From Escherichia coli (GTDB lineage Bacteria > Pseudomonadota > Gammaproteobacteria > Enterobacterales > Enterobacteriaceae): a stretch of 64,000 nt of DNA. Shown here one piece after another: positions 1 through 64,000 of the stretch. Location of the stretch: the NCBI RefSeq assembly GCF_024502345.1, contig NZ_JALDNN010000001.1, one strand, 5' to 3'. The translations under genes were made by a program, and so were the position numbers. The notes under the pieces were generated by a model. That model had not been told where the DNA came from. It worked only from the letters and a program-made list of their open reading frames with translations, and did no database searches. Every line of letters begins with the position of its first letter. Within the stretch, counting starts at the first letter, position 1.

Positions 1-1
1 T

Positions 2-340
2 AAGGCAGATATCCGGACTTCTGAGCACAGCAGCAAGAAACCCGGCGTTGTTGGTACTGCCCTGACCAAACAGTGGGCGAAATACACGGGACGGGAAGCT
101 GTCCTGCTGCTGTTCCAGAATGGCGTGAATCGCATCAAGCGCTATCCATTCACGGGAGAACAGGCCCCCTTCGCCATTGGCGGTTAAGCGCAGGGCAAGA
201 CTCCCGGTTTCACCCTCTTTACCCAGCTCATACGTCAGCAGTCCTTTACTGTGGGGGCTGATTTTCTCGGCTTCCCCCATGTAGAACACGGTATAGCTTT
301 CGGTGACGGCGGCTTCGGTAGCGATTTTTTTCTTACTCAT
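2..340 (-). CDS. hypothetical protein, N-terminal 113 codons only; gene continues beyond window start
   Basis: Hand translation from ATG at 340..338 is open to position 2; start overlaps the stop of the upstream gene (ATGAGTAA). Not in ORF track because its stop lies outside the window. Confidence 0.45.
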   Translation of the reverse strand, partial: MSKKKIATEAAVTESYTVFYMGEAEKISPHSKGLLTYELGKEGETGSLALRLTANGEGGLFSREWIALDAIHAILEQQQDSFPSRVFRPLFGQGSTNNAGFLAAVLRSPDICL

Positions 341-713
341 GGTTCAGCGCCTCAATCAGGTTCCGGAGTTGAGTGATAACGGTCGTGTCCGGGAACACCA
401 GATAGATACCCTGTCCGTTATCGCAGACGATACCGAGCAGGAGATACCAGCCATCATCAAGTGCGGTGACGTATTCCGGGTTAGCCAGTGCCACTGCCAG
501 CAGCGGGTCTTCGGGGAGGGTGTCATCGTGGTTGAGATGCCAGAGCAGGGTTCCCGTTTCGTTCCAGAAGGTGGTAAACAGGTCGATATCATCGACAGGG
601 CCAAGGATTTCATTGCTGAGGGCCGCCAGTGCGGAGGCGGGCAGGTTGAGAAGGGGAAGACTGGTGGGGGTCGTGAGTTTAAACATGATTATCTCCATAA
701 ATGATTGATTCAT
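333..713 (-). CDS. hypothetical small acidic protein (126 aa; may start at an internal Met)
   Basis: Six-frame ORF; D/E-rich; stop overlaps start of the next minus-strand gene; AT-rich upstream region 714..1200. Confidence 0.45.
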   Translation of the reverse strand: MNQSFMEIIMFKLTTPTSLPLLNLPASALAALSNEILGPVDDIDLFTTFWNETGTLLWHLNHDDTLPEDPLLAVALANPEYVTALDDGWYLLLGIVCDNGQGIYLVFPDTTVITQLRNLIEALNHE

Positions 714-967
714 ATTGATAATATGTTTTCAAATGACTTTTAGTTACATTTTATTTACGTTGTTTGCTTTTTCTGGATTATGCCCTTAAATTTAGTTCTA
801 ACCTGGCATTAAATCCCGTTTTTTTTAGATTTTTAGAGTTTTATAAAGAAATTAGCATGTGCTGTTTTAACTGAAAATGAGAGAAGGCTTGCGCACAATT
901 GCTATTGATTTTCTTACTTATTTTCTCAATCACAAAACGCCTTAAATAGTTCAAAAAACAATCAACA

Positions 968-1038
968 CCCCATAATCGATATTATTTATGGGGAGAAACG
1001 ACGTTTAAGCCTGAAAGTGGGGGAGTGGCACTTTCAGG
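968..1038. other. two adjacent perfect hairpins (8-bp stem at 968..993, 10-bp stem at 1010..1038) upstream of integrase gene
   Basis: ccccataa/ttatgggg and cctgaaagtg/cactttcagg inverted repeats read directly; no flanking T-run. Confidence 0.3.
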
Positions 1039-1204
1039 AGATTAAGGAGGCAAACAGGCCTCTTTAACGCGTGTTTTTCTCACCAAAATGTCAGAGTCGG
1101 TGATTTGCACTTCAGTATTTCTGCCAATACTATTCGCTCCATGTGCTGGCCAGCATCTAACTCAATACCCTTAATCTGTATTAATTGAGCGAGATGTATG
1201 CATT

Positions 1205-2515
1205 ATGAAACCCGATAGTTCTTTAAACCAAATAACGCAGACAATGAAACGGAATGATGTTGATTCTGTGGATAGTCGCTTTTTTGAGTCAGCGCAAAAC
1301 ATGAAAACCAGCGTTGACGTTGAAGATTGCTGCGTTGAAGTGATGGTTCGACATCACAGCCCAAAGAATCAAAGAGAGGCATTCACTAAAGCTTTTTTTG
1401 ATGAGTGTAAAATCCGTGCAGTACAAACTGGCCGGACTATCGAAGCCAGCGATACAAAATGTACCGGGCTTAAGGCTATATTCCACTCATCCGGACGCAT
1501 TAAGTTTATTGTCCGCAAAAGTATTCGCGGAAAGAATGTTTACGTTGCAGTAGGAAGTTACCCTGAATTTTCCATTAATAACGCAAGGGAACATGCCTTT
1601 AAAATAATTCAGGAGCTTAAGGCTTCCGTTGAGACTTATGGTGAGCGTTTTCTTACTCACAGTAAAATGACGTTTAATGAGCTTGTGGATGAGTATGAGA
1701 AAAGCGTACTCAGCACGGGCGTTAAGCGTTCAGCTAACACCGATCTTTCTAAGATCCGTAAATACCTGCGCCCTCTTCTCGGTGCCAAAAAGCTGGCAGG
1801 TATGACGGAGGCAGATATTCTGAGCTATCTGCATAATCTCGATCTCAAGCCTGCCACCCGCAACCGCCATCTGGCGCTCATTAAAGCGGTGTTTACCAGG
1901 GCAATACGCATGGGATACATCAGCCGCTCTCCGGCGCTTTATATCAAAGCGCTGCCTGAAGTGACGTCAGATCGCCGTGCCATGGATGACTCCCAGCTTC
2001 AGCGCTGGATGGACGTCTGTGAGCGCTGGCGTAATGGTAAACCCGATCATGAAGCCCTTGCTCTTCTCATGTTCCTTGCCCTGACGGGGCTGCGTCTGGG
2101 GGAAACCCGTCACCTTCGTCTTGAAGATGTGGACTGGAGCCGCAAGGTTATCACCCTTCGCCATACCAAAAACGGCAAACTACGCCGTGTACCGGTATGT
2201 GATAAGGCTTTCGTTCTTCTGACAGAACAGCGTCAGCATCTGGGTGATGAAGGCTGGGTATTTCCGGGCAAGGGAACCGACAATCCGGTTGCTGAGCCGC
2301 GTCGCCTGCAAAAACGACTTTGTGAGGCTGCGGGTATTCCACCGTTCACCATCCATGAGATGCGTCATACCTTTGCGACAAAGCTCATTGAGAGCGGGGC
2401 CGACATTCACACCGTCAAAGACTTATTGGGTCACAGCACTATCAAAGTAACGGAGCTTTACTTGCACGCTTCCCCGGCGCGTTACCACGAAGTCGTTAAC
2501 CGGGCGATGGGGTAA
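1205..2515 (+). CDS. tyrosine recombinase / P4-type integrase (436 aa)
   Basis: C-terminal catalytic motif HxxR...Y (HTFATKLIESGADIHTVKDLLGHSTIKVTELYLH); N-terminal arm-binding-like segment. Confidence 0.85.
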   Translation: MKPDSSLNQITQTMKRNDVDSVDSRFFESAQNMKTSVDVEDCCVEVMVRHHSPKNQREAFTKAFFDECKIRAVQTGRTIEASDTKCTGLKAIFHSSGRIKFIVRKSIRGKNVYVAVGSYPEFSINNAREHAFKIIQELKASVETYGERFLTHSKMTFNELVDEYEKSVLSTGVKRSANTDLSKIRKYLRPLLGAKKLAGMTEADILSYLHNLDLKPATRNRHLALIKAVFTRAIRMGYISRSPALYIKALPEVTSDRRAMDDSQLQRWMDVCERWRNGKPDHEALALLMFLALTGLRLGETRHLRLEDVDWSRKVITLRHTKNGKLRRVPVCDKAFVLLTEQRQHLGDEGWVFPGKGTDNPVAEPRRLQKRLCEAAGIPPFTIHEMRHTFATKLIESGADIHTVKDLLGHSTIKVTELYLHASPARYHEVVNRAMG

Positions 2516-2584
2516 CAACCTTCACTCAACGGTATGGTTTTTAACTATGGTTCTGATGCACCCGTTTTCTGACGGTGGCGTAAT

Positions 2585-4513
2585 TTGATGGTAATACACA
2601 TGAATAAAAAAGTGACAACTAATGTTCCTAAGGTTTCCGGGATTAAGCGTATTCGCGCTTTTGCTGACCGCGATAAAAATTTCAACAAAATGTCGGAAGC
2701 AATTATCAGGCGTGCTGAAAACACTGAGGTCGGTGAAGATGATATCGCTTCACTCGGTATTGGTGATGGGCTGCCACGGCATTATGTGAATACGGCTAAT
2801 GGCCTTTTCTACATCGGTGGACAGAAACCTGTGCAGGTTTGCACCACGCCAGTTGTGCCTGTCGCCCTGTTTTGTGGAAAAGATAAGGAGTCCGGTCTTG
2901 GGATCAGCCTGATGACCGGTAACGGGCTGGGTAAGTATGTTAAGGCCCTGGTACGCTTTGAGGATATTGTTCAGAGCGGTGCTCAGGTAGTAGGCAAACT
3001 GGCAGATCGTGGATTTTGTGTTGGCTCCTCTCCACAGCAGTTTGCCCTTTTTGACCGTTTTCTTCAGCGCTGCCGGAGTTTACCGCTGCCTGTCTATCTG
3101 ATGGCAGATGCGATGGGATTCGTTTCGGAGGATATGGCCTTTTTACATGGTCATGAGCCCGTTGTGACCTCTCTGACCGGGTTTGATTATCTACTGCCGG
3201 GATTCCGCGTGCGTCCCGGACTGCACAAAGGTGGGGCCCTGGAGGAGTGGATTAACCTCATCCGGGAAAATGTCCATGGCTGGGCGCAGACCTTTGCACT
3301 GAGTGCGTCCTTTGCTTCGATGCTTCTGGTTCCTGCCGGTATGGATGTGGGCATGTTTCATTTTCACGGCGTATCCACCACCGGTAAAACGCTTCTCCTG
3401 ATGCTGGCTGCATCGGTCCATGGTGATGGCAGCGAGCCGGGTAGTGGGGGGAATGTAAATATTATTCGCTGGAATACCACGCCTAACGCGATGGAGCGCC
3501 TTCTCGCTGACTATTCCGGTCTGGTCGCCTGCGTCGATGAACTGGGTGCGAGTAATCATAAGCAACTTTCCTCACTGCTTTACAACATTACGTCAGGTAC
3601 GGCAAAAGAGCGCCTGAACCGTGGCCTGACGGCAGATGAGCCGTTTAAATGGCGCATGTTTATTCTCTCCACCGGTGAGATGTCAATCTCCGAAAAGCTG
3701 GCTGAACAGAAAGCCGTGTTACAGGGAGGGCAGGAGCACAGGGCCATCAGTATGGAACTGTTGCCTGAGGATGCTCAAAAACCGGATGAACCGGTATCAG
3801 AAACACGTGCCCGTGCAGATGCACTGAAGACGGGGCTGGCAGAGGCTTATGGTCATGCCGGGCCTGCATTTATCGGCAAACTGTTATCCGGGAAAAATAC
3901 GGCTGGCGGTCTTCGCACCTACGCAGAGTTTTCATCCTGGCTCCAGGAACAGACAGATGATTGCTGTAACGCACTGGAAGAGGCCCTGAGGGATGAGGGG
4001 CGTGATATTACCCGCGTTCAGCGGCGCGGACTGAAAAGATTTGCGCTGGTATGGCTGGCAGGAGAGAAGGCGCTGAAATATGGCCTTTTACCTTTCGAAA
4101 GCGATGCGGTGGCTGAATCCGTTATGTCCGCTGCACGACGCTGGCTGGATGATAACCAGAATCAGTATAACCCGGTGCGTAACATGCTGGAGGAGCTTCA
4201 GCTGACGCTGGTGACAAAAAGCAGCAGGCACTTTATCACCCTGCGTGACGAACATGCCCGATGCCCGGGAGATATGTGGGGATTCGTCCATTACAAAACC
4301 GGCGACTTCCTGATTTATGAATCGGTGTTTGAAAAGCTCTGTTCTGAAAAGGGACTTAAGACCGTTGATGTGGCCAGACCGTTAGAGCGTTCCGGTTATC
4401 TGCTTGGCGAAAGTGCCGGACACTATAAAAAAAGAGCGCTGAAGACGATGGCGCAGTCTTACTACCAGGTCAAAAAAGCGTTTCTGAAATGCAATGTGAT
4501 GACCGAATTTTAA
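2585..4513 (+). CDS. DUF927-like / P4 alpha-like SF3 helicase-domain protein (642 aa)
   Basis: Walker A GVSTTGKT and Walker B-like VACVDELG; immediately downstream of integrase; domain assignment from memory. Confidence 0.6.
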   Translation: MMVIHMNKKVTTNVPKVSGIKRIRAFADRDKNFNKMSEAIIRRAENTEVGEDDIASLGIGDGLPRHYVNTANGLFYIGGQKPVQVCTTPVVPVALFCGKDKESGLGISLMTGNGLGKYVKALVRFEDIVQSGAQVVGKLADRGFCVGSSPQQFALFDRFLQRCRSLPLPVYLMADAMGFVSEDMAFLHGHEPVVTSLTGFDYLLPGFRVRPGLHKGGALEEWINLIRENVHGWAQTFALSASFASMLLVPAGMDVGMFHFHGVSTTGKTLLLMLAASVHGDGSEPGSGGNVNIIRWNTTPNAMERLLADYSGLVACVDELGASNHKQLSSLLYNITSGTAKERLNRGLTADEPFKWRMFILSTGEMSISEKLAEQKAVLQGGQEHRAISMELLPEDAQKPDEPVSETRARADALKTGLAEAYGHAGPAFIGKLLSGKNTAGGLRTYAEFSSWLQEQTDDCCNALEEALRDEGRDITRVQRRGLKRFALVWLAGEKALKYGLLPFESDAVAESVMSAARRWLDDNQNQYNPVRNMLEELQLTLVTKSSRHFITLRDEHARCPGDMWGFVHYKTGDFLIYESVFEKLCSEKGLKTVDVARPLERSGYLLGESAGHYKKRALKTMAQSYYQVKKAFLKCNVMTEF

Positions 4514-4562
4514 CCCTGAATAAAACCATTTTGACTGAATAACAACGAATAGAAGGTGATGT

Positions 4563-4919
4563 ATGATTTTTGAATCAGACCAGTACTATGACGGTTTTCC
4601 TCACGCTATCAGCAGCGAAAATGAAGAAAAAACCTCATTCAATGATTACGCTCTGGTTAACACACTGGCGGAGTGCCTGTATCACGACATTTCTCGTGAA
4701 ATCTTCGATGGCAGTGAGCCGGCGCTCCGGGCCGTCATTGCCAACGGTCAGATTAAATTCCTGGCTCGTTATACGCTTAGAGGGGCCTGCTATTATGAAC
4801 CCCTCGGCACATTTCCACGTATGCCCGTTAACGTCGCGCGTGAACGAGCACGTGAACTCTATAACAGATTTGATGATCACCGGGTGCCGGATGAAGAATA
4901 TGGGGCCATCCCGTTCTGA
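4563..4919 (+). CDS. hypothetical protein (118 aa)
   Basis: ORF 50 bp downstream of the helicase-like gene on the same strand. Confidence 0.45.
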   Translation: MIFESDQYYDGFPHAISSENEEKTSFNDYALVNTLAECLYHDISREIFDGSEPALRAVIANGQIKFLARYTLRGACYYEPLGTFPRMPVNVARERARELYNRFDDHRVPDEEYGAIPF

Positions 4920-4925
4920 CTGATG

Positions 4926-4958
4926 GCTGAACAGTAAAAAAAAGCAGGGGCACTTGCC
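4926..4958. terminator. putative bidirectional terminator between convergent genes
   Basis: Imperfect hairpin gcagggg...cctctgc flanked by A-run and T-run. Confidence 0.35.
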
Positions 4959-4973
4959 TCTGCTTTTCTGTTA

Positions 4974-6158
4974 TCACAAGGACGGTAGCTGAGCCGTTAT
5001 CCTTTCCGCCAGTAACTGACTGGTGTTCTGTAAGCGCTGAGGATGAAGATGCGCATACCGTTGTGAAGACTGACTGCTGCGGTGCCCCAGTTGAGCCTGA
5101 ACGTCATACAGTGTTCCGCCGTAGGACACGATGAGGGCGGCAACCGAATGGCGGCAGGTATGAATACACACTTCTTTGTCGAAAATTCCCGCCCGACGAA
5201 CGATACGCTGAAAGGCTTTAACGGGGTTATTCAGCGGCATTCCTTGTTTTTTACCGATAAACAACCACGGATTTCCACGCTGTGTTGGCAGTGTTCTGAT
5301 TACGTCCATCGCCAGTGAATTAAGATGAACAATCCGTCCATAGCCATTCTTGGTTTCCGGGAGCCATAGGGTGCGTTTAACCGGGTCAACATGCTCCCAC
5401 TTAGCCAGACGCAGTTCATCACGACGAAGGCCGGTCAGTAACAGCAGTTTGACATAGCGGGCAGCTACGGGGCTGGTATCGTTATCGGCGGAGAGAAAAA
5501 TACGACGAATTTCGTCCTCGGTAAAATAACGCTGTCGGGCGTTGTTCTCCCTGAGTAGCTGTACCACCCTTGCCGGATGAACAGAGGTCATGCTTTGCCT
5601 TCCGGCCCATGTAAAGACGGCTTTAATGAGTACGATGACACGGTTACAGGTAGCCGCTGACAGGGAAGTACTTAACGTCTGCTGAAGGCGCAGAATGCTC
5701 GCTGGTGTGATATCGCTCAGCAGCCTCTGACCAATGGCGGGACGGATATGATCGCGGTAGCGCTGAACATCCTTTCCCCAACTGCGTTTAGCGGATTTTG
5801 CCCATGGCAGATAATGCTGATTAAAGAGTTCATCGAACGTCAGCTCCATTCTCTTGTTTTCACGCTCCTGCTTAGGGTCAGTGCCGGTGGCAAGGGAACG
5901 TTTGTGTTCTATGGCAATCTGACGAGCAAGATTGACGTCCACTTCAGGCCAGTGACCAATGGCGATGGCGCGTTTTCGTCCATGATAAAGGTAGCGTAGC
6001 AAAAACTTTTTACGACCTTCTCTTCTGCTGACCAGACACTTGAGGCCGGAAATCTCAGTGTCGCTGTATTCGGCATCGGTACTGCGTGCATCGGATGTGT
6101 TAGGGGGCAGGGATTTAATGAGCTGATTAGTAAAACGGAAGCGTTTGGGGGTGGACAT
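4974..6158 (-). CDS. P4-type tyrosine integrase (394 aa)
   Basis: Catalytic motif HTCRHSVAALIVSYGG...LGHRSSQSSQRYAH; arm-binding-like N-terminus; tRNA-proximal. Confidence 0.85.
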   Translation of the reverse strand: MSTPKRFRFTNQLIKSLPPNTSDARSTDAEYSDTEISGLKCLVSRREGRKKFLLRYLYHGRKRAIAIGHWPEVDVNLARQIAIEHKRSLATGTDPKQERENKRMELTFDELFNQHYLPWAKSAKRSWGKDVQRYRDHIRPAIGQRLLSDITPASILRLQQTLSTSLSAATCNRVIVLIKAVFTWAGRQSMTSVHPARVVQLLRENNARQRYFTEDEIRRIFLSADNDTSPVAARYVKLLLLTGLRRDELRLAKWEHVDPVKRTLWLPETKNGYGRIVHLNSLAMDVIRTLPTQRGNPWLFIGKKQGMPLNNPVKAFQRIVRRAGIFDKEVCIHTCRHSVAALIVSYGGTLYDVQAQLGHRSSQSSQRYAHLHPQRLQNTSQLLAERITAQLPSL

Positions 6159-6503
6159 ATAACCTCCTGTGACTGGTGTAAAGAACGTCAGGGTTGCCCC
6201 ATCCCCGGCACGGCGCTGTTAATGGCTGAGTTGATTTTCTGGTGTGGCTAAGGGAATGCTGGTGCCACATGGGATGAATGAAGACGAGAAATACAGCAAA
6301 AACAGGCGTTACGGTCTGCTTCTGGTCTTAAGGGGAAGATTGCCGTTGGGGAAGAGTTCACAGAAATAATATGTGTTTCAGTCGGGTATAATTACATGTG
6401 ATAAGGGCAAAGAGCGTGCTTTGCTAAAATTTGACATGTTGAAGTCCACTCTTTTTAACGATGTCGTTATGGACGACATGGCGAGTCTTGCTTAGATAAT
6501 TAA

Positions 6504-7091
6504 TCAAAATACTGTGACTTTGGACCCACGTTTACCACATTTCGAGCACTTGAGCCGAGTTTTAAGGTCTTCTAGAGTTACTCCCATTGCAACATACTGC
6601 TTAAGGTCGTTCAAAGTAAGGATTGTGGGGAGACGACAAAAAAATCCAGAGGCGCAACATACCAGCATCTCCGAGCCGTTTTTTAACCAGTCCTCAAGAT
6701 TATCGTGCGATCTCGTTAGTCGTTCGATATCCGCTCTCCACTGCTGGATTTCATTACCGTTCCAGTCGATATTTAGCTCGATTTGTTTGGCAACGAACCG
6801 GTGTTTACCTCTGTTAACTGTGGGTTCATAGTCCTTACGTTGATCTTTGATGAGATCAGCCTCATAGAGGAAATCATCGTTTTTGTTGTCGGTATAATCA
6901 AAAATTACCTTAATTAAATCAATATCAACGTTTTGTTTTTTGATGAATAAACCCTGTGTTCCGCTTCCGTTCAAGTCCCGGCTAAAGTTAATGTTGAGAT
7001 GGCGGCGGAGTGAGAAGAAATAGCTGTGGCCGTGCATAGCCAATGCAAGTCTGGCTATGTCATTGCAGTTGTAGGGTGTGTGTGTATCCAT
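6504..7091 (-). CDS. hypothetical protein (195 aa), AT-rich, C-terminal CxxC
   Basis: ORF between integrase and tRNA-Phe; low GC; ends CSKCGKRGSK. Confidence 0.45.
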   Translation of the reverse strand: MDTHTPYNCNDIARLALAMHGHSYFFSLRRHLNINFSRDLNGSGTQGLFIKKQNVDIDLIKVIFDYTDNKNDDFLYEADLIKDQRKDYEPTVNRGKHRFVAKQIELNIDWNGNEIQQWRADIERLTRSHDNLEDWLKNGSEMLVCCASGFFCRLPTILTLNDLKQYVAMGVTLEDLKTRLKCSKCGKRGSKVTVF

Positions 7092-7607
7092 GATGTTACC
7101 TTTAATTCATATTCGGTCGAGAGCGTCAGGAAACTATCCTAATATACCTTTTTTCTACACCAGTATTTGGATCAATTTTCATCCCTTTGGCCTGCTTCTT
7201 GTTGATTAACTCTCAGCGATGTTTGAAATAGGCCATCAGTGGTCAGAATCATTTTTTACTTCCACTTTTTGCTCAGATTTGACCCTAAGGTCTAAGTTCC
7301 AATACGTTTCGCTCAATTACTATCACCCCTGATAAATTATTCTATGATGACGTGGAGGGCGGGGGATTCAGGCAATGTTAAGAAATGAAAGGTTTAAATG
7401 CGAATATTACAGGTGGAGGAGGTGGTGGATACCCCCGACTGACAAGGGGAGTTGATGGCGCTGAGTTCACCCCCTTGCCTGAAGAGGAGTCTCCCCGGTC
7501 TTCCCCCGGGGGGGATGGCAGGTAATTTGTTGTTAAATAAAGTAAATTATGAAATCCCCCATTTCCCCCGTATTCTCTGCTTCATTATGAATAATCTTAG
7601 AGAAAGG

Positions 7608-7764
7608 AACCGTAAAGGACCGTAGAAAGACCGTAGCTGTGAGGTGAGGGAAGGCACATCAGAGGATGTTGAGGTGTCTAAAAGTAACGAACATCTGCAA
7701 AAATGGTGAAAAATCCAGCAAGAAAATAACGTGTTGCAACGACCAGAAATCTACCGTAGCTAAG
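7608..7764. repeat. four direct copies of accgta(g/a) near the tRNA-Phe 3' end; candidate integrase arm sites
   Basis: Copies at 7608, 7619, 7630 and 7753 read directly. Confidence 0.3.
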
Positions 7765-7805
7765 AAAGGAAAAAGCCCCGCTTTTCAGCGAGGCCTTATG
7801 AATAT

Positions 7806-7881
7806 TGGTGCCCGGACTCGGAATCGAACCAAGGACACGGGGATTTTCAATCCCCTGCTCTACCGACTGAGCTATCCGGGC
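7806..7881 (-). tRNA. pheV: tRNA-Phe (anticodon GAA)
   Basis: Reverse complement reads GCCCGGATAGCTCAGTCGGTAGAGCAGGGGATTGAAAATCCCCGTGTCCTTGGTTCGATTCCGAGTCCGGGCACCA, the canonical E. coli tRNA-Phe. Confidence 0.95.
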
Positions 7882-7986
7882 AACGGGGCGCATTAAACCT
7901 GATTCGCCTCGTCTCGTCAATCAAATTTCTTCAATTTACTGCAGACTGCACAATCTATCATCACTTTGCCGCTATTGCACGCATTG

Positions 7987-8694
7987 TCAGGCAAACCAGG
8001 CGGTCCAGGCGGCGGAAAGCGGCATTGCCAGAAGGAGTGCTGGAAGCATGTTGACCACCGGGAACATTTTAATGCCACAGATGCGTAATCCGGTTGCCAG
8101 CAGCAATAAACCGCCTACGGCGCTGAAGTCTGCCATCATCGACGGTGTGGTCAGCGGTAATATCAGCGCGGCAGCCCACGCCAGCGTTAACTGGATGATC
8201 AGTAATGGGATACTAATTACCGACACCGCAATACCCAGCGAGCAGGCGAAGATCATCGCCGTAAAGAAATCAAGAAATGACTTGGCGATTAAAATACTCG
8301 GATCGCCGGTCATCCCTTCGTTCATCGCCCCGAAGATCCCGGTGCCGCTGGCGCAAAACAGGACAATAATCGCGACATAATTCTGAATAAAAGATTCATG
8401 CGCTGGCTTCTTACGTGAGTGACGAAACAGATTTTGTGCTTTGGCGACTGCTGTATTGACACCTTTCTCCAGCAAACAAATTTCGCCAATTAGAGCGCCA
8501 AGTAGCGTAGCTAAAACCATCGCTGGAAGGTTGGCGCATTTCACAACCAGTAAAATACCAATCCCCAGCGATGCCAGACCAAAAATAGATGTCATGGAGA
8601 CGCGGATACGTTCCGGTAAGCGTTGGCTGAGCAGTGCGCCGAGAACGCCACCCAGTAAGACTGCACTAGCGTTGATAAAAGGGCCGATGACCAC
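7987..8694 (-). CDS. yqgA: DUF554 family inner membrane protein (235 aa)
   Basis: Hydrophobic 235-aa ORF between pheV and speC, as in K-12. Confidence 0.8.
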   Translation of the reverse strand: MVIGPFINASAVLLGGVLGALLSQRLPERIRVSMTSIFGLASLGIGILLVVKCANLPAMVLATLLGALIGEICLLEKGVNTAVAKAQNLFRHSRKKPAHESFIQNYVAIIVLFCASGTGIFGAMNEGMTGDPSILIAKSFLDFFTAMIFACSLGIAVSVISIPLLIIQLTLAWAAALILPLTTPSMMADFSAVGGLLLLATGLRICGIKMFPVVNMLPALLLAMPLSAAWTAWFA

Positions 8695-9091
8695 AAGAGT
8701 TCCTGTTAGCTGTATTGTTTGATTTTCTTATTATGAACTTTTTGCCTTGTTGATGGCTTGTCTGGTCGCAAAGTCCTGGCTTGCACGCTTTAGCGAAAGG
8801 TGCCATGATTGCGCGAATTTTCTCCTCTCTGTACGGAGTTTGCCCGATGCACGCCATCTCCTTACATTCTCTCGCTTATCGCCGTTTCGCGCGAAACGTT
8901 TCCCTTTCTATGTTACTGCTCATGCGGTGAAGTTAACGCACGCTCACTGCAGGACAACAGTAAAATCAGAGCGTTTCTGCTTTTACTGATGTCTGGCGGT
9001 CGGAGCTGGTGACCAGTTTGACCCATATCTCATGGGGCAGGGTTTTCCACCTTGTCCGGTATTCTTACTTCCCCGAAACGGGTTTGCGCTT

Positions 9092-11227
9092 ATGAAATCA
9101 ATGAATATTGCCGCCAGTAGTGAACTGGTATCCCGACTTTCTTCTCATCGTCGCGTGGTGGCGTTGGGAGATACTGATTTTACGGACGTCGCGGCAGTCG
9201 TCATTACCGCTGCGGATAGTCGCAGTGGCATTCTTGCGTTGCTTAAGCGCACCGGTTTTCATCTACCGGTGTTTTTGTATTCCGAACATGCTGTTGAATT
9301 ACCTGCGGGCGTTACGGCGGTAATCAACGGCAACGAGCAGCAGTGGCTGGAGCTGGAATCCGCAGCCTGTCAGTATGAAGAGAATTTGCTGCCACCGTTT
9401 TATGACACGCTGACGCAGTACGTTGAGATGGGCAACAGCACCTTTGCTTGCCCTGGACATCAACATGGTGCGTTTTTTAAAAAGCATCCTGCCGGACGCC
9501 ATTTTTACGATTTCTTTGGTGAGAACGTCTTTCGCGCCGATATGTGTAACGCTGACGTAAAATTGGGCGATCTGCTTATTCATGAAGGATCGGCGAAAGA
9601 TGCGCAGAAATTCGCAGCCAAAGTCTTTCATGCCGATAAAACCTATTTTGTCCTGAACGGCACATCGGCAGCGAATAAAGTGGTGACGAATGCGCTGTTA
9701 ACGCGTGGCGATCTGGTGCTCTTCGACCGTAACAACCATAAGTCGAATCATCACGGCGCGCTGATTCAGGCGGGGGCGACGCCGGTCTATCTGGAAGCTT
9801 CACGCAACCCGTTTGGTTTCATTGGCGGTATTGATGCGCACTGTTTTAATGAAGAGTATCTGCGCCAGCAAATTCGCGACGTTGCGCCAGAAAAAGCCGA
9901 GCTGCCGCGCCCGTTTCGCCTGGCGATTATTCAGCTGGGAACCTATGACGGAACTGTCTATAACGCCCGTCAGGTGATCGATACCGTTGGGCATCTGTGT
10001 GATTACATTCTGTTTGATTCCGCGTGGGTCGGTTACGAACAGTTTATCCCGATGATGGCGGATAGCTCGCCGCTGCTATTAGAACTTAACGAAAACGATC
10101 CGGGGATCTTTGTGACTCAGTCGGTGCACAAACAGCAGGCGGGATTCTCACAGACGTCGCAGATCCATAAAAAAGATAACCATATCCGCGGACAGGCGCG
10201 TTTTTGCCCGCATAAGCGGTTGAATAACGCCTTTATGCTCCATGCTTCTACCAGCCCTTTCTATCCGCTGTTTGCTGCACTGGATGTTAACGCCAAAATT
10301 CATGAAGGGGAGAGTGGGCGTCGGCTGTGGGCTGAGTGCGTTGAGTTGGGTATTGAGTCGCGCAAGGCTATTCTTGCGCGCTGTAAGCTGTTCCGCCCGT
10401 TTATCCCGCCCGTTGTTGATGGCAAATTGTGGCAGGATTATCCGACATCTGTGTTAGCCAGCGACCGCCGTTTTTTCAGTTTTGAGCCGGGGGCGAAGTG
10501 GCACGGCTTTGAAGGATATGCCGCGGATCAGTATTTTGTTGATCCGTGCAAGCTGTTACTCACTACACCAGGTATCAATGCCGAAACCGGCGAATATAGC
10601 GACTTTGGCGTTCCGGCGACGATTCTGGCGCACTATCTGCGTGAGAACGGCATTGTGCCGGAGAAGTGCGATCTCAACTCCATTCTGTTCTTATTAACTC
10701 CGGCGGAAAGCCACGAGAAGCTGGCACAACTGGTAGCGATGTTGGCGCAGTTTGAACAGCATATTGAGGATGACTCGCCGCTGGCTGAGGTGTTGCCGAG
10801 CGTTTATAACAAATATCCGGTGCGCTATCGCGACTACACCCTGCGCCAGTTGTGTCAGGAGATGCACGATCTGTATGTCAGTTTCGACGTCAAAGACCTA
10901 CAAAAAGCGATGTTCCGCCAGCAGAGTTTCCCGTCAGTGGTGATGAACCCCCAGGATGCGCATAGCGCTTATATTCGCGGTGAAGTGGAGTTGGTGCGGA
11001 TTCGTGATGCCGAAGGGCGAATTGCGGCAGAAGGGGCGTTGCCTTATCCACCTGGCGTGCTTTGCGTGGTACCCGGGGAAGTCTGGGGTGGGGCGGTTCA
11101 ACGTTATTTCCTTGCACTGGAAGAAGGGGTGAATTTGTTGCCGGGATTTTCGCCGGAGCTGCAAGGTGTTTATAGCGAAACCGATGCGGATGGCATGAAA
11201 CGGTTGTACGGTTATGTGTTGAAGTAA
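9092..11227 (+). CDS. speC: ornithine decarboxylase, constitutive (711 aa)
   Basis: Start MKSMNIAASSELVSRL at internal Met of ORF 9032..11227; length matches. Confidence 0.9.
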   Translation: MKSMNIAASSELVSRLSSHRRVVALGDTDFTDVAAVVITAADSRSGILALLKRTGFHLPVFLYSEHAVELPAGVTAVINGNEQQWLELESAACQYEENLLPPFYDTLTQYVEMGNSTFACPGHQHGAFFKKHPAGRHFYDFFGENVFRADMCNADVKLGDLLIHEGSAKDAQKFAAKVFHADKTYFVLNGTSAANKVVTNALLTRGDLVLFDRNNHKSNHHGALIQAGATPVYLEASRNPFGFIGGIDAHCFNEEYLRQQIRDVAPEKAELPRPFRLAIIQLGTYDGTVYNARQVIDTVGHLCDYILFDSAWVGYEQFIPMMADSSPLLLELNENDPGIFVTQSVHKQQAGFSQTSQIHKKDNHIRGQARFCPHKRLNNAFMLHASTSPFYPLFAALDVNAKIHEGESGRRLWAECVELGIESRKAILARCKLFRPFIPPVVDGKLWQDYPTSVLASDRRFFSFEPGAKWHGFEGYAADQYFVDPCKLLLTTPGINAETGEYSDFGVPATILAHYLRENGIVPEKCDLNSILFLLTPAESHEKLAQLVAMLAQFEQHIEDDSPLAEVLPSVYNKYPVRYRDYTLRQLCQEMHDLYVSFDVKDLQKAMFRQQSFPSVVMNPQDAHSAYIRGEVELVRIRDAEGRIAAEGALPYPPGVLCVVPGEVWGGAVQRYFLALEEGVNLLPGFSPELQGVYSETDADGMKRLYGYVLK

Positions 11228-11231
11228 GAAT

Positions 11232-11268
11232 AAAAAAAACGGGTCGCCTTCTGGCGACCCGTTTTTCT
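11232..11268. terminator. bidirectional intrinsic terminator between speC and nupG
   Basis: A-run, stem acgggtcgcc/ggcgacccgt, T-run. Confidence 0.7.
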
Positions 11269-11276
11269 TTGCGTAA

Positions 11277-12533
11277 TTAGTGGCTAACCGTCTGTGTGCC
11301 TGTCGGGACACGAACGTGTTTATATTTGAACATCGCCATGAACGCGAAGGCCAGAACCACGGAGTAACCAGCGAAAATCAACCATACGGTCTGCCAGTCG
11401 GTAATGCCGTTTTGGGTGTACATCTCAACAACTTTACCGCTCACGATGCCGCCGAGGATACAGCCGAAGCCGTTAGTCATCATCAGGAACATCCCTTGTG
11501 CACTGGCGCGAATTGCCGGGCTAACTTCTTTTTCGACAAACACCGAACCAGAGATGTTGAAGAAGTCGAATGCGCAACCGTAAACGATCATCGACAGTAC
11601 CAGCAGTACAGTACCGAACGGAGTCGGGTCGCCGTAAGCAAACAGCGCAAAACGCAGGATCCACGCCACAATACTGATCATCATTACGTTCTTAATACCG
11701 TAGCGGCTTAAGAAGAACGGGATGGTCAGAATGAACAGGGTTTCAGAGATCTGCGAAATCGACATGATGATTGACGCATGCTGCACAATAAAGCTGCTGG
11801 CAAACATCGGATCTTTGTCGAAGCTGTGCAGGAAGGTATTACCGAACATGTTGGTAATCTGCAGTTCCGCGCCCAGCAGCATTGAGAAGATAAAGAAGAT
11901 TGCCATACGCTTGTTTTTAAACAGCGCGAATGCATCGAGGCCCAGCAGGGTTGTCCAGCTCTGATTCGCTTGCTGTTTAGCAACCGGAATATGCGGCAGA
12001 GTCAGGGTAAACAGAACCAGAATGGCGGAAAGTGCTGCGCCAATATACAGCTGCATGTGGCTTAATTCGAAGCCAGACAGGCTCACCACCCACATTGCCA
12101 TGATAAAGCCGATGGTGCCCCAGATACGGATTGGCGGGAAGTCAGTAACGATATCCATCCCGGCATTTTGCAGGCGATAGTAAGAGATGGTGTTGATTAA
12201 CCCAAGCGTTGGCATATAAGCAAACGAGTTAATCAATATCACAAGGAACATCGCCTCCGGTGTCGTGACCTGTGCCGCCATGAACAGCGTGATAGCGCCA
12301 ATGGTGTGGCAAATGGCATATACCCATTTCGCACTTAACCATTTGTCGGCCACAATCCCCAGCAGCGCAGGCATAAAGACCGCTGCGATACCCAGTGAGC
12401 TATAAACTGCGCCAATAGAAGCACCGTCAAACTTCAGGGTAACAAACATATAGGAGCCGAGGGTCGTCAGCCAACTTCCCCACAGACAGAACTGCAGAAA
12501 AGAGAGGATTTTCAGCTGCAGCTTAAGATTCAT
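11277..12533 (-). CDS. nupG: nucleoside:H+ symporter (418 aa)
   Basis: Start MNLKLQLKILSFLQF at internal Met; length matches. Confidence 0.9.
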   Translation of the reverse strand: MNLKLQLKILSFLQFCLWGSWLTTLGSYMFVTLKFDGASIGAVYSSLGIAAVFMPALLGIVADKWLSAKWVYAICHTIGAITLFMAAQVTTPEAMFLVILINSFAYMPTLGLINTISYYRLQNAGMDIVTDFPPIRIWGTIGFIMAMWVVSLSGFELSHMQLYIGAALSAILVLFTLTLPHIPVAKQQANQSWTTLLGLDAFALFKNKRMAIFFIFSMLLGAELQITNMFGNTFLHSFDKDPMFASSFIVQHASIIMSISQISETLFILTIPFFLSRYGIKNVMMISIVAWILRFALFAYGDPTPFGTVLLVLSMIVYGCAFDFFNISGSVFVEKEVSPAIRASAQGMFLMMTNGFGCILGGIVSGKVVEMYTQNGITDWQTVWLIFAGYSVVLAFAFMAMFKYKHVRVPTGTQTVSH

Positions 12534-12734
12534 GTTAATTTCCTCACATCGTGATGCGGATGAGTGTTTGAAAAAGCACATTTGACCGTGCGAGATGATG
12601 GGATTCTATCAACTTCGCGGACTGGTTTTTTGTTACCTGTGGCAAATAATTGCAAACATTCCCAATTTGCAAAACGAAATTGTGATGTGGATAACATTTT
12701 TGCCCCTGAGTATCGTCAGGGGCGGTTAATGGAA

Positions 12735-13814
12735 TTATCGGCGGCGGTAGGATTTTTGCGCGGTATTCACTTTATAAAGATAACGGCGAGATTCCGCAGA
12801 GGGATGGCGGGTCGTCAGCGTCTGATAAACATCGCCCGGCGTCATGGTGTTAATAATATTGGCAGCCTGAATCTTATCATTCGAAAAGACTCGCAGCACG
12901 CTGCCTGCGCCGCCGTTATAGGCGGTGATGACGGCATAACGCCGCGATGTTGGGTTATCAATTCCGCCGAGATAAACATTGTTCAGCATCGCCAGATACG
13001 CGGTGCCGGTATCAATATTGCTGGCAGGATCAAACAAGAAACTGCGGCTCGGCGTGCCGGATTTCCCCTGCGAGCGGAACACATCTTTCCCGGCAGTATG
13101 TTGTACCACCTGCATTAATCCCAGCGCATCGGAACGGCTGACCGCATACGGGTTAAAGGAAGATTCGGTCTGCATAATTGCCAGAATCAGCGACTCATCA
13201 ACGCCATATTTCCGTGACGCCTGGCGGACCATGCCGAGATATTTGTGCGCACGTTTATCAAGGTGGTTCGGTACCATGTTAATGGTGACGCTGTAGATGA
13301 TACGCAGCCCGTTACTGCGGCTTTGCAGACGGTTTTTCAGCAGATAATCCGCGAAGTTGCTTGCGCGACCTTCCCAGCGAATCGGCTGCCCGGTGTTGTC
13401 CACCACCTGACCGTAAAGGAAAGGTTCTTTCGAACTCGTAATATCATCAACGTCGGAATAGAGATCGACCGAACTCGGATCGTCACCCATCAGCAACGTT
13501 TTGATAATTGCCCGGCGCAAATGCGCGGCAGGTTCTGTCCCGGCGATAGTTTCGATAGTAATCGTACCGTCATCGAAGTTGATGTGGCTGCGGGTCTGAT
13601 ATTGATCGGTGTATTTCACGTAGTCCTTAGGACCGGCGATCACCACCTCTTTGAATCCCCAGATGTTCTCAATATTGTGGGCAAATTGCCCCATCAGAAT
13701 ATCAAAACCGTTGGTATCTTTGACCCAGGCTTCGTTATAGGTATCGCCTTTTTTGGTCGTCGAACAGGAGATGAGCAACGGCGCAATCAAAGCCAGCGCG
13801 AGATATTTTTTCAT
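12735..13814 (-). CDS. mltC: membrane-bound lytic murein transglycosylase C (359 aa)
   Basis: Lipoprotein signal [18 protein letters not shown]; length and synteny. Confidence 0.9.
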
Positions 13815-13878
13815 CATTCCGGGTGCGTGTTGTGTTTGTTTTTATGCAAGTTGCCGGAGGCGTGCTCCGGCACTGTTT

Positions 13879-14157
<279 letters not shown>

Positions 14158-14181
14158 TCATCCTCTTTATCGACTCACGCG

Positions 14182-15234
14182 CTAAACCGGCGCGCCAGTG
14201 CGTAACTGCTGTAACAAACGCTCCACGGGAGCCGCCAGGCCAACTGACGGCGGTTGCGCTAAGTTATACCAGAGCGCATTGCCTTCATCCATGCAGCCGG
14301 TGAATGACGACACGGGAAGCCACATAGGCACAATATCTAAGTGGAAATGGCTGAAGGTATGCCGAAACGCGGTCAGTTGCGTCAGGTTATCGGCAGCAAT
14401 CTGCCGTTGCGCCAGCCACTGCCGCAAACTTTCTTCGTCGGCAAACTGCGGGAAACAGTATAAACCGCCCCACAATCCGCTCGGCGGACGCTGCGCCAGC
14501 AATACTTCATCTTCGTGCTGTAATAGCAAAAAGTAGCCGGTGCGCTCCGGCAGCGTCTGTTTCGGTTTTTTGCCCGGATAAAGCGCCCAGCTATTGTTGG
14601 CGGCGGCAATACATCCGTTTTGTAGCGGACAGAGCGAACATTTCGGTTTCGAGCGCGTACAAATCATCGCGCCCAAATCCATCATCGCCTGATTAAACCG
14701 TTCCACGCCGACCGCGGGCGTCACCTGCTCGCTCAAACTCCATAATTTATTCTCGACCTCTTTTTTCCCAGGCCAGCCGCTTACAGCATAGCAGCGCGCC
14801 AGCACGCGTTTGACGTTACCGTCGAGAATCGGAAAGTGCTTACCCAGAGAAAGCGAGAGAATCGCGCCTGCGGTGGAACGCCCGACGCCCGGTAACGCCG
14901 CGACTTCTTCAAAGGTTTCCGGGAATTTACCGCCGTGTAAGGTCGCCACTTGTTGTGCCGCTTTATGCAGATTGCGCGCGCGGGCGTAATAGCCAAGCCC
15001 GGTCCACAAGTGGAGAACTTCGTCCAGCGGCGCATTGGCGAGATCGGTCACCGTCGGGAAGCGCGCCATAAAGCGTTCAAAATAGGGGATAACGGTCGCA
15101 ACCTGAGTTTGTTGCAACATCACTTCTGAGAGCCATACTTTGTAGGGCGTCTTGTCAATTTGCCAGGGTAGAGTTTTTCGCCCGTATTTATCGTACCAGT
15201 CCAGAACCTGGGCTGAAAATTGCGACGCTTGCAT
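14182..15234 (-). CDS. mutY: adenine DNA glycosylase (350 aa)
   Basis: Start [14 protein letters not shown]; Fe-S cysteine cluster [17 protein letters not shown]. Confidence 0.9.
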
Positions 15235-15394
15235 GGTCACCGAATTCACTGTTGTTGGGGGCAAGATTGCAGCACAGCGACGGCAGGGTGTAAACCGGAA
15301 CTTTCCGCAGCCACGGCCTTATCATGCTTGCATCCGGCAACTAACTTTGGATAATGCCCGTTTTCAGAACACTTTCACAAGCGACTAAACCTTT

Positions 15395-16114
15395 ATGAAA
15401 AACGACGTCATTTCACCGGAATTTGATGAAAACGGCCGCCCACTGCGCCGTATCCGTAGTTTTGTGCGCCGCCAGGGGCGACTGACCAAAGGCCAGGAAC
15501 ATGCGCTGGAAAACTACTGGCCGGTGATGGGCGTTGAGTTCAGCGAAGATATGCTGGATTTCCCCGCGCTTTTTGGCCGTGAAGCGCCGGTGACGCTTGA
15601 GATTGGTTTTGGCATGGGGGCGTCGCTGGTGGCAATGGCTAAAGATCGCCCTGAGCAGGACTTCCTCGGCATTGAAGTGCATTCACCGGGCGTTGGTGCG
15701 TGCCTAGCTTCTGCGCATGAAGAAGGTTTAAGCAACCTGCGCGTGATGTGTCACGATGCGGTTGAAGTGCTGCATAAAATGATTCCTGACAATTCATTGC
15801 GCATGGTGCAGCTCTTTTTCCCTGACCCGTGGCACAAAGCGCGCCATAATAAACGCCGTATCGTTCAGGTGCCGTTTGCCGAACTGGTAAAAAGCAAACT
15901 GCAGCTGGGGGGCGTATTCCATATGGCGACCGACTGGGAACCTTATGCGGAACATATGCTTGAAGTGATGTCTTCTATTGACGGTTATAAAAACCTGTCA
16001 GAGAGCAATGATTACGTACCGCGTCCGGCATCACGTCCGGTGACGAAATTTGAACAACGTGGTCATCGTCTTGGTCACGGAGTATGGGACTTAATGTTCG
16101 AGAGGGTGAAATAA
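15395..16114 (+). CDS. trmB: tRNA (guanine46-N7)-methyltransferase (239 aa)
   Basis: Length and synteny divergent from mutY. Confidence 0.85.
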
Positions 16115-16440
16115 TGGCAAAGAACCGTAGCCGTCGTCTGCGTAAAAAAATGCACATCGACGAATTCCAGGAATTAGGATTTTCGGTGGCATGGCGATTC
16201 CCGGAAGGTACATCGGAAGAACAGATTGATAAAACCGTTGATGATTTTATTAACGAGGTTATCGAACCGAACAAACTGGCCTTTGACGGCAGCGGTTATC
16301 TGGCCTGGGAAGGTCTGATCTGCATGCAGGAAATCGGCAAATGCACCGAAGAACATCAGGCGATTGTGCGTAAGTGGCTGGAAGAGCGCAAACTGGATGA
16401 GGTACGCACCAGCGAACTTTTCGACGTTTGGTGGGACTAA
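16114..16440 (+). CDS. yggL: DUF469 protein (108 aa)
   Basis: Start [18 protein letters not shown] at internal Met of ORF 16084..16440. Confidence 0.8.
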   Translation: MAKNRSRRLRKKMHIDEFQELGFSVAWRFPEGTSEEQIDKTVDDFINEVIEPNKLAFDGSGYLAWEGLICMQEIGKCTEEHQAIVRKWLEERKLDEVRTSELFDVWWD

Positions 16441-16464
16441 GAAAGCATACGGGCGATGACAAAT

Positions 16465-16555
16465 GCAAAACTGCCTGATGCGCTACGCTTATCAGGCCTG
16501 GAAAGATGCACGATCGAGTAGGCGGGATAAGGCGTTTACGCCGCATCCGGCATGG
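16465..16555. repeat. REP (BIME-type) element
   Basis: tgcctgatgcgctacgcttatcaggcct and ggataaggcgtttacgccgcatccgg palindromic units; the same unit recurs at 55212. Confidence 0.8.
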
Positions 16556-16623
16556 AAAACGCGTACTTTGTTATCAATCTGGGGCCAGCAAATGCTGGCC
16601 TGATTTGTTCTTGAGGGAAGACT

Positions 16624-17343
16624 ATGATGCGCAAAATGCTGCTGGCGGCAGCACTTTCAGTGACGGCAATTACCGCTCACGCCGACTACCAGTGCAGCGT
16701 CACGCCGCGTGACGATGTGATTGTCAGCCCGCAAACCGTGCAGGTGAAGGGCGAAAACGGCAATCTGGTGATCACGCCAGACGGCAACGTGATGTATAAC
16801 GGTAAGCAATATTCCCTGAATGCCGCCCAGCGCGAGCAGGCGAAGGATTATCAGGCTGAACTACGCAGCACGCTGCCGTGGATTGATGAAGGCGCGAAAA
16901 GCCGCGTCGAAAAAGCCCGTATTGCTCTGGATAAAATTATCGTTCAGGAGATGGGCGAAAGCAGCAAAATGCGCAGCCGTCTGACCAAACTTGATGCGCA
17001 GCTGAAAGAGCAGATGAACCGCATTATCGAAACGCGCAGCGATGGCCTGACGTTCCACTATAAAGCCATTGATCAGGTTCGCGCTGAAGGCCAGCAATTA
17101 GTGAATCAGGCAATGGGCGGAATTTTACAGGACAGCATTAATGAAATGGGCGCGAAAGCGGTGCTGAAAAGCGGCGGCAACCCATTACAGAATGTGCTGG
17201 GAAGTTTGGGCGGTCTGCAATCCTCAATCCAAACCGAGTGGAAAAAGCAGGAAAAAGATTTCCAGCAGTTTGGCAAAGATGTTTGTAGCCGCGTTGTGAC
17301 TCTGGAAGATAGCCGCAAAGCCCTGGTCGGGAATTTAAAATAA
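16624..17343 (+). CDS. yggN: DUF2884 periplasmic protein (239 aa)
   Basis: Signal peptide MMRKMLLAAALSVTAITAHA; synteny. Confidence 0.8.
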   Translation: MMRKMLLAAALSVTAITAHADYQCSVTPRDDVIVSPQTVQVKGENGNLVITPDGNVMYNGKQYSLNAAQREQAKDYQAELRSTLPWIDEGAKSRVEKARIALDKIIVQEMGESSKMRSRLTKLDAQLKEQMNRIIETRSDGLTFHYKAIDQVRAEGQQLVNQAMGGILQDSINEMGAKAVLKSGGNPLQNVLGSLGGLQSSIQTEWKKQEKDFQQFGKDVCSRVVTLEDSRKALVGNLK

Positions 17344-17518
17344 TCCTCTATTTTAAGACGGCATAATACTTTTTTATGCCGTTTAATTCTTCGTTTTGTT
17401 ACCTGCCTCTAACTTTGTAGATCTCCAAAATATATTCACGTTGTAAATTGTTTAACGTCAAATTTCCCATACAGAGCTAAGGGATAATGCGTAGCGTTCA
17501 CGTAACTGGAGGAATGAA

Positions 17519-18565
17519 ATGGAGTTTTTCAAAAAGACGGCACTTGCCGCACTGGTTATGGGTTTTAGTGGTGCAGCATTGGCATTACCCAATATCACCA
17601 TTTTAGCAACCGGCGGGACCATTGCCGGTGGTGGTGACTCCGCAACCAAATCTAACTACACAGCGGGTAAAGTTGGCGTAGAAAATCTGGTTAATGCGGT
17701 GCCGCAACTAAAAGACATTGCGAACGTTAAAGGCGAGCAGGTAGTGAATATCGGCTCCCAGGACATGAACGATAATGTCTGGCTGACACTGGCGAAAAAA
17801 ATTAACACCGACTGCGATAAAACCGACGGCTTCGTCATTACCCACGGTACCGACACGATGGAAGAAACCGCTTACTTCCTCGACCTGACGGTGAAATGCG
17901 ACAAACCGGTGGTGATGGTCGGCGCAATGCGCCCGTCCACGTCCATGAGCGCAGACGGTCCATTCAACCTGTATAACGCGGTAGTGACCGCAGCTGATAA
18001 AGCCTCCGCTAATCGTGGCGTGCTGGTGGTGATGAACGACACCGTACTGGACGGTCGCGATGTCACCAAAACCAACACCACCGACGTAGCGACCTTCAAG
18101 TCTGTTAACTACGGTCCTCTGGGATACATTCACAACGGTAAGATTGACTACCAACGTACCCCGGCACGTAAGCACACCAGCGATACGCCATTCGATGTCT
18201 CTAAGCTGAATGAGCTGCCGAAAGTCGGCATCGTTTATAACTACGCTAACGCATCCGATCTTCCGGCTAAAGCACTGGTAGATGCGGGCTATGATGGCAT
18301 CGTTAGCGCTGGTGTGGGTAATGGTAACCTGTATAAATCCGTGTTCGACACCCTGGCAACCGCCGCGAAAAACGGCACTGCAGTAGTGCGTTCTTCCCGC
18401 GTACCGACGGGTGCTACCACTCAGGATGCTGAAGTGGATGATGCGAAATACGGCTTCGTCGCCTCTGGCACGCTGAACCCGCAAAAAGCGCGCGTCCTGC
18501 TGCAGCTGGCTCTGACGCAAACCAAAGATCCGCAGCAGATCCAGCAGATCTTCAATCAGTACTAA
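17519..18565 (+). CDS. ansB: L-asparaginase II, periplasmic (348 aa)
   Basis: Signal peptide plus LPNITILATGGTIAGGGDS active-site region. Confidence 0.9.
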   Translation: MEFFKKTALAALVMGFSGAALALPNITILATGGTIAGGGDSATKSNYTAGKVGVENLVNAVPQLKDIANVKGEQVVNIGSQDMNDNVWLTLAKKINTDCDKTDGFVITHGTDTMEETAYFLDLTVKCDKPVVMVGAMRPSTSMSADGPFNLYNAVVTAADKASANRGVLVVMNDTVLDGRDVTKTNTTDVATFKSVNYGPLGYIHNGKIDYQRTPARKHTSDTPFDVSKLNELPKVGIVYNYANASDLPAKALVDAGYDGIVSAGVGNGNLYKSVFDTLATAAKNGTAVVRSSRVPTGATTQDAEVDDAKYGFVASGTLNPQKARVLLQLALTQTKDPQQIQQIFNQY

Positions 18566-18572
18566 TCACCTC

Positions 18573-18598
18573 GCCCCGGTATCGTGCCGGGGCTTTTT
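18573..18598 (+). terminator. intrinsic terminator of ansB
   Basis: gccccgg...ccggggc hairpin followed by TTTTT. Confidence 0.7.
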
Positions 18599-18681
18599 CA
18601 CTTCAGACTTACGTCCATTGCCAATTTTCATTACCCTAATGATAATCACCGGAATAAATTATTCCGCGTGAGGTTTTTCGG

Positions 18682-19689
18682 GTGAAAAAGCAATGGATTG
18701 TTGGCACGGCACTGCTTATGTTGATGACTGGTAATGCCTGGGCAGATGGCGAACCGCCAACTGAAAATATCTTAAAAGATCAATTCAAAAAGCAGTATCA
18801 CGGCATTCTCAAGCTTGATGCTATCACCTTAAAAAATCTTGATGCTAAGGGTAATCAGGCCACCTGGTCAGCGGAAGGCGATGTCACTTCCAGTGACGAT
18901 CTCTATACCTGGGTCGGTCAGTTGGCAGATTACGAACTGCTCGAACAGACCTGGACGAAAGATAAACCGGTAAAATTCTCGGCGATGTTAACCAGTAAAG
19001 GAACGCCCGCGTCTGGCTGGTCGGTGAACTTTTACTCTTTTCAGGCGGCAGCCAGCGATCGTGGGCGGGTGGTCGACGATATCAAAACGAATAATAAATA
19101 TCTGATCGTGAATAGCGAAGATTTCAATTATCGCTTTAGTCAGCTTGAATCTGCGTTGAATACCCAGAAGAACTCGATTCCTGCGCTGGAAAAGGAAGTG
19201 AAAGCGCTTGATAAGCAAATGGTGGCGGCGCAGAAAGCAGCGGATGCATATTGGGGAAAAGATGCAAACGGTAAGCAAATGACCCGCGAAGAAGCCTTTA
19301 AAAAAATTCACCAACAGCGTGATGAGTTTAATAAACAGAACGATAGCGAGGCGTTCGCGGTTAAATATGACAAAGAGGTTTATCAACCGGCGATTGCGGC
19401 ATGTCATAAACAGAGTGAAGAGTGTTATGAAGTGCCGATTCAGCAGAAACGAGATTTCGATATCAACGAACAACGGCGACAGACTTTTCTGCAATCACAA
19501 AAACTCAGCCGTAAATTGCAGGATGACTGGGTAACGCTTGAAAAAGGGCAATATCCGTTAACGATGAAAGTTTCAGAAATAAACAGTAAAAAAGTCGCGA
19601 TTTTGATGAAAATTGACGATATCAACCAGGCTAATGAACGCTGGAAAAAAGATACCGAACAACTGCGGCGCAATGGGGTGATTAAGTAA
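18682..19689 (+). CDS. yggM: DUF1202 periplasmic protein (335 aa)
   Basis: Signal peptide MKKQWIVGTALLMLMTGNAWA; synteny. Confidence 0.8.
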   Translation: MKKQWIVGTALLMLMTGNAWADGEPPTENILKDQFKKQYHGILKLDAITLKNLDAKGNQATWSAEGDVTSSDDLYTWVGQLADYELLEQTWTKDKPVKFSAMLTSKGTPASGWSVNFYSFQAAASDRGRVVDDIKTNNKYLIVNSEDFNYRFSQLESALNTQKNSIPALEKEVKALDKQMVAAQKAADAYWGKDANGKQMTREEAFKKIHQQRDEFNKQNDSEAFAVKYDKEVYQPAIAACHKQSEECYEVPIQQKRDFDINEQRRQTFLQSQKLSRKLQDDWVTLEKGQYPLTMKVSEINSKKVAILMKIDDINQANERWKKDTEQLRRNGVIK

Positions 19690-19705
19690 CTCATGTTAGG
19701 TACCT

Positions 19706-19746
19706 TTGCCGGATAATATAAAAAGTTATCCGGCAAATTATTTTTT
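19706..19746. terminator. bidirectional terminator between yggM and the TRAP permease gene
   Basis: ttgccggataa / ttatccggcaa stem, then T-run. Confidence 0.6.
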
Positions 19747-31618: not shown

Positions 31619-33013
31619 TTAATCGTGAGCGCCGATTTCGCGCAGTTTACGACCTTTCATCAGATTACGTTCAATATGTTCCAGCGAAACGTGTTTGGTT
31701 TCCGGTACCAGCCACAATGTCAGCAGGATAAACAGTACGTTCAGAGCCGCATACACCCAGAAGGTGTTGGCGTTACCCAGCGTGTTGAGCATGGTCAGGA
31801 ACGTTGCGCCAACGATCATGTTGGCAATCCAGTTGGTGGCAGTGGAGCAGGTGATGCCAAAATCGCGGCCTTTCAGCGGCTGAATTTCGGAGCACAGTAC
31901 CCAAATCAGCGGACCGGCACTCATGGCAAAACCGACAATAAACATCAGCAGCATGGCGATGGCGAAATACTGCGCCGACGGAGAGTGAATACCGATATGC
32001 ATCATTGTACCGAGTACGCCCATGCCAGCAGCCATCACCAGGAAGCCCAGCGTTAGCGTTGGTTTACGTCCCCAGCGGTCAACAAGGCCGATTGCGATAA
32101 AGGTGGCAAGTACGTTGGTCAGGCCGACAATCACTGTCCCCCACATTTGCTCGGTAGTGTTGGTATAACCCGCCAGTTCGAAGATTTTCGGCGCGTAATA
32201 CATGATGACGTTCATCCCGGTGAATTGCTGCATAACCTGTAACAGTACGCCAAGGAACACCGCGCGGCGGAAGTTGCTATTCTCTTTAAACAGCGCCCAG
32301 CCACTCTGTTTAACCTGCAAACTTTCACGGATTTCATCCAGTTCGCGTTTCGCTTCCGCGCTGGTGTCACGCAGGCGTAGCAGCACGCGTTCGGCATCAA
32401 CAAAACGGCGTTTGGCGGCAAACCAACGTGGGCTGTCTGGCAGGAAGAAGACACCAATCAGCAGCAAAATTGCCGGGATGATAATCACACCCAGCATCCA
32501 GCGCCATGCACCGGTGTAGCTGAAGGCGGTATCAGAAAGATAAGCACCGAGGATCCCGATAGTGATCATCAACTGATACATCGAGATCATACTGCCACGA
32601 ATTTTTTCCGGCGCAATTTCAGAGAGGTACAGCGGTGCGGTATAAGAGGCCACACCCACCGCCAGCCCCAGTAGAACGCGGGAAAGAATCAGTACTTCAA
32701 CGTTTGGCGCAGCCGCAGAGAACAGCGAACCGGCAACAAACAAAATTGCGCCGATCATCAGGCTCTTTTTGCGCCCGAGTTTAAAGGAGAGCCAGCCGCT
32801 GCCCACCGCACCGACTGCCGCACCGAACATCATGGAGCTTACGACCCATTCTTGCGTGTGCGAAGTAATCTGGAATTCATCTGCAATAAACGGCAGTGCG
32901 CCAGCAATTACACCGATATCCAGGCCAAAGAGTAATCCCGCCAGAGCGGCAAGGAAGCAGACGAAAAACGTCATTGCCTTGTTTGACCGCCCCTGTTTTT
33001 TAGCGTCAGGCAT
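31619..33013 (-). CDS. galP: galactose:H+ symporter, MFS (464 aa)
   Basis: Start [26 protein letters not shown]. Confidence 0.9.
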
Positions 33014-33399
33014 GATGCCCTCCAATATGGTTATTTTTTATTGTGAATTAAGATAGGTGAGTACGACGTAAAAAGATGTGAAGCAAATCACATCAGTGTA
33101 ATCGCTTACACTAACATTTATCTTAGTTATGGTTTAAGTGCATGAAAATAATTGAGTTATATCATCATAGATTAAACGCTGTTATCTGCAATTAAGACTT
33201 TACTGAAAAGAAATGTAACAACTGTGAAAACTGAATAATAATATGAAAATATTACAAATATTTGGCTGGTGTTATTGGTGTAATCGGTTTCAGTAGTGAT
33301 GATAATTTGCGATAAAACGTGTTGAGGAAGAATGATGTTATTGTGCGGGCAGCTTTTTGCCGGATGCGGCGTGAACGCCTATCCACCGCGGTGAGGTAA

Positions 33400-33432
33400 A
33401 AGAAAAAGGCCAGCGCGAGGCTGGCCTTTGAA
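33400..33432 (-). terminator. intrinsic terminator downstream of metK
   Basis: ggccagcgcgaggctggcc hairpin followed by a T-run on the minus strand. Confidence 0.6.
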
Positions 33433-33448
33433 AGCAGGTGAAGAAAGA

Positions 33449-34603
33449 TTACTTCAGACCGGCAGCATCGCGCAGCAGCTGCGCTTTGTCGGTTTTTTCC
33501 CACGGGAAATGTTCACGACCAAAGTGACCGTATGCTGCGGTTTCTTTGTAGATCGGGTGCAGCAGATCCAGCATCTGAATCAGACCGTATGGGCGCAGGT
33601 CGAAGAACTCACGTACCAGCAGAGTCAGTTGTTCAGAAGGCACTTTCTCAGTACCGAAAGTTTCTACCATGATGGAAGTCGGTTCAGCCACGCCGATTGC
33701 GTAGGAAACCTGAATTTCACAACGATCGGCCAGGCCAGCAGCAACGATGTTTTTTGCAACATAACGTGCTGCGTACGCAGCGGAACGGTCCACTTTTGAT
33801 GGATCTTTACCAGAGAATGCACCGCCACCGTGACGCGCCATGCCGCCGTAAGTATCAACGATAATTTTACGACCAGTCAGACCGCAGTCACCCATTGGGC
33901 CACCGATAACGAAACGACCGGTCGGGTTGATGAAGAATTTGGTGGCAGAAGTCAGCCATTCAGCGGGCAGAATTGGCTTGATGATCTCTTCCATTACCGC
34001 TTCTTGCAGCGATTTCTGGTCGATCTCTTCAGAGTGCTGAGTGGAAAGCACGACAGCATCAATACCAACGATTTTGCCGTCGTCATACTGGAAAGTCACC
34101 TGGCTTTTCGCGTCCGGGCGCAGCCACGGCAGAGTGCCATTTTTACGCACTTCAGCCTGACGCTGTACCAGACGGTGTGCATAGGTGATAGGTGCTGGCA
34201 TCAGCACGTCGGTTTCATTAGTTGCGTAGCCAAACATCAGACCCTGGTCACCCGCGCCCTGTTCCAGCGGATCGGCACGGTCAACGCCCTGGTTGATGTC
34301 AGGAGACTGTTTGCCGATAGCGCTCAGAACCGCACAGGAGTTAGCGTCAAAGCCCATGTCGGAATGCACATAGCCAATTTCGCGAACGGTGTTACGGGTG
34401 ATCTCTTCGATGTCTACCCAGGCGCTGGTGGTAATTTCGCCGCCAACTAAAACCATGCCGGTTTTTACGTAGGTTTCGCAAGCAACGCGTGCTTTCGGAT
34501 CCTGTTCGAGGATCGCGTCTAAAACGGCATCAGAGATTTGGTCAGCAATTTTGTCAGGATGCCCTTCAGAGACGGACTCGGACGTAAAAAGGTGTTTTGC
34601 CAT
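33449..34603 (-). CDS. metK: S-adenosylmethionine synthetase (384 aa)
   Basis: [32 protein letters not shown]. Confidence 0.95.
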
Positions 34604-35257
34604 ATTTAATATCACCTAAAGAGAATTTGGTTAGCTCAAACTGTTGTGTGGATTTTCTGTGGTAGCGGATCCTACCACGACTCTGCAGGTTAAAAACACT
34701 GGCAGTCTGAGTGTTAATCGGTATGGATGGATTAACATCTGGATGGCTATTTTAGGTCAATTCTTCACCCGATTTCCACTTTTTTTTGAATCGTGTCTCA
34801 TTCTGTTAAAAACGTGGCTGGATATTTTTCCTGACAATGCCGGCATTCTGCGTATTTATCTTTTGCAATTTTCTGCCATTGTGGGGTATAAAACGCGGCG
34901 CGCGGCTTAAATAAAAAGCACACGACGTTTCTTTCGTGTTGCCACTTCCAGCCGGGTTGAAATCAGAGTTTTGGCTTGTGGGTTCGTCTTAACAGGCGGC
35001 CGTGGAGGTGATACGAAATAATGAACCGTTGTCTGCTGCTTAACCTGTCTCACCGTTCTGGTGAAGATTCGTTCCCCGCACTCTGCATCTCTGCTTTGCA
35101 TACCTGCCGATGTTATACCCATCTCGGCGCTTCTCAGGATTCAAGAGCTGGTTACAGTTACTGAGGACTGAACAAGGGCGCTCTTGTAAAAACAAGAGTT
35201 TTCTCGTGGTTTCGCCGAACTGTCACACTTACGTTCGGTTATGTGCTTAATAATGTT

Positions 35258-35389
35258 ATGAAAAAGAAACCGGTTGCGCAGTTGGAGCGTCAGCATTCAC
35301 TGCTGGAAAATCCATGTGCTTATGGGTTGTTATCGCAGTTCCAGGCTGCGATAGTCGTTAACTGTTTTACACTTAATAAAATAATTTGA
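35258..35389 (+). CDS. yqgB: small protein (43 aa) upstream of speA
   Basis: [43 protein letters not shown]; below ORF-track size cutoff. Confidence 0.55.
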
Positions 35390-35397
35390 GGTTCGCT

Positions 35398-37374
35398 ATG
35401 TCTGACGACATGTCTATGGGTTTGCCTTCGTCAGCGGGCGAACACGGTGTACTACGCTCCATGCAGGAGGTTGCAATGAGCTCCCAGGAAGCCAGCAAGA
35501 TGCTGCGTACTTACAATATTGCCTGGTGGGGCAATAACTACTATGACGTTAACGAGTTGGGCCACATCAGCGTGTGCCCGGACCCGGACGTCCCGGAAGC
35601 TCGCGTCGATCTCGCGCAGTTAGTGAAAACTCGTGAAGCACAGGGCCAGCGTCTGCCTGCACTGTTCTGTTTCCCACAGATCCTGCAGCACCGTTTGCGT
35701 TCCATTAACGCCGCGTTCAAACGTGCGCGGGAATCCTACGGCTATAACGGCGATTACTTCCTTGTTTATCCGATCAAAGTTAACCAGCACCGCCGCGTGA
35801 TCGAGTCCCTGATTCATTCGGGCGAACCACTGGGTCTGGAAGCCGGTTCCAAAGCCGAGTTGATGGCAGTGCTGGCACATGCTGGCATGACCCGTAGCGT
35901 CATCGTCTGCAACGGTTATAAAGACCGCGAATATATCCGCCTGGCATTAATTGGCGAGAAGATGGGGCACAAGGTCTATCTGGTCATTGAGAAGATGTCA
36001 GAAATCGCCATTGTGCTGGATGAAGCAGAACGTCTGAATGTCGTTCCTCGTCTGGGCGTGCGTGCACGTCTGGCTTCGCAGGGCTCGGGTAAATGGCAGT
36101 CTTCCGGCGGGGAAAAATCGAAGTTCGGCCTGGCTGCGACTCAGGTACTGCAACTGGTTGAAACGCTGCGTGAAGCTGGGCGTCTCGACAGCCTGCAACT
36201 ACTGCACTTCCACCTCGGTTCGCAGATGGCGAATATTCGCGATATCGCCACGGGCGTTCGTGAATCCGCGCGTTTCTATGTGGAACTGCACAAGCTGGGC
36301 GTCAATATTCAGTGCTTCGACGTCGGCGGCGGTCTGGGCGTGGACTATGAAGGCACCCGTTCGCAGTCTGACTGCTCCGTAAACTATGGCCTCAATGAAT
36401 ACGCCAACAACATCATCTGGGCGATTGGTGATGCGTGTGAAGAAAATGGTCTGCCGCATCCGACGGTAATCACTGAATCGGGTCGTGCAGTGACTGCGCA
36501 TCACACCGTGCTGGTGTCTAATATCATCGGCGTGGAACGTAACGAATACACGGTGCCGACCGCGCCTGCAGAAGATGCGCCGCGCGCGCTGCAAAGCATG
36601 TGGGAAACCTGGCAGGAGATGCACGAACCGGGAACTCGCCGTTCTCTGCGTGAATGGTTACACGACAGTCAGATGGATCTGCACGACATTCATATCGGCT
36701 ACTCTTCCGGCACCTTTAGCCTGCAAGAACGTGCATGGGCTGAGCAGCTTTATTTGAGCATGTGCCATGAAGTGCAAAAGCAGCTGGATCCGCAAAACCG
36801 TGCTCATCGTCCGATTATCGACGAGCTGCAGGAACGTATGGCGGACAAAATGTACGTCAACTTCTCGCTGTTCCAGTCGATGCCGGATGCGTGGGGGATC
36901 GACCAGTTGTTTCCGGTTCTGCCGCTGGAAGGGCTGGATCAAGTGCCGGAACGCCGCGCTGTGCTGCTGGATATTACCTGTGACTCTGACGGTGCTATCG
37001 ACCACTATATCGATGGTGATGGTATTGCCACGACAATGCCTATGCCGGAGTACGATCCAGAGAATCCGCCGATGCTAGGTTTCTTTATGGTCGGCGCATA
37101 TCAGGAGATCCTCGGCAACATGCACAACCTGTTCGGTGATACCGAAGCGGTTGACGTGTTCGTCTTCCCTGACGGTAGTGTAGAAGTGGAACTGTCTGAC
37201 GAAGGCGATACCGTGGCGGACATGCTGCAATATGTACAGCTCGATCCGAAAACGCTGTTAACTCAGTTCCGTGATCAAGTGAAGAAAACCGATCTTGATG
37301 CTGAACTGCAACAACAGTTCCTTGAAGAGTTCGAGGCAGGTTTGTACGGTTATACCTATCTTGAAGATGAATAA
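35398..37374 (+). CDS. speA: biosynthetic arginine decarboxylase (658 aa)
   Basis: Start [21 protein letters not shown]; length. Confidence 0.9.
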
Positions 37375-37519
37375 TTAAGATTATTCTGCTGGCGGGTCGA
37401 TTTATTTACGTAAATCGGTCCGCTTTCTTTTTATATATTCTTAAAAATAATTTAGCTGCTTTTCTTATTAAATAATCTCCCTACAATCGCTGCATTAATT
37501 AAATGCAGAGGGAACGGTT

Positions 37520-38251
37520 ATGAAAAAATGGAAAGTACGTAGCGCGTTGGTGGCATTAATCGTGCTGCTGGCCGGTTGTTCCAGTAATGCGCAGTATAAT
37601 AGCAGTGCATCGGGCAATGTCGGCACCGCCTGGGGTGGGGATGTGCACTCAACGGTTCAGGGCGTATCTGCTGAGCGAGCCTGGCGCGATCCGGCGGAGA
37701 TGATCGTTATTAGTTATTCGACTAATGTTCCTTCCGGCTACGACCGCGTTTATAGCATTCGTATTAACGAACTGGAATATGCTATTCGCGATGGTAATTT
37801 TAATTCTCTACCTATTACGCGTGTTTATGATTCATCCAATAATGAACCACGCTATATTGTCCATGCCAGAGTCGGAATGAATTATCAATTATATGTCCGT
37901 AATTACAGTCGTAACACCAACTACGAGATCGTTGCTACGGTTGATGGCCTGGATGTGCTGAACGGCAAGCAAGGTTCGCTGAATAACAACGGCTATATTG
38001 TGAATGCCGGAGATTCTTTAGCGATTAAAGGATTCCGCAAAGATAAACATACCGAAGCGGCTTTTCAGTTCGCCAACGTTGTTGATTCCTACGCAGCCAA
38101 TTCGGCGCAAGGCGATGTGCGTAATACCGGGGTAATCGGCTTTGCCGCCTTTGAATTACAAGGCCAGGCGCAAAACGCGCTGCCACCGTGCTCTGGACAA
38201 GCCTTTCCGGCAGATAACAATGGCTATGCGCCGCCACCGTGTCGGAAATAG
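37520..38251 (+). CDS. hypothetical lipoprotein (243 aa)
   Basis: Signal peptide with lipobox LLAGC; AT-rich; lies between speA and speB, which are adjacent in K-12. Confidence 0.6.
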   Translation: MKKWKVRSALVALIVLLAGCSSNAQYNSSASGNVGTAWGGDVHSTVQGVSAERAWRDPAEMIVISYSTNVPSGYDRVYSIRINELEYAIRDGNFNSLPITRVYDSSNNEPRYIVHARVGMNYQLYVRNYSRNTNYEIVATVDGLDVLNGKQGSLNNNGYIVNAGDSLAIKGFRKDKHTEAAFQFANVVDSYAANSAQGDVRNTGVIGFAAFELQGQAQNALPPCSGQAFPADNNGYAPPPCRK

Positions 38252-38386
38252 CAACCTCGCTTGATGCCTCGCCCATTTAAGGCGATAATTAGCACAAACT
38301 TGTGTTTCGCAAATCCAACCCTTCCTCGTCGGGCCTAACGACGCGGAAGGGTTTTTTTATATCGACTTTGTAATAGGAGTCCATCC

Positions 38387-39307
38387 ATGAGCACCTTAGG
38401 TCATCAATACGATAACTCACTGGTTTCCAACGCCTTTGGTTTTTTACGCCTGCCGATGAACTTCCAGCCGTATGACAGCGATGCTGACTGGGTGATTACT
38501 GGTGTGCCGTTCGATATGGCCACTTCTGGTCGTGCGGGGGGACGCCACGGTCCGGCAGCTATCCGTCAGGTTTCGACTAACCTGGCCTGGGAACACAACC
38601 GCTTCCCGTGGAATTTCGACATGCGCGAGCGTCTGAACGTGGTGGACTGCGGCGATCTGGTATATGCCTTCGGCGATGCCCGTGAGATGAGCGAAAAACT
38701 GCAGGCACACGCCGAGAAGCTGCTGGCTGCCGGTAAGCGTATGCTCTCCTTCGGTGGTGACCACTTTGTTACGCTGCCGCTGCTGCGTGCTCATGCGAAG
38801 CATTTCGGCAAAATGGCGCTGGTACACTTTGACGCCCACACCGATACCTATGCGAACGGTTGTGAATTTGACCACGGCACCATGTTCTATACCGCGCCAA
38901 AAGAAGGTTTAATCGACCCGAATCATTCCGTGCAGATTGGTATTCGTACTGAGTTCGATAAAGACAACGGCTTTATCGTGCTGGACGCCTGCCAGGTGAA
39001 CGATCGCAGCGTGGATGACGTTATCGCCCAGGTGAAACAGATTGTGGGTGATATGCCGGTTTACCTGACTTTTGATATCGACTGCCTGGATCCTGCATTT
39101 GCGCCGGGAACCGGTACGCCGGTAATTGGCGGTCTGACCTCCGATCGCGCTATTAAACTGGTACGCGGCCTGAAAGATCTCAACATCGTTGGGATGGACG
39201 TAGTGGAAGTGGCTCCGGCATACGATCAGTCGGAAATCACTGCTCTGGCAGCGGCAACGCTGGCGCTGGAAATGCTGTATATTCAGGCGGCGAAAAAGGG
39301 CGAGTAA
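38387..39307 (+). CDS. speB: agmatinase (306 aa)
   Basis: Length; Mn-binding arginase-fold motifs (GGDH, DAHTD). Confidence 0.9.
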
Positions 39308-39308
39308 G

Positions 39309-39505
<197 letters not shown>

Positions 39506-39512
39506 CCAGGCT

Positions 39513-40271
39513 TTACTTAATCCCATCCGCGCTCATGCGATCGCGAATATGCTGGGCGCGTTCGGCGGATGCAGGATGGTCGTCAAACATTGAGCTTTGG
39601 CGACCTTCTTCCAGTTTTGCCAGTTTTTCAAAGCTGGTGGCAAGACCTGCCGGGCTGATGCCGCGTTGGCGCAGAAGATCGTAAGAATAATCATCGGCTT
39701 CTGCTTCCTGGCGCTGGGAGAATTGCGAATTGACTAATTTCTCGCCCAGATCACCAAGTTGTGATTGAGATAAACTGCCGACAATCCCGCCCGCCGAGGC
39801 CGCAGCTACTCGCACGGCATTTGTACCAAGCGCCACCTGCATCCCTTTCTTCACATGGCCTAACGCCACGTGCCCCATCTCGTGACCGATCACCGCTTCG
39901 ACTTCGTTATCCGTCATCATATCCATCAGCCCGCTATAGACGCGGATACAGCCGTTAGCCATTGCAAAGGCGTTCACATCCTTCGCCATATACACTTTGT
40001 AATTCACCGGCTGACCGTTGATATTGTTGCCTAGCGCATTGGCAATAGTTGTCAGACGTTTAGCGTATTCGCTATTGGCTGGCGCAATCGTCGCCTTGCT
40101 GTCCATCTCCTGACATGCCTGATCGCTCAGGGTTTTCACCTGCGCATCACTCAAACTGTAAGCCTGAAAAGCTTCCGCTCCTGATGAGAGCAGTCCGTTG
40201 GAGTCCATATTCTGGCAACCAGTCAGTACCGTTGCCACGCTCATTGCTACCAATAAGGCGCGAATTTTCAT
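39513..40271 (-). CDS. loiP: M48 metalloprotease lipoprotein (252 aa)
   Basis: HEMGHVALGH zinc motif; start MKIRALLVAMSVATVLTGC. Confidence 0.85.
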   Translation of the reverse strand: MKIRALLVAMSVATVLTGCQNMDSNGLLSSGAEAFQAYSLSDAQVKTLSDQACQEMDSKATIAPANSEYAKRLTTIANALGNNINGQPVNYKVYMAKDVNAFAMANGCIRVYSGLMDMMTDNEVEAVIGHEMGHVALGHVKKGMQVALGTNAVRVAAASAGGIVGSLSQSQLGDLGEKLVNSQFSQRQEAEADDYSYDLLRQRGISPAGLATSFEKLAKLEEGRQSSMFDDHPASAERAQHIRDRMSADGIK

Positions 40272-40548
40272 GTTTTCTCTTCCGCACAAGGTCAGGATTA
40301 TTCTAAAAATGCGCCGTTTGCAGGTGAATCGACGCTCAGTCTCAGTATAAGGAAAAGCGCAGCGGACGGGCGAGTAGATTGCGCAACATGCGAGCATGAT
40401 CCAGAGATTTCTGAAGCGGCAAAAGGATGTTCCATGTACATGACGCGCGGCTTGCGGTAAATTGTTGGCAAATTTTCCGGCGTAGCCCAAAACGCGCTGT
40501 CGTCAAGTCGTTAAGGGCGTGCCCTTCATCATCCGATCTGGAGTCAAA

Positions 40549-42540
40549 ATGTCCTCACGTAAAGAGCTTGCCAATGCTATTCGTGCGCTGAGCATGGACG
40601 CAGTACAGAAAGCCAAATCCGGTCACCCGGGTGCCCCTATGGGTATGGCTGACATTGCCGAAGTCCTGTGGCGTGATTTCCTGAAACATAACCCGCAGAA
40701 TCCGTCCTGGGCTGACCGTGACCGCTTCGTGCTGTCCAACGGCCACGGCTCCATGCTGATCTACAGCCTGCTGCACCTCACCGGTTACGATCTGCCGATG
40801 GAAGAACTGAAAAACTTCCGTCAGCTGCACTCTAAAACTCCGGGCCACCCGGAAGTGGGTTACACCGCTGGTGTGGAAACCACCACCGGTCCGCTGGGGC
40901 AGGGTATTGCCAACGCAGTAGGTATGGCGATTGCAGAAAAAACGCTGGCGGCGCAGTTTAACCGTCCGGGCCACGACATTGTCGACCACTACACCTACGC
41001 CTTCATGGGCGACGGCTGCATGATGGAAGGCATCTCCCACGAAGTTTGCTCTCTGGCGGGTACGCTGAAGCTGGGTAAACTGATTGCGTTCTACGATGAC
41101 AACGGTATCTCTATTGATGGTCACGTTGAAGGCTGGTTCACCGACGACACCGCAATGCGTTTCGAAGCTTACGGCTGGCACGTTATTCGCGACATCGACG
41201 GTCATGACGCGGCATCCATCAAACGCGCAGTAGAAGAAGCGCGCGCAGTGACTGACAAACCGTCCCTGCTGATGTGCAAAACCATCATCGGTTTCGGTTC
41301 CCCGAACAAAGCCGGTACTCACGACTCCCACGGTGCGCCGCTGGGCGACGCTGAAATTGCCCTGACCCGCGAACAGCTGGGCTGGAAATATGCACCGTTC
41401 GAAATCCCGTCTGAAATCTATGCTCAGTGGGATGCGAAAGAAGCAGGCCAGGCGAAAGAATCCGCATGGAACGAGAAATTCGCTGCTTACGCGAAAGCTT
41501 ATCCGCAGGAAGCCGCTGAATTTACCCGCCGTATGAAAGGCGAAATGCCGTCTGACTTCGACGCGAAAGCAAAAGAGTTCATTGCTAAACTGCAGGCTAA
41601 CCCGGCGAAAATCGCCAGCCGTAAAGCGTCTCAGAATGCTATCGAAGCTTTCGGTCCGCTGTTGCCGGAATTCCTCGGCGGTTCTGCTGACCTGGCACCG
41701 TCTAACCTGACCCTGTGGTCTGGTTCTAAAGCAATCAACGAAGATGCTGCGGGTAACTACATCCACTACGGTGTTCGCGAGTTCGGTATGACCGCGATTG
41801 CTAACGGTATCTCCCTGCACGGTGGTTTCCTGCCGTACACCTCCACCTTCCTGATGTTTGTCGAATACGCACGTAACGCCGTACGTATGGCTGCGCTGAT
41901 GAAACAGCGTCAGGTGATGGTTTACACCCACGACTCCATCGGTCTGGGCGAAGACGGCCCGACTCACCAGCCGGTTGAGCAGGTCGCTTCTCTGCGCGTG
42001 ACCCCGAATATGTCTACATGGCGTCCGTGTGACCAGGTTGAATCCGCGGTCGCGTGGAAATACGGTGTTGAGCGTCAGGACGGTCCGACCGCGCTTATCC
42101 TCTCCCGTCAGAACCTGGCGCAGCAGGAACGTACTGAAGAGCAACTGGCAAACATCGCGCGCGGTGGTTATGTGCTGAAAGACTGTGCCGGCCAGCCGGA
42201 ACTGATCTTCATCGCTACTGGTTCTGAAGTTGAACTGGCTGTCGCTGCATACGAAAAACTGACTGCCGAAGGCGTGAAAGCGCGCGTGGTTTCCATGCCG
42301 TCTACCGACGCATTCGACAAGCAGGACGCGGCTTACCGTGAGTCTGTCCTGCCGAAAGCGGTTACTGCACGCGTTGCGGTGGAAGCGGGTATTGCTGACT
42401 ACTGGTACAAGTATGTTGGCCTGAACGGTGCTATCGTCGGTATGACCACCTTCGGTGAATCTGCTCCGGCAGAGCAACTCTTTGAAGAGTTCGGCTTCAC
42501 CGTTGACAACGTTGTTGCGAAAGCAAAAGAACTGCTGTAA
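40549..42540 (+). CDS. tktA: transketolase 1 (663 aa)
   Basis: Start [41 protein letters not shown]. Confidence 0.95.
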
Positions 42541-42554
42541 TTAGCATTTCGGGT

Positions 42555-42582
42555 AAAAAGGTCGCTTCGGCGACCTTTTTTA
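42555..42582 (+). terminator. intrinsic terminator of tktA
   Basis: ggtcgc ttcg gcgacc followed by TTTTTT. Confidence 0.8.
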
Positions 42583-42853
42583 TTACCTTGATATGTCCGT
42601 TTGCGGACAAGCAATAGATAAAGCGTGTTGTAGATCACAAATATTTATATGCAATAAATATCAATTATGTAATATGCATCACGATATGCGTGTTGACATT
42701 CGTTGTTATATCTATAACTCAATGTTATATAAGAAATTAATAATTCACTGTTTTCAAAACACCGGTTTCCCTGCTCAATTGCTTTCATTAAACCGCACGA
42801 GTATTTTATTTTTACCGCCGGACGGTACCCTAAAAATAAAATAAGGATAATTT

Positions 42854-43297
42854 ATGCGGCTTAGTGATTATTTTCCAGAATCATCAATCTCAGTTATACA
42901 TTCAGCAAAAGATTGGCAGGAAGCTATCGATTTCTCGATGGTATCATTGCTGGATAAAAACTATATCAGCGAGAATTACATTCAGGCAATTAAAGATTCC
43001 ACCATTAACAATGGCCCTTATTATATTCTCGCACCAGGCGTGGCAATGCCTCATGCGCGACCGGAATGTGGGGCGCTTAAAACCGGGATGTCTTTGACAT
43101 TACTTGAACAAGGTGTTTATTTTCCGGGGAATGACGAACCAATTAAATTACTCATCGGACTCTCTGCTGCCGATGCCGATTCGCACATTGGCGCTATTCA
43201 GGCGTTAAGTGAATTACTGTGCGAAGAAGAAATAATCGAACAACTCTTAACAGCATCATCAGAAAAACAATTAGCGGACATTATCAGCCGCGGATAA
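42854..43297 (+). CDS. cmtB: mannitol-family PTS enzyme IIA component (147 aa)
   Basis: Size and synteny next to tktA. Confidence 0.75.
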   Translation: MRLSDYFPESSISVIHSAKDWQEAIDFSMVSLLDKNYISENYIQAIKDSTINNGPYYILAPGVAMPHARPECGALKTGMSLTLLEQGVYFPGNDEPIKLLIGLSAADADSHIGAIQALSELLCEEEIIEQLLTASSEKQLADIISRG

Positions 43298-43324
43298 TTA
43301 CTCTCTCCTCTACAGGATAATATT

Positions 43325-44713
43325 ATGGAAAACAAGTCTGCTCGTGCAAAGGTCCAGGCTTTTGGGGGCTTTTTGACTGCAATGGTCATCCCCAATATTG
43401 GTGCTTTTATTGCCTGGGGTTTTATTACTGCGTTATTTATTCCCACCGGTTGGCTGCCTAACGAACATTTTGCCAAAATTGTCGGCCCGATGATTACCTA
43501 TTTATTGCCCGTGATGATTGGTTCTACCGGTGGTCATCTGGTCGGCGGTAAACGCGGCGCGGTCATGGGCGGAATAGGTACTATTGGTGTGATCGTCGGC
43601 GCAGAGATCCCGATGTTCCTTGGCTCAATGATTATGGGGCCGCTCGGTGGTCTGGTCATAAAATATGTTGATAAGGCACTGGAAAAACGCATACCTGCCG
43701 GTTTTGAGATGGTTATCAATAACTTCTCATTAGGTATCGCGGGGATGCTCCTTTGTCTGCTGGGTTTTGAAGTGATCGGCCCGGCGGTGTTAATTGCCAA
43801 TACTTTCGTCAAAGAGTGTATTGAGGCGCTGGTACATGCGGGTTATCTGCTTCTGCTGTCAGTCATCAATGAACCGGCGAAAGTGCTTTTCCTTAATAAT
43901 GCGATCGATCAGGGCGTCTATTATCCGCTGGGAATGCAACAGGCTTCGGTTAACGGTAAATCCATCTTCTTTATGGTGGCCTCTAACCCAGGTCCGGGCC
44001 TGGGGCTGCTGCTGGCGTTTACCTTGTTTGGTAAAGGGATGAGTAAACGTTCTGCGCCCGGGGCGATGATTATTCACTTCCTCGGTGGGATCCACGAACT
44101 GTATTTCCCATATGTGCTGATGAAGCCGCTGACTATTATTGCCATGATTGCGGGCGGTATGTCTGGCACCTGGATGTTTAACTTACTGGACGGTGGTCTG
44201 GTGGCTGGCCCAAGTCCGGGGTCTATCTTTGCTTACCTGGCGCTGACGCCGAAAGGTTCGTTCCTGGCGACAATTGCCGGTGTTACGGTAGGTACCCTGG
44301 TGTCCTTTGCTATCACTTCGCTGATACTGAAGATGGAAAAAACGGTGGAAACGGAGAGCGAAGATGAGTTTGCTCAGTCAGCCAATGCGGTTAAGGCGAT
44401 GAAACAAGAGGGTGCATTCTCGTTAAGCAGGGTTAAGCGTATCGCCTTTGTTTGCGATGCGGGGATGGGCTCCAGTGCGATGGGCGCGACCACCTTCCGT
44501 AAACGCCTGGAAAAAGCGGGGCTGGCAATTGAAGTAAAACATTACGCCATAGAAAACGTGCCTGCGGATGCGGATATCGTCGTTACTCATGCCAGTCTGG
44601 AAGGGCGCGTGAAACGTGTGACGGATAAACCACTGATATTGATTAATAACTATATTGGCGATCCAAAACTCGACACTTTATTTAATCAATTAACCGCCGA
44701 ACATAAACACTGA
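43325..44713 (+). CDS. cmtA: mannitol-family PTS enzyme IICB component (462 aa)
   Basis: Polytopic N-terminus plus C-terminal IIB-like domain (CDAGMGSS). Confidence 0.8.
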   Translation: MENKSARAKVQAFGGFLTAMVIPNIGAFIAWGFITALFIPTGWLPNEHFAKIVGPMITYLLPVMIGSTGGHLVGGKRGAVMGGIGTIGVIVGAEIPMFLGSMIMGPLGGLVIKYVDKALEKRIPAGFEMVINNFSLGIAGMLLCLLGFEVIGPAVLIANTFVKECIEALVHAGYLLLLSVINEPAKVLFLNNAIDQGVYYPLGMQQASVNGKSIFFMVASNPGPGLGLLLAFTLFGKGMSKRSAPGAMIIHFLGGIHELYFPYVLMKPLTIIAMIAGGMSGTWMFNLLDGGLVAGPSPGSIFAYLALTPKGSFLATIAGVTVGTLVSFAITSLILKMEKTVETESEDEFAQSANAVKAMKQEGAFSLSRVKRIAFVCDAGMGSSAMGATTFRKRLEKAGLAIEVKHYAIENVPADADIVVTHASLEGRVKRVTDKPLILINNYIGDPKLDTLFNQLTAEHKH

Positions 44714-44727
44714 TTACAGAGGTAAAA

Positions 44728-45999
44728 ATGAAAACCAAAGTTGCTGCTATTTATGGCAAGCGGGATGTCCGTCTGCGCGAATTTGAACTGCCAGAAATTA
44801 CCGATAATGAATTACTGGTGAGTGTGATTTCTGACAGCGTCTGTTTATCCACCTGGAAAGCGGCGTTACTCGGTAGTGAACATAAACGCGTACCCGACGA
44901 TTTAGAAAATCATCCGGTCATTACCGGGCATGAATGTGCTGGGGTTATTGTCGAAGTGGGTAAAAATCTCACTGGCAAATATAAAAAAGGCCAGCGTTTT
45001 GTATTGCAACCGGCGATGGGGTTACCAAGCGGATATTCAGCGGGCTACAGCTACGAATATTTTGGCGGCAATGCCACTTATATGATTATTCCCGAAATCG
45101 CCATTAATTTGGGCTGCGTATTACCGTATCACGGCTCTTATTTTGCTGCGGCGTCGCTGGCAGAGCCTATGTGCTGCATTATTGGTGCTTATCATGCCAA
45201 TTATCACACCACGCAATATGTTTATGAGCATCGCATGGGCGTCAAACCTGGCGGCAATATTGCACTGCTGGCGTGTGCAGGTCCGATGGGCATTGGCGCT
45301 ATCGATTACGCCATTAACGGCGGCATACAACCGTCGCGGGTGGTCGATATCGACGACAAACGTCTGGCGCAGGTACAGAAGCTGCTGCCGGTGGAACTGG
45401 CGGCCAGTAAAGGCATTGAGCTGGTGTATGTGAATACCAAAGGGATGAGCGATCCTGTCCAGATGCTGCGGGCGCTGACAGGAGATGCCGGGTTCGATGA
45501 CATTTTTGTTTATGCGGCGGTGCCTGCTGTCGTTGAGATGGCTGATGAATTACTGGCGGAAGATGGCTGTCTGAACTTCTTTGCCGGGCCGACGGATAAA
45601 AACTTCAAAGTGCCGTTTAATTTCTACAACGTTCATTACAACAGCACGCACGTCGTCGGTACATCCGGCGGTTCAACGGACGACATGAAAGAGGCAATTG
45701 CCCTTAGCGCCACTGGGCAGTTACAGCCGTCGTTTATGGTGACCCATATCGGTGGCCTGGATGCGGTGCCAGAAACCGTGCTCAATCTGCCGGATATCCC
45801 TGGCGGTAAAAAACTCATTTATAACGGCGTGACCATGCCGCTCACTGCCATTGCCGATTTTGCCGAAAAAGGCAAAACCGATCCGCTGTTTAAAGAGTTG
45901 GCGCGGCTGGTTGAGGAAACGCACGGCATCTGGAATGAACAGGCCGAGAAATATCTGCTGGCACAATTTGGCGTTGATATCGGGGAGGCCGCGCAATGA
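44728..45999 (+). CDS. yggP: zinc-binding dehydrogenase family protein (423 aa)
   Basis: MDR-type motifs (GHECAG); synteny. Confidence 0.7.
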   Translation: MKTKVAAIYGKRDVRLREFELPEITDNELLVSVISDSVCLSTWKAALLGSEHKRVPDDLENHPVITGHECAGVIVEVGKNLTGKYKKGQRFVLQPAMGLPSGYSAGYSYEYFGGNATYMIIPEIAINLGCVLPYHGSYFAAASLAEPMCCIIGAYHANYHTTQYVYEHRMGVKPGGNIALLACAGPMGIGAIDYAINGGIQPSRVVDIDDKRLAQVQKLLPVELAASKGIELVYVNTKGMSDPVQMLRALTGDAGFDDIFVYAAVPAVVEMADELLAEDGCLNFFAGPTDKNFKVPFNFYNVHYNSTHVVGTSGGSTDDMKEAIALSATGQLQPSFMVTHIGGLDAVPETVLNLPDIPGGKKLIYNGVTMPLTAIADFAEKGKTDPLFKELARLVEETHGIWNEQAEKYLLAQFGVDIGEAAQ

Positions 46000-46961
46000 T
46001 GTCCCTGGCGTGGCCATTATTTCGCGTTACGGAACAGGCAGCGTTGGCTGCCTGGCCGCAAACCGGATGTGGCGACAAAAATAAAATTGATGGCCTGGCG
46101 GTCACCGCGATGCGCCAGGCATTAAACGACGTCGCTTTTCGTGGACGAGTGGTTATCGGCGAAGGAGAAATTGACCATGCGCCGATGCTGTGGATTGGCG
46201 AAGAGGTGGGCAAAGGCGATGGGCCAGAAGTCGATATCGCGGTTGATCCCATTGAAGGCACGCGGATGGTGGCGATGGGGCAGAGCAATGCGCTGGCGGT
46301 CATGGCTTTCGCCCCTCGAGATAGCCTGTTACATGCGCCCGATATGTATATGAAAAAGCTGGTTGTTAATCGACTGGCTGCCGGGGCGATTGATCTGTCT
46401 TTGCCTCTGGCGGACAACTTGCGTAACGTGGCGCGGGCGTTAGGTAAACCGCTGGACAAGCTGCGCATGGTTACGCTGGATAAACCGCGTCTGAGTGCCG
46501 CGATTGAGGAAGCAACACAGCTGGGGGTGAAAGTTTTTGCCCTGCCGGATGGCGATGTCGCCGCCAGCGTGCTGACCTGCTGGCAGGATAATCCTTACGA
46601 CGTGATGTACACCATCGGCGGCGCGCCGGAAGGCGTGATTTCTGCCTGTGCCGTTAAAGCATTAGGCGGGGATATGCAGGCCGAGCTGATTGACTTTTGT
46701 CAGGCTAAAGGGGATTACACGGAAAATCGGCAGATTGCAGAGCAGGAGCGCAAGCGTTGCAAGGCAATGGGCGTTGACGTTAACCGTGTGTACTCGCTCG
46801 ATGAACTGGTGAGGGGGAACGATATCCTCTTTAGCGCTACGGGCGTGACGGGCGGCGAGTTGGTGAACGGTATCCAACAGACGGCGAATGGGGTGCGGAC
46901 GCAGACATTACTGATCGGCGGCGCGGACCAAACGTGTAATATAATAGACTCCCTGCATTAA
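45996..46961 (+). CDS. yggF: class II (GlpX-like) fructose-1,6-bisphosphatase (321 aa)
   Basis: Length; synteny. Confidence 0.75.
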   Translation: MMSLAWPLFRVTEQAALAAWPQTGCGDKNKIDGLAVTAMRQALNDVAFRGRVVIGEGEIDHAPMLWIGEEVGKGDGPEVDIAVDPIEGTRMVAMGQSNALAVMAFAPRDSLLHAPDMYMKKLVVNRLAAGAIDLSLPLADNLRNVARALGKPLDKLRMVTLDKPRLSAAIEEATQLGVKVFALPDGDVAASVLTCWQDNPYDVMYTIGGAPEGVISACAVKALGGDMQAELIDFCQAKGDYTENRQIAEQERKRCKAMGVDVNRVYSLDELVRGNDILFSATGVTGGELVNGIQQTANGVRTQTLLIGGADQTCNIIDSLH

Positions 46962-46982
46962 TGGTGATCTATCGGAAGACGA

Positions 46983-47492
46983 ATGGCGACGCTGACAGAA
47001 GATGATGTGCTTGAGCAACTGGACGCACAGGACAATTTATTTTCATTTATGAATACTGCGCATTCAATTTTGCTCCAGGGGATACGCCAGTTTCTGCCGT
47101 CGCTGTTTGTCGATAACGATGAAGAGATCGTCGAATATGCAGTGAAGCCGTTACTCGCCCAAAGCGGCCCGCTTGACGATATTGATGTTGCACTGCGTTT
47201 GATTTATGCGCTGGGAAAAATGGATAAATGGCTGTACGCCGATATCACCCATTTTTCCCAGTTCTGGCATTACCTGAACGAACAGGATGAAACGCCCGGA
47301 TTTGCCGATGACATGACCTGGGATTTTATCAGCAACGTCAATAGCATAACCCGCAATGCGACTTTCTATGACGCGTTGAAAGCGATGAAGTTCGCCGATT
47401 TCGCCGTCTGGTCAGAGGTGCGTTTTACCGGGATGGTCAAAACGGCGCTGACGCTGGCAGTAACGACAACCTTAAAGGAATTAACGCCGTGA
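46983..47492 (+). CDS. yggD: MtlR-like putative regulator (169 aa)
   Basis: Length; synteny. Confidence 0.7.
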   Translation: MATLTEDDVLEQLDAQDNLFSFMNTAHSILLQGIRQFLPSLFVDNDEEIVEYAVKPLLAQSGPLDDIDVALRLIYALGKMDKWLYADITHFSQFWHYLNEQDETPGFADDMTWDFISNVNSITRNATFYDALKAMKFADFAVWSEVRFTGMVKTALTLAVTTTLKELTP

Positions 47493-48202
47493 AAATTGAA
47501 TTAACGGTGAATGGGCTGAACGTGCAAGCGCAGTACCATGATGAAGAGATAGAACGCGTGCATAAACCGTTGCTGCGTATGCTGGCGGCCTTACAGACGG
47601 TAAATCCGCAGCGCCGAACCGTGGTTTTTCTTTGCGCTCCGCCGGGGACGGGTAAATCTACCCTAACCACCTTCTGGGAATATCTCGCGCAACAAGACCC
47701 GGAGCTGCCCGCTATTCAGACGCTCCCGATGGATGGTTTTCACCATTACAATAGCTGGCTGGACGCGCATCAATTGCGCCCCTTCAAAGGCGCACCAGAG
47801 ACATTTGACGTTGCGAAACTGGCGGAAAATCTGCGCCAGGTGGTGGAAGGGGATTGTACGTGGCCGCAGTACGATCGACAAAAGCATGATCCTGTTGAAG
47901 ATGCGTTGCACGTTACCGCACCACTCGTCATCGTCGAAGGAAACTGGTTGTTGCTGGACGACGAGAAGTGGTGCCAGCTTGCGCAATTTTGTGATTTCTC
48001 GATCTTTATCAACGCGCCAGCTACTGCGTTGCGGGAGCGTCTGGTGGGGCGCAAGCTGGCGGGAGGGGTATCGCTGGCAGATGCAGAAGCCTTTTATGAC
48101 CGTACCGACGGGCCGAATGTTCGCCGGGTGCTGGAAGAGAGTCTGCCTGCAAATTTGACCTTAATGATGACCGCTACGGGTGAATATCGTCTGGTGGATT
48201 AA
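47489..48202 (+). CDS. yggC: P-loop kinase family protein (237 aa)
   Basis: Walker A APPGTGKST; synteny. Confidence 0.75.
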   Translation: MKIELTVNGLNVQAQYHDEEIERVHKPLLRMLAALQTVNPQRRTVVFLCAPPGTGKSTLTTFWEYLAQQDPELPAIQTLPMDGFHHYNSWLDAHQLRPFKGAPETFDVAKLAENLRQVVEGDCTWPQYDRQKHDPVEDALHVTAPLVIVEGNWLLLDDEKWCQLAQFCDFSIFINAPATALRERLVGRKLAGGVSLADAEAFYDRTDGPNVRRVLEESLPANLTLMMTATGEYRLVD

Positions 48203-48884
48203 CGTTCCTGATTACACCATCTTCCAGTCGCACCACACGAGAGAAATGACGCCGGGTAAATGCGGCGTCATGACTGATTGCTACCACGCTCGTGCCTCGC
48301 TGGCGGCACTTCTCCAGCCAGCTTTCAAACACGCTCAACCAATTTTCGTCAAAATCCCGACTCGGCTCGTCCAGCAGCAATAGTGGCGGAGAGAGTGCTT
48401 CCAGGCAGGCGACGGCGACCATCCGTCGCTGCGCACTATGCAGATCCAACGGGTGCGCGCTGGCAGTGTCTGCTAACTGACAACATTGCAGGGCAGCATG
48501 GGTACGTTGAGTGATTTCATCCGCCGGGCATTTTTGCAGTTTCAAACCAAATGCGATCTCGTCAGCGACGGTGCTGTGAAAAAGTTGGTTTTCCGCTTCC
48601 TGAAACAGTACGCCAATCTTTGCCGCGCGCTGGCGGTTTTTCAGGTTTTTCATCGCCTGTTGTTGCAGCATAACCGTACCGGCTGTGGGCGTAAGAAGAC
48701 CTGCCATTACTCGTAACAGCGTCGATTTCCCTGCGCCATTGTCACCGGTCAGCGCCAACCATTCACCTTGTTTGAGTTGCAGAGAAATGTCGCAAAGACA
48801 ATCCGTTGCCGCGCCAGGCCAGCGATAAGATATCTGATTTAACGTTAACATAGTGGCTGGAGTGCTCCGTTTTGCAATTGCCAC
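48174..48884 (-). CDS. ABC/ECF-type ATP-binding protein, second ATPase (236 aa; start possibly at 48851)
   Basis: Walker A GDNGAGKST, Q-loop, Walker B LLLLDEPS; tightly coupled to the upstream ATPase gene. Confidence 0.75.
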   Translation of the reverse strand: MAIAKRSTPATMLTLNQISYRWPGAATDCLCDISLQLKQGEWLALTGDNGAGKSTLLRVMAGLLTPTAGTVMLQQQAMKNLKNRQRAAKIGVLFQEAENQLFHSTVADEIAFGLKLQKCPADEITQRTHAALQCCQLADTASAHPLDLHSAQRRMVAVACLEALSPPLLLLDEPSRDFDENWLSVFESWLEKCRQRGTSVVAISHDAAFTRRHFSRVVRLEDGVIRNVNPPDDIHP

Positions 48885-49528
48885 GCTTGCTGGCAGTAGT
48901 TCAGGAAAGGTGTGCGATGACGTTCAAAAAGAATAATCAGCGAACCACGTTCAAACGCCCAGTGTTGTAAGCGCTGCAACAGCATTTCGCTGGCCTGCGG
49001 CGTCAGGCGGCTAAAGGCTTCATCAAGAATTAATAGCTTTGGCTGCATCGCGATGGCGCAGGCGATGACCACGCGCTGTGTCTCTCCACCGGAGAGTGTT
49101 GCCGGGTGACGATGGCGCAACGGCTGGCACTCGGTCAGAGTCAGGGCGGCATCAATCCGCGCCATAATCTCTGCTTCAGCAAGACACAGATTTTCTGGCC
49201 CAAAGGCAACTTCTTCTTCCACGCTAAAGGTACAGCCGGAGAGCTGCAAATAGGGCGATTGCTGGACGAGCTGGATGGTGGCGGATTGTTCATTAAGCGG
49301 GAGATGCCCAATGGGCGTACCGAGGAGCGTCCCCGTGCCTGTTATCTCTCCTGGCAGAAAGTCCGGATACCAGCCCGCCATCAGCTGTGCCAGCGTACTT
49401 TTGCCACTGCCGTTGTCACCAAAGATGGCGACCATCCCCGGTTTGACATAGTGAAAGTCATAACAGAACGGAGGATGCGTTGAGTGTGTCGGGCAATAAC
49501 GGAACTGTTCTAACGTAACCATATCCAC
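48845..49528 (-). CDS. ABC/ECF-type ATP-binding protein, first ATPase (227 aa)
   Basis: Walker A GDNGSGKST, signature LSGGETQR, Walker B LLILDEAF. Confidence 0.75.
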   Translation of the reverse strand: MDMVTLEQFRYCPTHSTHPPFCYDFHYVKPGMVAIFGDNGSGKSTLAQLMAGWYPDFLPGEITGTGTLLGTPIGHLPLNEQSATIQLVQQSPYLQLSGCTFSVEEEVAFGPENLCLAEAEIMARIDAALTLTECQPLRHRHPATLSGGETQRVVIACAIAMQPKLLILDEAFSRLTPQASEMLLQRLQHWAFERGSLIILFERHRTPFLNYCQQAWQLQNGALQPLC

Positions 49529-50217
49529 GCTCCGAATTCTGTCAGCATCAGCAAGATCATGGTGTAACGCGCTACGCGTTGTAGGGTGCTATCGGCTGGT
49601 GCCCACAACGTTGTTCGTCGGTTGTGGATCCGAAATGCCCGCATATCCAGCGCCGCACCACGGACAGCAAGATCGTTTAGCGCATTGTGTGTTAGCGGAA
49701 TAATTAACGCGGGCATCGCACGTAAACGCTGATACCAGCCCTCATCCAGCGGCACGCCGCGGGCACGCTGCGCTTCATGAATAATCGCTAATTGCCGTTT
49801 TAACTGCTCAACGACCAATAACGGCCCGGCAAACAGATAAGCGACGCCTGGCGGCAGGCGAGAAGCAAACAGAGCGCGGATAAAACATTGCACGGGGACG
49901 TACTGCATCCACAACTGTGAGGTTGAAACAATCGCCAGAATCCGCAACCAGAGCGTAATAGCATGCGTCCAACGCTCCGGCGAACGCGGCGTGCCGCTTA
50001 GCCATTCTGTTAGCCAGCCACCGTGTACCAGCCACAGCCCGGCTCCCAGCGAGAACATCAGCCAGACGACATATTTTGCCCGCCGCCGCGTGGCCTTTAG
50101 CGCAATAAGGCAAAAAAAGGTCGCCGCGCTATAGATCGGCAAAATGGTCTGCGCGGGCAGGATAAGCGTGGTGCAGGCCGCCAATGCCCATAGTGTTAAT
50201 GAGGTAAATGGATGCAT
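49510..50217 (-). CDS. ECF transporter transmembrane (T) component-like protein (235 aa)
   Basis: Hydrophobic; EcfT/CbiQ-like Arg-rich loop AIIHEAQRARG; position in operon. Confidence 0.6.
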   Translation of the reverse strand: MHPFTSLTLWALAACTTLILPAQTILPIYSAATFFCLIALKATRRRAKYVVWLMFSLGAGLWLVHGGWLTEWLSGTPRSPERWTHAITLWLRILAIVSTSQLWMQYVPVQCFIRALFASRLPPGVAYLFAGPLLVVEQLKRQLAIIHEAQRARGVPLDEGWYQRLRAMPALIIPLTHNALNDLAVRGAALDMRAFRIHNRRTTLWAPADSTLQRVARYTMILLMLTEFGAWIWLR

Positions 50218-50796
50218 TTAGCGCACGGCAGCCATTGCCGGAAAATGGCGCGTGGTGCGAATCGGCAGCTGGCGCAGTAAAAGCCAGACAATCACCGCTG
50301 TAAGAGTTTTATCGACCAGGTTCGCGCCTATCACCGTAATCGCCACCGACTCCACCAGGTTTTGCCCCATCGAGTGCATCCAGGCAACGAACAAATCGGC
50401 TCCGCTACCGGTGACACCGCCGAACAGCGCAGTACGCAGCGGTACAGCGACGACCGTTACCGCAAGCGTAATAATCACGCCGCTGACAACGACTTTTGGC
50501 AGGGTGCGAAACCAACCCGCTCGCGCCAGCCAACCGGCGACCAGGCCGATGACCATCGCGACGGGTGCAAATGCGGCGGCGATCGGGTCGGTCAGCAATC
50601 CCCAGAGTAAATTGGTCAGTAAGCCGGTCAGCATTCCGATCACCGGACCAAGCAGTACCGCGCTAATAAGTGTGCCGATGGAGTCGAGAAATATAGGTAA
50701 TTTGACCATGCTGGCCAGTTGCCCGCCGATCATATTGATGGCGATAGATATAACGATCAACACCAGTGCCTGACTGGAAAAGTGGCTACGCGCCAT
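50218..50796 (-). CDS. putative ECF substrate-specific (S) component membrane protein (about 192 aa)
   Basis: Hydrophobic small membrane protein; start taken at MARSHFSS with a good RBS. Confidence 0.55.
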   Translation of the reverse strand: MARSHFSSQALVLIVISIAINMIGGQLASMVKLPIFLDSIGTLISAVLLGPVIGMLTGLLTNLLWGLLTDPIAAAFAPVAMVIGLVAGWLARAGWFRTLPKVVVSGVIITLAVTVVAVPLRTALFGGVTGSGADLFVAWMHSMGQNLVESVAITVIGANLVDKTLTAVIVWLLLRQLPIRTTRHFPAMAAVR

Positions 50797-50818
50797 AAGA
50801 AAACCTCTTTGAAAGTAG

Positions 50819-51250
50819 TTATTTAACGGGGGAAATATGCAACTCGTCGTAACCAGAAAGCGCGCAAGGTTGGCGGCTAAACGCCAGTTCCTCAAGGCTA
50901 CCGATCACCAGTTCAAGCGTGGTCCGCACGGTACAGCCGGGCATCATATGACCGCCAAGCATCGTGCCGTGTGGATCGGAAACGCAGAGATGAAGATGCT
51001 CACCACTCTGTTCCAGCGTGCCGTTTAGTGAGATCACTTCGAATGTACCGTTCAGGAGCGTGGTGCCTTCTTGCCCGGCATAGCGCAAGGCGACGTCAGT
51101 CAGGCTACCGGTACAGCCTGCAATCCAGGCGGCATGAAGTTGATGCTGCTGTGCAAAAGCGTGTAGCTGGGAAAAAACTTCCTGCCCGGGGAGGAGGCGC
51201 AGTGCGTAAAAGCGTGCGGAGGAAGAATATAGGTAGGGCAATGTCATCAT
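50819..51250 (-). CDS. DUF296 / PPC-domain-like protein (143 aa)
   Basis: First gene of the cluster; family assignment from memory only. Confidence 0.45.
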   Translation of the reverse strand: MMTLPYLYSSSARFYALRLLPGQEVFSQLHAFAQQHQLHAAWIAGCTGSLTDVALRYAGQEGTTLLNGTFEVISLNGTLEQSGEHLHLCVSDPHGTMLGGHMMPGCTVRTTLELVIGSLEELAFSRQPCALSGYDELHISPVK

Positions 51251-51621
51251 TGGAGTACTCCGAAACTCGGACGTATTGCGGATAATATCGACGCTGCATC
51301 AGTCATATTCTGATATAAGTCAGGGTTTGTGACGGCACAACGAAAAGATTTTGCTACGCTTATTCGTGATTCTGCAAAGTGGAATAAATTCCACAGGGGC
51401 GGGGCTGAAAACGTGACGTAAGTCAGATAATTGCTTTCTTTGACTGGACAATCATTCCTTTTATTCCACGTTTCGCTTATCCTAGCTGAAGCGTTTCAGT
51501 CGATTAAATGTTCGACAATTAACCAATCAGTCGCAGTTTGCGACAGGTAAGGTTTCCCCGGACGATTTGCTGGATTACTCTGTCTGGCAAATTTGCTCAG
51601 GGAAAACCTTGCAGGAGATCT

Positions 51622-52641
51622 ATGACCGTACGCGTAGCGATAAATGGCTTCGGTCGCATCGGGCGTAATGTGGTTCGTGCTTTGTATGAATCCGGACGCC
51701 GGGCGGAAATTACCGTGGTGGCAATCAACGAACTGGCGGATGCTGCGGGCATGGCGCATTTGTTGAAATATGACACCAGCCATGGCCGTTTTGCATGGGA
51801 AGTACGACAGGAACGCGATCAACTTTTTGTTGGTGATGACGCCATCCGCGTATTGCATGAACGTTCACTGCAATCGCTCCCCTGGCGTGAACTTGGCGTT
51901 GATGTAGTCCTCGACTGCACCGGCGTATATGGCTCCCGCGAGCATGGCGAAGCGCATATTGCCGCCGGGGCCAAAAAAGTGCTCTTTTCACATCCTGGCA
52001 GTAACGATCTCGACGCGACCGTTGTTTACGGCGTCAATCAGGATCAACTTCGTGCGGAACACCGCATCGTTTCTAACGCTTCCTGTACCACGAATTGCAT
52101 AATTCCCGTCATCAAATTGTTAGATGATGCGTACGGTATTGAGTCCGGCACTGTGACCACAATTCACTCCGCCATGCACGATCAACAGGTTATTGATGCA
52201 TACCATCCTGACCTGCGTCGCACCCGGGCAGCCAGCCAGTCGATCATTCCGGTCGATACTAAACTGGCCGCCGGTATCACACGATTTTTTCCGCAATTTA
52301 ACGATCGCTTTGAAGCGATTGCGGTACGTGTGCCAACCATAAATGTGACGGCAATCGATTTAAGCGTGACGGTGAAGAAACCTGTAAAAGCCAATGAAGT
52401 CAACCTGTTGCTGCAAAAAGCAGCACAAGGTGCATTTCATGGTATAGTTGACTATACGGAATTGCCGTTGGTCTCTGTAGATTTTAACCACGATCCGCAC
52501 AGTGCCATTGTCGATGGCACCCAAACCCGGGTCAGTGGCGCACACCTGATCAAAACGTTGGTCTGGTGCGATAACGAATGGGGCTTTGCTAACCGAATGC
52601 TCGACACGACGTTAGCTATGGCTACTGTTGCTTTCAGGTAA
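51622..52641 (+). CDS. epd: D-erythrose-4-phosphate dehydrogenase (339 aa)
   Basis: Start [25 protein letters not shown]; GAPDH-family. Confidence 0.9.
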
Positions 52642-52690
52642 GACGCAAGCAGCGTCTGCAAAACTTTTAGAATCAACGAGAGGATTCACC

Positions 52691-53854
52691 ATGTCTGTAA
52701 TTAAGATGACCGATCTGGATCTTGCTGGGAAACGTGTATTTATCCGTGCGGATCTGAACGTACCAGTAAAAGACGGGAAAGTAACCAGCGATGCGCGTAT
52801 CCGTGCTTCTCTGCCGACCATCGAACTGGCCCTGAAACAAGGCGCAAAAGTGATGGTAACTTCCCACCTGGGTCGTCCTACCGAAGGCGAGTACAACGAA
52901 GAATTCTCTCTGCTGCCGGTTGTTAACTACCTGAAAGACAAACTGTCTAACCCGGTTCGTCTGGTTAAAGATTACCTCGACGGCGTTGACGTTGCTGAAG
53001 GTGAACTGGTTGTTCTGGAAAACGTTCGCTTCAACAAAGGCGAGAAGAAAGACGACGAAACCCTGTCCAAAAAATACGCTGCACTGTGTGACGTGTTCGT
53101 AATGGACGCATTCGGTACTGCTCACCGCGCGCAGGCTTCTACTCACGGTATCGGTAAATTCGCTGATGTTGCGTGCGCAGGCCCGCTGTTGGCAGCTGAA
53201 CTGGACGCGCTGGGTAAAGCACTGAAAGAACCTGCGCGCCCGATGGTGGCTATCGTTGGTGGTTCTAAAGTTTCTACCAAACTGACCGTTCTGGACTCCC
53301 TGTCTAAAATCGCTGACCAGCTGATCGTAGGTGGTGGTATCGCTAACACCTTTATCGCGGCACAAGGCCACGATGTGGGTAAATCCCTGTACGAAGCGGA
53401 CCTGGTTGACGAAGCTAAACGTCTGCTGACCACCTGCAACATCCCGGTTCCGTCTGATGTTCGCGTAGCAACCGAGTTCTCTGAAACTGCACCGGCTACC
53501 CTGAAATCTGTTAACGATGTGAAAGCTGACGAGCAGATCCTGGATATCGGTGATGCTTCCGCTCAGGAACTGGCTGAAATCCTGAAGAATGCGAAAACCA
53601 TTCTGTGGAACGGTCCGGTTGGCGTGTTCGAATTCCCGAACTTCCGCAAAGGTACTGAAATCGTGGCTAACGCTATCGCAGACAGCGAAGCGTTCTCCAT
53701 CGCTGGCGGCGGCGACACTCTGGCAGCAATCGACCTGTTCGGCATTGCTGACAAAATCTCCTACATCTCCACTGGCGGCGGCGCATTCCTCGAATTCGTG
53801 GAAGGTAAAGTACTGCCTGCAGTAGCGATGCTCGAAGAGCGCGCTAAGAAGTAA
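52691..53854 (+). CDS. pgk: phosphoglycerate kinase (387 aa)
   Basis: Start [25 protein letters not shown]. Confidence 0.95.
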
Positions 53855-53860
53855 AAAATC

Positions 53861-53888
53861 ACAGGGCAGGGAAACCTGCCCTTGTTTC
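53861..53888 (+). terminator. putative terminator after pgk
   Basis: agggcagg gaaa cctgccct hairpin; weak T-run. Confidence 0.45.
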
Positions 53889-54068
53889 AGCGCGCTTTTA
53901 GAGCACGCATTTTTTCATACTCTAAATAATTCGAGTTGCAGGAAGGCGACAAGAGAGTGAATCCCCAGGAGCTTACATAAGTAAGTGACTGGGGTGAGCG
54001 AACGCAGACGCAGCACATGCAACTTGAAGTATGACGAGTATAAGGCCCGACGATACAGGACAAGAGAC

Positions 54069-55148
54069 ATGTCTAAGATTTTTGATTTCGTAAAACCTGG
54101 CGTAATCACTGGTGATGACGTACAGAAAGTTTTCCAGGTAGCAAAAGAAAACAACTTCGCACTGCCAGCAGTAAACTGCGTCGGTACTGACTCCATTAAC
54201 GCCGTACTGGAAACCGCTGCTAAAGTTAAAGCGCCGGTTATCGTTCAGTTCTCCAACGGTGGTGCTTCCTTTATCGCTGGTAAAGGCGTGAAATCTGACG
54301 TTCCGCAGGGTGCTGCTATACTGGGCGCGATCTCTGGTGCGCATCACGTTCACCAGATGGCTGAACACTATGGTGTTCCGGTGATCCTGCATACCGACCA
54401 CTGCGCGAAGAAACTGCTGCCGTGGATCGACGGTCTGCTGGACGCGGGTGAAAAACACTTCGCAGCTACCGGTAAGCCGCTGTTCTCTTCTCACATGATC
54501 GACCTGTCTGAAGAATCTCTGCAAGAGAACATCGAAATCTGCTCTAAATACCTGGAGCGTATGTCCAAAATCGGCATGACTCTGGAAATCGAACTGGGTT
54601 GCACCGGTGGTGAAGAAGACGGCGTGGACAACAGCCACATGGACGCTTCTGCACTGTACACCCAGCCGGAAGACGTTGATTACGCATACACCGAGCTGAG
54701 CAAAATCAGCCCGCGTTTCACCATCGCTGCGTCCTTCGGTAACGTACACGGTGTTTACAAGCCGGGTAACGTGGTTCTGACTCCGACCATCCTGCGTGAT
54801 TCTCAGGAATATGTTTCTAAGAAACACAACCTGCCGCACAACAGCCTGAACTTCGTATTCCACGGTGGTTCCGGTTCTACTGCTCAGGAAATCAAAGACT
54901 CCGTAAGCTACGGCGTAGTGAAAATGAACATCGATACCGATACCCAATGGGCAACCTGGGAAGGCGTTCTGAACTACTACAAAGCGAACGAAGCTTATCT
55001 GCAGGGTCAGCTGGGTAACCCGAAAGGCGAAGATCAGCCGAACAAGAAATACTACGATCCGCGCGTATGGCTGCGTGCCGGTCAGACTTCGATGATCGCT
55101 CGTCTGGAAAAAGCATTCCAGGAACTGAACGCGATCGACGTTCTGTAA
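54069..55148 (+). CDS. fbaA: fructose-bisphosphate aldolase class II (359 aa)
   Basis: Start MSKIFDFVKPGVITGDDVQKVF. Confidence 0.95.
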   Translation: MSKIFDFVKPGVITGDDVQKVFQVAKENNFALPAVNCVGTDSINAVLETAAKVKAPVIVQFSNGGASFIAGKGVKSDVPQGAAILGAISGAHHVHQMAEHYGVPVILHTDHCAKKLLPWIDGLLDAGEKHFAATGKPLFSSHMIDLSEESLQENIEICSKYLERMSKIGMTLEIELGCTGGEEDGVDNSHMDASALYTQPEDVDYAYTELSKISPRFTIAASFGNVHGVYKPGNVVLTPTILRDSQEYVSKKHNLPHNSLNFVFHGGSGSTAQEIKDSVSYGVVKMNIDTDTQWATWEGVLNYYKANEAYLQGQLGNPKGEDQPNKKYYDPRVWLRAGQTSMIARLEKAFQELNAIDVL

Positions 55149-55174
55149 GATATTCCTTTCTGCTTATCTCAAGG

Positions 55175-55196
55175 CCCGCTCTGCGGGTCTTTTTTT
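55175..55196 (+). terminator. intrinsic terminator of fbaA
   Basis: cccgc tct gcggg followed by TTTTTTT. Confidence 0.7.
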
Positions 55197-55211
55197 CGCC
55201 AAAAGCAAAAT

Positions 55212-55311
55212 TGCCTGATGCGCTACGCTTATCAGGCCTACACGTATCCTGCAATATATTGAATTTGCAGGTTTTTGTAGGCCGGATAAGGCGTTCACGC
55301 CGCATCCGGCA
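55212..55311. repeat. REP/BIME element
   Basis: tgcctgatgcgctacgcttatcaggcct and ggccggataaggcgttcacgccgcatccggca units. Confidence 0.8.
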
Positions 55312-55505
55312 TGACAAAGCGCACATTGATATCTGTCTGAGCCCCGCTCTGCGGGGATTTTTTCGCCAAAAGCAAGGTGATTCAGATGAGAAATCTGTGA
55401 TCTATTTGGCAAAATTATGCTTTATTGTTTACCCTTGTCAGACTGCCCGTCATAAGGCGGCGGAGTGTATTTCTCCATTTTGAGTCAGTTGAAAAGGAAT
55501 ATTGA

Positions 55506-56366
<861 letters not shown>

Positions 56367-56504
56367 TCAACGCTGAGGCCAGATAATACTCTCTGGCCTC
56401 TCTCTTATTAGTTATTCTGATTGCCAATTAATATTATCAATTTCCGCTAATAACAATCCCGCGATATAGTCTCTGCATCAGATACTTAATTCGGAATATC
56501 CAAC

Positions 56505-57140
56505 GTGTTTTCTTATTACTTTCAAGGCCTTACGCTTGGCGCAGCTATGATCCTACCGCTCGGTCCACAAAATGCTTTTGTGATGAATCAGGGCATTCGT
56601 CGTCAGTACCACATTATGATTGCCTTACTTTGCGCTATCAGCGATTTGGTCCTGATTTGCGCCGGGATTTTTGGTGGCAGCGCGTTATTGATGCAGTCGC
56701 CGTGGTTGCTGGCGCTGGTCACCTGGGGCGGCGTAGCCTTCTTGCTCTGGTATGGTTTTGGCGCTTTTAAAACAGCGATGAGCAGTAATATTGAGTTAGC
56801 CAGTGCCGAAGTCCTGAAGCAAGGAAGATGGAAAATTATCGCCACCATGTTGGCAGTGACCTGGCTGAATCCGCATGTTTACCTGGATACTTTTGTTGTA
56901 CTGGGCAGCCTTGGCGGGCAGCTTGACGTCGAACCAAAACGTTGGTTTGCGCTCGGGACAATTAGCGCCTCTTTCCTGTGGTTCTTTGGTCTGGCTATTC
57001 TCGCAGCCTGGCTGGCACCGCGCCTGCGCACGGCAAAATCACAGCGCATTATCAATCTGGTAGTGGGATGTGTCATGTGGTTTATAGCCTTGCAGCTGGC
57101 GAGAGACGGTATTGCTCATGCACAAGCCTTGTTCAGTTAG
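56505..57140 (+). CDS. argO: arginine exporter, LysE family (211 aa)
   Basis: Length; synteny. Confidence 0.85.
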
Positions 57141-57232
57141 GCGCTATCTGATGGAAAAATAAAACAGAGGCGCTAAGCTTGCCTCCAGAGGTCCTGAATT
57201 TTGGGCAAGTCAATTAACACGGAGAGACTAAC

Positions 57233-57973
57233 GTGAAGTTCAAAGTTATCGCCCTGGCGGCATTAATGGGTATTAGCGGGATGGCAGCGCAGGCTAACGA
57301 ATTGCCGGATGGACCGCATATTGTCACCTCCGGTACGGCAAGCGTGGATGCGGTGCCAGACATTGCCACTCTTGCGATTGAAGTCAATGTGGCCGCAAAG
57401 GATGCCGCTACTGCCAAGAAACAGGCAGATGAGCGCGTCGCACAATACATTTCCTTCCTTGAACTCAATCAGATCGCGAAAAAAGATATCAGCTCAGCGA
57501 ACTTACGCACCCAGCCAGATTATGATTATCAGGATGGTAAAAGTATCCTTAAAGGCTACCGCGCTGTGAGAACGGTGGAAGTCACGCTCCGTCAGTTAGA
57601 CAAACTGAATTCCTTGCTGGATGGCGCGCTGAAGGCGGGTCTTAACGAAATTCGTTCTGTGTCGCTGGGCGTGGCGCAGCCGGATGCCTATAAAGACAAA
57701 GCGCGTAAGGCAGCGATTGATAACGCGATTCATCAGGCGCAGGAACTGGCGAACGGCTTTCATCGTAAACTGGGGCCGGTATATAGCGTGCGCTACCATG
57801 TTTCCAACTATCAGCCCAGCCCAGTGGTGCGGATGATGAAAGCCGATGCCGCGCCGGTGTCCGCCCAGGAAACTTACGAGCAGGCCGCTATTCAGTTTGA
57901 TGATCAGATCGATGTGGTCTTCCAGTTAGAACCTGTGGATCAACAACCCGCTAAAACACCTGCAGCACAATAA
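57233..57973 (+). CDS. yggE: DUF541 / SIMPL-like periplasmic protein (246 aa)
   Basis: Signal peptide; synteny. Confidence 0.8.
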   Translation: MKFKVIALAALMGISGMAAQANELPDGPHIVTSGTASVDAVPDIATLAIEVNVAAKDAATAKKQADERVAQYISFLELNQIAKKDISSANLRTQPDYDYQDGKSILKGYRAVRTVEVTLRQLDKLNSLLDGALKAGLNEIRSVSLGVAQPDAYKDKARKAAIDNAIHQAQELANGFHRKLGPVYSVRYHVSNYQPSPVVRMMKADAAPVSAQETYEQAAIQFDDQIDVVFQLEPVDQQPAKTPAAQ

Positions 57974-58140
57974 TACTTGTAGCCCGACGTATTCGTCGGG
58001 CTAATGCCTTTACCCGATATTGCCTCCTTTTTCTGTAATTTTCTGTAAAACCATGACGTAATCACCTATCTTTGCTCGCGGTTTCATCAAGGATAGGCTG
58101 ACTGAAACGGTTAAGCGGACAAGGATGCGGGGGAGGGGGG

Positions 58141-59037
58141 ATGGACATTTTTATTTCGAAAAAGATGCGCAATTTCATTTTATTAGCGCAAACCAATAAT
58201 ATTGCCCGGGCGGCAGAAAAAATCCATATGACGGCTTCGCCATTTGGTAAAAGCATTGCCGCGCTGGAAGAACAAATTGGCTATACGCTATTTACCCGCA
58301 AAGATAATAATATCAGCCTCAATAAAGCCGGACAGGAACTGTATCAAAAACTGTTCCCGGTTTATCAACGGCTTTCTGCGATTGATAATGAAATCCATAA
58401 CTCAGGGCGTCGTTCACGAGAAATTGTGATTGGCATAGATAATACTTATCCGACAATTATTTTCGATCAGTTGATTAGTCTCGGAGATAAGTATGAAGGC
58501 GTGACCGCCCAGCCAGTTGAGTTCAGCGAAAACGGCGTTATCGATAATCTTTTTGACCGCCAGTTAGATTTTATTATCTCCCCACAGCATGTATCTGCAC
58601 GAGTTCAGGAACTGGAAAACCTGACTATCAGTGAACTACCACCGCTGCGATTAGGCTTTCTCGTTTCTCGCCGTTATGAAGAGCGTCAAGAGCAAGAGCT
58701 GCTTCAGGAGCTGCCCTGGCTACAAATGCGCTTTCAGAACCGGGCCAACTTCGAAGCAATGATTGATGCGAATATGCGACCTTGTGGGATCAATCCAACC
58801 ATTATTTATCGTCCCTACAGTTTTATGGCCAAAATCAGCGCCGTGGAGCGCGGACATTTTCTGACGGTGATCCCGCATTTTGCCTGGCGACTGGTGAATC
58901 CGGCAACGCTGAAATATTTTGATGCGCCGCACAGGCCGATGTATATGCAGGAATATCTTTATTCAATCAGAAATCATCGTTATACCGCCACGATGCTTCA
59001 GCATATTGCTGAAGATCGTGACGGGACAAACCATTAA
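58141..59037 (+). CDS. ygfI: LysR-family transcriptional regulator (298 aa)
   Basis: Size and position next to the scp operon. Confidence 0.65.
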   Translation: MDIFISKKMRNFILLAQTNNIARAAEKIHMTASPFGKSIAALEEQIGYTLFTRKDNNISLNKAGQELYQKLFPVYQRLSAIDNEIHNSGRRSREIVIGIDNTYPTIIFDQLISLGDKYEGVTAQPVEFSENGVIDNLFDRQLDFIISPQHVSARVQELENLTISELPPLRLGFLVSRRYEERQEQELLQELPWLQMRFQNRANFEAMIDANMRPCGINPTIIYRPYSFMAKISAVERGHFLTVIPHFAWRLVNPATLKYFDAPHRPMYMQEYLYSIRNHRYTATMLQHIAEDRDGTNH

Positions 59038-60512
59038 CCCAGCATCGAGCCGGTTGCAATTAAATTACGGTGTAAGTCGAAGACGTGGCTAAGATCGTGG
59101 TGAATATGTCCGCCAGGCGCATTTTCCAGATAGCGATGCAGATAATCCCGATACATAGGATGTGCACAATTATCAATGATCGTGCGGGCGCGTTGAAGCG
59201 GGGAAAGACCGCGCAGATCGGCGATCCCTTGTTCGGTGATGATCACTTTGACGCTGTGTTCGCTGTGATCAACATGGCTGCACATTGGCACGACGGTTGA
59301 GATCTTGCCTTCTTTAGCAATCGACGGGGCCATAAAGATCGACAGATACGCGTTGCGTTCAAAATCACCGCTGCCGCCGATGCCGTTCATCAGATCGACC
59401 CCGGCTACGTGCGTTGAGTTGGCATGCCCGTAAATATCAAACTCCAGGCCGACGTTCAGAGCGATGACGCCCAGACGACGGATGATTTCCGGGTTATTGG
59501 AAATCTCCTGCGGACGCAACACAATGCGGCTGGCAAAGTAATCCATATTGTCGTAAATCTTGCGCAGGGAATCGGCCGAGATTGTCAGGCTGGAGGCGCT
59601 GGCCCCGCTGATTTTGCCGGTTTCCAGTAAATGCACCACCGATTCCTGTAGCACTTCCGAATACATCATAAACGGAGGAATTTCCGGGTTTTCCCCCAGA
59701 CGCGCCATTACCGCATTATTGATATTGCCCACGCCACTTTGCAGCGGCAGAAATTCCGGCGGAATACGCCCATTCGCCATTTCCTGCAACAAGAACGTGA
59801 CCACGTTATCGGCAATCTGCTGGCACATGGGATTTTGCTTATCCAGCATATTACCGGCGTCGGGCAAGTTGGTTTCCACGACGGCGACAATCTTTTTCGG
59901 CTCGATTTGCACATAGCGGGTACCGACGCGATCCATTGCATGGAAGATCGACACGCTATTGCGCCGCGGTGGCGCGCCAGGAATCACAATATCCGCCAGT
60001 TCGGCAACGCGCGCATCGTGATAGTGATTGAGTTCAATGATCACTTTCTTCGCCCGCAGCAGCCAGGTCGGCGCATTACCGATCCCGCTGGTTAACCAGA
60101 CTCGACCATCCGGTGCCAGAGCCGATGCTTCGATGACGGCAACATCAATGTCGCCGAAGAAACCGTAATTAACCATTTGCGCCACTTCGCTCAAATGCAG
60201 GTCAACGAAACTCACCGCGCCCTGATTGATCTTTTTACGTAAACCGGACGATGTTTGATATGGCGCACGCCAGGAAACAGCATCGGCGTCAGAAAGTACA
60301 TCGTCAGCGGCGGCGCTGATTGACGCACCCGTCAGCAGGCGAATTTGATACGGCTTTTTGGCCTCATGCTGTTCGTTAGCTCTGCGGGCAATCGCGGTCG
60401 GTAAGGCTTTCGGCGAACCCGCTGGGGTAAAGCCGCTAAATGCCACCATGTCGTTATGCTGGATAATTTCTGCCGCTTCATCGGCGGTCATCCTTGTCCA
60501 CTGAGTTTCCAT
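59034..60512 (-). CDS. scpC: propionyl-CoA:succinate CoA-transferase (492 aa)
   Basis: Length; synteny. Confidence 0.85.
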   Translation of the reverse strand: METQWTRMTADEAAEIIQHNDMVAFSGFTPAGSPKALPTAIARRANEQHEAKKPYQIRLLTGASISAAADDVLSDADAVSWRAPYQTSSGLRKKINQGAVSFVDLHLSEVAQMVNYGFFGDIDVAVIEASALAPDGRVWLTSGIGNAPTWLLRAKKVIIELNHYHDARVAELADIVIPGAPPRRNSVSIFHAMDRVGTRYVQIEPKKIVAVVETNLPDAGNMLDKQNPMCQQIADNVVTFLLQEMANGRIPPEFLPLQSGVGNINNAVMARLGENPEIPPFMMYSEVLQESVVHLLETGKISGASASSLTISADSLRKIYDNMDYFASRIVLRPQEISNNPEIIRRLGVIALNVGLEFDIYGHANSTHVAGVDLMNGIGGSGDFERNAYLSIFMAPSIAKEGKISTVVPMCSHVDHSEHSVKVIITEQGIADLRGLSPLQRARTIIDNCAHPMYRDYLHRYLENAPGGHIHHDLSHVFDLHRNLIATGSMLG

Positions 60513-60535
60513 TTTTACTCCTTCGTTCGCAGGGA

Positions 60536-61321
60536 TTAATGACCAACGAAATTAGGTTTACGTTTTTCGAGGAAAGCGTTCATCCCTTCCTGGTAATCTT
60601 CGCTGTCATAAACCGCGCGGCGCATCCCCTGAATACGTTCAAATTCATCGGAGTTCATGGTGTGCGCTTCGCCCAGTACACGCAGCTCTTCTTTGATAAC
60701 AGCAATGGCTAACGGCGCTTTCTCAGAGATGTGGTGCGCCATTTGTAAGGTGAAATCTTCCAGTTCTTCCACTTCCACAACATGGTTGAGGATGCCGACA
60801 GCCAGCGCGCGCTGGGCGGTGATGGGCGAAGCGGTAAAAATCAGTTCTTTGACAATGTGGAAGCCCGCGTCGCGGGTCAGGTTGTGAATGCCGACCAGGT
60901 TATACGGGACGCCGAGGTTTACAGGCGTCATTGAGAAGGTTGAGGTACTGGCGGCGATAATCAGATCGGAACTCATGATCATTTCAAATGCGCCACCCCA
61001 AACACTACCTTCCACCATTGAAATGATCGGTTTCGGGAATTTTTGGATCATGCGGGTGATTTGACGCAATGGATCATCATAGGAGAGCGGATCGCGACCG
61101 CCAGACGGCAGTTCGTGAATATCGTGGCCTGCGGAGAAGACTTTGGATCCACTCGGCGCGCGCAAAATGATACAGCGAATTTCCGGCCGGTTGAGATCGC
61201 TTAATGCCTGCATAAGATCATCAATAAAGACTTTACTTAAGGCATTAAGTTTGCGGCCATAGTTAAAGTCAATGACCGCCACTTTGTTGATAGTGACAAC
61301 GTTAACATACTGATAAGACAT
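60536..61321 (-). CDS. scpB: methylmalonyl-CoA decarboxylase, crotonase family (261 aa)
   Basis: Start MSYQYVNVVTINKVAVI at internal Met of the ORF. Confidence 0.85.
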   Translation of the reverse strand: MSYQYVNVVTINKVAVIDFNYGRKLNALSKVFIDDLMQALSDLNRPEIRCIILRAPSGSKVFSAGHDIHELPSGGRDPLSYDDPLRQITRMIQKFPKPIISMVEGSVWGGAFEMIMSSDLIIAASTSTFSMTPVNLGVPYNLVGIHNLTRDAGFHIVKELIFTASPITAQRALAVGILNHVVEVEELEDFTLQMAHHISEKAPLAIAVIKEELRVLGEAHTMNSDEFERIQGMRRAVYDSEDYQEGMNAFLEKRKPNFVGH

Positions 61322-61331
61322 AAAAATTCCT

Positions 61332-62327
61332 TTAATCAAAATATTGCGTCTGGATAAATTCACTGAGCTGCCGCAGGCCGGTGCGCGGTGAGAGCGTATT
61401 GTTATTGACCGCTAAAAGCGTCTGGCGGTAATAGCGATCGAAATCTTCATTCGCGAACAGGTGATTCAGTACTTCTTCTTCGGTCTGCTTACGCAGCCAT
61501 TCCACCGATTGTTGTTGCCGCACTTGTTGTAAACGACCACTGGCAGTTAGCGCGGTTTTGAAGTCGATGATGGCGTGCCAGATCTCATCGATTCCACGTT
61601 TTTCCAGTGCGCTACAAGTCAGAATCCGTGGCTGCCATTCGTCGTATTTACGTCGCAGAATATGCAGGGCACTCTCGTACATATGCCGGGCAATGGCGAC
61701 ATTGGTATGGTTATCGCCATCGTCTTTGTTGATAACGATCAGATCAGCCACTTCCATCAGCCCTTTTTTAATGCCCTGCAGATCATCGCCGCCACCGGCA
61801 ATTTGCAACGAGATAAAACAGTCCACCATGCGGGCGACTTCTGTTTCCGACTGCCCGACGCCAACCGTTTCGACAATCACTACGTCATAACCCGCTGCTT
61901 CGCATAACAGCATTAATTCCCGCGCTCGCTGACTGGCACCGCCCAGATGACCGGAGGATGGTACCGGGCGAATAAACGCCGCTTCGGCACGCGCCAGGTC
62001 ATTCATGCGGGTTTTATCCCCGAGAATGCTACCGCCAGTGACCGGGCTGCTGGGATCGACCGCAATAACCGCGACCTTTAATCCCTCTCGAATCAACAAC
62101 ATGCCAAAGGCCTCAAGAAAGGTACTTTTCCCCGCGCCGGGGGTGCCGGTAACGCCCAGTCGCAGGGTGTTACCGCAGTACGGCATAATGGCATCAAGCA
62201 GCTGCGTACTTAGTGCCTGATGACGCGGGTGACGGCTTTCCACCAGCGTCATGGCCTGGGCGAGTGTGGCACGCTCACCCTGACGTAAGCGGCGAATACT
62301 TTCTGCCAGCGTGGCTTCATTAATCAT
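61332..62327 (-). CDS. argK: methylmalonyl-CoA mutase-associated GTPase, MeaB/ArgK (331 aa)
   Basis: P-loop GTPGAGKST; synteny. Confidence 0.85.
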
Positions 62328-64000
62328 GATGCTGGCTTATCAGATTCAGTACGTCGCGCACACTGTCGAGCATAGGTGTACCTGGACCATAAATCGCCGC
62401 CACGCCGCGCTCTTGCAGGAAGGCGTAATCCTGCGGCGGAATGACGCCACCCGCGACCACGCAGATATCTTCGCGTCCCCATTTTTTCAGCGCTTCGACC
62501 AGTTCCGGGATCAGCGTTTTATGACCGGCAGCCAGTGAGGATGCGCCCACTACGTGAACGTCGTTTTCTACGGCCAGGCGGGCGATCTCTTCAGGTGTAG
62601 AGAACATCGGGCTTAAATCTACGTCGAAACCGAGATCGGAATAGGCGCTGGCGATCACTTTCGCGCCGCGATCGTGTCCATCCTGGCCCATCTTAGCGAT
62701 CAGAATGCGCGGGCGACGACCATTGTCGGCAAGGAACTGCTCCGTTTGCGCAACAATGGCATCGAACTCGGAGGCCGATTTCTCAGACTGATGATAGCTT
62801 TGCGCAATCACGCCGGTAACACACTGGCTTGGCACCAGATAACGGTCGAAAGCGGCTTCCAGCGCATCGGAAATTTCACCCAGGGTGGCGCGAACGCGAG
62901 CGGCATTAACAGCGGCAGCCAGCAGGTTTTCGTTATGCTGTGCGGCGTGAGTCAGGGCGTTCAACGCGGCGGTTACGGCGGCATCATCACGGGTGGCGCG
63001 AATGCGTTCCAGCGAAGCAATTTGCTCGTTACGCACCATCACGTTGTCGATCTCAAGTACATCGGTTTCGTCTTCGTGATCCAGTTTGTACTTGTTGACA
63101 CCAACGATGACACGTTTGCCCTGGTCGATAAGCGACTGTTCGCGCGCTGAGGCCTCTTCGATCATTCGTTTTGGCAGACCTGCTTCGATCGCTTTCGCCA
63201 TACCACCGGCTTCGTCGATCTGTTGGATAATAGCTCTGGCTTGTTTGACGATTTGATCGGTCAGCGACTCAATGTAATAGGATCCGGCCAGTGGATCGAC
63301 GGTGCGGCAGAGTTCTGATTCTTCCTGGATGATGATCTGGGTGTTGCGGGCAATGCGTGCTGAGAAATCGGTAGGCAAACCAAGCGCTTCGTCAAAGGCG
63401 TTGGTATGCAGTGACTGAGTACCGCCTAGCGTCGCAGCCAGCGCTTCAATGGTGGTGCGGATAACGTTGTTATACGGATCCTGTTCAGTCAGGCTCCAGC
63501 CTGAGGTCTGGCAGTGGGTACGCAGCGCCAGTGATTTCGGGTCCTGTGCGCCAAATCCACTGACCGCTTCGCTCCATAAATAACGTGCCGCACGCAACAT
63601 GGCGACGTTCATAAACAGATCCATGCCGATGCCGAAGAAGAACGACAGGCGAGGAGCGAAGTCATCAATTTTCAGTCCGGCAGAGATTGCTGCTTTGATG
63701 TACTCAATCCCATCAGCGAGCGTAAATGCTACCTGCTGCATGCAGTTGGCACCCGCTTCACCCATGTGGTAACCGCTGATACTGATGGTATTAAATCGCG
63801 GCATGTTGCCGGAACACCAGGCGATGATGTCGGCGATAATGCGCATTGACGGTTTTGGTGGGTAAATATAGGTGTTGCGGCAGAGGTACTCTTTGAGAAT
63901 ATCGTTTTGAATGGTGCCGGTCAGTTTATCAGGTGTAACACCTTGCTCTTCTGCGGCGACGATATAAAACGCCAGTACTGGTAGCACTGCGCCATTCATG
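62320..64000 (-). CDS. scpA: methylmalonyl-CoA mutase, C-terminal roughly 560 codons; 5' end beyond window
   Basis: Open frame to window end; B12-binding C-terminal domain ([11 protein letters not shown]). Confidence 0.85.

Follow-up and report, generated by a model that had tools for sequence, protein, structure and literature searches.

A polymerase-less pipolin relative as the probable identity of the island beside pheV in Escherichia coli

Positions 1–7805 of the window, the 64,000-nucleotide stretch of Escherichia coli DNA analysed here, are best explained, with a probability of roughly 0.65, as the conserved tRNA-proximal half, containing the mobility core, of a single integrative island that is a polymerase-less relative of the pipolins and moves by the mechanism proposed below. 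Judged by sequence comparison, the island appears to belong to a family that targets both tRNA-Phe genes (pheV and pheU) of Enterobacterales. A preliminary description had offered two P4-type elements, fused or nested, or one element with an inverted module, and the last of these is the only option that fits the evidence. The features of the segment, including the two integrases, int1 and int2, are listed in Table 1.

Table 1. Features of the tRNA-proximal half of the island, in window coordinates
Feature	Position	Strand	Basis
Core orphan gene (143 aa), 5' part of 113 codons, cut by the window edge	1..340	minus	Open for 113 codons
Core orphan gene (117/126 aa)	333..713	minus	ORF; PHROG 32947
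AT-rich divergent control region between orphan genes and int1 operon	714..1204		GC 36–40%
int1, second tyrosine recombinase	1205..2515	plus	PF00589 8e-32; Arm-DNA-bind_3 1e-4; Phage_int_M
DUF927/Cch-like AAA+ helicase	2585..4513	plus	Pfam DUF927 1e-33; HTH_56 5e-4
Small stand-alone protein (118-aa ORF)	4563..4919	plus	Pfam Arm-DNA-bind_3 2.3e-3
Hairpin shared by int1 operon and int2	~4937–4972		Stem 10–11 bp; -23.6 kcal/mol; z = -4.9
int2, att-proximal tRNA-Phe-associated integrase (pipolin IntSXT-like)	4974..6158	minus	PF00589 4.5e-23; Arm-DNA-bind_3 5e-13
Inverted arm-type motif copy TTACGGT, int2 upstream region	6309..6315		Motif scan
195-aa cargo gene between int2 and att arm	6504..7091	minus	PHROG 30162, unknown function
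Conserved att arm adjoining core	7553..7805		TRF and motif scan
ACCGTAG(A/G) triple repeat, 11-bp-phased	7603–7636; fourth copy at 7753		TRF, motif scan
pheV terminator, island-supplied	7772–7797
att core, 49 bp, 3' two-thirds of tRNA-Phe (anticodon stem-loop to CCA)	7806..7854	minus	Exact 49-mer
tRNA-Phe(GAA), pheV, intact	7806–7881	minus	ARAGORN; Rfam 68 bits

The intact tRNA reported earlier was recovered as a single tRNA-Phe(GAA) call by ARAGORN, with which Rfam concurs, and its assignment to pheV is right since yqgA (7987–8694) and speC (9032–11227) come next after it. On alignment, collinearity between K-12 and the window extends as far as the CCA end of pheV and breaks off exactly at 7805/7806, while positions 1–7794 have no match in K-12, which represents the empty site at pheV. 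The claims of an island integrated at the pheV 3' end and of about 7.8 kb absent from K-12 are thereby borne out. As had also been noted, the tRNA 3' end is present only once within the window, hence the far boundary lies outside it. A direct repeat of 15–25 bp had been predicted for that boundary; in the closest relative, L001, the repeat is instead 49 bp long. The exact 49-mer found in the window occurs at both ends of a 21.8-kb island in L001, the sole relative for which both ends are available, and neither a third copy nor an internal att site was found in that island.

The block int1>DUF927>(small ORF)<int2 recurs, always arranged in this way, at about 20 loci representing at least seven genera. 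It lies beside tRNA-Phe in E. coli (pheV and pheU), Enterobacter, Kluyvera, Buttiauxella, Edwardsiella and Rosenbergiella, and is also present on a contig attributed by its label to an Acinetobacter MAG. Among the loci examined, int2 was never found at tRNA-Phe without the int1-DUF927 module, except where IS elements had generated deletions. Conversely, all eight contexts fetched for int1 homologues (54–99% identity) have this architecture, and no member of the int1 clade was seen elsewhere in the contexts sampled. Proteins about 95% identical in Enterobacter, Kluyvera and Buttiauxella, a near-identical helicase fragment in Mixta and the empty site of K-12 argue that the island is mobile.

The pipolins to which we relate the island are gammaproteobacterial, bimodular defence islands encoding piPolB (Mateo-Caceres et al., NAR 2024; PMC11551731), with a published core of piPolB, an IntSXT integrase near att, a secondary IntP2, DUF2787, WYL and two orphan genes; "piPolB-less, pipolin-like islands" are named there only in passing (PMC11551731). 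We compared the island with one Vibrio pipolin, L028. int2 is 33% identical to its integrase (3e-61), and DUF2787, known from relatives just past the window position, is 38% identical to its counterpart (4e-30). The full-length L001 copy of the 143-aa orphan (19909–20340) shares 30% identity (1e-23) with the 142-aa orphan beside the Vibrio integrase, and the L001 copy of the second orphan, whose protein is 100% identical to that of the window, is 27% identical (4e-6) to a 127-aa orphan in the syntenic position. This second orphan is intact in eight of nine related loci, with a dN/dS of 0.30. The order of int2, the two orphans and DUF2787 is the same as that of the Int-orphan-orphan-DUF2787 core of L028, and a WYL regulator lies nearby in both groups. 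Pipolins and the island also share a tRNA gene target, flanking direct repeats, an att-proximal arm-domain integrase, a second tyrosine recombinase beside a replication gene, and the division into a conserved core near the tRNA and a half with exchangeable defence cargo; in relatives of the island, backbone and cargo genes include WYL, JukA, HEC-05 and type I RM, the last three being defence cargo. In contrast to pipolins, the island lacks piPolB and has a DUF927 Cch-like helicase in the position of the replication gene. As second recombinase it has a paralogue of int2 with an arm domain, whereas pipolins have an IntP2-type enzyme and an excisionase, and its target is tRNA-Phe and not tRNA-Leu. 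The int1-DUF927-small ORF operon is moreover inverted and placed between int2 and the orphans, at the point of the core reported to hold piPolB and IntP2 in pipolins.

The helicase-like gene, small gene and hairpin that had been described between the integrases were all recovered. The helicase, for which RefSeq relatives have a start ATG at 2600, contains a Walker A motif (GVSTTGKT) at residue 262 and a C-terminal HTH_56 of the Cch type; it matches SCCmec Cch, annotated as an 'active helicase' (PDB 5dgk, 1e-14), a pathogenicity island protein (8tch, 7e-12) and the DNA primase/helicase family PHROG 8841 (1e-41), and has a dN/dS of 0.21. The small protein is 37% identical (1e-8) to the arm domain of int1, and its database homologues are all short (71–145 aa), none being of integrase length. 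Its AF2 model has a beta-sheet and a helix at residues 46–105 and a disordered tail, with a pLDDT of only 57; the best Foldseek matches in the PDB are arm-type domains (3rmp, 3jtz and 3ju0), at E values of 0.08–0.27 that are not significant. The C-terminus reads ...IPF in 15 of 17 members, and E. coli SSB ends in ...DFDDDIPF. Hence, the protein seems to pair an integrase arm-type DNA-binding fold with an acidic tail. The ORF is intact in nine loci (dN/dS 0.50) and absent from L003, L024 and L026, which makes it an accessory rather than a core gene. The staphylococcal islands encoding the MCM-like self-loading helicases SCCmec Cch and SaPI Rep have a comparable arrangement, in which a DUF927 AAA+ helicase ending in a Cch-type HTH lies beside the recombinase gene or genes and shares its operon with a small accessory protein that binds DNA. 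However, the sequence is distant (79 bits against a Cch1 model cut-off of 700 bits), the recombinases are of the tyrosine type and not serine CcrAB, the host is Gram-negative and there is no primase or polymerase partner for the predicted replication.

DUF927 genes also characterize the MGIVchHai6 and MGIVflInd1 families (PMC7449626), which leads to the alternative that survives best, although we consider it unlikely: a mobilizable genomic island (MGI/IME type) that its own integrase would excise and that would hijack a MOBH conjugative plasmid or ICE for its transfer. This alternative is compatible with the reading of a single pipolin-related island as far as the integration and replication steps are concerned. 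Like our island, MGIVchHai6 and MGIVflInd1 (Burrus lab; PMC7449626, PMC4958241) are integrative and small and encode a tyrosine integrase. They too have a conserved DUF927 gene that shares its operon with a small gene for a DNA-binding or RDF-like protein, carry defence or resistance cargo and are linked to MOBH conjugative elements. Among plasmids, int2 (56% identity), the 143-aa orphan (42% for the L001 copy) and DUF2787 have their closest homologues on a MOBH conjugative plasmid of Aeromonas. Klebsiella MOBH IncFIB/IncHI1B plasmids carry the att arm with the exact 49–51-bp core beside ICE-type transfer genes, and near-identical islands occur across several genera. Nevertheless, the window and the annotated relatives yielded no oriT, relaxase or mobI-like gene, and the plasmid homology is confined to the att arm. 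Also, MGIVchHai6 and MGIVflInd1 differ from our island in having a single integrase, RDFs of the HTH_17 type, promoters under AcaCD/SetCD control and integration sites at trmE, yicC or dusA, none of which were found here.

Both integrases, whose coordinates and convergent orientation agree with those first described, match PF00589 over the full length in addition to Arm-DNA-bind_3. Both have the complete R-K-H-R-H-Y catalytic set in alignments, which removes the doubt that they might lack catalytic residues. int2 is the most conserved gene, with 83–100% identity across the family and a dN/dS of 0.065. The longest int1 ORF encodes 436 aa, with conservation across alleles beginning at Met47 (position 1343); ten alleles (75–100% identity) are without a stop codon and the dN/dS is 0.33. 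Like int2, the helicase and the small ORF, int1 is thus an intact gene evolving under purifying selection. Truncations of int1 by IS26 or IS1 in L003 and L014 are uninformative on its earlier function. The two integrases are 31% identical to each other, while int1 has 25% identity with P2 Int across 220 aa; an IntP2-like assignment of int1 was ruled out on this comparison. Beyond the int1 clade (54–99% identity), the next relatives reach only 33%. Given that int1 and int2 always co-occur and are both catalytically complete, they might form an obligate two-recombinase machine at the tRNA-Phe att site, each cleaving one strand pair or binding one arm, by analogy with CcrA/CcrB beside cch in SCC, TnpA/TnpB of Tn554 or XerC/XerD. 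The position of the pair beside a Cch-like helicase, as in SCC, and the resemblance between the arm domains of the small protein and int1 would suit such a machine, which we nonetheless regard as improbable: int1 drops to 54–57% identity with a dN/dS five times that of int2, while the att core and arm repeats are invariant and int2 remains at least 83% identical. In pipolins, furthermore, the att-proximal IntSXT alone is viewed as the primary integrase (PMC11551731).

Even less probable, and already largely refuted, is a composite origin in which two integrative elements, independent of each other and each bringing an integrase, became fused or nested at pheV. In its favour, the two integrases have low identity and face each other, modules are mosaic between members (for instance, int1 at 75–96% with helicase alleles at 46–100%), and tandem arrays at pheV do exist, as in L019, where a remnant of the island is followed by an island with a P4-like integrase. 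However, there is a single repeat pair, the int1 module is bracketed by nothing beyond chance-level short repeats, the order and orientation of the block are invariant across genera, and the int1 clade is tied to this architecture. In addition, two elements inserted in simple tandem at a single att site would have their integrases co-oriented, which disfavours fusion of two elements.

The label "P4-type" holds for domain architecture, since DUF4102 arm, SAM-like and catalytic domains and insertion at a tRNA/tmRNA 3' end are shared with the P4-family or CP4-57-type integrases IntA, IntB and IntS, but not for family: both proteins are just 21–23% identical to K-12 IntA, int2 scores 28 bits against the cut-off of 434 for the NCBIfam P4-like model PRK09692, and int1 does not match this model. 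A genuine P4-like integrase, 36% identical to IntA (1e-75), is present at the same locus in strain PKF8. A P4-like or PICI phage satellite or prophage remnant, to which the tRNA-adjacent arm-domain integrase, the primase/helicase-family PHROG match and the several backbone proteins in PHROG families might point, is hardly credible given this distance from IntA, the lack of any DNA match among 50,697 phage records, the at most 31% identity to the best phage integrases and the fact that psu, sid, delta, capsid, terminase and packaging genes are not annotated in complete relatives.

For the single pipolin-related island, we hypothesize that int2 acts as a heterobivalent integrase recombining the 49-bp core shared with the 3' part of tRNA-Phe, for which the helically phased, conserved ACCGTAG repeats would serve as arm-type sites, and that integration would regenerate the tRNA and supply a new terminator. 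int2 is favoured as the att integrase because it is att-proximal and most conserved, and because the arm repeats are constant while int1 and helicase alleles vary: in 15 loci, the motifs are found about -53 and -176 to -198 from the core irrespective of which int1 (57–100% identity) or helicase (45–100%) allele is present. A motif scan of the far (attR-side) arm of L001 found no arm-type sites. After excision, the Cch/SaPI-Rep-like DUF927 helicase is predicted to drive replication of the circle with host primase and polymerase; no replication origin was identified. The DUF927 gene of MGIVchHai6 is dispensable for excision and mobilisation (PMC7449626), hence the helicase-driven step is perhaps inessential here. 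The small protein with the arm fold and the acidic, SSB-like ...IPF tip would be an accessory DNA-binding factor of the helicase operon, and may be either a directionality factor or an adaptor to the SSB-interaction network of the host. int1 would be a conserved second recombinase co-expressed with the helicase, most likely in a secondary role such as resolution of replicated multimers or use of an alternative site, like pipolin IntP2. No conjugation or capsid genes were seen, so cell-to-cell transfer must rely on a helper or passive routes.

Exchangeable cargo would occupy the distal half, beyond the window, as well as the slot between int2 and the att arm, and in relatives consists mostly of anti-phage systems. 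In relatives this slot is empty or holds different genes, for example AAA_15 and a dynamin-like protein or a dCMP-deaminase-domain protein, and the distance from int2 to the core ranges from 717 to 5286 bp. The 195-aa protein in the slot of our island has no significant Pfam match (best E 2.1) and no NCBIfam or PADLOC match. The hairpin between the convergent genes, with an A-run before and a T-run after it, reads as a bidirectional intrinsic terminator, and the inverted motif upstream of int2 suggests autoregulation of this integrase. The divergent control region is highly variable in length and sequence over 14 family members; the few blocks conserved among them include a 12-bp palindrome, TGCTGGCCAGCA, at 1144–1155, a putative operator.

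The only tRNA gene in the window, called by ARAGORN and confirmed by an Rfam scan that returned no other match, encodes tRNA-Phe(GAA), and the flanking genes yqgA and speC identify the locus as pheV. In E. coli, few integration hotspots are as busy as tRNA-Phe. In the alignment to K-12 MG1655, collinearity extends to the CCA end of pheV and is lost exactly at 7805/7806, with zero matches between the K-12 region and window positions 1-7794, which confirms the earlier proposal of an integrated island at the 3' end of pheV that is absent from K-12. The tRNA gene receives a replacement terminator from the island. A single copy of the tRNA 3' end is present in the window, also when up to three mismatches are allowed, which places the far boundary outside the window, as had been anticipated. 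Among E. coli genomes, NZ_AP027822 gave the best match (98.1% over 8 kb), and it contains a complete 21.8-kb island between yghD and pheV. The tRNA 3' end is repeated perfectly at the two edges of this island, over 49 bp that reach from the anticodon stem-loop to CCA; exactly two copies are present, at the island ends, and no third copy was found in this region.

Coordinates of the island features, the neighbouring genes and other segments of the window
Feature	Position	Strand	Remark
143-aa orphan (5' end) and 117-aa orphan (entire)	1-713		
Spacer upstream of int1	714-1204		
Two consecutive hairpins	990-1078	plus	CCTGAAAGTG...CACTTTCAGG, then terminator-like stem and T-run
Perfect 12-bp palindrome	1144-1155		TGCTGGCCAGCA
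int1	1205-2515	plus	tyrosine recombinase
DUF927 helicase	2585-4513	plus	
Small ORF	4563-4919	plus	118 aa
Tail of the small protein	4860-4919		
int2	4974-6158	minus	att-proximal integrase
Inverted ACCGTAG copy	6309		upstream of int2
Cargo gene	6504-7091	minus	195 aa
att arm segment shared with Klebsiella plasmids	7298-7854		
ACCGTAG(A/G), three repeats	7603-7636		11-bp spacing
Fourth ACCGTAG copy	7753		53 bp from core
Replacement terminator for pheV	7772-7797		
tRNA-Phe(GAA)	7806-7881	minus	
yqgA	7987-8694		
speC	9032-11227		
yggM-hemW segment	19690-22893		
speA-speB insertion	37375-38309		
ORF in speA-speB insertion	37520-38251	plus	243 aa
epd-yggC segment	48134-51412		

The two integrase genes are convergent and lie where the preliminary description had placed them, and both proved to be intact: PF00589 is full-length in each, the R-K-H-R-H-Y catalytic set is complete and the catalytic columns are invariant in the alignment. 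The N-terminal Arm-DNA-bind_3 domain (DUF4102) is matched strongly by int2 (5e-13) and weakly by int1 (1e-4), and the two proteins share 31% identity (4e-42). Their designation as P4-type is true only for this domain architecture (PF00589 and Arm-DNA-bind_3) and fails for the P4/IntA clade, since identity to the P4-family integrase IntA of K-12 is 23% and 21% for the two proteins and the P4-like NCBIfam model PRK09692 gives 28 bits for int2, against a cut-off of 434, and no match for int1. For comparison, a genuine P4-like integrase at pheV in E. coli PKF8 is 36% identical to IntA (1e-75). It belongs to a separate tandem island that follows an IS1-deleted remnant of the present island, which retains the att arm and a type I RM cargo and has lost the core genes (remnant and second island together: positions 2502-12306 of the PKF8 locus), showing that true tandem arrays do occur at pheV.

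The presence of two integrases had been read either as a composite of fused or nested elements or as one element with an inverted module, and it is the second option that the conserved block order and the single repeat pair support. The gene block int1>DUF927>(small ORF)<int2 is found in constant order and orientation beside tRNA-Phe in many genomes, including further E. coli genomes at either pheV or pheU (the latter adjoins dicD-dsbD-cutA), Enterobacter, Kluyvera, Buttiauxella, Edwardsiella, Rosenbergiella and several metagenomic contigs, with a helicase fragment only from Mixta. At least 80% of the 8 kb is present in approximately 60 of 5426 complete E. coli genomes and parts of it in 120-143 of them; the island occurs in about 2-3% of complete E. 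coli genomes. In a database search, int1 heads a continuous clade from 99% to 54% identity, after which values fall to 33%, and all of the contexts fetched for this clade have the same architecture; among the loci examined, the att arm without the gene block occurs only in derivatives with deletions due to IS903B or IS1. In each locus compared, the four genes are all undisrupted, with median pairwise dN/dS values of 0.065 for int2, 0.21 for the helicase, 0.33 for int1 and 0.50 for the small ORF. A composite or tandem array is contradicted by the absence of an internal att site or a separate repeat pair, by the two copies at the ends of the complete relative and by an int1 module that is not bracketed: a search for repeats around it, or for inverted repeats hinting at an invertible segment, returned short chance-level matches only, and the module was seen in the opposite orientation in no relative. 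The family is nevertheless a mosaic, in which alleles of int1 (57-100% identity), the helicase (45-100%), the small ORF (34-100%) and int2 (83-100%) are freely combined and helicase alleles travel with their own small ORF, a pattern that points to recombination among family members and not to fusion of unrelated elements. From these comparisons, we conclude that the island is most probably one element with a conserved inverted module. One recurrent occupant of tRNA-Phe would thus be a coherent mobile element spread across genera, and not the debris of several elements.

The island backbone points to a kinship with pipolins. Just beyond the window start, relatives encode, all on the int2 strand, the 117-aa and 143-aa orphans, DUF2787, an LRAT-family protein, small HTH proteins, JukA, a WYL regulator (a call that rests on a PADLOC model and not on a pipolin protein) and finally variable cargo such as HEC-05, type I RM and Bub/ubiquitin-like genes. 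The gammaproteobacterial pipolin core consists of piPolB, an att-near IntSXT, a secondary IntP2 with excisionase, DUF2787, WYL and two orphans (PMC11551731); of the last four genes the window contains the two orphans, and DUF2787 and WYL are known from relatives, where they are syntenic with the integrase. The comparison was made with one Vibrio pipolin, that of Vibrio proteolyticus, whose genes run Int > 127 aa > 142 aa > DUF2787 ... piPolB in a contiguous series. Its proteins match the 117-aa orphan (4e-6), the 143-aa orphan (1e-23) and DUF2787 (4e-30) in the same gene order, and its integrase is 33% identical to int2 over 398 aa (3e-61), in agreement with an att-proximal integrase of the IntSXT type. 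These ordered matches suggest a pipolin-like island with int1, the DUF927 gene and the small ORF inverted between integrase and orphans, a position analogous to that of piPolB and IntP2-Exc in pipolins (PMC11551731).

That the island is itself a pipolin is favoured by this shared core, but the defining polymerase is lacking: no piPolB (PF03175) was found in window positions 1-7805 and the annotation of the complete 21.8-kb relative lists no polymerase; the Vibrio pipolin does carry one. Similarly, an assignment of int1 as an IntP2-type recombinase followed by an excisionase was rejected, because int1 resembles P2 Int (25% over 220 aa, 4e-15) less than it resembles int2 and the small gene downstream has a predicted arm-type fold, not that of Xis/HTH_17. 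Judged by its gene content, the island is a putative sister variant of the pipolins and not a member. [quoted passage not shown] Pipolins would thereby be linked to a sister lineage with a common integrase/orphan/DUF2787 core and a different replication gene, supporting the view that such islands are modular platforms with swappable replication modules. Current concepts are not overturned; the value lies in the classification and in two testable leads. Two E. coli-like DUF2787 contexts considered as pipolins turned out to be other elements. A different element on a metagenomic contig encodes DUF2787, RadC, a 307-aa integrase, AlpA and a 544-aa DUF927 protein, and hence the association of DUF2787, DUF927 and integrase extends beyond this family.

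The protein encoded between the integrases combines DUF927 and HTH_56 with a Walker A motif, GVSTTGKT, and is similar to the SCCmec Cch helicase 5dgk (1e-14) and the pathogenicity-island protein 8tch (7e-12). It has the DUF927 AAA+ core, the HTH and the Walker A motif of Cch proteins and scores 79 bits with the Cch1 equivalog model NF047345, below its cut-off of 700. The arrangement resembles that of SCC elements, in which a recombinase pair lies beside the Cch helicase, and could represent a Gram-negative tyrosine-recombinase counterpart to the SCCmec recombinase-plus-Cch-helicase core. A conserved DUF927 operon is likewise found in the MGIVchHai6 and MGIVflInd1 islands, in which type of system it is dispensable for mobilisation (PMC7449626); no relaxase or mobilisation families were matched in the window or in annotated relatives. 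A strong hairpin between the integrases (-23.6 kcal/mol, z = -4.9) is preceded by an A-run and followed by a T-run and reads as a bidirectional terminator.

The 118-aa protein is not an integrase fragment, as its database homologues are all short (71-145 aa) and none is of integrase length. Its arm-domain signature is weak (Pfam 2.3e-3; 37% identity to the int1 arm domain, 1e-8). An AF2 model of low confidence (pLDDT 57) consists of a beta-sheet plus helix, and among PDB entries Foldseek ranks arm-type domains from P4-like, HPI and HAI7 integrases highest, with E values of 0.08-0.27 that are not significant alone and are consistent with the sequence evidence. The protein has an acidic, aromatic tail of variable length. 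In 15 of 17 members, among them variants with no more than 35% identity, its last three residues are IPF, which is reminiscent of the SSB C-terminal tip ...DFDDDIPF. This tip docks many replication and repair proteins (PMC5872125), and we hypothesize that the tail may be an SSB-tip mimic. The arm-type fold would bind island DNA, at arm repeats or an origin, and the tail would dock host SSB-interacting proteins such as primase, the chi subunit of pol III, PriA or RecQ, so that the adaptor could assemble the host replisome for a helicase-only island or, alternatively, control the direction of recombination. We hold it possible, if on the doubtful side, that the int1-DUF927-small ORF operon is an undescribed replication/recombination module at the piPolB/IntP2 position and the 118-aa protein an adaptor of a novel type. 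With its arm fold and SSB-like tip, this small protein would provide a testable handle on host replisome recruitment by helicase-only islands.

Upstream of the operon, the spacer varies so much within the family that neither a conserved RNA nor an origin is supported, and the two consecutive hairpins in it are not conserved. The palindrome, approximately 50 bp upstream of the int1 ATG, is among the few conserved blocks of this otherwise hypervariable spacer and may be a candidate operator.

On the opposite side of the block, the distances of the ACCGTAG copies from the core are the same across 15 loci with differing int1 and helicase alleles, and track int2; no arm-type motif was found at the far island end in the complete relative. 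Between int2 and the att arm lie 0 to 4.5 kb of cargo, in the window a gene without assigned function, and PADLOC gave no defence match for its product, the 117-aa orphan, the small protein or the helicase. In the working proposed here, int2 would be the tRNA-Phe integrase with the ACCGTAG repeats as its arm-type sites, the helicase would serve replication of the excised circle, and int1, predicted to be co-transcribed with the helicase up to the shared terminator, would have a secondary role in multimer resolution or at an alternative site. Neither an origin nor far-arm sites nor transfer functions came to light. A phage origin, including a P4-like satellite or PICI, was rejected, since megablast against the phage collection returned no DNA match to the island, phage integrases reach at most about 31% identity to int1 or int2, and capsid-redirection or packaging genes are not annotated in the relatives. 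A plasmid origin was likewise dismissed, the att arm being the sole DNA match to plasmids.

Eight Klebsiella conjugative plasmids carry a segment of approximately 510-560 bp that is 86-93% identical to the att arm of the family, with a tRNA-Phe core of 49-51 bp and no further tRNA sequence. In the plasmid examined, K. pneumoniae pS141.1 (IncFIB/IncHI1B, MOBH relaxase), this segment (8897-9452 of the locus) has as its direct neighbours a ParA-like ATPase gene and transfer genes of ICE type (PFL_4703, TIGR03749, TIGR03752). The segment resembles an attP-type site, which suggests an att system shared with an ICE or plasmid. At the att-distal island end of NZ_AP027822 (6293-6631 of the locus), a "5-fold beta-flower protein" gene consists of five near-perfect 45-bp tandem repeats, and the same gene also marks the island end in strain PKF8.

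Elsewhere in the window, a 935-bp insertion relative to K-12 between speA and speB contains an ORF whose product has no NCBIfam match. A 3.2-kb segment between yggM and hemW, absent from K-12, encodes a DctPQM-type TRAP transporter, and a 3.3-kb segment between epd and yggC, also absent from K-12, harbours the genes of an ECF-type transporter that comprises two ATPases and a CD3073-family S component.

Follow-up and report, generated by a model that had tools for sequence, protein, structure and literature searches.

The DNA analysed here (the window) is a stretch of 64,000 nt from Escherichia coli that starts within a genomic island. The island is inserted at a tRNA-Phe gene (7806–7881, − strand), and the neighbouring genes yqgA, speC and nupG mark the insertion site as pheV. 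Its core contains a leftward operon (DeoR-like protein of 79 aa, LRAT, DUF2787, and proteins of 143 and 117 aa) and a rightward unit of two genes, int2 and DUF927. The hairpins that are the subject of this analysis sit in the divergent intergenic region between the operon and the int2–DUF927 unit. The features are these:

727–1381, strand not assigned: swappable cassette carrying the hairpins, comprising the intergenic region and int2 codons 1–59
968–975/986–993, + strand: H1, perfect 8-bp hairpin CCCCATAA-TCGATATTAT-TTATGGGG, with an AT-rich loop of 10 nt
993–1004, + strand: 5′ strand of the closing stem, GAGAAAC.ACGT, paired with 1069–1079 in both the MFE and the centroid structure
1010–1019/1029–1038, + strand: H2, perfect 10-bp hairpin CCTGAAAGTG-GGGGAGTGG-CACTTTCAGG, with a loop of 9 nt
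1042–1051/1058–1067, + strand: H3, 10 pairs (one G.U), TTAAGGAGGC-AAACAG-GCCTCTTTAA, the stem of a terminator-like site
1068–1081, + strand: T-rich tail CGCGTGTTTTTCTC, forming both the U-tract of the terminator-like site and the closing stem's 3′ strand
1104–1133, + strand: candidate int2 promoter TTTGCA-18-TACTAT, putative and weak (8/12 consensus matches)
1144–1155, strand not assigned: perfect palindrome of 12 bp, TGCTGGCCAGCA, ∼50 bp before the ATG of int2
1205–2515, + strand: int2, tyrosine recombinase, first gene of the int2–DUF927 unit
2585–4513, + strand: DUF927/Cch-like helicase, downstream of int2
4974–6158, − strand: int1, adjoining the tRNA gene, an integrase distinct from int2

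The host island and its control region

The ATG of int2 at 1205 is the start conserved in homologous loci. Measured from it, H1 and H2 lie 167–237 bp upstream, in agreement with an earlier note on this DNA that had placed two perfect hairpins 170–240 bp before the integrase start; both stems, of 8 and 10 bp, are 100% complementary. The int2 protein gives a complete match to Phage_integrase (111 bits) with the RKHRHY residues present, and a match to Arm-DNA-bind_3 below threshold only. It had been called a P4-type integrase, a label that does not suit what is the second integrase of the island.

The same island occurs at pheU in strain WCHEC025943 (locus L002), where it is ∼25.5 kb in length and its ends are a 49-bp direct repeat of the 3′ end of the tRNA. 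Its cargo comprises a type I restriction-modification system, a DUF262/GmrSD-like gene and a SIR2 gene, and it is therefore a defence island. The family is present in 113 of 5,426 complete E. coli genomes. The core is found in the genera Escherichia, Enterobacter, Kluyvera, Buttiauxella, Citrobacter, Hafnia, Edwardsiella, Pseudescherichia, Salmonella and Rosenbergiella, and also in metagenomes.

Pipolins are bimodular defence islands that encode piPolB, and those of gammaproteobacteria have a core of two tyrosine recombinases, DUF2787 and two orphan proteins (PMC11551731). The host island (as distinct from the hairpins) resembles them in each of these core genes, in its defence cargo and in its association with a tRNA gene. 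It differs in targeting tRNA-Phe, where pipolins target tRNA-Leu, and in having the DUF927/Cch-like helicase in the place of piPolB; no polymerase B gene is present in the fully annotated L002 island. The island is therefore pipolin-like rather than a pipolin.

Several parts of the island vary between copies. In NT1W25 (L001) a 2.1-kb deletion, corresponding to 2271–4371 of the window, leaves the 5′ portion of int2 joined to the 3′ portion of DUF927, and the fusion product is a 387-aa integrase in the RefSeq annotation. The interval between int1 and tRNA-Phe (6159–7805) contains one ORF of ∼195 aa in the window, and a SIR2-family gene with a gene for a 667-aa protein in WCHEC025943 (L002 25258–29198); it is probably a second variable slot, for defence genes. 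Between DUF927 and int1 lies a 118-aa ORF (4563–4919) with a weak match to Arm-DNA-bind_3, apparently left over from the N-terminal part of a third integrase. At other loci the slot is occupied by variable small ORFs.

Closer to int2, a block GATTTGCAC...GCCAATA at the candidate promoter is conserved in the cassette type of the window (termed W) and in the L091 and L010 types. The palindrome TGCTGGCCAGCA is kept in five otherwise different intergenic cassette types, and in Rosenbergiella (L107) it takes the form TGCTGCGCAGCA, a symmetric double change by which the palindrome is preserved. From this pattern of conservation, the palindrome is likely to be an operator of int2.

Structure and conservation of the hairpin block

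The RNA fold of 960–1085 is based upon three hairpins and one long-range stem. Starting at the 5′ end the strand forms H1 (−11.1 kcal/mol and z = −3.0 as a single hairpin), and then continues as the ascending strand of the closing stem. This is followed by H2 (−15.2 kcal/mol, z = −3.3) and H3 (−13.1 kcal/mol), after which comes CGCGTGTTTTTCT; the descending strand of the closing stem lies at 1069–1079. The closing stem (993–1004/1069–1079) thus surrounds both H2 and H3; it includes two G.U pairs, and these are possible on the + strand only. At −44.7 kcal/mol (z = −5.2) the whole block of 126 nt is more stable than every one of 200 dinucleotide shuffles; over the block folds z is around −5 to −6 relative to shuffles. 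The GC content of the hairpin block is ∼50%, and that of the adjoining DNA 22–33%. The sequences of H1 and H2 are not related.

Counting perfect stems with loops of 3–12 nt, the 64-kb window contains nine hairpins of at least 10 bp, compared with 0.6 ± 0.8 in composition-matched shuffles, and 30 of at least 8 bp where 9.2 are expected. From the excess of long stems together with the z of the fold, the feature is real and not a product of chance, and the hairpin structure is genuine and non-random. Eight of the nine long hairpins, that is all the others, resemble ordinary terminators.

The earlier note recorded the absence of a T-run, and hence of a canonical terminator. This holds for H1 and H2, neither of which is directly followed by a T-run, but the third hairpin, which has one, was overlooked. 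In a scan of 600–1400, H3 with its T-run is the sole terminator-like site, and it is on the + strand. It has the arrangement of an intrinsic terminator, a stable GC-containing hairpin and then a U-rich tract, in marginal form: the T-run begins 5–6 nt past the stem, and the site is hence non-canonical.

Two further repeats were seen in this region. Iteron-like direct repeats at 871–889, 1011–1029 and 1095–1116 are 74–79% alike and too weak to interpret. The linker between H2 and H3 with the foot of H3 (AGATTAAGG, 1039–1047) is perfectly complementary to CCTTAATCT at 1169–1177, 28–36 nt before the start codon of int2; A1041G and C1176T, two polymorphisms within these segments, each leave G.U pairs, and ∼0.7 perfect 9-mer complementarities of this kind are expected by chance in the region.

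The two strands differ in the stability of their folds. The 102-nt core has −40.5 kcal/mol on the + strand and −32.4 kcal/mol on the − strand, a difference of ∼8 kcal/mol that arises from G.U pairs, since three of these on the + strand are C.A on the − strand. The − strand fold is likewise significant, with z = −4.4 for 940–1085 and −5.2 for the 102-nt block (range −4.4 to −5.4). On the basis of the predicted folds the + strand is favoured for a structured RNA. The opposite arrangement would be a long 5′ leader of the leftward operon (117 aa, 143 aa, DUF2787 and onwards), or an antisense RNA running from near the int2 start codon to a T-run left of H1 (∼950–958). It could draw on the significance of the − fold, on a weak − strand promoter candidate (TTGGTT-18-CATAAT, 1231–1202), and on H1 being followed on that strand, 10 nt on, by TTGTTTTTTG. 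We consider it very unlikely, given the weaker − fold and a T-run that is too distant from H1 for a canonical terminator. The polymorphisms A1030G and A1048G, the latter carried by most W-type sequences, create A.C mismatches on the − strand, and an analogous element in another cassette (L092, see below) is structured on the + strand only.

Conservation was examined in an alignment of 15 W-type sequences that diverge by at most 8.6% over the cassette. H1 has no variable site in 26; H2 has one in 29 (A1030G, giving U.G on the + strand) and H3 one in 26 (A1048G, giving G.U on the + strand), and these are the sole changes in the hairpin stems. Grouped by structural class, 4/10 linker sites, 3/78 stem sites and 0/25 loop sites are variable. 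The 5′ strand of the closing stem (993–1004) is invariant, and the T-rich tail (1068–1081) varies at 1 of 14 sites; here T1074C, present in 3 of the 15 sequences, disrupts one pair of the closing stem. In total 7 of 114 sites are variable in 968–1081, compared with 4% in 1082–1204, 17.5% in int2 codons 1–59 and 41% in the distal AT-rich half of the intergenic region. The block is thus constrained within the W type, in numbers too small to prove the structure.

The nearest diverged type, L091/L103, has ∼70% identity and is matched by a W covariance model with E = 6e-6. It keeps the primary-sequence blocks GGGGAGAAAC, GGCAAACAGGCC and TTTAACGCGTGTT. The pairs retained are 6 of 8 in H1 (two of them wobble), 4 of 10 in H2 and 8 of 10 in H3, and the segment folds no better than shuffles (z = −0.3). 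The earlier note had made absence of conservation of the paired positions in relatives the test of its hairpins, and the outcome is divided: H1 and H2 are lost in L091/L103 and near-invariant within the W type. Its proposal of covariation across homologous islands yielded nothing, as 0 of 38 pairs are changed on both sides (in a model alignment with only 10 distinct sequences, and thus of low power); base pairs kept by compensatory changes, the mark of a conserved structured RNA family, are not found across these homologues. Covariance models built on W, or on W with L091, find only W and L091/L103, all other cassette types having E > 1. The structure is of limited phylogenetic reach, a lineage-restricted and modest feature.

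These results bear on whether the hairpins have a function at all. The palindromes could be products of chance or of mutation (quasi-palindromes corrected by template switching, for example) in an intergenic cassette that evolves fast and is exchanged horizontally, their conservation reflecting the recent kinship of W-type sequences. The perfection of the stems would suggest a recent origin, divergence of at most 8.6% gives low power to see constraint, covariation is zero, and H1 and H2 are missing from L091/L103 and all other cassette types though surrounding sequence blocks persist. We regard this as unlikely. Three adjacent stable hairpins with a closing stem are improbable by chance (z = −5 to −6), when only 0.6 ten-bp hairpins are expected per 64 kb. 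Substitutions concentrate in the linkers, and the block is far less variable than the flanking DNA of the same genomes, adjacent codons included.

Exchange of the cassette and sites in DNA

In loci L006–L009 the flanks 1–726 and 1382–5000 are 92–96% identical to the window, and 727–1381 is swapped for ∼730 bp of unrelated DNA. Across all loci there are at least nine cassette types. The W type is carried by 40 of the 113 island-containing complete E. coli genomes (5,426 searched), the strains AW1.7, G3/10, NCTC9967 and WCHEC025943 among its carriers. In a genome scan with one representative per species, it is also present in Enterobacter asburiae and Kluyvera georgiana, and it occurs in eight metagenome contigs. 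The W cassette is combined with two types of DUF927 that are only 65% identical to each other, while the window-type DUF927 and int2 body are also paired with a different cassette. An identical DeoR-like protein, WP_000113424.1, accompanies W and H cassettes. The cassette is therefore independent of int2, DUF927 and the DeoR-like protein, and the hairpins are not their cognate att, origin or operator sites.

Other properties of the cassette are recorded here. It is an insertion hotspot, with IS1 in Edwardsiella (L088) and a 398-aa ORF of no Pfam match in L083–L086 and L126 (L083 type). The N-terminal extension of int2 (window 1205–1381), of 45–59 codons, is missing from H-type homologues. The variable sites in codons 1–59 are distributed over the codon positions as 10, 10 and 7, with no excess at the third; selection on the extension is relaxed or diversifying, unless the extension is in truth non-coding. 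Two other ORFs were rejected as coding: one of 22 codons at 877–945 that has a stop codon in strain LR-50, and one of 37 codons in the H type, with a stop in several E. coli. An inverted repeat CCTG...CAGG recurs in most cassette types with a spacing of 1 to 23 nt, and this is probably chance.

The earlier note suggested that the hairpins might be a recombination site. As an att-type core or arm used by int2 they would occupy a position upstream of an integrase gene, like attP in P4, and arms of 8–10 bp with spacers of 9–10 bp loosely recall recombinase core sites. In such sites the spacers are usually 6–8 bp, which those here exceed, and H1 and H2 are mutually unrelated. The comparison with att sites that the note called for leads elsewhere: the att repeat is the 49-bp copy of tRNA-Phe, present at the two island ends only in L002 with no third copy. 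No match to tRNA-Phe of 15 nt or more is found in 1–7700, and ARAGORN detects no tRNA or tmRNA remnant at the hairpin region. Near-identical int2 (body 92–96%) is found without these sequences upstream. The presence of unrelated cassettes beside the same int2, together with the lack of a tRNA-Phe-like repeat here, removes this reading, which is close to refuted and which we rate as extremely improbable.

A broader proposal is that the block acts as DNA, its double-stranded or cruciform inverted repeats being bound by a protein of the host or of a helper element, as an oriT, as the origin used by the DUF927 helicase, or as operators lying between the two divergent promoters. The inverted repeats of H1 and H2 are perfect and their spacers conserved, the block stands out in GC content from the DNA beside it, and under weak promoter predictions it lies between two divergent −35 elements. 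For an oriT there is a precedent in SGI1, where a mobilization module of oriT and sgm-sRNA lies upstream of mpsA, which encodes a tyrosine-recombinase-like relaxase (PMC6414798, PMC9299015). The oriT of SGI1 is GC-rich, 125 bp long, has three inverted repeats of at least 7 bp and is located ∼300 bp upstream of mpsA (PMC6414798). In addition, DUF927-bearing islands are often mobilizable, with stem-loop oriTs in intergenic regions (PMC7449626), and MOB_M relaxases, which are tyrosine-recombinase-like, usually adjoin an integrase (bioRxiv 10.64898/2026.01.13.699239).

Here, too, a gene of the tyrosine-recombinase family in an integrated island is preceded, a few hundred base pairs upstream, by a GC-rich block of ∼115 bp with three inverted repeats (8 bp or longer), and the same interval of SGI1 also yields a non-coding RNA with terminator-like inverted repeats. 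By profile, int2 is a canonical integrase and probably not MpsA-like, and there is no mpsB-like partner here. The strong and complete Phage_integrase match of int2 would set it apart from MOB_M proteins, which are missed by standard profiles. The block is without sequence similarity to that of SGI1, and does not co-vary with int2. No similar sequence was found by BLAST in phages or plasmids (72,556 plasmids) at E ≤ 10, nor at other E. coli loci at E ≤ 0.001, and an oriT mimicking that of a known helper is therefore unsupported.

Further points weigh against action as DNA more generally. Unrelated cassettes are found beside one and the same int2 body and DUF927 type, two divergent DUF927 types share the W cassette, and an identical DeoR-like protein accompanies W and H cassettes alike. 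The G.U pairs and wobble-type polymorphisms would be mismatches in DNA, and the inverted repeats are not retained in L091/L103. On balance a site acting as DNA is rather unlikely. Since the cassette is self-contained, a cis-acting RNA or terminator fits better than a site for a protein of the island.

A putative structured RNA or terminator upstream of int2

The only matches to the block in E. coli genomes are the island copies, in one place per genome in 40 genomes, and REP/BIME and ERIC elements, for which many copies would be expected, were rejected on these grounds. Rfam 15 gives no match at the element in a scan of window positions 1–9000, none at E ≤ 10 over 960–1090, and none in the intergenic cassettes of eight other loci. 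A search for RNA duplexes with the start regions of int2, DUF927 and the 117-aa gene gave results no better than shuffles. Viral contigs scanned for the neighbouring 117-aa protein contain no relatives.

Structured elements are also found in other cassette types. In L092 (2831–2950) and L138, which have the Salmonella-type cassette, ∼120 nt form four hairpins within a closing stem, structured on the + (int2) strand only (z = −5.8, compared with −1.1 for the − strand), followed by a GGGATCTCTGATCC hairpin with a T-run. The two sequences differ by seven substitutions, none of which affects the fold, and have no Rfam match. The L083 type has GAGAAAC...CCCTGACA-loop-TGTCAGGG...GTTTT, with −29.7 kcal/mol on the + strand and −23.6 kcal/mol on the − strand. 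Because covariance models do not link these elements to W, the predicted resemblance is analogy and not homology. In the H type, for example L096 3095–3215, a block of ∼120 nt (GATGAATATTCTGGAGGCC...CTTCAGGGAATTTAT) is nearly invariant across genera despite an overall cassette identity of only 77–82%. It is not coding, as there are stop codons in several copies, and RNAalifold on nine sequences gave no compensatory pairs and a positive covariation term.

The reading that we favour, tentatively and as plausible rather than probable, is that the block specifies a structured RNA on the + strand whose 3′ end is an intrinsic terminator close before the int2 promoter, as a small RNA or an insulating terminator. 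This retains the part of the earlier note that proposed a regulatory site or small structured RNA, which is the best remaining reading given the preference for the + strand, the terminator-like end and the conservation within the W type; it is weakened by the loss of pairing in L091/L103 and the lack of compensatory change. In its favour are the sole terminator-like site, the stronger + fold, the polymorphisms that keep G.U pairs, the low variability of the block, the terminator-like character of the other long hairpins of the window, and the analogous cassettes. Against it stand weak promoters, the offset U-tract, T1074C, zero compensatory pairs, the loss in L091/L103 and a significant − strand fold. 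A strict scan finds no promoter for such an RNA, and the best relaxed candidates have 8–9 of 12 consensus matches with poor spacing.

From these features we infer transcription, its start and end, and an effect on int2. Transcription would start in the AT-rich left half of the intergenic region (∼870–985) and head right towards int2. The transcript would pass through H1 and H2 and end at H3 and the U-tract, at ∼1078–1080, some 25 nt before the −35 element of the int2 promoter. The A-rich segment 993–1004 would pair with the U-tract, clamping H2 and H3 into one compact domain. The product might be a stand-alone small RNA of ∼100–170 nt, or the element may be merely an insulating terminator. The genes of excision and replication, int2–DUF927, would then be expressed from their own promoter alone, with the palindrome TGCTGGCCAGCA. 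The terminator is possibly left over from a lost cargo gene, because the intergenic region is an insertion hotspot.

The putative + strand element resembles intrinsic terminators and the 3′ domains of enterobacterial small RNAs in having H3 and a U-tract on the + strand, hairpins upstream of these, and an AU-rich unstructured stretch further upstream. It is unlike them in that there is no upstream gene on the + strand and no recognizable promoter, the U-tract is offset by 5–6 nt, neither H1 nor H2 is accompanied by a U-tract, and Rfam has no match.

The P4 satellite provides a second comparison. Its immunity leader (CI RNA; C4/IsrK-type in Rfam) is a structured non-coding RNA with premature termination upstream of the replication operon, and it lies in a region that differs between related elements. 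The element here would similarly be a structured non-coding leader, placed in a variable region before the replication genes of its island. It differs in having no match to C4, IsrK or other Rfam models and no significant complementarity to the starts of int2 and DUF927, and the primase-helicase is of another family.

Extending the analogy, the cassettes may encode fast-diverging, non-homologous structured RNAs (W, L092/Salmonella, L083 and perhaps H), each with hairpins in a closing stem and a terminator. As type-specific switches or immunity determinants, these RNAs would govern the excision and replication of pipolin-like islands that lack piPolB, analogous in logic to P4 CI RNA and unrelated in sequence. 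This extension is speculative, and we think it distinctly unlikely.

Of the readings considered, the likeliest is an uncharacterized terminator or small RNA belonging to the control cassette of this pipolin-like defence island. No described RNA family is matched, yet the element falls within known kinds. The more useful by-product of the analysis is a map of the control region, with at least nine cassette types, a candidate palindromic operator and structured elements in several of the types. Should it prove to be a terminator or a small RNA gating int2–DUF927, the element would belong to the switch by which a widespread defence island at tRNA-Phe is kept quiescent.

Follow-up and report, generated by a model that had tools for sequence, protein, structure and literature searches.

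The question raised by the locus

Three genes lie close together on one strand at 1205–4919 of a 64,000-nucleotide stretch of Escherichia coli DNA (the window), and the question that they raise is whether they make up a small mobile element of their own or belong to a larger one. The initial annotation saw in them a compact same-strand module of an integrase, an SF3 helicase and an orphan, forming a minimal element or perhaps a phage-interference locus. The layout stands, with exact open reading frames and a first intergenic gap (int2/helicase) of 69 nt, but the second gap (helicase/118-aa gene) is 49 rather than 50 nt. The hairpin said to close the module is present as an 8-bp G+C-rich stem at 4944–4963. 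What that description left out is a convergent integrase, int1 (4974–6158), and the adjoining tRNA-Phe (pheV). We conclude that the three genes are a swappable cassette of a defence island of ~22 kb at E. coli pheV and not a stand-alone mini-element. The reading that we prefer, to which we assign a probability of roughly 60%, is that together with the region at 727–1204 they form the recombinase/replication cassette of a pipolin-like island and work by the mechanism proposed below. The locus had been recognized correctly as a one-strand integrase/replication module of an integrative element; the labels P4 alpha, SF3, orphan, minimal element and defence locus were not upheld, as described with each result.

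The features are as follows (L001 is NZ_AP027822, a 98%-identical genome).

1–713, minus strand: start of the island backbone, comprising the N-terminal part of a 143-aa orphan (running off the window start) and a 117/126-aa orphan
333–713, minus strand: the 117/126-aa orphan, matching the 117-aa L001 protein at 100% identity
727–1204: control region and left cassette edge, 478 bp, AT-rich and divergent
968–1085, plus strand: three-hairpin element with a T-run, folding at -44.7 kcal/mol (z = -3.8)
1143–1155: palindrome GTGCTGGCCAGCA, kept in three divergent IGR alleles
1205–2515, plus strand: int2, open reading frame of 436 aa
2585–4513, plus strand: helicase open reading frame, 642 aa, the longest, opening at TTG 2585
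2600–4513, plus strand: predicted MCM-like AAA+ helicase with an N-terminal β-rich domain, an ATPase core and a C-terminal winged HTH
4563–4919, plus strand: arm-domain protein, open reading frame of 118 aa
4936–4967: bidirectional intrinsic terminator from a terminator scan (A-run 4936–4943, stem 4944–4963, T-run 4964–4967)
4974–6158, minus strand: int1, conserved att-proximal integrase, convergent with the cassette
6504–7091, minus strand: 195-aa gene, lying between int1 and attL in a slot of variable content (phrog_30162, 4e-75)
7806–7828: island att core, the 3' 23 nt of tRNA-Phe
7806–7881, minus strand: tRNA-Phe (pheV; ARAGORN and Rfam), adjoining yqgA

All three cassette genes are under purifying selection (dN/dS: int2, 0.04–0.18; helicase, 0.36–0.49; 118-aa gene, 0.27), and the reading frames are intact in alleles with as little as 35–45% identity.

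The large protein resembles Cch and SaPI Rep

ATG 2600 is the probable start of the helicase, which then has 637 aa: RefSeq places the start there in the 98%-identical genome, and M6 hardly varies among the aligned homologues. The Walker A and B motifs reported previously are present (GKT 267–269 and DE 318–319) and, together with R386, are invariant in an alignment of 26 homologues. The protein was also rightly said to lack a primase domain: Pfam gives only DUF927 (1e-33) and the Cch HTH (HTH_56, 5e-4), with no Toprim, PriCT or Prim-Pol domain, and relatives that bear Toprim/PriCT fusions are longer (850–1040 aa) and only 25–30% identical. DUF927 genes are also found on small non-mobilizable plasmids.

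The NCBIfam Cch1 model (NF047345) matches at 2e-22, with 79.3 bits against a cutoff of 700 and over residues 213–454 only; judged from these profiles the helicase is a distant relative of Cch1 and not an orthologue. Its best sequence matches in the PDB are SCCmec Cch (5dgk, 1e-14) and SaPIbov1 Rep (8tch, 7e-12). An AF2 model (pLDDT 86) returns the same two structures with Foldseek (5dgk, E = 4e-23; 8tch, 5e-19) over ~590 columns, followed by MCMs. By this full-length resemblance the large protein is a predicted MCM-like initiator helicase of the Cch/SaPI-Rep kind, a lineage in which a primase domain was never present. The description as a truncated P4 alpha-like protein is contradicted by the same match, and the SF3 label by the MCM-like nearest folds; no P4-labelled record is found among the 12 of 17 phage matches listed (E ≤ 1e-3). 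The possibility that the protein is an ordinary phage primase with prophage neighbours is also ruled out, the best phage and plasmid matches being partial and at most 30% identical.

Conservation is uneven along the protein. The ATPase core is the best-conserved part (mean pairwise identity of 57%), and the N-terminal domain and the C-terminal winged HTH are the least conserved (37–38%). One island variant (L015) carries a split helicase.

A second recombinase and a free-standing arm domain

The first gene, int2, comprises an arm-binding domain (residues ~80–139), a SAM-like core-binding domain and a catalytic domain (Pfam Phage_integrase 8e-32, Arm-DNA-bind_3 1e-4, Phage_int_M 1e-4; PHROG 1, 1e-66). 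From its domains it is a second tyrosine recombinase of the island, 31% identical to int1. Its start at 1205 is backed by an ATG and a GGAG conserved across divergent alleles. A related genome carries a RefSeq call of 282 aa, which reflects a choice of start site, because the 436-aa frame is intact there.

The 118-aa protein had been taken for an orphan; it falls instead in a conserved family of free-standing integrase arm domains (113–139 aa, 34–88% identity). Pfam detects Arm-DNA-bind_3 (2e-3), and the protein is 36% identical to int2 residues 80–131. The top three PDB matches of its AF2 model (pLDDT 81), 3jtz, 3rmp and 3ju0, are all arm domains of P4-like integrases. Sequence and model agree in identifying it as a predicted arm-type DNA-binding domain standing alone, a paralogue of the int2 arm that has one additional helix at its N terminus. 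The gene is present in some cassette alleles only, always in the space between the stop codons of the helicase and int1.

The island at pheV

In L001 the island spans 21.8 kb between perfect 23-bp tRNA-Phe repeats. Of the backbone, the window itself contains no more than int1 and the first orphans, and it holds no second copy of the tRNA-Phe 23-mer; the remaining structure was read from L001 because the far end lies beyond the window. The backbone consists of int1, two orphans, DUF2787, LRAT, a DeoR-like gene, JukA/DUF3944 and a WYL regulator (a 237-aa protein matched by the WYL profile), and sister islands are located at pheU. The defence cargo (a type I R-M system, DUF262/HEC-05 and JukA) and the other backbone genes lie upstream of the window. 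This bears out the earlier link to variable defence cargo, which the host island carries. No transfer genes are annotated in the L001 island. The slot holding the 195-aa gene is filled by SIR2-like gene pairs in two other islands (L005 and L008). Neither PADLOC nor NCBIfam has a match for the 195-aa protein, whose PHROG family has no assigned function.

An island with two integrases might have arisen by tandem accretion at tRNA-Phe, leaving the cassette as the decaying remnant of a second island, now functionless. The deletions in natural variants L016 and H49 and the split helicase of L015 would fit such decay. However, int2 has the wrong orientation for tandem accretion, there is no internal tRNA-derived repeat, and reading frames have been preserved, at a dN/dS far under 1, across alleles at 35–65% identity in several genera. 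We regard this history as hardly probable at all.

The cassette is exchanged between otherwise similar islands

We define the cassette as 727–4936, that is, the AT-rich region, int2, the helicase and the 118-aa gene. On the left, homology breaks at 726/727 in five other islands (L005, L008, L022, L026 and L028), and positions 1–726 are 94–97% identical to islands with a divergent cassette; on the right, homology returns at 4907–4942. In L005 the backbone is 87–99.6% identical and int1 96% identical, with int2 at 56% and the helicase at 46%. In L026 and L028 the backbone is 95–100% and int1 99.5–100% identical, with int2 at 82%, the helicase at 47% and 38%, respectively, and the arm-only protein at 35%. 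Overall, int1 is 82–100% identical across islands whose helicases share only 38–59%. Helicase identity of 38–47% between islands with backbones at 95–100% shows the cassette to be a hypervariable exchangeable unit, in line with the earlier view of a compact module. The allele of the window recurs in Enterobacter, Buttiauxella and Kluyvera (95–96% identity), and a short Mixta contig carries an identical copy (100%).

Sharp and recurrent edges (726/727 and about 4907–4937) and the swapping of alleles between otherwise identical islands could also indicate that the three genes are an autonomous P4-like minimal element nested in the island, moved by int2 and replicated by the helicase. In the same vein, the cassette has a different location and also a different orientation both in L011 and in pipolins (there int1 directly precedes the orphans), and in L018 the arm domain of int2 is exchanged along with the region upstream of it. 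Yet no direct or inverted repeats flank the cassette, no att repeats surround the three genes, and P4 hallmarks are lacking (no C4/cI RNA, no primase domain). An island without the cassette, with both flanks adjacent, was found in 0 of 130 E. coli genomes that carry the backbone. Breakpoints also fall within int2 (at 1382 and 1722, flanking the arm domain) and between int2 and the helicase, which fits homologous recombination rather than site-specific insertion. With the tRNA-Phe repeats bounding the 21.8-kb island as a whole and no empty site in those genomes, the proposal of a minimal element was set aside, and a nested element is quite improbable.

Control region and terminator

The GC content is 24–33% over 700–950. 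The region at 727–1204 would be the site of putative promoters and an operator and possibly holds an origin, the last by inference only. Iterons were not found, nor was any origin identified by sequence, which counts against the preferred reading. A search of Rfam over 1–8000 returned tRNA only and nothing for the three-hairpin element, which shows no convincing covariation. At the right edge of the variable cassette, the stem with its A-run and T-run lies within the 54 nt that separate the 118-aa gene from the stop codon of the convergent int1 (4974) and can therefore terminate transcription bidirectionally.

Homology to pipolins

The preferred reading, a cassette of a pipolin-like island, draws on the backbone, which by sequence comparison is homologous to the gammaproteobacterial pipolin core, a second integrase and the helicase standing where piPolB would be. 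This core was defined by Mateo-Caceres et al. (2024; PMC11551731), who mention in passing `piPolB-less, pipolin-like islands', undescribed, as rare and differently arranged. Its synteny (an integrase with an arm domain, two orphans, DUF2787 and a WYL regulator) is found here, and L001 shows pipolin-type integration, with tRNA direct repeats and defence cargo. A Yersinia pipolin (L019) has the att-proximal order Int-83-105-185-DUF2787-75 and a second operon, Int (376 aa)-HTH_17-139-piPolB. Five backbone genes match it at 33–52% identity in conserved order (int1 47%, 117-aa orphan 33%, 143-aa orphan 52%, DUF2787 43%, DeoR-like 41%). The identities to a Vibrio pipolin (L014; Int-127-142-DUF2787 ... 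piPolB) are 33% for int1, 27% and 30% for the 117-aa and 143-aa orphans and 38% for DUF2787. The 117-aa orphan is homologous to the pipolin orphans Y_105 and V_127 (27–33%), and int1, at 47% and 33% identity to the att-proximal integrases of the two pipolins, is their orthologue. The second integrases are another matter: int2 is equally similar to int1 and to the second integrase of the Yersinia pipolin, and the similarity does not establish orthology there. In L011 an operon Int-HTH_17-DUF927 parallels the second pipolin operon Int-HTH_17-piPolB, and the HTH_17 proteins of the two are 44% identical. A tblastn search of the window and the L001 island with the Yersinia and Vibrio piPolB (PF03175) gave a best E of 0.08, outside the island, and no polymerase is annotated in the L001 island.

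The position of the helicase also bears on whether the helicase and the arm-only protein are instead a phage- or plasmid-interference pair, hypervariable through an arms race and with a helicase perhaps triggered by, or acting on, invading DNA. The extreme allelic divergence within a near-identical backbone, the adjoining JukA, HEC-05 and R-M genes of the defence island and the fact that MGI DUF927 genes are not required for mobilization would all suit such a role. We nevertheless consider it unlikely. PADLOC gives no family at E ≤ 0.01 for any of the three cassette proteins, nor for int1 or the 195-aa protein; calling the three genes a defence locus is therefore not supported, and none of the three proteins has a nuclease, toxin or NADase effector domain. 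Moreover, the closest structures are bona fide replication initiators, the helicase sits at the replication-gene position of homologous islands, and the divergence lies mainly at the two ends of the protein, which recognize DNA, a pattern that origin specificity would predict.

Proposed mechanism

In the preferred reading, int1 would excise and integrate the island at the 23-bp tRNA core, as its position, conservation and orthology suggest. The helicase would then assemble on an origin in the co-varying cassette, probably in the AT-rich region, and unwinding would let host enzymes replicate the excised circle. The ATPase motifs and the fold are established; the part in replicating the excised island is one that we infer by analogy with SaPI Rep and Cch. 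Speaking against replication, the element persists in natural variants that have lost the helicase (L016 and E. coli H49), and no primase or polymerase partner is encoded nearby. In the most speculative step, int2 and the arm-domain protein would act on the element's own DNA, for example in a second recombination specificity, multimer resolution, directionality or control of origin binding. Finally, recombination in the conserved flanks would replace the cassette and yield divergent specificity alleles; the mosaic itself is observed and its selective reason presumed.

A wider proposal is tentative, and we put it short of even odds: homologous backbones may carry either piPolB or an MCM-like helicase in one slot, with the cassette as a determinant of replicon specificity or incompatibility and the arm domain as an accessory factor. 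If so, episomal replication after excision would be the selected function of the second integrase and the replication-gene slot. The helicase, the arm-only protein and the control region would then diversify by cassette exchange, as phage immunity regions do, and the free-standing arm domain would be a new integrase-derived accessory factor for recombination directionality or origin binding.

Comparison with known systems

The helicase shares with SCCmec Cch (5dgk) and SaPIbov1 Rep (8tch) an N-terminal domain (the DUF927 region), an AAA+ core with conserved Walker A and B motifs and a C-terminal winged HTH, all present in a full-length structural match, and like them it is encoded by an integrative island beside one or more recombinases. 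However, sequence identity is only 16–18% and the host here is Gram-negative. SCCmec uses serine Ccr recombinases, whereas the island has a tyrosine recombinase; SCCmec has CcPol-MP and many SaPIs have Pri, whereas no primase or SSB is adjacent here. With regard to the PICI/SaPI layout (int, divergent regulators, xis, pri/rep and ori, then the packaging-interference genes terS, cpm and ppi), a Rep-like helicase and a divergent AT-rich control region are present in the island, no packaging genes are annotated in L001, and PHROGs assigns no known function to the neighbouring 195-aa and 126-aa ORFs.

P4 likewise integrates at a tRNA with an arm-domain integrase of the same type, encodes an AAA+ helicase with a C-terminal DNA-binding domain and has defence cargo nearby. 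Unlike P4 alpha, however, the helicase has no primase domain, its nearest folds being Cch, Rep and MCM. No cI/C4 RNA of P4 was found (Rfam, 1–8000), and no psu-, delta-, sid- or epsilon-type genes are annotated in the L001 island.

Mobilizable islands such as MGIVchHai6 (orf86) and MGIVflInd1 (cds8) encode a DUF927 protein of 550–650 aa in a recombination-module operon. MGIs conserve this gene beside xis/rdfM, often with type I R-M cargo (PMC7449626; PMC4958241), and in the MGIVchHai6 class it is dispensable for excision and mobilization (PMC7449626), which tells against the replication reading. The R-M cargo in common and the lack of transfer genes would be in keeping with an island of this type, its DUF927 gene beside a directionality factor and switched on by a helper conjugative element. 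Such an identity appears decidedly unlikely, because AcaCD-like boxes do not exceed chance (4 matches to the core pattern versus 3.8 expected, none in the control region), no HTH_17 excisionase adjoins the helicase and the backbone genes match pipolins rather than described MGI gene sets. The MGI genes lie between an HTH regulator and xis under AcaCD/SetCD, whereas the helicase lies between an integrase and an arm-only gene, and the backbones differ from those of IncC/SXT-mobilized MGIs.

Pipolins differ in encoding piPolB where the island has a Cch-like helicase, and the Yersinia pipolin targets tRNA-Leu rather than tRNA-Phe. The int2-helicase operon is, moreover, inverted here between int1 and the orphans, and this allele lacks an HTH_17 excisionase and has the arm-only gene. 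What the island shares with pipolins is a run of int, two orphans, DUF2787 and a small DeoR-like gene, unchanged in order and orientation, as well as a WYL regulator, a bimodular layout in which defence cargo (type I R-M, for example) can be exchanged, and an operon that joins a second tyrosine recombinase to the replication gene.

Locus and gene layout

The window is E. coli chromosome: in 43 complete E. coli genomes, at least 80% of nucleotides 1-9000 is matched, with an identity of 96-98%. The three co-oriented genes described in the initial annotation were confirmed, and a second tyrosine integrase that the annotation had not included lies opposite them. The features are as follows.

1205-2515, + strand: int2, tyrosine integrase, 436 aa
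2585-4513, + strand: DUF927 helicase, 642 aa from a TTG start
4563-4919, + strand: 118-aa arm-only protein
4974-6158, - strand: int1, second tyrosine integrase, 394 aa
6504-7091, - strand: 195-aa gene, phrog_30162, with a C-terminal CxxC
7806-7881: tRNA-Phe, followed by yqgA (pheV locus)

The spaces within the three-gene run are 69 and 49 nt. The hairpin said to close the run is present: the 54-nt space 3' of the 118-aa gene contains an 8-bp G+C stem (4944-4963) with an A-run on one side and a T-run on the other, and because it faces the stop codon of the opposite, convergent gene it can serve as a bidirectional terminator. Since int1, the 195-aa gene, tRNA-Phe and yqgA adjoin, the three genes sit within a tRNA-integrated island that runs past the start of the window. 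In NZ_AP027822, the genome closest to the window (98.1% identity over 9 kb), RefSeq calls int2 at just 282 aa; the 436-aa frame is intact there. The RefSeq label of the small protein reads as if it were an integrase fragment.

The DUF927 helicase

The large protein matches the Pfam families DUF927 (1e-33) and 'Cch HTH' (5e-4), and scores 79 bits against the NCBIfam SCCmec Cch1 model, far under the 700-bit cutoff. Sequence searches of solved structures found SCCmec Cch (5dgk, 1e-14) and a SaPI protein (8tch, 7e-12). AlphaFold modelling with 26 homologues gave a structure (pLDDT of 86) that aligns with Cch (E of 4e-23, target TM of 0.67) and with SaPIbov1 Rep (5e-19) over about 590 columns, and MCM subunits rank next. 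The GKT (267-269), DE (318-319) and R386 residues are invariant. Taken together, these matches and motifs place the large protein with the MCM-like self-loading initiator helicases. To our knowledge, helicases of this family never had a primase domain, and the descriptions 'truncated P4 alpha-like' and 'SF3' are therefore unsupported, the nearest folds being Cch and SaPIbov1 Rep and then MCM. Among the 12 of 17 phage matches listed, none is labelled P4, and identity to the helicase does not exceed 30% for the best matches in phages and plasmids. Distant DUF927 proteins occur on small non-mobilizable plasmids, which fits a role in replication.

Conservation is highest in the ATPase core (57% mean pairwise identity) and lowest in the N-terminal domain and C-terminal winged HTH (37-38%), as would be expected if it is DNA recognition that diverges. 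Int2, the helicase and the 118-aa gene are all under purifying selection in the comparisons with enough differences.

The 118-aa arm-only protein

The 118-aa protein had been regarded as an orphan, a description that no longer holds. A HMMER search of 1.8 billion representatives returned eight free-standing relatives of 113-139 aa (34-88% identity) and zero full-length integrases. The protein has a weak Pfam match to Arm-DNA-bind_3 and is 36% identical to the arm domain of int2. The three best PDB matches to its model (pLDDT of 81) are arm-binding domains of P4-like integrases, each with a probability of 1.0 (3jtz and 3rmp, r.m.s.d. of 1.4-1.5 Å over 50-60 columns; 3ju0, 6.5 Å over 73 columns). 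Wherever its context is visible, the gene is flanked by the stop codons of the helicase and int1 genes. It is missing from some alleles (comparison loci L005, from Enterobacter, and L008) and is retained in one variant (L016) that has lost int2 and the greater part of the helicase by deletion.

Int2 and the control region

Int2 comprises arm-type DNA-binding, SAM-like core-binding and catalytic domains, and is 31% identical to int1. Its ATG at 1205 and the upstream GGAG are preserved across divergent alleles. The GC content is 24-33% over window 700-950, within and around the 478-bp control region (727-1204). Searches for repeats flanking the cassette (727-4936, the control region and the three genes) and for iterons in the control region gave short chance-level matches only, matches to an AcaCD box were likewise at chance level and a search of Rfam over window 1-8000 returned the tRNA only.

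Three successive hairpins lie on the + strand at 968-1085, about 120 nt 5' of int2: the first is CCCCATAA/TTATGGGG, the second is a perfect 10-bp stem (CCTGAAAGTG/CACTTTCAGG) and the third is terminator-like (TTAAGGAGGC/GCCTCTTTAA) and followed by a T-run. This element (MFE of -44.7 kcal/mol, z = -3.8) has no match in Rfam and is retained in the window and L016 alleles and, in part, in that of L002. Covariation was sought across alleles of the three hairpins, which either are near-identical or cannot be aligned; the sole informative comparison (L002) breaks pairs with no compensation. The element could act as a leader or attenuator, as a small RNA or as a component of an origin.

The palindrome TGCTGGCCAGCA, perfect over 12 bp, is located at 1143-1156, some 50 bp 5' of the int2 start. 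It is kept in three otherwise divergent control-region alleles (that of the window, L001, L021, L024 and L016; that of L002-4; and that of L008, L009 and L027) and is missing from L005, L015, L018, L022, L026 and L028. A dimeric regulator probably uses it as an operator. An inverted repeat of 21 nt with 86% complementarity joins the ribosome-binding region of int2 (1179-1199, TATTAATTGAGCGAGATGTAT) to non-coding DNA between the 195-aa gene and tRNA-Phe (7302-7322, ATACGTTTCGCTCAATTACTA); this may be due to chance or may represent a shared protein-binding site, for example of the arm type.

Exchange of the cassette

Comparison with islands from other species separates a conserved backbone from the three genes.

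Identity of three comparison loci to the window
Locus; backbone; int1; int2; helicase; arm-only
L005 (Enterobacter); 87-99.6%; 96%; 56%; 46%; absent
L026 (Pseudocitrobacter) / L028 (E. sichuanensis); 95-100%; 99.5-100%; 82%; 47% / 38%; 35%

At the DNA level, window 1-726 and 4937-6398 are 94% and 89% identical to L005, respectively, whereas 727-4936 aligns only in patches at 65-72%. In E. coli AHM9C68I the replacement is confined to the control region and to the leader plus arm domain of int2 (its first 172 codons). Recurrent breakpoints at 726/727, 1382, 1722, about 2510, about 4907-4937 and about 6400 coincide with gene or domain boundaries. The alignments thus show the cassette to be a discrete, exchangeable and hypervariable unit.

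The genome scan for alleles used nine closer sequences, as the 26-sequence alignment was too divergent. Enterobacter, Buttiauxella and Kluyvera have the window allele at 95-96% identity, and its near-identity in several genera points to recent cross-genus spread. On a 1.6-kb contig of Mixta tenebrionis (L025), a helicase fragment is 100% identical to the window allele over residues 34-580; this match, in another family of the Enterobacterales, reflects either very recent transfer or assembly contamination. Of 5,426 complete E. coli genomes, 130 contain the backbone flanks and 68 carry the window allele over at least 80% of its length. A query joining both cassette flanks, representing an empty site, had no contiguous match in any of the 130.

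Island boundaries and cargo

The boundaries are given by NZ_AP027822, in which the 23-nt 3' end of tRNA-Phe has a perfect second copy 21.8 kb away, beside yghD. Within the window, a search for this 3' end allowing up to three mismatches found no copy besides the tRNA itself, and thus no internal att site. From the tRNA, the order in NZ_AP027822 is the 195-aa gene, int1 and then the three genes on the opposite strand, followed by a run of small genes (117-aa orphan, 143-aa orphan, DUF2787, LRAT, DeoR-like, 127-aa orphan, DUF3944, HTH/WYL regulator and 103-aa orphan). The cargo comprises DUF262, a type I R-M system with an AAA ATPase and a '5-fold beta-flower' protein. The same type of island has a second location at pheU, beside dsbD-cutA-dcuA. 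The GI-pheV literature covers the classical intP4 pathogenicity islands, not the present family.

PADLOC assigns DUF3944 to JukA (2e-72), DUF262 to HEC-05 (4e-230) and the regulator to WYL, and the JukA and HEC-05 matches mark the island as a defence island. In L001, the island of NZ_AP027822, the DNA upstream of the window start (12340-13615 and 9215-11083) has a JukA homologue beside the 127-aa orphan in the conserved backbone, and HEC-05 and type I R-M in the cargo; the AAA ATPase gene is inserted within the type I R-M system. JukA thus seems to belong to the core of this family and not to its cargo. The stretch 6159-7805, between attL and int1, is a variable slot that holds the 195-aa gene (6504-7091, - strand) in the window, SIR2-like gene pairs in Enterobacter and Citrobacter relatives and only a 71-aa ORF in L002; it looks like a second hotspot for defence cargo. 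Elsewhere, window 19000-23000 has a GC content of 0.39-0.47 (about 0.52 in its neighbours) with a strong positive AT skew at 19-21 kb, and may be another horizontally acquired segment.

With defence genes as neighbours and hypervariability of its own, the cassette may itself encode a defence system, although positive support for this goes no further than those two features. We instead interpret the locus as a piPolB-less, pipolin-related island, the replication slot of which holds a Cch/Rep-like helicase within a hypervariable cassette. In this island int1 would act at the tRNA core to move the element, and the helicase would load onto an origin carried by the cassette, for which the 478-bp region 727-1204 is the probable site, with host enzymes replicating the excised circle. 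Int2 and the arm-only protein would act on the element's own DNA, and exchange of the cassette would diversify specificity. Against a role in replication, a search for an origin and iterons found none, no primase partner is encoded nearby and helicase-less variants persist. In IncC-mobilised islands, one such conserved gene of the DUF927 family proved dispensable for mobilisation (PMC7449626). Of the initial interpretation, the integrative module, the replication-type helicase and the nearby defence genes stand; the P4-alpha truncation, the orphan and the self-contained minimal element do not.

Relationship to pipolins

Gammaproteobacterial pipolins share a core of piPolB, two integrases (one att-proximal and of the IntSXT type, the other of the IntP2 type with an excisionase after it), DUF2787, a WYL protein and orphans, and carry defence cargo; 'piPolB-less, pipolin-like islands' have been named without description (PMC11551731). 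We compared the island with two piPolB-bearing elements, from Vibrio proteolyticus (L014) and Yersinia enterocolitica (L019, at tRNA-Leu beside pgsA-uvrC), with which it shares the order and orientation of the backbone genes.

Identity of backbone proteins to two pipolins
Protein; Yersinia; Vibrio
int1; 47%; 33%
117-aa orphan; 33%; 27%
143-aa orphan; 52%; 30%
DUF2787; 43%; 38%
DeoR-like; 41%; no match

A DUF2787 paralogue of E. coli (P0056) was set aside, its context being an unrelated island with RadC, AlpA and a reverse transcriptase. At L013, which carries an E. coli-type paralogue, DUF2787 lies beside RadC, a metallophosphatase, AlpA, a 1281-aa protein and a reverse transcriptase; DUF2787 is thus common to several unrelated-looking mobile islands.

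One operon of the Yersinia pipolin contains the second integrase, of 376 aa, with HTH_17, a 139-aa gene and piPolB. In L011, which belongs to the present family at a greater distance (its helicase is 37% identical), an integrase is accompanied by HTH_17 and DUF927, and its HTH_17 protein is 44% identical to that of the Yersinia pipolin. No piPolB was detectable in the window or in L001. With a pipolin-like backbone but a different replication gene, the island belongs to a sister family rather than to the pipolins.

The component families are already known; none of the papers found describes the replication-gene swap, the bounded allelic cassette or the free-standing arm domain. The comparison brings to light a hypervariable cassette with sharp boundaries and a conserved integrase arm domain that stands alone, and together with the swap these allow the role of the replication slot in pipolins to be tested. 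It touches on what piPolB contributes to pipolins and on how pipolins, which do not encode their own transfer genes, propagate. The reach of self-loading helicases of the Cch and SaPI Rep type is widened from staphylococcal islands to an enterobacterial island family found in several genera. That a sister family combines the same backbone with a non-homologous replication protein argues that the slot serves replication of the element, and the family provides a natural comparison set with the pipolins for testing this idea.

What the first reader, a model, noticed from the sequence alone, without database searches (positions are those of the whole stretch)
4563..4919. 118-aa orphan protein as the last gene of the integrase module
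I recognise no family or motif. It sits where small regulators or effectors are found in satellites. A second overlapping frame (4570..4923) is almost as long, so the true frame is uncertain.
Basis: seen in the sequence. Interest (0 to 1): 0.4.

Follow-up and report, generated by a model that had tools for sequence, protein, structure and literature searches.

The report
Stand-alone integrase arm domain with SSB-like tail
The 118-codon ORF is a real, conserved gene, not an orphan: it encodes a free-standing copy of the DNA-binding "arm" domain of a phage-type integrase and ends in the same Ile-Pro-Phe tip as the bacterial single-strand-binding protein SSB, but its function in a tRNA-Phe genomic island is untested.

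Summary
The ORF at 4563..4919 (+) is confirmed and is the true frame. Moderately diverged homologues give dN/dS of about 0.2. The overlapping frame 4570..4923 has 2-7 stops in most homologues.

It is the third gene of an integrase / Cch-like DUF927 helicase / X operon, which ends at a strong hairpin terminator. The operon lies in a pheV/pheU genomic island restricted to a few Enterobacterales. The gene was found in no phage, plasmid or IMG/VR record.

Two new points emerged:
- The basic DNA-binding core is flanked by acidic disordered segments, and nearly all alleles end in [I/L]-P-F-COOH, the tip of SSB. The tip codons vary synonymously.
- It is the most variable gene of the locus.

The function is inferred only. 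My best guess is a sequence-specific DNA-binding adaptor or regulator of the island's excision-replication module. A recombination-modulator role is nearly as likely. An AlphaFold test of the tail docking onto Pol III chi gave no support.

The parts
4553..4559 (+). Shine-Dalgarno sequence AAGGTGA, ending 3 nt before the ATG
   Evidence: Read directly from the sequence. No convincing separate promoter lies in the 49-nt gap after the DUF927 stop, so the gene is probably co-transcribed with DUF927.
4563..4919 (+). Gene for a 118-aa stand-alone arm-type DNA-binding protein (stop codon included)
   Evidence: ORF. Same-length (357 nt) RefSeq CDS at the same gene position, WP_029403623.1. dN/dS about 0.2. 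44 homologous clusters of 71-145 aa, full-length ones 107-145 aa.
4563..4643 (+). Residues 1-27: acidic segment (net -5) with low model confidence that carries the conserved F-P-x-A-I motif (F12 and P13 invariant)
   Evidence: pLDDT below 50 for residues 1-10 and 13-21. Invariant columns. Charge.
4644..4871 (+). Residues 28-103: arm-type DNA-binding domain (helix, four strands, helix); residues 53-103 have net charge +6
4872..4916 (+). Residues 104-118: disordered acidic/aromatic tail (net -4) ending in Ile-Pro-Phe (codons 4908-4916)
   Evidence: pLDDT 44 for residues 111-118. The tip is present in all but two full-length in-frame cluster representatives. Tip codons vary synonymously between alleles.
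4943..4966 (.). GC-rich hairpin between an A8 run and a U-tract: a probable bidirectional terminator shared with the convergent integrase
   Evidence: dG -23.6 kcal/mol, z -5.2. Found by the terminator scan. Conserved in homologous loci; a related hairpin is kept in L033/L034, where int2 is absent.
2585..4513 (+). Upstream cistron: DUF927 / Cch-like self-loading replicative helicase (PGAP start about 2600)
   Evidence: Pfam DUF927 E 7e-34 and HTH_56. PDB 5dgk (SCCmec Cch) E 1e-14 and 8tch (pathogenicity island protein) E 7e-12. NCBIfam Cch1 E 2e-22, below cutoff.
1205..2515 (+). First cistron: tyrosine integrase int1 (the true start is probably downstream of 1205). Its arm domain is the closest relative of the 118-aa protein.
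   Evidence: Pfam Phage_integrase E 5e-32. BLASTP of the 118-aa protein to int1 residues 80-131: 37% identity, E 1e-8. PGAP calls shorter versions.
727..1381 (.). AT-rich (28-44% GC) hypervariable stretch upstream of and running into the 5' end of int1. It is a candidate control or binding region for the module; no sites were identified.
   Evidence: No DNA match to L019, L020 or L015 although both flanks are 94-97% identical. Composition. No iterons found.
4974..6158 (-). Convergent P4-like integrase int2, the tRNA-Phe island integrase
   Evidence: Pfam Arm-DNA-bind_3 E 2.5e-13 and Phage_integrase E 2.7e-23. Present about 50-130 bp downstream in nearly all loci, absent in L033/L034.
7806..7881 (-). 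tRNA-Phe (GAA), the island's integration site; its 3' end faces the island
   Evidence: ARAGORN. Rfam tRNA 68 bits. The same tRNA flanks homologous islands at pheV or pheU.

Best explanation
SHOWN. 4563..4919 is a functional gene. Its product is a free-standing paralogue of the arm-type DNA-binding domain of P4-like tyrosine integrases, closest to the N-terminus of the integrase (int1) two genes upstream. The positively charged fold (residues 53-103, net +6) sits between an acidic N-terminal segment with a conserved FPxAI motif and a flexible acidic/aromatic tail. The tail varies in length but ends in [I/L]-P-F-COOH, the same tip as the SSB C-terminus (DDDIPF). The gene is the third cistron of an int1 / Cch-like DUF927 helicase / X operon inside a pheV/pheU genomic island of Enterobacterales, and it is the fastest-diverging gene of that locus. 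INFERRED (roughly one chance in three). The protein binds specific duplex DNA in the island through its beta-sheet, as integrase arm domains do. It acts as an adaptor or regulator of the island's excision-replication module. While bound to DNA, its SSB-like tip occupies an SSB-tip-binding pocket, either on a host replication or repair protein or on the island's own helicase, and so recruits or gates that partner. The module encodes a helicase but has no recognisable primase domain. DNA binding, the binding sites and the tail's partner are all untested.
Against: No biochemical data exist. No repeated candidate binding sites were found in or around the module. Pairing with the helicase is not strict: L032 carries a 93%-identical copy of the L019 allele next to a DUF927 only 49% identical. 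The gene stays intact after two independent deletions of int1 and most of DUF927 (L002-L004 and L012-L014), which would be unexpected for a pure helicase cofactor. One common allele (P0039, L016-L018) has lost the tail and keeps only an out-of-frame 'IP-stop' relic. In an AF2 model of E. coli chi fused by a linker to the protein, the tail stayed below pLDDT 50. Co-variation with DUF927 could reflect physical linkage alone. The Pfam match is below the gathering score (18.7 against 27 bits).
Confidence: 0.4

Rival explanations
1. Recombination modulator. As a catalytically dead copy of an integrase arm domain, it occupies arm-type sites or joins the intasome. It thereby inhibits or directs recombination by int1 or int2, acting as an anti-integrase or unconventional directionality factor, for example to stabilise the integrated island.
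For: The fold is the integrase arm domain. Its closest relative is int1's own N-terminus. It always lies beside at least one integrase gene. It is retained intact with int2 after loss of int1 and DUF927 in two independent deletions, and with int1 where int2 is absent. From my own knowledge, the isolated lambda Int N-domain modulates the catalytic fragment in trans.
Against: There is no specificity match. Window and L019 have int1 cores 96-97% identical and int2 99% identical, yet this protein is only 37% identical. Each allele is no closer to its cognate int1 arm domain than to foreign ones. Known directionality factors are HTH or winged-helix proteins (my own knowledge). The conserved SSB-like tip is left unexplained.
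Confidence: 0.25
2. Conflict or decoy protein. The acidic tail with the SSB tip titrates proteins that normally dock on SSB, whether host nucleases and helicases or proteins of an invading phage. The fast-evolving surface reflects an arms race.
For: It is the most variable gene of the locus. Among close relatives dN/dS is mostly 0.35-1.4 (median about 0.6), against 0.12-0.41 for DUF927 and 0.03-0.14 for int2 at similar dS. The island carries defence-type cargo on both sides. The tip is invariant while the rest varies.
Against: It is a backbone gene of the island, not part of the variable cargo. It has no PADLOC or PHROG match. The small gene gives wide error on dN/dS. The confidently folded, positively charged DNA-binding core would not be needed for a pure decoy. 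The tail did not dock on chi in the AF2 test.
Confidence: 0.12
3. Transcriptional autoregulator of the int1-DUF927-X operon. It would bind the hypervariable AT-rich region upstream of int1, in the way AP2-type sheet domains act as transcription factors.
Against: No operator-like repeats were found. In L005 the upstream region is replaced although the protein is still 69% identical. The SSB-like tip is unexplained.
Confidence: 0.1
4. A decaying relic: the 5' fragment of an integrase gene truncated when another element was inserted, still open by chance.
For: It resembles an integrase N-terminus, and many database entries named 'Arm DNA-binding domain-containing protein' are such fragments (my own knowledge). 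Frameshifted copies exist (P0018, P0021, P0028, P0029). One allele lost the tail.
Against: Purifying selection, with dN/dS about 0.2. Length is conserved down to 33% identity. It has its own RBS and terminator. The C-terminal tip is conserved with synonymous codon changes. It forms a family clearly separate from integrases. No integrase-like sequence follows the stop codon: only 54 nt separate it from the int2 stop.
Confidence: 0.04
5. The true gene is the overlapping frame 4570..4923.
For: That frame is open for 117 codons in the window and in L005.
Against: It has a TTG start with no RBS, no Pfam match and 2-7 stops in six other homologues. Database proteins that end in this frame (…GCRMKNMGPSRSD) begin in the 4563 frame, so they are frameshift mutants.
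Confidence: 0.01

Closest known systems
Arm-type binding domains of P4-like integrases (HPI integrase 3JTZ/3RMP, HAI7 integrase 3JU0; Pfam PF13356 Arm-DNA-bind_3, formerly DUF4102)
   Different: No core-binding or catalytic domain follows. The protein is free-standing, has acidic extensions on both sides and an SSB-like tip, is acidic overall (pI 4.8), and scores below the Pfam gathering threshold.
SSB C-terminal tip (SSB-Ct, DDDIPF in E. coli)
   Same: A flexible, acidic tail of variable length ends in Ile/Leu-Pro-Phe with a free carboxylate, conserved at the amino-acid level (motif as described in PMC5872125 and PMC3632105).
   Different: No OB fold. The residues before the tip are Tyr/Glu/His-rich rather than Asp-Asp-Asp. 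Binding to any SSB partner is untested, and an AF2 fusion with chi did not order the tail.
LP1413, the small DNA-binding protein encoded with the DUF927 helicase Cch in SCCmec pattern-1 elements
   Same: A small DNA-binding protein shares an operon with a Cch-type self-loading helicase, next to the element's recombinase genes (PMC7581432; helicase homology to 5dgk).
   Different: No sequence or fold relationship is known. LP1413 binds single-stranded DNA (PMC7581432); I did not verify the SCC gene order. The hosts and the recombinase classes differ.
Recombination directionality factors (Xis, AlpA, Hef, TorI type)
   Same: Small, element-encoded DNA-binding proteins found near integrase genes.
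   Different: Those are HTH or winged-helix proteins (my own knowledge). This protein has the integrase's own arm-domain fold and does not co-vary with either integrase.

Membership tests
Pfam PF13356 Arm-DNA-bind_3 (DUF4102) | Sequence match to the family HMM at or above the gathering score (27 bits) | tested here: not met
   18.7 bits, E 0.0019, residues 46-106. Three homologue clusters (P0011, P0016, P0027) do carry a precomputed PF13356 hit. NCBIfam: no hit.
Pfam PF13356 Arm-DNA-bind_3 (DUF4102) | Three-dimensional fold of the P4-like integrase arm domain (helix, antiparallel sheet, helix) | tested here: met
Pfam PF13356 Arm-DNA-bind_3 (DUF4102) | Homology to arm domains of bona fide integrases | tested here: met
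   BLASTP E 1e-8 to int1 and 4e-5 to int2. hhalign probability 97.8%, E 1.1e-12 to int1 N-termini.
Pfam PF13356 Arm-DNA-bind_3 (DUF4102) | Binds arm-type DNA repeats | not testable with these tools
   No repeated candidate sites were found. EMSA or DAP-seq is needed.
Tyrosine integrase (functional or pseudogene fragment) | Core-binding and catalytic domains (R-K-H-R-H-Y), or their remnants, downstream of the arm domain | tested here: not met
   The ORF stops after residue 118, and only 54 nt separate it from the stop of the convergent int2. There is no Phage_integrase hit. All 44 family members are at most 145 aa.
Tyrosine integrase (functional or pseudogene fragment) | Neutral decay expected of a fragment (dN/dS near 1, variable length, loss of the start) | tested here: not met
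   dN/dS 0.14-0.28 at moderate divergence. Length is conserved, and the RBS and tip are kept. Caveat: dN/dS is 0.6-1.4 in some very close pairs with few substitutions.
SSB (single-stranded DNA-binding protein) | OB-fold ssDNA-binding domain | tested here: not met
SSB (single-stranded DNA-binding protein) | Acidic flexible C-terminus ending in [I/L]-P-F | tested here: met
   …DEEYGAIPF in the window; AYENIPF, DYEHIPF, AYEYIPF and TYADLPF in other alleles. The tail is disordered in the model.
SSB (single-stranded DNA-binding protein) | The tip docks on SSB-interacting proteins | tested here: inconclusive
   In the AF2 model of chi, a 40-aa linker and this protein, the tail stayed below pLDDT 50. 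No positive control or PAE was available.
Recombination directionality factor / excisionase | HTH or winged-helix fold; cognate pairing with one integrase | tested here: not met
   The fold is an arm domain. There is no co-variation with int1 or int2.
Phage satellite (P4-like, PICI) accessory gene | Occurs in elements recognised as viral or satellite; related proteins in phage protein families | tested here: not met
   No tblastn hit in phage records. None in IMG/VR. No PHROG.

The most novel reading that the evidence does not exclude
The protein is a site-specific duplex-DNA-binding adaptor that carries a copy of the SSB C-terminal tip. It thereby brings the host's SSB-interacting machinery (primase DnaG, the chi subunit of the clamp loader, PriA) to the origin of an excised genomic island that encodes only a Cch-like helicase. 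An integrase arm domain would then have been re-used as an origin-tethered 'SSB tail on double-stranded DNA'.
Probability: 0.12. Interest if true: 0.7.

Novelty: new variant of a known kind. Interest (0 to 1): 0.4.

Why it matters
Arm-type domains are known only as the N-terminal parts of integrases. A conserved, selected, free-standing copy with its own linear motifs would show that this DNA reader has been recruited for another job inside a mobile element. If the SSB-like tip is functional, it would be a rare case of a non-SSB protein using the SSB docking code. It would also give a testable handle on two open questions: how helicase-only islands (relatives of SCCmec and SaPI replication modules) recruit host primase and polymerase, and how they control excision. 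In practical terms, the gene is a compact marker for one family of pheV/pheU islands that carry defence cargo, present in about 2% of complete E. coli genomes.

Tried and rejected
1. The alternative frame 4570..4923 is rejected: it has stops in homologues.
2. The pseudogene-fragment idea is rejected by dN/dS, conserved length and the conserved tip.
3. I looked for iterons or arm-type repeats in the gene, in the intergenic gaps and in the upstream AT-rich region of five alleles. Nothing was convincing.
4. I tested whether each allele resembles its own int1 arm domain more than foreign ones. There is no diagonal signal.
5. I considered that int1-DUF927 is an insertion next to an older gene. It is not: the DUF927-less loci are deletions that keep remnants of int1 and DUF927.
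6. I considered that the recurrent homology break near 4907 marks an att site. This is rejected: the break simply follows the variable tail, and conservation resumes at the terminator.
7. I searched Pectobacterium L023 for a tRNA-Phe-derived direct repeat next to the gene. None was found; that island is truncated about 25 nt inside the gene.
8. The gene has no match in phage, plasmid or IMG/VR collections and no PHROG, PADLOC or NCBIfam hit.
9. In the AF2 model of chi fused to the protein, the tail stayed disordered. Without a control or PAE this is inconclusive.
10. The afdb50 fold library was unavailable.
11. Literature searches for DUF4102, for DUF927 with integrase, for the pheV island and for SSB-tip mimics found nothing on this protein.

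Full report
**Observation.** An AAGGTGA ribosome-binding site ends 3 nt before the start. Twenty-four nt after the stop there is a 10-bp GC-rich hairpin between an A8 run and a U-tract (dG -23.6 kcal/mol, z -5.2). The hairpin is shared with the convergent integrase gene, which ends at 4974. RefSeq annotates a CDS of the same length (357 nt) at the matching position in 99.5%-identical E. coli chromosomes as WP_029403623.1, "Arm DNA-binding domain-containing protein". The second open frame (4570..4923) is real in the window. In homologues the same frame carries 3, 2, 7, 6, 5 and 4 stops (L002, L006, L009, L012, L015, L016). The few database proteins that end in that frame start in the 4563 frame, so they are frameshift mutants. 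In the 4563 frame, dN/dS is 0.14-0.28 for moderately diverged pairs. The frame question is settled.

**A separate small family.** Single-sequence and profile searches of 5.8 billion and 1.8 billion proteins return about 45 small clusters, full-length members 107-145 aa. No full-length integrase is among them. The one large protein returned, P0040 (2161 aa), is noted under "Noticed in passing".

**Anatomy beyond the fold.** The core (residues 53-103) has net charge +6. It is flanked by acidic segments: residues 1-52 net -10 and residues 104-118 net -4, with an overall pI of 4.8. Residues 1-21 and the last 8-15 residues have low model confidence. Both regions nevertheless contain conserved short motifs.
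- Near the N-terminus, F12 and P13 are invariant within an FPxAI motif.
- The extreme C-terminus is Ile/Leu-Pro-Phe.

The tip is present in all full-length, in-frame cluster representatives except P0039 and P0050; P0036 has four extra residues after IPF. It is kept in alleles only 33-47% identical to the window protein. It is kept even though the tail before it varies by up to 27 residues, through repeated acidic/aromatic units such as DYxYNPT. The three tip codons differ synonymously between alleles (ATC/ATT/CTC, CCG/CCA, TTC/TTT), so selection acts on the amino acids. An acidic flexible tail ending in I/L-P-F-COOH is the hallmark of bacterial SSB, whose DDDIPF tip docks onto DnaG, chi and many other proteins (PMC5872125, PMC3632105). 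This resemblance is an observation. Whether the tail uses the same pockets is not known.

**Genomic setting.** The window shows one end of a genomic island integrated at tRNA-Phe (7806-7881, minus strand), next to a DUF554 (yqgA-like) gene, which indicates the pheV site. In related genomes the same island sits at pheV or pheU. In strain ABWA45 the complete island is about 21.7 kb. Its order is:
- tRNA-Phe;
- a short variable cargo region;
- int2 (pointing away from the tRNA);
- this gene, the DUF927 gene and int1 (all three converging on int2);
- nine conserved backbone genes (two hypotheticals of 117 and 143 aa, DUF2787, LRAT-like, a DeoR-like 79-aa protein, a hypothetical of 127 aa, DUF3944, a 237-aa HTH regulator (HTH_DeoR, weak WYL hit), and a hypothetical of 103 aa);
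- a second cargo region;
- an integrase remnant.

Both cargo regions hold defence-type genes in different genomes: BrxC/D-like, dynamin-like, SMC/AAA_23 with trypsin-CTD4, a deaminase, GmrSD and type I R-M. The DUF927 protein is a relative of the SCCmec helicase Cch (5dgk, E 1e-14) and of a staphylococcal pathogenicity-island protein (8tch, E 7e-12), with no primase domain detected.

**Distribution.** The family is narrow. It occurs in E. coli, Salmonella, Enterobacter, Kluyvera, Buttiauxella, Pseudocitrobacter and Pectobacterium, with one metagenome bin labelled Acinetobacter (P0022). It gave 8 loci among 100,044 species representatives. Of 5426 complete E. coli genomes, 74 carry the window allele and 43 a second allele. 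It has no match in phage records, plasmids or IMG/VR.

**Which neighbour it goes with.**
- It always follows DUF927, or a remnant of it, on the same strand, with gaps of about 50-175 bp and one terminator.
- It is not tied to int2. In two Enterobacter contigs the string int1-DUF927-X-terminator is followed directly by a chromosomal EAL-domain gene.
- It is not strictly tied to int1 and DUF927 either. Two independent deletions (L002-L004 and L012-L014) removed int1 and most of DUF927, leaving different remnants, and kept this gene intact. In Pectobacterium the island is truncated about 25 nt inside its 5' end.
- The locus is mosaic. Between the window and L019/L020 the backbone, int1 (97% DNA identity from 1382 to 2509), int2 and the tRNA side are 95-97% identical. 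The block 2510-4907 (DUF927 plus this gene) and the AT-rich stretch 727-1381 upstream of int1 are replaced.
- Across nine loci the identity of this protein correlates best with that of DUF927 (Spearman 0.50), and less with int1 (0.22), int2 (-0.06) and the backbone gene (0.12). One clear exception exists: L032 has a 93%-identical copy of the L019 allele beside a DUF927 only 49% identical.
- Alleles are no more similar to their cognate int1 arm domain than to foreign ones.

**Rate of evolution.** This is the most divergent gene of the locus. Among close relatives its dN/dS is mostly 0.35-1.4 (median about 0.6). At comparable dS, DUF927 gives 0.12-0.41 and int2 gives 0.03-0.14. The numbers rest on few substitutions. 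They fit a protein with a conserved scaffold and tip and rapidly changing surface patches, for example residues 73-77 and 88-91.

**Mechanism.** Shown: the gene is real and under selection; it has the arm-domain fold and is paralogous to int1; it has an SSB-like tip under amino-acid selection; it is in an operon with a Cch-like helicase; it is hypervariable. Inferred: it binds specific duplex DNA and uses its disordered ends as docking peptides.

My preferred reading (about one in three) is an adaptor or regulator of the island's excision-replication module whose tip engages an SSB-tip pocket on a host replisome or repair protein or on the island helicase. This reading accounts for four things: the tip, the operon, the partial co-variation with DUF927, and the absence of a primase gene. 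It also has a loose precedent in the LP1413-Cch operon of SCCmec (PMC7581432).

Several results weigh against it. The gene persists without DUF927. One allele has lost the tail. I found no binding-site repeats. In an AF2 model of E. coli chi linked to the protein, the tail stayed disordered; this last result is inconclusive, because no positive control or PAE was available.

The main rival (about one in four) is a recombination modulator that competes at arm sites or joins the intasome. It fits the fold and the gene's retention next to whichever integrase remains. It does not fit the lack of co-variation with either integrase, and it leaves the tip unexplained. Lesser rivals are an SSB-tail decoy in a genetic conflict, a transcriptional autoregulator acting on 727-1381, and a decaying integrase fragment, the last largely excluded.

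**Comparison with known families.** By fold and homology the protein belongs to the arm-type (PF13356/DUF4102) domain superfamily. It fails the Pfam gathering score and lacks everything else that defines an integrase. It is not an SSB (no OB fold), although it carries the SSB tip. It is not a conventional excisionase (wrong fold). It is not in any phage, satellite or defence family library.

**Verdict.** The domain identity is already in RefSeq. What is new here is the stand-alone, selected status, the SSB-like tip, the linkage pattern and the hypervariability. I rate it a new variant of a known kind, with interest 0.4.

Noticed in passing
window 6159-7805 (ORF 6504-7091, minus strand): The stretch between int2 and tRNA-Phe is a cargo hotspot. 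The window has a 195-aa ORF with a C-terminal CxxC motif that matches phrog_30162 (unknown function, E 4e-75). Other genomes carry BrxC/D-like, dynamin-like, SMC/trypsin-CTD4/MComp1, deaminase or other genes at the same place.
   Followed up: partly
window 727-1381: An AT-rich (28-44% GC) stretch upstream of and running into int1 has no DNA match in L019, L020 or L015, although both flanks are 94-97% identical. It is also replaced in L005 and L009. I could not tell whether it holds a promoter, an origin or att-type sites.
   Followed up: partly
window 1205-1381: The longest-ORF start of int1 (1205) is probably too far upstream. PGAP calls starts 39-44 codons later in near-identical genomes, and this 5' part lies in the hypervariable stretch.
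   Followed up: partly
L002:7663-7878 and L012:7403-7927: Two independent deletions removed int1 and most of DUF927. They left different remnants (53-aa int1 stubs; 75 nt against about 360 nt of the DUF927 3' end), and both spared the 118-aa gene.
   Followed up: yes
L016:8280-8420 (also L017, L018): The P0039 allele ends early (…DDRYTTLS) and has lost the IPF tip. An out-of-frame 'ATT CCA TAA' (Ile-Pro-stop) just before the terminator looks like a relic of the tip. This allele is absent from complete RefSeq E. coli genomes.
   Followed up: partly
L033 and L034, 6369-6500: In two Enterobacter contigs the island ends right after the gene. int2 and tRNA-Phe are absent, a related terminator hairpin is kept, and a chromosomal CSS-motif/EAL gene follows. 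Whether this is a second integration site used by int1 or a rearrangement is unknown.
   Followed up: partly
proteins P0020, P0022, P0023, P0024, P0027: The tail shows length polymorphism through repeated acidic/aromatic units (for example EYEEGYFDYNPTDYDYNPTDYEYIQF). This adds up to 27 residues between the fold and the tip.
   Followed up: no
protein P0040 (2161 aa): A very large protein matched residues 56-87 of the query in seven separate stretches (E 2e-13). It is possibly a repeat protein with a similar beta-hairpin motif, and is probably unrelated to the finding.
   Followed up: no
L032 (Enterobacter sichuanensis) against L019/L030: The same allele of the small protein (89-93% identity) sits next to two very different DUF927 alleles (49% identity). 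The helicase gene can therefore be swapped independently of the small gene.
   Followed up: partly
fusion model mcf16b0b50dd3, residues 201-210 (residues 14-23 of the 118-aa protein): In the chi-linker fusion model, mean pLDDT around the FPxAI motif rose to 78 (block 201-210 = protein residues 14-23), against 46 for residues 11-20 and 78 for residues 21-30 in the stand-alone model. The tool gives no coordinates or PAE, so this cannot be interpreted.
   Followed up: no

Follow-up and report, generated by a model that had tools for sequence, protein, structure and literature searches.

A gene assigned by sequence to the IsaB family of phage P1 occupies a variable cargo slot between tRNA-Phe and a P4-type integrase in Escherichia coli

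The window analysed here is a 64,000-nucleotide stretch of Escherichia coli DNA, and the locus under study consists of a tRNA-Phe gene, a gene of 195 codons and a tyrosine integrase gene, all three in the same orientation (Table 1). Because yqgA and speC flank the tRNA on its right side, the tRNA was identified as pheV of E. coli; the core sequence shares 99.8% identity with E. coli. A preliminary description had placed an open reading frame of 195 aa between the tRNA and a P4-type integrase, and this arrangement was borne out. The reading frame starts with ATG, and the integrase combines the Arm-DNA-bind_3, Phage_int_M and Phage_integrase domains and lies beside the 3' end of the tRNA in the same orientation, which is the configuration of a P4-type island. 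The distances given for the non-coding flanks were right on one side only: the spacer towards the integrase measures 345 bp (6159-6503), in agreement with the earlier value of about 350 bp, while the spacer towards the tRNA measures 714 bp (7092-7805) instead of about 570 bp. Likewise, the gene had been called AT-rich, and its GC content is indeed below that of its surroundings, but the difference is moderate (0.43 for the gene and 0.41 for the cassette that carries it; integrase 0.516, core 0.50). A second att repeat is absent from the window and the island therefore reaches beyond coordinate 1. On the far side of the integrase lies a module (1205-4919) that is conserved in approximately 125 E. 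coli genomes and whose three genes all converge on the integrase. These encode a second tyrosine recombinase of 436 aa (1205-2515, plus strand), a 642-aa DUF927 primase/helicase-like protein (phrog_8841, 1e-41; SCCmec Cch1-like, 2e-22) and a 118-aa product that is annotated by PGAP in other strains as Arm DNA-binding domain-containing or DUF4102. At the left window edge, a 126-aa open reading frame (333-713, minus strand) matches phrog_32947 (5e-14), which carries the PHROG label unknown function.

Table 1 Features of the tRNA-Phe to integrase interval and its surroundings in the window.
Feature	Coordinates	Strand	Basis or remark
P4-type tyrosine integrase, 394 aa	4974-6158	-	Pfam Arm-DNA-bind_3 5e-13, Phage_int_M 8e-6, Phage_integrase 4.5e-23
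Conserved integrase-upstream region, left slot border	6159-6397	-	Shared with islands E8, 0H25 and NT1F10, 84-92% identity
Exchangeable cargo cassette, 0.94 kb	6398-7338	.	Gene plus 106 bp downstream and 247 bp upstream; GC 0.41
IsaB-family CDS (by sequence), 195 aa	6504-7091	-	Open reading frame, ATG start
C-terminal basic four-Cys domain	6507-6671		Residues 141-195
N-terminal alpha/beta domain of the 195-aa protein			Residues ~1-140
Semi-variable segment rich in G/C runs	7339-7554	.	Present in window, E8 and NT1F10; replaced in 0H25
46-aa Gly-rich ORF, MKGLNANITGGGGGGYP...	7385-7525	+	
Conserved attL-proximal region, right slot border	7555-7805	-	Four islands, 86-96% identical overall
tRNA terminator hairpin (terminator-like site)	7772-7797		
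tRNA-Phe (GAA), pheV, integration site	7806-7881	-	ARAGORN; Rfam tRNA 68.3 bits

The 195-codon reading frame is a genuine protein-coding gene under purifying selection. Pairwise comparison with seven homologues, whose GC content ranges from 0.365 to 0.548, gave dN/dS values of 0.07-0.26, and of 100 E. coli genomes that carry the gene, 95 have an intact frame with 99% identity or more. In approximately 100 complete E. coli genomes PGAP labels the product 'hypothetical protein'. Consensus scans of the minus strand detected no sigma-70-like site in the 7092-7338 interval upstream of the gene and no terminator past its stop codon. That the frame is spurious, or a decaying pseudogene without function, is scarcely credible: the empty promoter prediction, the rarity of the family and a truncation by IS3 in one strain would agree with such a view, but a spurious frame is excluded by the selection signature, which holds across hosts of GC 0.37-0.55, and the 19 residues invariant in 90 sequences, the confident structural model and the preserved frame among carrier genomes likewise stand against it. 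The preliminary description had named a conserved housekeeping role, or homologues devoid of a coding signature, as the outcomes that would count against it. Neither was found and its finding consequently survives, in corrected form.

The chief correction concerns the designation of the gene as an orphan, which proved wrong. Among 5.8 billion proteins searched, 107 homologues were detected (E<=1e-3, 48-84% identity), and IsaB of phage P1 is among the relatives. The P1 protein aligns with the window protein over 100% of its length at 56% identity (E=6e-69, tblastn against GenBank phages). In addition, the window protein matches phrog_30162 with E=3.8e-75 across profile positions 9-201 of 201, a family whose PHROG label is 'unknown function'. 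By sequence, the window gene is thus a member of the IsaB family, with P1 IsaB as prototype and PHROG 30162 as the family. P1 IsaB (YP_006489.1, P1_gp020, 'IS1-associated' gene B) has 201 aa compared with 195 aa here and contains the same four cysteines. Like the window gene, P1 isaB stands alone, is low in GC and belongs to a hypervariable part of a mobile element. The sites themselves differ: the window gene occupies a tRNA-integrase slot, and P1 isaB is flanked in a plasmid-prophage by ssb and the dar operon, with IS1 next to it. The P1 gene order is ssb - isaA - IS1 - isaB - hxr, adjoining the dar operon, and the P1 isaB promoter, PisaB, is a prediction only. In phage P7, nmpC stands at the isaB position and a 34-aa isaB remnant is left. 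Comparisons of P1-like phage-plasmids have listed isaA-IS1-isaB as variable region 2, one of eight hypervariable low-GC regions (PMC9603915), and the isaB region as RD-2 (PMC6906374), and a genome-wide CRISPRi screen scored isaB as non-essential for P1 growth (PMC10695390). No paper in the literature searched assigns a function to P1 isaB, and the match to it, at 56% identity only, supplies a family name and not an activity.

Members of the IsaB family are few, scattered and confined to the accessory genome. Only 115 relatives emerged when 1.84 billion cluster representatives were searched with a profile, and the family is carried by only eight of 100,044 species-representative genomes. Hosts of the homologues include Serratia, Aeromonas and Salmonella together with many Alphaproteobacteria, among them Ferrovibrio, Novosphingobium, Dankookia, Roseicella, Phenylobacterium and Paracoccus, and most homologues contain an N-terminal insert of approximately 27 residues. 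Plasmid records with a match number 119, mostly from E. coli and E. fergusonii, and the match is full-length in 25 of them. Among 2.9 million viral contigs the family was detected in eight, seven of which are P1-like. No homologue was found in virulent phages across these contigs and 50,697 phage records; the carriers are temperate or integrated elements only. Two distant and longer relatives, P0125 (374 aa) and P0144 (379 aa), have N-terminal extensions of approximately 175 residues. By eye, the extension of P0125 looks like a degenerate duplicate of the N-terminal domain of the family itself, and that of P0144 contains no Pfam domain. A stand-alone C-terminal-domain protein (P0208) sits on a contig too short for its context to be read, as does the distant homologue P0113.

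Searches of Pfam, NCBIfam and PADLOC returned nothing significant for the window protein, for distant members of the family or for the C-terminal domain alone, and a PDB profile search with the full-length protein gave no match. Structure prediction, which had been proposed as a check on the gene, was carried out with AlphaFold2 on a 90-sequence alignment and produced a confident model (pLDDT 90.6, pTM 0.85) for which no known structural relative was found; the N-terminal alpha/beta domain in particular is without a fold match. As modelled, the protein is soluble and has two domains, and no transmembrane segment was detected in it. The model begins with two N-terminal helices, continues with a five-stranded antiparallel sheet and two more helices, and ends with a C-terminal module in which a strand, two successive cysteines, a second strand, two short helices, a CxxC motif and a final strand follow each other. 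This CxxC, which the preliminary description had correctly pointed out, is C182-S-K-C185 and forms a conserved set of four cysteines with C146 and C152. Nineteen residues are invariant in the 90 sequences, including C146, C182, C185, D39, G42, G44, Q46, Y76, P90, N93 and G95, and C152 is kept in 84 of the 90. When 31 distant members are considered along with the 90 close ones, the four cysteines and the core formed by D39, G42, Y76, F99 and W135 remain invariant or nearly so. The C-terminal domain carries a charge of +5 and the last 20 residues a charge of +7, while the helical linker is acidic.

The cysteine arrangement of the window protein (Cys-x5-Cys, 29 residues, Cys-x2-Cys) weakly resembles a rubredoxin-like or zinc-ribbon knuckle. 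A profile of the C-terminal domain matched rubredoxin 1rb9 marginally (E=0.0097) and over 26 residues only, which correspond to the second knuckle, where the window motif 'G-x-S/T-L-E-D-L...C-x-x-C-G' is similar to that of rubredoxin. The Pfam Rubredoxin model reached at best 2e-3, in one member of the family. The rubredoxin-like spacing of 29 residues between C152 and C182, together with the marginal profile match, led us to read the C-terminal domain as probably a rubredoxin-like metal knuckle that binds zinc. It nevertheless departs from rubredoxin: the first knuckle is C-x5-C and not C-x2-C, and the domain is highly basic, with an inserted helical hairpin.

Comparison with related islands indicates that the gene is carried as cargo. 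BLAST homology between the window and the islands of strains E8 and 0H25 covers 4907-6397 and resumes from 7339 (E8) or 7555 (0H25). The breakpoints at 6397/6398 and 7338/7339 are common to the islands and accordingly define the bounds of the cassette. The integrase family is present in 133 of 5,426 complete E. coli genomes, at 85-99% identity, and the slot beside it exists in at least three alleles. The IsaB-like cassette occupies it in approximately 100 of the 133 integrase-carrying genomes, an unrelated 472-aa gene on the opposite strand in 11 (as in strain E8), and a 228-bp filler without a gene in eight (as in strain 0H25). The 472-aa occupant shows partial similarity (E=2e-9) to HEC-07, a candidate that was originally identified inside Hma systems (bioRxiv 10.1101/2024.01.29.577857). 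The island of strain NT1F10 is mosaic with respect to the window: the cassette is 99.1-99.6% identical, in coding and non-coding parts alike, while the integrase is 90.1% and the integrase-upstream region 92.1% identical. A cassette at 99% beside an integrase at 90% indicates that diverged backbones have recently exchanged the cassette, and it speaks against slot content that follows the integrase phylogeny. As a simple cause of the mosaic identity, stronger selection on the gene was considered and does not fit, the non-coding part of the cassette being about 99% identical as well. The transfer from one diverged backbone to another presumably proceeds by recombination within the flanking conserved regions. 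The idea that the gene is a moron or inserted cargo is therefore well supported by the three alleles, the common breakpoints and the mosaic identity, and the comparison of islands that had been suggested as a check found the slot to be polymorphic. Presence or absence within sharp, conserved borders and the deviating GC content are both what is expected of a moron.

Next to the cassette, the G/C runs of the 7339-7570 region include, for example, GGGGGAAATGGGGGA at 7556-7570 (read on the minus strand), and the 'empty' slot of 0H25 (5420-5647 of its locus) has a different sequence with similar G-run motifs. No convincing RNA structure was found in 7340-7600 (fold z-scores of -0.85 on the minus and -2.17 on the plus strand), and Rfam identified nothing but the tRNA in the non-coding flanks. 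In E. coli TUM2820 an IS3 insertion cuts off the 5' end of the IsaB-like gene (22504-24283 of that locus), and the deeper part of the pheV island of this strain (365-12070 of the locus) contains a type I restriction-modification system (HsdRMS), a DUF262 protein and another tyrosine recombinase.

The borders of the slot contain repeated motifs. Within the attL-proximal region, invariant GCTACGGT repeats are located at 7604-7638 and 7738-7761, and in four islands whose identity is otherwise 86-96% these GCTACGGT(C/A) repeats show no difference at all. Upstream of the integrase gene, the ACGGT-type repeat recurs at 6309-6327 as an inverted copy. The repeats and their inverted copy are probably arm-type sites of the integrase that bracket the cargo slot; if so, the arm region of att would enclose the cargo. 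Two insertion sites are used by this island module, pheU on the dicD/dsbD side (PM4 and E8) and pheV on the yqgA/speC side (the window, 0H25 and NT1F10), indicating that one integrase family uses both of the identical tRNA-Phe genes.

Outside of this slot, homologue loci always belong to mobile elements and no partner gene is conserved among them. Adjacency to a tRNA was considered as a trait of the family and rejected, as no tRNA is present in 16 other loci. In Tn4371-like ICEs the homologue lies upstream of an HTH_17-RepA-ParA-relaxase-TraG module, and other homologues adjoin TraG/RlxS or a TraG-like coupling protein. The Serratia homologue is located at the edge of a prophage remnant, the Aeromonas homologue at an island edge, and a further homologue lies beside UmuDC and Dam on another element. 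In a P2-like prophage the homologue occupies a hotspot flanked by the invertase/sheath side and by the tail-fibre genes, and it is encoded on the other strand from the late genes. Between a vestigial invertible tail-fibre segment of this prophage (with paired Caudo_TAP / Gp53-like_C genes and a resolvase-type invertase) and the tail-fibre gene stands a bSEFIR gene, and a RelA_SpoT-domain gene (PDC-S33-like, 6e-18) is inserted among the baseplate genes of the prophage; these features occupy 10001-14040 and 18122-19228 of that locus. On viral contig L034 the neighbours of the homologue are all of unknown kind.

Several of these loci contain recognised defence genes. In Aeromonas, the Septu genes PtuA (3e-139) and PtuB (3e-86) follow directly downstream of the homologue in the same direction, and in the P2-like prophage bSEFIR (4e-97) is approximately 2 kb away. 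In Roseicella, HmaA (E=0) is adjacent to the homologue, directly upstream and divergent. Neither HmaB nor HmaC was among the tested reading frames that flank the Roseicella copy, so that embedding in a complete Hma system is not supported. In Novosphingobium a PLD-helicase and a DUF1156 methylase (E=0) are located 450 bp from the homologue, which is convergent with the PLD-helicase, and in Pseudomonas saliphila a type I-like methyltransferase lies at approximately 3 kb. In total, a defence system was found within about 3 kb in five of approximately 14 independent contexts, a raw count without a matched background rate, and a recognised defence neighbour was absent in the remaining nine.

The reading that we prefer, tentatively and as plausible yet somewhat short of probable, is that the window gene encodes a single-protein anti-phage or superinfection-exclusion factor of the resident element that acts by binding. 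The gene would then be an accessory gene carried by mobile elements for conflict with other mobile elements, and its product, with predicted expression from the resident element, would block phage or superinfection. The basic zinc domain might contact nucleic acid or an invader protein while the N-terminal domain would give specificity. As neither an enzymatic domain nor a membrane segment is present, such a protein would act by binding and not by catalysis. Our preference is founded on the confinement of the family to temperate or integrated elements, on the hotspots that it shares with defence systems, and on the strand of the P2-like prophage copy, opposite to the late genes. The preliminary description had proposed single-gene defence as one possible role, and this proposal is favoured by association only, namely by the defence neighbours, by the HEC-07-like alternative occupant of the slot and by the restriction-modification system and DUF262 protein in the TUM2820 island. 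It found no counterpart in PADLOC, as no family of the PADLOC-DB v2 defence HMMs matched the window protein or three homologues at E<=1. The nine contexts in which no defence neighbour was recognised and the empty promoter and terminator scans also count against it, as does, for P1, the place of the gene between ssb and dar.

Known systems offer two further comparisons. Defence and cargo hotspots of integrative elements, such as the P2 Z/fun and P4 hotspots, reportedly described by Rousset and co-workers in 2022, and the genes embedded in Hma systems, share with the window a fixed slot with conserved flanks. The likeness extends to the unrelated alternative occupants of the window slot, one of them HEC-07-like, and to the cassette exchange between diverged backbones, and among the homologues one lies in the P2-like tail-fibre/sheath hotspot beside bSEFIR and one abuts HmaA. 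Unlike the P2 and P4 hotspots, the window slot is situated between a tRNA attL arm region and the integrase of a non-phage island. The second comparison is with small single-protein prophage exclusion factors, for example P2 Tin, which are lone moron-type genes without an enzymatic domain. The window gene is likewise a lone moron-type gene in a temperate element whose product would act by binding a component of the invader; similarity of sequence or structure between the window protein and Tin-type factors was not detected.

Association with defence neighbours does not tell defence and counter-defence apart, and a small protein without enzymatic activity is no less typical of anti-defence inhibitors than of defence effectors. 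As the main rival reading, the protein might be a counter-defence or establishment factor that inhibits host immunity (for example restriction, Septu or Hma) or a competing element, which we consider unlikely though not far-fetched. A small, soluble, non-enzymatic protein of novel fold would suit this role, and carriers such as ICEs and P1 are transmissible. In P1 the gene is positioned beside ssb and the dar anti-restriction operon, and on ICEs it is found among accessory genes of the ssDNA-entry type, pointing to the relaxase side. The identity of 60-70% between alpha- and gammaproteobacterial members would fit a conserved target. Against these points, isaB is reportedly not part of the Dar system as genetically defined by Piya and co-workers in 2017, and the family is absent from virulent phages in the phage records and viral contigs covered above. 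Some of its members, moreover, neighbour chromosomal-type defence systems on non-transmissible islands, and the orientation of the copy in the P2-like prophage is that of lysogen-expressed morons.

Taken at the level of the family, the exclusion-factor reading and its counter-defence rival lead to a broader proposal, that the IsaB family, P1 isaB included, forms a new system of immunity or exclusion made of a single protein, or else a counter-defence factor of broad range, and is traded as a cassette. We regard this as possible but, on balance, doubtful. If true, it would join a fold without known relative to a rubredoxin-like zinc domain, exchanged among phage-plasmids, prophages, ICEs and tRNA islands from Alpha- to Gammaproteobacteria; if members of the family had neither defence nor counter-defence activity, the window gene would be an ordinary accessory gene. 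The IsaB name and family are already known, and what is new is the window copy as a member in a new kind of location. New, too, are the connection of a 'hypothetical' gene in E. coli to isaB, which has been without a function ever since the model phage P1 was annotated, the small, sharply bordered cargo slot with its at least three alleles between pheV or pheU and a P4-type integrase, the exchange of cassettes in it, the association with defence islands and the absence of a structural relative. High conservation, a fold without match and repeated occurrence beside Septu, Hma, bSEFIR and PLD-helicase make the family a candidate worth testing, and the tractability of E. coli and P1 makes it a cheap one for a new defence or counter-defence activity. 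It is a reasonable experimental lead and not a surprise, candidate defence genes from hotspots being numerous.

Two regulatory roles were weighed as well. The preliminary description had mentioned a regulatory factor, and the gene could be conceived as an element-specific regulator, either a DNA-binding recombination directionality factor or a regulator of the integrase gene located between attL and int. We judge this improbable, as the gene and the integrase are inherited independently. The position between the arm-type repeats and the int upstream region, the basic zinc domain and the placement upstream of the HTH_17-RepA-ParA module on ICEs would all be in keeping with such a regulator. The same integrase family, however, occurs with an empty slot or with unrelated cargo, and the cassette is exchanged independently of the integrase. 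Conversely, the homologues in P1, the P2-like prophage, Serratia and Aeromonas, as well as those on ICEs, are found without such an integrase or tRNA nearby. No Pfam HTH_17 or Xis match was obtained for the protein.

Still less probable, and in our judgement very much so, is a dedicated transcriptional regulator of neighbouring defence systems in the manner of BrxR or CapW. Regulators of the BrxR/CapW type stand upstream of many different defence systems, and the IsaB homologues directly upstream of PtuAB in the same direction and divergent from HmaA recall this arrangement, as does the basic C-terminal domain. Yet neither an HTH nor a WYL domain was detected, and the homologue in Novosphingobium is convergent with the PLD-helicase. 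What weighs most against this role is that the gene mostly stands alone, as it does in the window, P1, Serratia and the ICEs, where it has no defence operon to regulate.

Follow-up and report, generated by a model that had tools for sequence, protein, structure and literature searches.

In phage lambda, the arm-type sites P'1-P'2-P'3 lie in attL and are bound by the N-terminal domain of the integrase, and more such sites are present on the other arm (Ross and Landy 1982, cited in PMC2951348). Recombination directionality factors can likewise bind phased direct repeats. In the P4 record NC_001609, 12-bp features with the consensus TGGGGGCATA are annotated as 'attP arm sequence repeat'. According to PMC2951348, which cites Piazzolla 2006, P4 Int downregulates its own expression. 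The mapped arm sites of IntS, the integrase of KplE1 (CPS-53), are located in attL, where they overlap the int promoter and are implicated in int repression (PMC2951348). The common E. coli island GI-pheV, which carries intP4, has 19- or 23-bp direct repeats, with int immediately beside pheV (PMC11537424); arm sites are not mentioned in the treatment of GI-pheV given there.

The locus described here contains a cluster of ACCGTA repeats. In the window, the whole stretch of 64,000 nucleotides of E. coli DNA that was analysed, these repeats are likely to be arm-type binding sites situated in the attL (P') arm of an approximately 22-kb integrative island in pheV. On the + strand the hexamer occurs at 7609-7614, 7619-7624, 7630-7635 and 7753-7758, followed by A, G, G and G in that order, and the copies lie 48-53 bp and 171-197 bp past the 3' end of tRNA-Phe. 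A preliminary description of the DNA had placed three copies within 33 bp and a fourth about 120 bp off, 40-200 bp from the tRNA, and the start positions of 7609, 7619, 7630 and 7753 bear this out. The repeated unit exceeds 6 bp, as GACCGTAG is present twice and AACCGTAA once, and the fourth copy has a degenerate partner, GACCAGA, 11 bp away at 7741-7747. The half-site can be written [G/T/A]ACC[G/A][T/G]A on the + strand, where it recurs every 10-11 bp, or as the 7-bp T[A/C][C/T]GGT[C/A/T] on the tRNA strand, for example TACGGTC. Its informative core is short, YGGT plus flanks.

Five half-sites were found in attL (7608-7635 and 7741-7758). Three of them, TACGGTC, TACGGTC and TACGGTT, form a distal arm cluster running from 7635 down to 7608 on the - strand with spacings of 11 and 10 bp. 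The other two, 11 bp apart, make up a proximal arm site at 7741-7758 (- strand), which reads TACGGTAGATTTCTGGTC on the tRNA strand and includes the fourth ACCGTA. The three adjacent direct repeats in the int-side arm are reminiscent of lambda. However, the lambda sites are closer to the core, the distal triplet being 210-240 bp from the inferred crossover and thus farther out than the lambda P' sites, and the window has an extra core-proximal pair. IHF consensus sites were sought by eye between the core and the arms, and nothing convincing was seen there. The idea that the repeats are a simple promoter element found no support, as the promoter scan gave no promoter overlapping them. The Rfam search of 6000-8000 matched the tRNA only and thus gave no support for a structured RNA.

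The target of integration is the tRNA-Phe (GAA) gene, pheV, at 7806-7881 on the - strand, detected by ARAGORN and by Rfam tRNA with a score of 68 bits. Since yqgA and speC lie to the right of the tRNA-Phe gene, the gene is pheV and the foreign DNA is at lower coordinates. The alignment of K-12 to the window begins only at 7795 and continues onward, so the repeats are island DNA and not chromosome. The tRNA-proximal region is present in approximately 97 of 5,426 complete E. coli genomes, and the best match to the window has 98% identity. In E. coli 2017.17.01CC the island is about 22 kb long, lies between yghD and pheV, and carries a type I restriction-modification system among other cargo. At the far end of this island (L002:5968-6016) the 3' half of the tRNA is directly repeated over 49 bp. 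The block of identity comprises tRNA positions 28-76 and occupies 7806-7854 (- strand) in the window. This repeat establishes pheV as the integration site, as had been proposed in the preliminary description.

The repeat begins at the identical base, which lies in the anticodon stem, in a Tatumella island and in six further attR variants of E. coli, and we infer that the crossover site is probably within the 49-bp block, at the anticodon loop or stem-loop. The P4 core is 20 bp long, whereas the identity block here is 49 bp and reaches the anticodon stem; a short core of the P4 kind (about 20-23 bp) at the extreme 3' end of the tRNA was not found. The island shares with GI-pheV the target tRNA and a co-oriented, P4-like integrase. 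It differs in having the 49-bp repeat and in being able to follow a GI-pheV-type island in tandem. In strain MMC-J-0020, the island is located behind a second island of the Ag43/CbtA type, and the homology to the window ends 23 bp into the tRNA, which is expected if the second island came later via the short 3'-end core of GI-pheV. A 172-bp remnant of the attL arm, 90% identical and with the proximal pair intact, was also observed beside the LEE island of E. coli 2000-3039 (L004:6001-6172), where an IS3 element cuts one side and a 23-bp tRNA repeat joins the other side to another island.

The possibility was considered that the repeats cluster by chance and have no function. After dinucleotide shuffling, non-trivial hexamers of whatever sequence form a triplet within 33 bp about 0.95 times per 64-kb window, and the real window has five. 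By itself, the repeat count is not significant window-wide, and the hexamer count was discarded as proof because the shuffles yield approximately one such triplet per window. A cluster of ACCGTA specifically is unlikely by chance, and within the arm of about 300 bp beside the tRNA the triplet expectation is about 0.005. The case for the repeats rests on their position and on the comparison with related islands.

The strict pair pattern, with an expectation of 0.045 per 64 kb, was found at the att and int sites and at one unrelated match (60162); in L002 it adds the attR arm alone (6136-6152). A broader regular expression, in which the half-sites are 10-11 bp apart, matched the 64-kb window only at 6310-6327, 7608-7624, 7618-7635 and 7741-7758, all of which fall in the att/int region. 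Related loci totalling 159 kb gave 34 matches to the broader pair pattern, built on a half-site derived after inspection of the data, compared to an expectation of 0.23.

The relatives consisted of 21 loci from an integrase-alignment scan of representative genomes and four from exact-protein look-ups. The subset that adjoins tRNA-Phe has 12 loci from approximately six lineages, with integrases 63-99% identical to that of the window: 95-99% in E. coli, Enterobacter, Kluyvera, Buttiauxella and Pseudocitrobacter, 84% in Citrobacter, 83% in Edwardsiella, 70% in Rosenbergiella and Tatumella, and 63-65% in Limnobaculum, Cedecea and Yersinia. The Aeromonas relatives are not directly beside tRNA-Phe and served only as an out-of-sample check of the motif.

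The proximal pair starts 47-48 bp past the tRNA end in all 12 loci, and the distal tandem cluster lies at +169 to +242, with at least a tandem pair in every lineage. The sequence GGT..ATTT.TGGT is invariant across the approximately six lineages, whereas its flanks have diverged and the rest of the arm is unalignable. In close relatives, substitutions in the triplet region are confined to the spacers. In four alignments the sites were conserved along with the integrase lineage, in contrast to the diverging arm sequence around them. The absence of the repeats from homologous islands with the same integrase would have counted against the preliminary description, and the repeats were found to be present. 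An island-borne intrinsic terminator for the restored tRNA was located at 7772-7797 (- strand) by a terminator scan. Its stem differs between lineages by compensatory substitutions that leave the length of the hairpin unchanged, and the +48 spacing of the arm site is therefore preserved.

Chance clustering has in its favor that a hexamer triplet arises about once per shuffled 64-kb window. However, position, spacing and motif are kept across the approximately six lineages, down to Aeromonas, while the flanks diverge, and this together with the 34 pairs observed against 0.23 expected effectively refutes it, so that the explanation is extremely improbable. A concerted switch in specificity from TACGGT to TCCGGT (A to C) was also considered and downgraded, because both variants occur within single islands: TACGGTC and TCCGGTC are adjacent in the Edwardsiella island, and Rosenbergiella also mixes the two.

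The motif is not restricted to attL. The attR arm is conserved for just 136 bp past the repeat, with CTACCAGAnnnCTACCAT exactly at its end; this sequence is retained in attR variants that are 77-86% identical. In the 8-kb Tatumella island, AATGGTAGACATCTGGTAGC is 122 bp from its repeat, compared to 117 bp in E. coli. The attR pairs are at L002:6136-6152 and L034:15197-15215. Several copies of a short motif distinct from the core are therefore present to either side of it, and since pairs of the same type occur in attL and attR, the excised circle would have like-oriented pairs flanking the core. Additional copies were observed in some islands. The distal arm cluster is duplicated at L011:3448-3465 and at L033:7184-7201 and about 7625-7645, and the Tatumella island has, past its far repeat, a second attL-like arm with terminator and proximal pair (L034:15386-15450). 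These duplicates and the second arm suggest that cargo was gained via tandem integration followed by deletion.

The protein proposed to bind these sites is a tyrosine integrase of 394 aa with an N-terminal arm-binding domain, encoded at 4974-6158 (- strand) and co-oriented with the tRNA. The gene is not adjacent to the tRNA but 1.65 kb from it. Pfam identified Arm-DNA-bind_3 (PF13356, 2.5e-13, residues 10-101), Phage_int_M and Phage_integrase. The residues R245, K270, H333, R336, H359 and Y368 (R-K-H-R-H-Y) are invariant in the family alignment, and the arm-binding domain is densely invariant across the family. Residues 21-105 match PDB entry 3ju0 (E 3.4e-7), a 108-residue chain with the depositor name 'Phage integrase'; we take this entry to be the part of the HAI7 island integrase that binds arm-type sites (Szwagierczak et al. 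2009). The N-domain of lambda Int belongs to a family other than Arm-DNA-bind_3/DUF4102. The order of Arm-DNA-bind_3, central domain and catalytic domain is that of P4-type integrases (DUF4102 / IntSXT-subgroup, the subgroup being defined in PMC8138268). The preliminary description spoke of a P4-type integrase; the identity to P4 Int is only 27% over 394 aa (E 3e-13). The best phage integrase matches have 23-31% identity, and the 25 matches listed do not include P4.

The half-site is found once more near the integrase gene. An inverted pair at 6310-6327, TACGGTCTGCTTCTGGTC on the + strand, lies 152 bp upstream of the int ATG and is a candidate auto-regulatory operator. It is present in all relatives, at -152 to -188 bp from int, including L007, L009 and four Aeromonas loci (57-60% identity), none of which was used to define the pattern. 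By analogy with P4 and KplE1 (PMC2951348), the inverted pair is probably an operator through which the integrase represses its own gene. KplE1 likewise has arm-type sites in attL and provides the precedent for sites in the int region acting as an operator. However, the KplE1 promoter is inside attL beside argW, whereas here a cargo slot intervenes between the putative operator pair and the attL arm. A conserved block, ACACATATTATTTCTGTGAAC, lies upstream of the inverted pair at 6356-6376 (- strand). It contains TATTAT, a possible -10 element of the int promoter judging by sequence; the consensus promoter scan made no call at this block.

The overall arrangement resembles that of P4, in which the core has a tandem pair to either side, all in one orientation, and an inverted copy lies at the start of int. 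The domain architecture of the integrase and the choice of the 3' part of a tRNA gene as target are also shared. The differences are that P4 has TGGGGGCATA 12-mers and not TACGGTC half-sites every 10-11 bp, and that P4 int abuts attP, whereas 1.3-5.5 kb of cargo lies between the arm and int here. The comparison with the P4 arm sites suggested in the preliminary description thus holds for the layout and fails for the repeats themselves, which are unrelated in sequence. A similarity in sequence to the P4 arm repeats was rejected; only the layout is common to both. The reading of the ACCGTA repeats as arm-type sites is supported by their fixed positions in 12 of 12 loci, by the recurrence of the motif in attR and upstream of int, and by the Arm-DNA-bind_3 domain of the integrase.

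The stretch from the attL arm to the region upstream of int (6330-7550 in the window) is a variable cargo slot, occupied mostly by defence genes. In relatives the cargo includes Septu PtuA/PtuB with an Mrr-like nuclease, a dCTP deaminase, a SIR2 protein, GmrSD, a PDC-S26 nuclease and a HEC-07-like protein (L005:330-3900, L010:1470-5800, L023:2300-5800, L035:2700-7700 and L011:1900-5550); the slot of L008 has an EAL/PTS_EIIC protein instead of defence genes. The sole gene in the slot of the window is ORF195 (6504-7091, - strand), which matches phrog_30162, of unknown function, and could be a candidate defence gene.

Phased repeats might also be recognized by a protein other than the integrase. 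A recombination directionality factor, that is, a small DNA-bending protein resembling Xis, Vis or TorI, or another island regulator, could bind them; in this scheme a protein filament nucleated by the repeats would bend the arm in excision and repress int. Direct repeats in tandem, with a period of 10-11 bp, are typical of these proteins, and the TorI sites of KplE1 fall within attL, where they overlap the promoter of intS (PMC2951348). The island also encodes small uncharacterised proteins, a 79-aa protein with a weak HTH_DeoR match and a stand-alone protein resembling the Arm domain. However, the small ORFs have no match to the Xis, Vis or AlpA families in Pfam, PHROGs or NCBIfam. Moreover, neither candidate is universal, as the 118-aa arm protein is absent from L011, L012, L023, L035 and L036 and the HTH_DeoR protein from L033 and L034. 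The presence of the motif on both arms and upstream of int matches the annotated P4 arm repeats, and an arm-binding integrase needs arm sites, for which there is no better candidate on both arms. A directionality factor of a kind that these searches do not recognise, perhaps among the uncharacterised small proteins, or another regulator is an unlikely binder.

The stand-alone protein of 118 aa is encoded at 4563-4919 (+ strand) and is found in only part of the family. It resembles the arm-binding domain of the integrase, with 41% identity over 37 aa to the N-terminus of the 394-aa integrase and 37% over 52 aa to a 436-aa recombinase. It is quite improbable that this protein binds the GGT half-sites of the integrase and acts as a new directionality or copy-control factor, in which case the half-site array would be more than a scaffold for recombination. 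If it did, it might compete with the integrase or bridge the attL arm to the int operator, which are 1.3-5.5 kb apart across the defence-gene slot.

The 436-aa protein is a second tyrosine recombinase and, followed by a DUF927/Cch-like helicase, forms a backbone module at 1205-4513 (+ strand) that is convergent with the 394-aa integrase. The module is kept where the integrase is just 63% identical to that of the window and is missing from the Tatumella island; it may serve replication after excision. The region upstream of the second integrase (700-1250) contains neither the half-site motif nor the G-rich repeat described below. The helicase raises the possibility that the repeats are replication-origin iterons used after excision. 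The arms would join in the excised circle to bring seven half-sites into about 400 bp, a DUF927 protein carrying a Cch HTH domain is encoded in the conserved backbone, and iterons are likewise short phased direct repeats, P4 having octamer iterons near its attP. However, the Tatumella island lacks DUF927 and has the sites at unchanged positions, and in the window more than 3 kb separates the DUF927 gene from the sites. Furthermore, the constant +48 spacing and the presence of an inverted pair upstream of int are a better fit to a role in recombination or as an operator, and iterons are thus very unlikely. The 8-kb Tatumella island, which has neither the second integrase nor the DUF927 helicase, kept all of the sites. 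Because both are lacking there, an integrase of the 394-aa type is the only recognisable DNA-binding protein shared, which argues against the second recombinase as the binder as well as against helicase iterons.

A second family of repeats, designated B, is located at the outer end of the conserved attL arm (7491-7570, - strand), where tandem CGGGGGAA units occupy 7554-7570 and 7491-7508. The units are of the form CGGGG(G)AA, for example CGGGGGAAATGGGGGAT at 7554-7570. The B repeat was seen in L005, L006, L010-L012 and L033-L036, just past the distal arm cluster and, in either orientation, a second time at 105-430 bp upstream of int. The homology between island variants breaks immediately after it. 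It might be argued that these G-rich repeats (CGGGGGAA) are the true arm sites and that the ACCGTA family has another role, such as a host-factor site or promoter element. B pairs are enriched in the related loci (17 compared to 0.58 expected), they occur upstream of int as well as in the conserved attL arm, and they bear a superficial resemblance to the P4 arm repeat TGGGGGCATA. However, they are missing from both attR arms examined and from the attL arm of L011, L012 and L035, and they vary in orientation and distance, unlike the ACCGTA-type pairs, which are fixed in position and occur on both arms. We regard it as very improbable that the B repeats are the arm sites; they may instead belong to another factor.

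With the ACCGTA family as the arm-type sites, a mechanism can be proposed in which we infer that the integrase is the binder and that it controls its own gene. The 394-aa integrase would contact DNA at two types of site. The catalytic and core-binding domains of the integrase would work on the crossover site within the 3'-terminal 49 nt of tRNA-Phe, probably at the anticodon stem-loop, while the N-terminal Arm-DNA-bind_3 domain would dock on the 7-bp half-sites. As the half-sites recur every 10-11 bp, several protomers are proposed to lie on one face of the DNA. In the layout of the sites, a pair is 48 bp and the triplet 171-198 bp from the tRNA end, and a matching pair is about 117 bp past the repeat on the other arm. 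Bridging of arm and core would assemble the recombination complexes for integration and excision, and the inverted pair 152 bp upstream of the int ATG would let the integrase repress its gene. The sites themselves, where they lie, how they are conserved and the domains of the integrase are matters of observation.

Arm sites are an expected feature of an ordinary kind of element, and the current understanding of site-specific recombination is unchanged by this result; the family of islands is, however, previously uncharacterised. The analysis defines the att architecture of widespread tRNA-Phe islands in E. coli, Enterobacter, Kluyvera, Citrobacter, Edwardsiella, Yersinia and Tatumella, with relatives in Aeromonas. 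The elements mapped are the core, represented by the 49-bp identity block, both arms, the half-site motif and the probable int operator. Because the islands carry anti-phage defence genes, these elements are of practical use: they allow precise island boundaries to be drawn, minimal attP substrates to be designed, and mobility and autoregulation to be tested directly.

Follow-up and report, generated by a model that had tools for sequence, protein, structure and literature searches.

Few repeats are as abundant in enterobacterial genomes as REP/BIME sequences, and the fbaA-mscS intergenic spacer of Escherichia coli raises the question of how one of them came to lie between two copies of the same terminator. 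The spacer occupies positions 55149-55505 of the 64,000-nucleotide E. coli stretch analyzed (the window) and was 100% identical to several complete genomes. The reading favored here, at a probability of roughly 70%, is that this long allele arose by insertion of a BIME-1 element at the fbaA terminator with duplication of the target hairpin, and that such a duplication, with its length set by the structure of the target, is a general BIME-1 signature. The BIME-1 at fbaA and the hairpin copies recurring on both sides of other elements are a concrete clue to BIME-1 insertion.

The spacer is bounded upstream by the fbaA gene for class II fructose-bisphosphate aldolase (plus strand, 54069-55148; an open reading frame with its TAA stop at 55146-55148, for which RefSeq has a 1080-nt fbaA CDS in the homologous position) and downstream by mscS for the small-conductance mechanosensitive channel (plus strand, 55506-56366; an open reading frame so annotated by RefSeq at homologous places). 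Copy 1 of the direct repeat is the native fbaA intrinsic terminator T1 (37 nt, plus strand, 55172-55208; AGGCCCGCTCTGCGGGTCTTTTTTTCGCCAAAAGCAA), comprising a stem-loop at 55171-55191 (nine pairs, loop TCT), a U-run at 55190-55196, and CGCCAAAAGCAA at 55197-55208. Copy 2 is the predicted second terminator T2 (36 nt, plus strand, 55340-55375; AGCCCCGCTCTGCGGGGATTTTTTCGCCAAAAGCAA) with a stem-loop at 55342-55356 (six G-C pairs, loop TCT), a U-run at 55358-55363, and again CGCCAAAAGCAA at 55364-55375, after which the native sequence resumes exactly as in the empty alleles. The conserved mscS upstream region that follows (plus strand, 55376-55505) was the same in long and short alleles when alleles and Escherichia species were aligned. 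The two copies lie 167-168 nt apart from start to start, confirming a sequence-only reading of this DNA that had described, with accurate coordinates, a recurrence of the fbaA terminator about 165 bp downstream. The 3'-most 18 nt were identical between copies, the T-run had seven T in copy 1 versus six in copy 2, and the hairpin portions differed at three positions, of which a G-to-C and a T-to-G change turn a G·T pair into C-G and a C-to-A change disrupts the neighboring G-C pair. The 18-nt identity was the longest exact direct repeat in 54900-55700 (maximum of 13 in 1000 shuffles) and the terminator repeat is real, beyond chance. A terminator scan scored both copies as terminator-like and their fold energies were -14.1 kcal/mol (z -4.2) for T1 and -11.6 kcal/mol for T2. 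Each copy has a G+C-rich stem-loop directly before a U-run (U7 in T1 and U6 after one A in T2), predicting two tandem terminators.

Between the copies lies a BIME-1 (RIP/RIB-type) body of 131 nt (plus strand, 55209-55339), delimited by the block missing from short alleles and by full-length alignment with paralogues, which, when folded as a single strand, formed a continuous long hairpin (-51.6 kcal/mol, z -5.2). The REP pair that the sequence-only reading had placed here was borne out by two inverted palindromic units (PUs). Palindromic unit 1 is a z1-type REP (plus strand, 55212-55241; TGCCTGATGCGCTACGCTTATCAGGCCTAC) identified from inverted repeat I1 and the paralogue alignment, and palindromic unit 2 is a y-type REP (plus strand, 55277-55311; GTAGGCCGGATAAGGCGTTCACGCCGCATCCGGCA) identified from inverted repeat I2 and from the minus strand, which matches the y-PU consensus exactly. 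They are separated by the L linker (plus strand, 55242-55276), with an IHF-consensus-like core at 55252-55265 (GCAATATATTGAAT) that was kept in all paralogues, and are followed by the right-end motif (plus strand, 55312-55339), here TGACAAAGCGCACATTGATATCTGTCTG compared to TGAACAAAGCGCACTTTGTCAACAATCTG in the consensus from alignment of paralogues and 30 loci. The element thus has the y and z1 units in inverted orientation and the long conserved linker with a putative IHF site of a BIME-1, and the window holds one unit at this place and not a BIME-2-like tandem array. IHF binding is known for the BIME-1 family (PMC3333891). Further likenesses to BIME-1/RIP/RIB elements are its single copy at the 3' end of a transcription unit and the presence/absence polymorphism of the whole element among strains. 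It is unlike them in its 36-37 bp duplication of the host terminator on both sides and in its left end, where the left motif of ~22 nt (GAGACTGATGACAAACGCAAAA) is absent and its place is taken by the native T-run and CGCCAAAAGCAA; the right-end motif is present yet diverged. The BIME-1/RIP/RIB elements of E. coli were reportedly described by Gilson, Bachellier, and Hofnung, by Oppenheim and Rudd, and by Boccard and Prentki.

The Rfam family ES036 (CssrF sRNA) matched 55234-55276 on the minus strand with 47.3 bits against a gathering score of 37.6 and was the only family to pass, as naRNA4, GcvB, and the remaining matches fell below their gathering scores and were set aside. The matched stretch is the conserved L-linker core, seen in the window and in paralogues, so ES036 may represent a segment of a repeated element rather than a unique sRNA gene.

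Alleles with and without the element segregate in E. coli. Among the 5,425 complete genomes with a match, 3,724 carried the long form and ~1,700 (about 31%) matched in two pieces over a span of 254 bp, compared to 421 bp. By alignment, the short allele lacks exactly 167 bp of the long one and has one copy-1-type terminator and no BIME, as in S88, ChlosBP-23-1, and ETEC6334; among B2 strains, S88 and ZH193 were short. An MscS scan of species-representative genomes returned 80 loci, including ~45 non-Escherichia Enterobacteriaceae species with fbaA upstream, a spacer of 158-218 bp, and a single terminator homologous to copy 1, so that one hairpin is the ancestral state of the fbaA-mscS site. These 80 loci included none from E. 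albertii, E. fergusonii, or Salmonella, and the age of the insertion within Escherichia is therefore only roughly bounded. Two Escherichia lineages labelled E. coli (L005 and L006) had the short form with only the copy-1-type hairpin. In E. whittamii (L008, ~1140-1500) one BIME unit was present with its left junction as in E. coli, and the second hairpin was degenerate (GCCGCCAGGATAGAGGGGA) with its T-run and CGCCAAAAGCAA intact. Escherichia sp. E1V33 (L007, 997-1370) carried three terminator copies and two BIME units in a tandem array with a period of 169, 2.2 copies, and 96% matches, the repeating unit being element plus terminator; this array appears to show that the flanking repeats drive change in unit number. 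All three long forms (E. coli, E. whittamii, and E1V33) share the unusual left junction …CGCCAAAAG(C/A)AA|AATTGCC, pointing to a single ancient insertion followed by changes in unit number by way of the flanking repeats. Together, the short and long alleles, the single terminators of the outgroups, and the zero, one, or two units found in Escherichia make an occupied/empty pair with a target-derived duplication. The REP-less alleles that the sequence-only reading had proposed seeking across Enterobacteriaceae were accordingly found, both in the ~1,700 E. coli genomes and in the ~45 other species.

Which of the two E. coli alleles came first is a separate matter, and it is nearly an even call, leaning slightly against, that the long allele was ancestral to E. 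coli and the short alleles are precise excisions between the two repeats. The insertion, with the same odd left junction, was found in E. coli, E. whittamii, and E1V33 and has diverged by roughly 15% between species (an estimate from alignments); being common to three Escherichia species at such divergence it predates E. coli, and the short E. coli alleles are thus possibly secondary deletions rather than never-occupied sites. A crossover in the 18-nt identity would moreover yield the short allele as observed, with the copy-1 hairpin and seven T, and unit number does change, as the two units of E1V33 attest. The short alleles are, however, structurally the same as those of the outgroup genera and of L005 and L006, and could equally be retained or introgressed ancestral alleles. 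This polarity concerns the E. coli polymorphism only and is compatible with an insertion origin of the duplication.

The arrangement at fbaA-mscS was repeated in two further occupied/empty pairs. In the empty metE-ysgA spacer of E. coli a single hairpin (ACCGGGTGGTAATACCACCCGGT) precedes CTTTTCTC, and the filled form in a related metagenome sequence reads hairpin, GAGATTGCTGAC…CAATCTGT, and hairpin again, then TTTTCTC. In yajD-tsx, FDAARGOS_1371 is empty with one hairpin and EC42405 is filled with both copies. E. coli K-12 (L216, 100-380, compared with L217 and L215) has kept the BIME-1 and right hairpin of yajD-tsx and lost the left hairpin and left motif, and is by its sequence a probable example of footprint decay. 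At three independent loci (fbaA-mscS, metE-ysgA, and yajD-tsx) the unoccupied site has one copy of the sequence that flanks the element, and at each of them the filled site carries abutting direct repeats. A different situation was observed downstream of metE in E. coli O121 RM8352 (L214, 220-631), where a BIME-1-like element with a truncated first PU is joined at its right end by another hairpin (GATGGCTTCCATCACCGGAAGCCATT), and the position of ysgA is taken by small, unrelated ORFs. The fruA-psuK spacer exists as two deeply diverged haplotypes, a B2 type (L086), in which the fruA terminator hairpin stands on both sides of a BIME-1, and a K-12 type (L090, 1040-1260, and L092) with two related hairpins 113 nt apart. 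Interpretation of the K-12-type spacer as a decayed BIME-1 was not significant, as 77 of 500 shuffles scored equally well.

The ends of the element were defined from its family. In genomes without the fbaA insert, the best match to a 133-nt query (window 55209-55341) was a paralogue at 90-100% coverage. Five paralogues, and later 30 loci, gave a consensus of ~152 nt composed of left motif (TGAGACTGATGACAAACGCAAAAyTGCC), PU, L linker, PU, and right motif (CATGAACAAAGCGCACTTTGTCAACAATCTGA). The family ends, TTGAGACTGATGACAAA and on the opposite strand TTCAGATTGTTGACAAA, are imperfect inverted repeats identical at 14 of 17 positions. A single donor locus for the 30-nt tail of the fbaA insert was rejected, because this tail is the family-wide right-end motif, and hence no donor can be named. 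The fruA-psuK paralogue of ATCC 25922 likewise has its own terminator hairpin on both sides, with 171 nt between the two copies.

The family was sampled by scanning metagenome contigs (mixed enterobacteria) for the L-linker pattern, which gave 98 usable copies in 36 flank clusters, from which 30 independent single BIME-1 loci were kept. For each locus the left flank was aligned with its own right flank, using flanks from different loci as the control. True pairs scored a mean of 19.2 versus 13.8 for mismatched-locus pairs (Mann-Whitney p=1.8e-5), and with control scores of 18 at the 95th percentile, 21 at the 99th, and 26 at maximum, 10 of the 30 true pairs lay above the 95th percentile and seven above the 99th. 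The left copy ended 21-25 nt before PU1, directly before the left motif, and the right copy started 28-31 nt after PU2, directly after the right motif; with such constant offsets both copies sit exactly at the conserved element ends. The flanking repeats were locus-specific, hairpin-forming, and 20-27 nt in length. Both hairpin copies were present at ~11-13 of the 30 loci, with repeats at weaker loci called by eye; the other loci had one hairpin or none, most of them keeping a hairpin on one side only, which is interpreted as decay. The duplication has no fixed length, the individual values being 20, 20, 20, 22-23, 25, 27, and 36-37 nt and following the hairpin at each locus. That the flanking copies are an inverted fold-back extension of the BIME palindrome was rejected by the orientation of the loops and by the fbaA T-run, as the copies are direct, and direct flank scores exceeded inverted scores at most loci.

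The two copies differ in T-run and stability. A T-run followed only the right copy at the sampled loci, and the right copies were usually more stable (e.g. -20.5 versus -7.3 and -23.9 versus -11.9 kcal/mol), suggesting that the left copy, which lacks a U-run, decays. At fbaA, where a T-run follows both copies, the left copy is the more stable, and selection may therefore retain whichever hairpin copy acts as terminator, as these predicted folds suggest. The proposal of the sequence-only reading, a footprint of REP/BIME insertion with flanking duplication, hence gains support from the BIME-less alleles, from metE-ysgA and yajD-tsx, and from the enrichment at the 30 loci.

The fbaA junction is atypical, as its repeat reaches 19 nt beyond the usual extent and takes in the T-run and 12 more bases. 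The native fbaA sequence (CGCCAAAAGCAAAA / GCCAAAAGCAAAA) resembles the missing left motif of the element (GACAAACGCAAAA) at 11 of 13 positions, and the left junction may for this reason have been shaped by microhomology-mediated joining or by later gene conversion. Two courses fit: the left joint may have formed through microhomology of native GCCAAAAGCAAAA with element GACAAACGCAAAA, or an ordinary insertion may have been followed by gene conversion from copy 2 to copy 1 across the same similarity, which would also account for the identical 3' 18 nt despite three differences in the hairpin.

The same similarities could have served template switching or microhomology copying, in which a nascent strand that has passed the terminator jumps to a BIME-1 elsewhere via GCCAAAAGCAAAA/GACAAACGCAAAA and returns upstream of the terminator (..ATCTGAG versus native ..ATCTCAAG), so that the terminator is copied twice. 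Hairpins are obstacles to replication, both fbaA junctions fall in short similarities between target and element, and the left motif of the element is missing, all of which would agree with such an event. These similarities are nevertheless short (11/13, and 7-8 nt with an indel), the empty metE-ysgA and yajD-tsx sites show no comparable microhomology, and elsewhere the repeats abut complete conserved ends (left, -21 to -25 nt; right, +28 to +31 nt), a constancy that fits end-specific processing and not random switching. Template switching is consequently an unlikely source of the long allele. An origin of the duplication unrelated to insertion, by a 37-bp tandem terminator duplication that came first or by a separate origin of the second terminator, is strongly disfavored: tandem duplications by slippage are common and no allele with a BIME and a single terminator was available to exclude this order at fbaA, but no BIME-less allele with two adjacent terminators occurred among the sampled E. 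coli alleles and ~50 outgroup species, the element would have had to land exactly on the repeat junction, and the arrangement recurs at ~11 independent loci, each with its own hairpin, and in the two further empty/filled pairs.

Insertion with duplication of the target hairpin has to explain precise element ends, a direct duplication, its variable length of 20-37 bp, and its coincidence with a stem-loop. In the proposed course, the BIME-1, as a REPIN-like repeat of two inverted REPs with an IHF-site linker and imperfect terminal inverted repeats, would insert at the fbaA terminator, leaving the target hairpin, T-run, and 12 bases in one copy on each side. The duplicated segment would be the whole locus-specific hairpin, typically 20-27 bp and 36-37 bp at fbaA. 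As a palindrome presents the same hairpin on both strands, a nick in each strand, always to the same side of the hairpin which that strand forms in a cruciform or as single-stranded DNA, could give a staggered break across the hairpin; the stagger would then equal the hairpin length. Joining of the element to both ends and filling of the gaps would yield hairpin-BIME-hairpin. Thereafter, the direct repeats would permit unequal recombination, which would account for the zero, one, and two units in Escherichia, and the hairpin copy without a U-run would usually decay, fbaA having retained a U-run in both copies.

From these features we infer that the two strands are nicked in a staggered fashion, one at each foot of the hairpin. 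Hairpin-directed integration, in which a target stem-loop, typically that of an intrinsic terminator, is cut at one foot on one strand and at the other foot on the other strand and the structure sets the length of the duplication, is offered tentatively, with the odds somewhat against it. No enzyme is known to make a structure-sized stagger, which counts against the favored insertion reading. TnpA_REP (RAYT) is a candidate at the level of a guess; its substrates are REP hairpins in single-stranded form, and it cuts ssDNA at C^T (PMC3333891). Read toward the flank, each end of BIME-1 has …TC^T(G/C)A, placing a C^T symmetrically near each end, which is suggestive in view of this cleavage preference. 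A simple rule, in which TnpA_REP cuts the target at a C^T beside the hairpin, was rejected for the empty metE-ysgA and yajD-tsx sites, which have no following TG(A); for want of these bases, the target cannot simply have been cut and joined at a C^T. Also counting against the favored reading, the IS200/IS605-type Y1 transposases related to TnpA_REP make no target duplication (PMC3333891, PMC2817692), and a duplication was found here and at ~11 of the 30 loci.

Among known systems, REPINs and their RAYTs (Y1 HUH enzymes related to IS200/IS605) are alike in the non-autonomous palindromic REP doublet, thought to be mobilized via recognition of single-stranded hairpins. The two-unit array of E1V33 resembles the tandem REPIN units including flanking sequence in Pseudomonas fluorescens (PMC3116915). 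A target duplication is absent from transposition of the RAYT type, whereas BIME-1 here has a long duplication that tracks the hairpin. Bacterial MITEs mobilized by DDE enzymes (e.g. Correia) share the short non-coding form, imperfect terminal inverted repeats (14/17 in BIME-1), flanking direct repeats of the target, and empty sites with one copy, although their duplications are short and fixed (2-10 bp) compared to the 20-37 bp of BIME-1, which vary between sites and correspond in each case to a hairpin. Class C group II introns and IS1397 (in REP loops) likewise pick targets at gene 3' ends by DNA secondary structure; they insert beside or inside the hairpin and are not known to copy the whole hairpin to both sides. 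Flanking hairpin duplication was not described in Ton-Hoang 2012, Nunvar 2010, Bertels & Rainey 2011, Delihas 2011, or Corneloup 2021, nor in the progressiveMauve paper. Within this comparison, to which Gilson 1991, Bachellier 1997, Boccard & Prentki 1993, and Oppenheim 1993 were external, no description of a family-wide duplication of the target hairpin was found.

The footprint has four parts, namely duplication of the whole hairpin, precise element ends, empty sites with one hairpin, and later recombinational change in unit number, and its reproducibility would lead to testable predictions of the target, the positions of strand cutting, and the appearance of a de novo insertion. Hairpin-directed integration, if true, would provide the first genomic footprint of REP/BIME spread, would imply either that TnpA_REP, a domesticated Y1 transposase, has a new activity or that a further partner enzyme takes part, and would explain both the location of these elements at the 3' ends of transcription units and the precise excision of whole BIME-1s by recombination between hairpin copies. 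At typical sites the first hairpin loses the U-run and the second keeps it, so that the BIME-1 should be transcribed into the 3' UTR, and for convergent pairs such as metE-ysgA the same placement would be expected for either direction of transcription. The fbaA duplication took in the U-run as well, which leaves the element with a complete predicted terminator on each side; most transcripts should stop at T1, short of the element, and T2, positioned upstream of the unchanged mscS promoter region, should catch read-through. In this predicted terminator arrangement roughly two thirds of E. coli strains would differ from the other third.

Further elements were observed in the window. The yggL-yggN spacer (16440-16600) holds a second BIME-1-like element that has the two end motifs and the two PUs but a short linker lacking the IHF core; a hairpin (GGGGCCAGCAAATGCTGGCC) adjoins its right end only. 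As a fourth empty/filled pair it was uninformative, being fixed in E. coli (5,348 of 5,425 genomes covered at least 80% of the query). A tRNA gene unrelated to BIME-1 was identified at 7809-7881 on the minus strand (Rfam RF00005, 68.3 bits). Two clusters, at 27200-27335 and 39310-39500, each consist of three to four PUs that alternate in orientation and are either BIME-2-like or atypical BIMEs.
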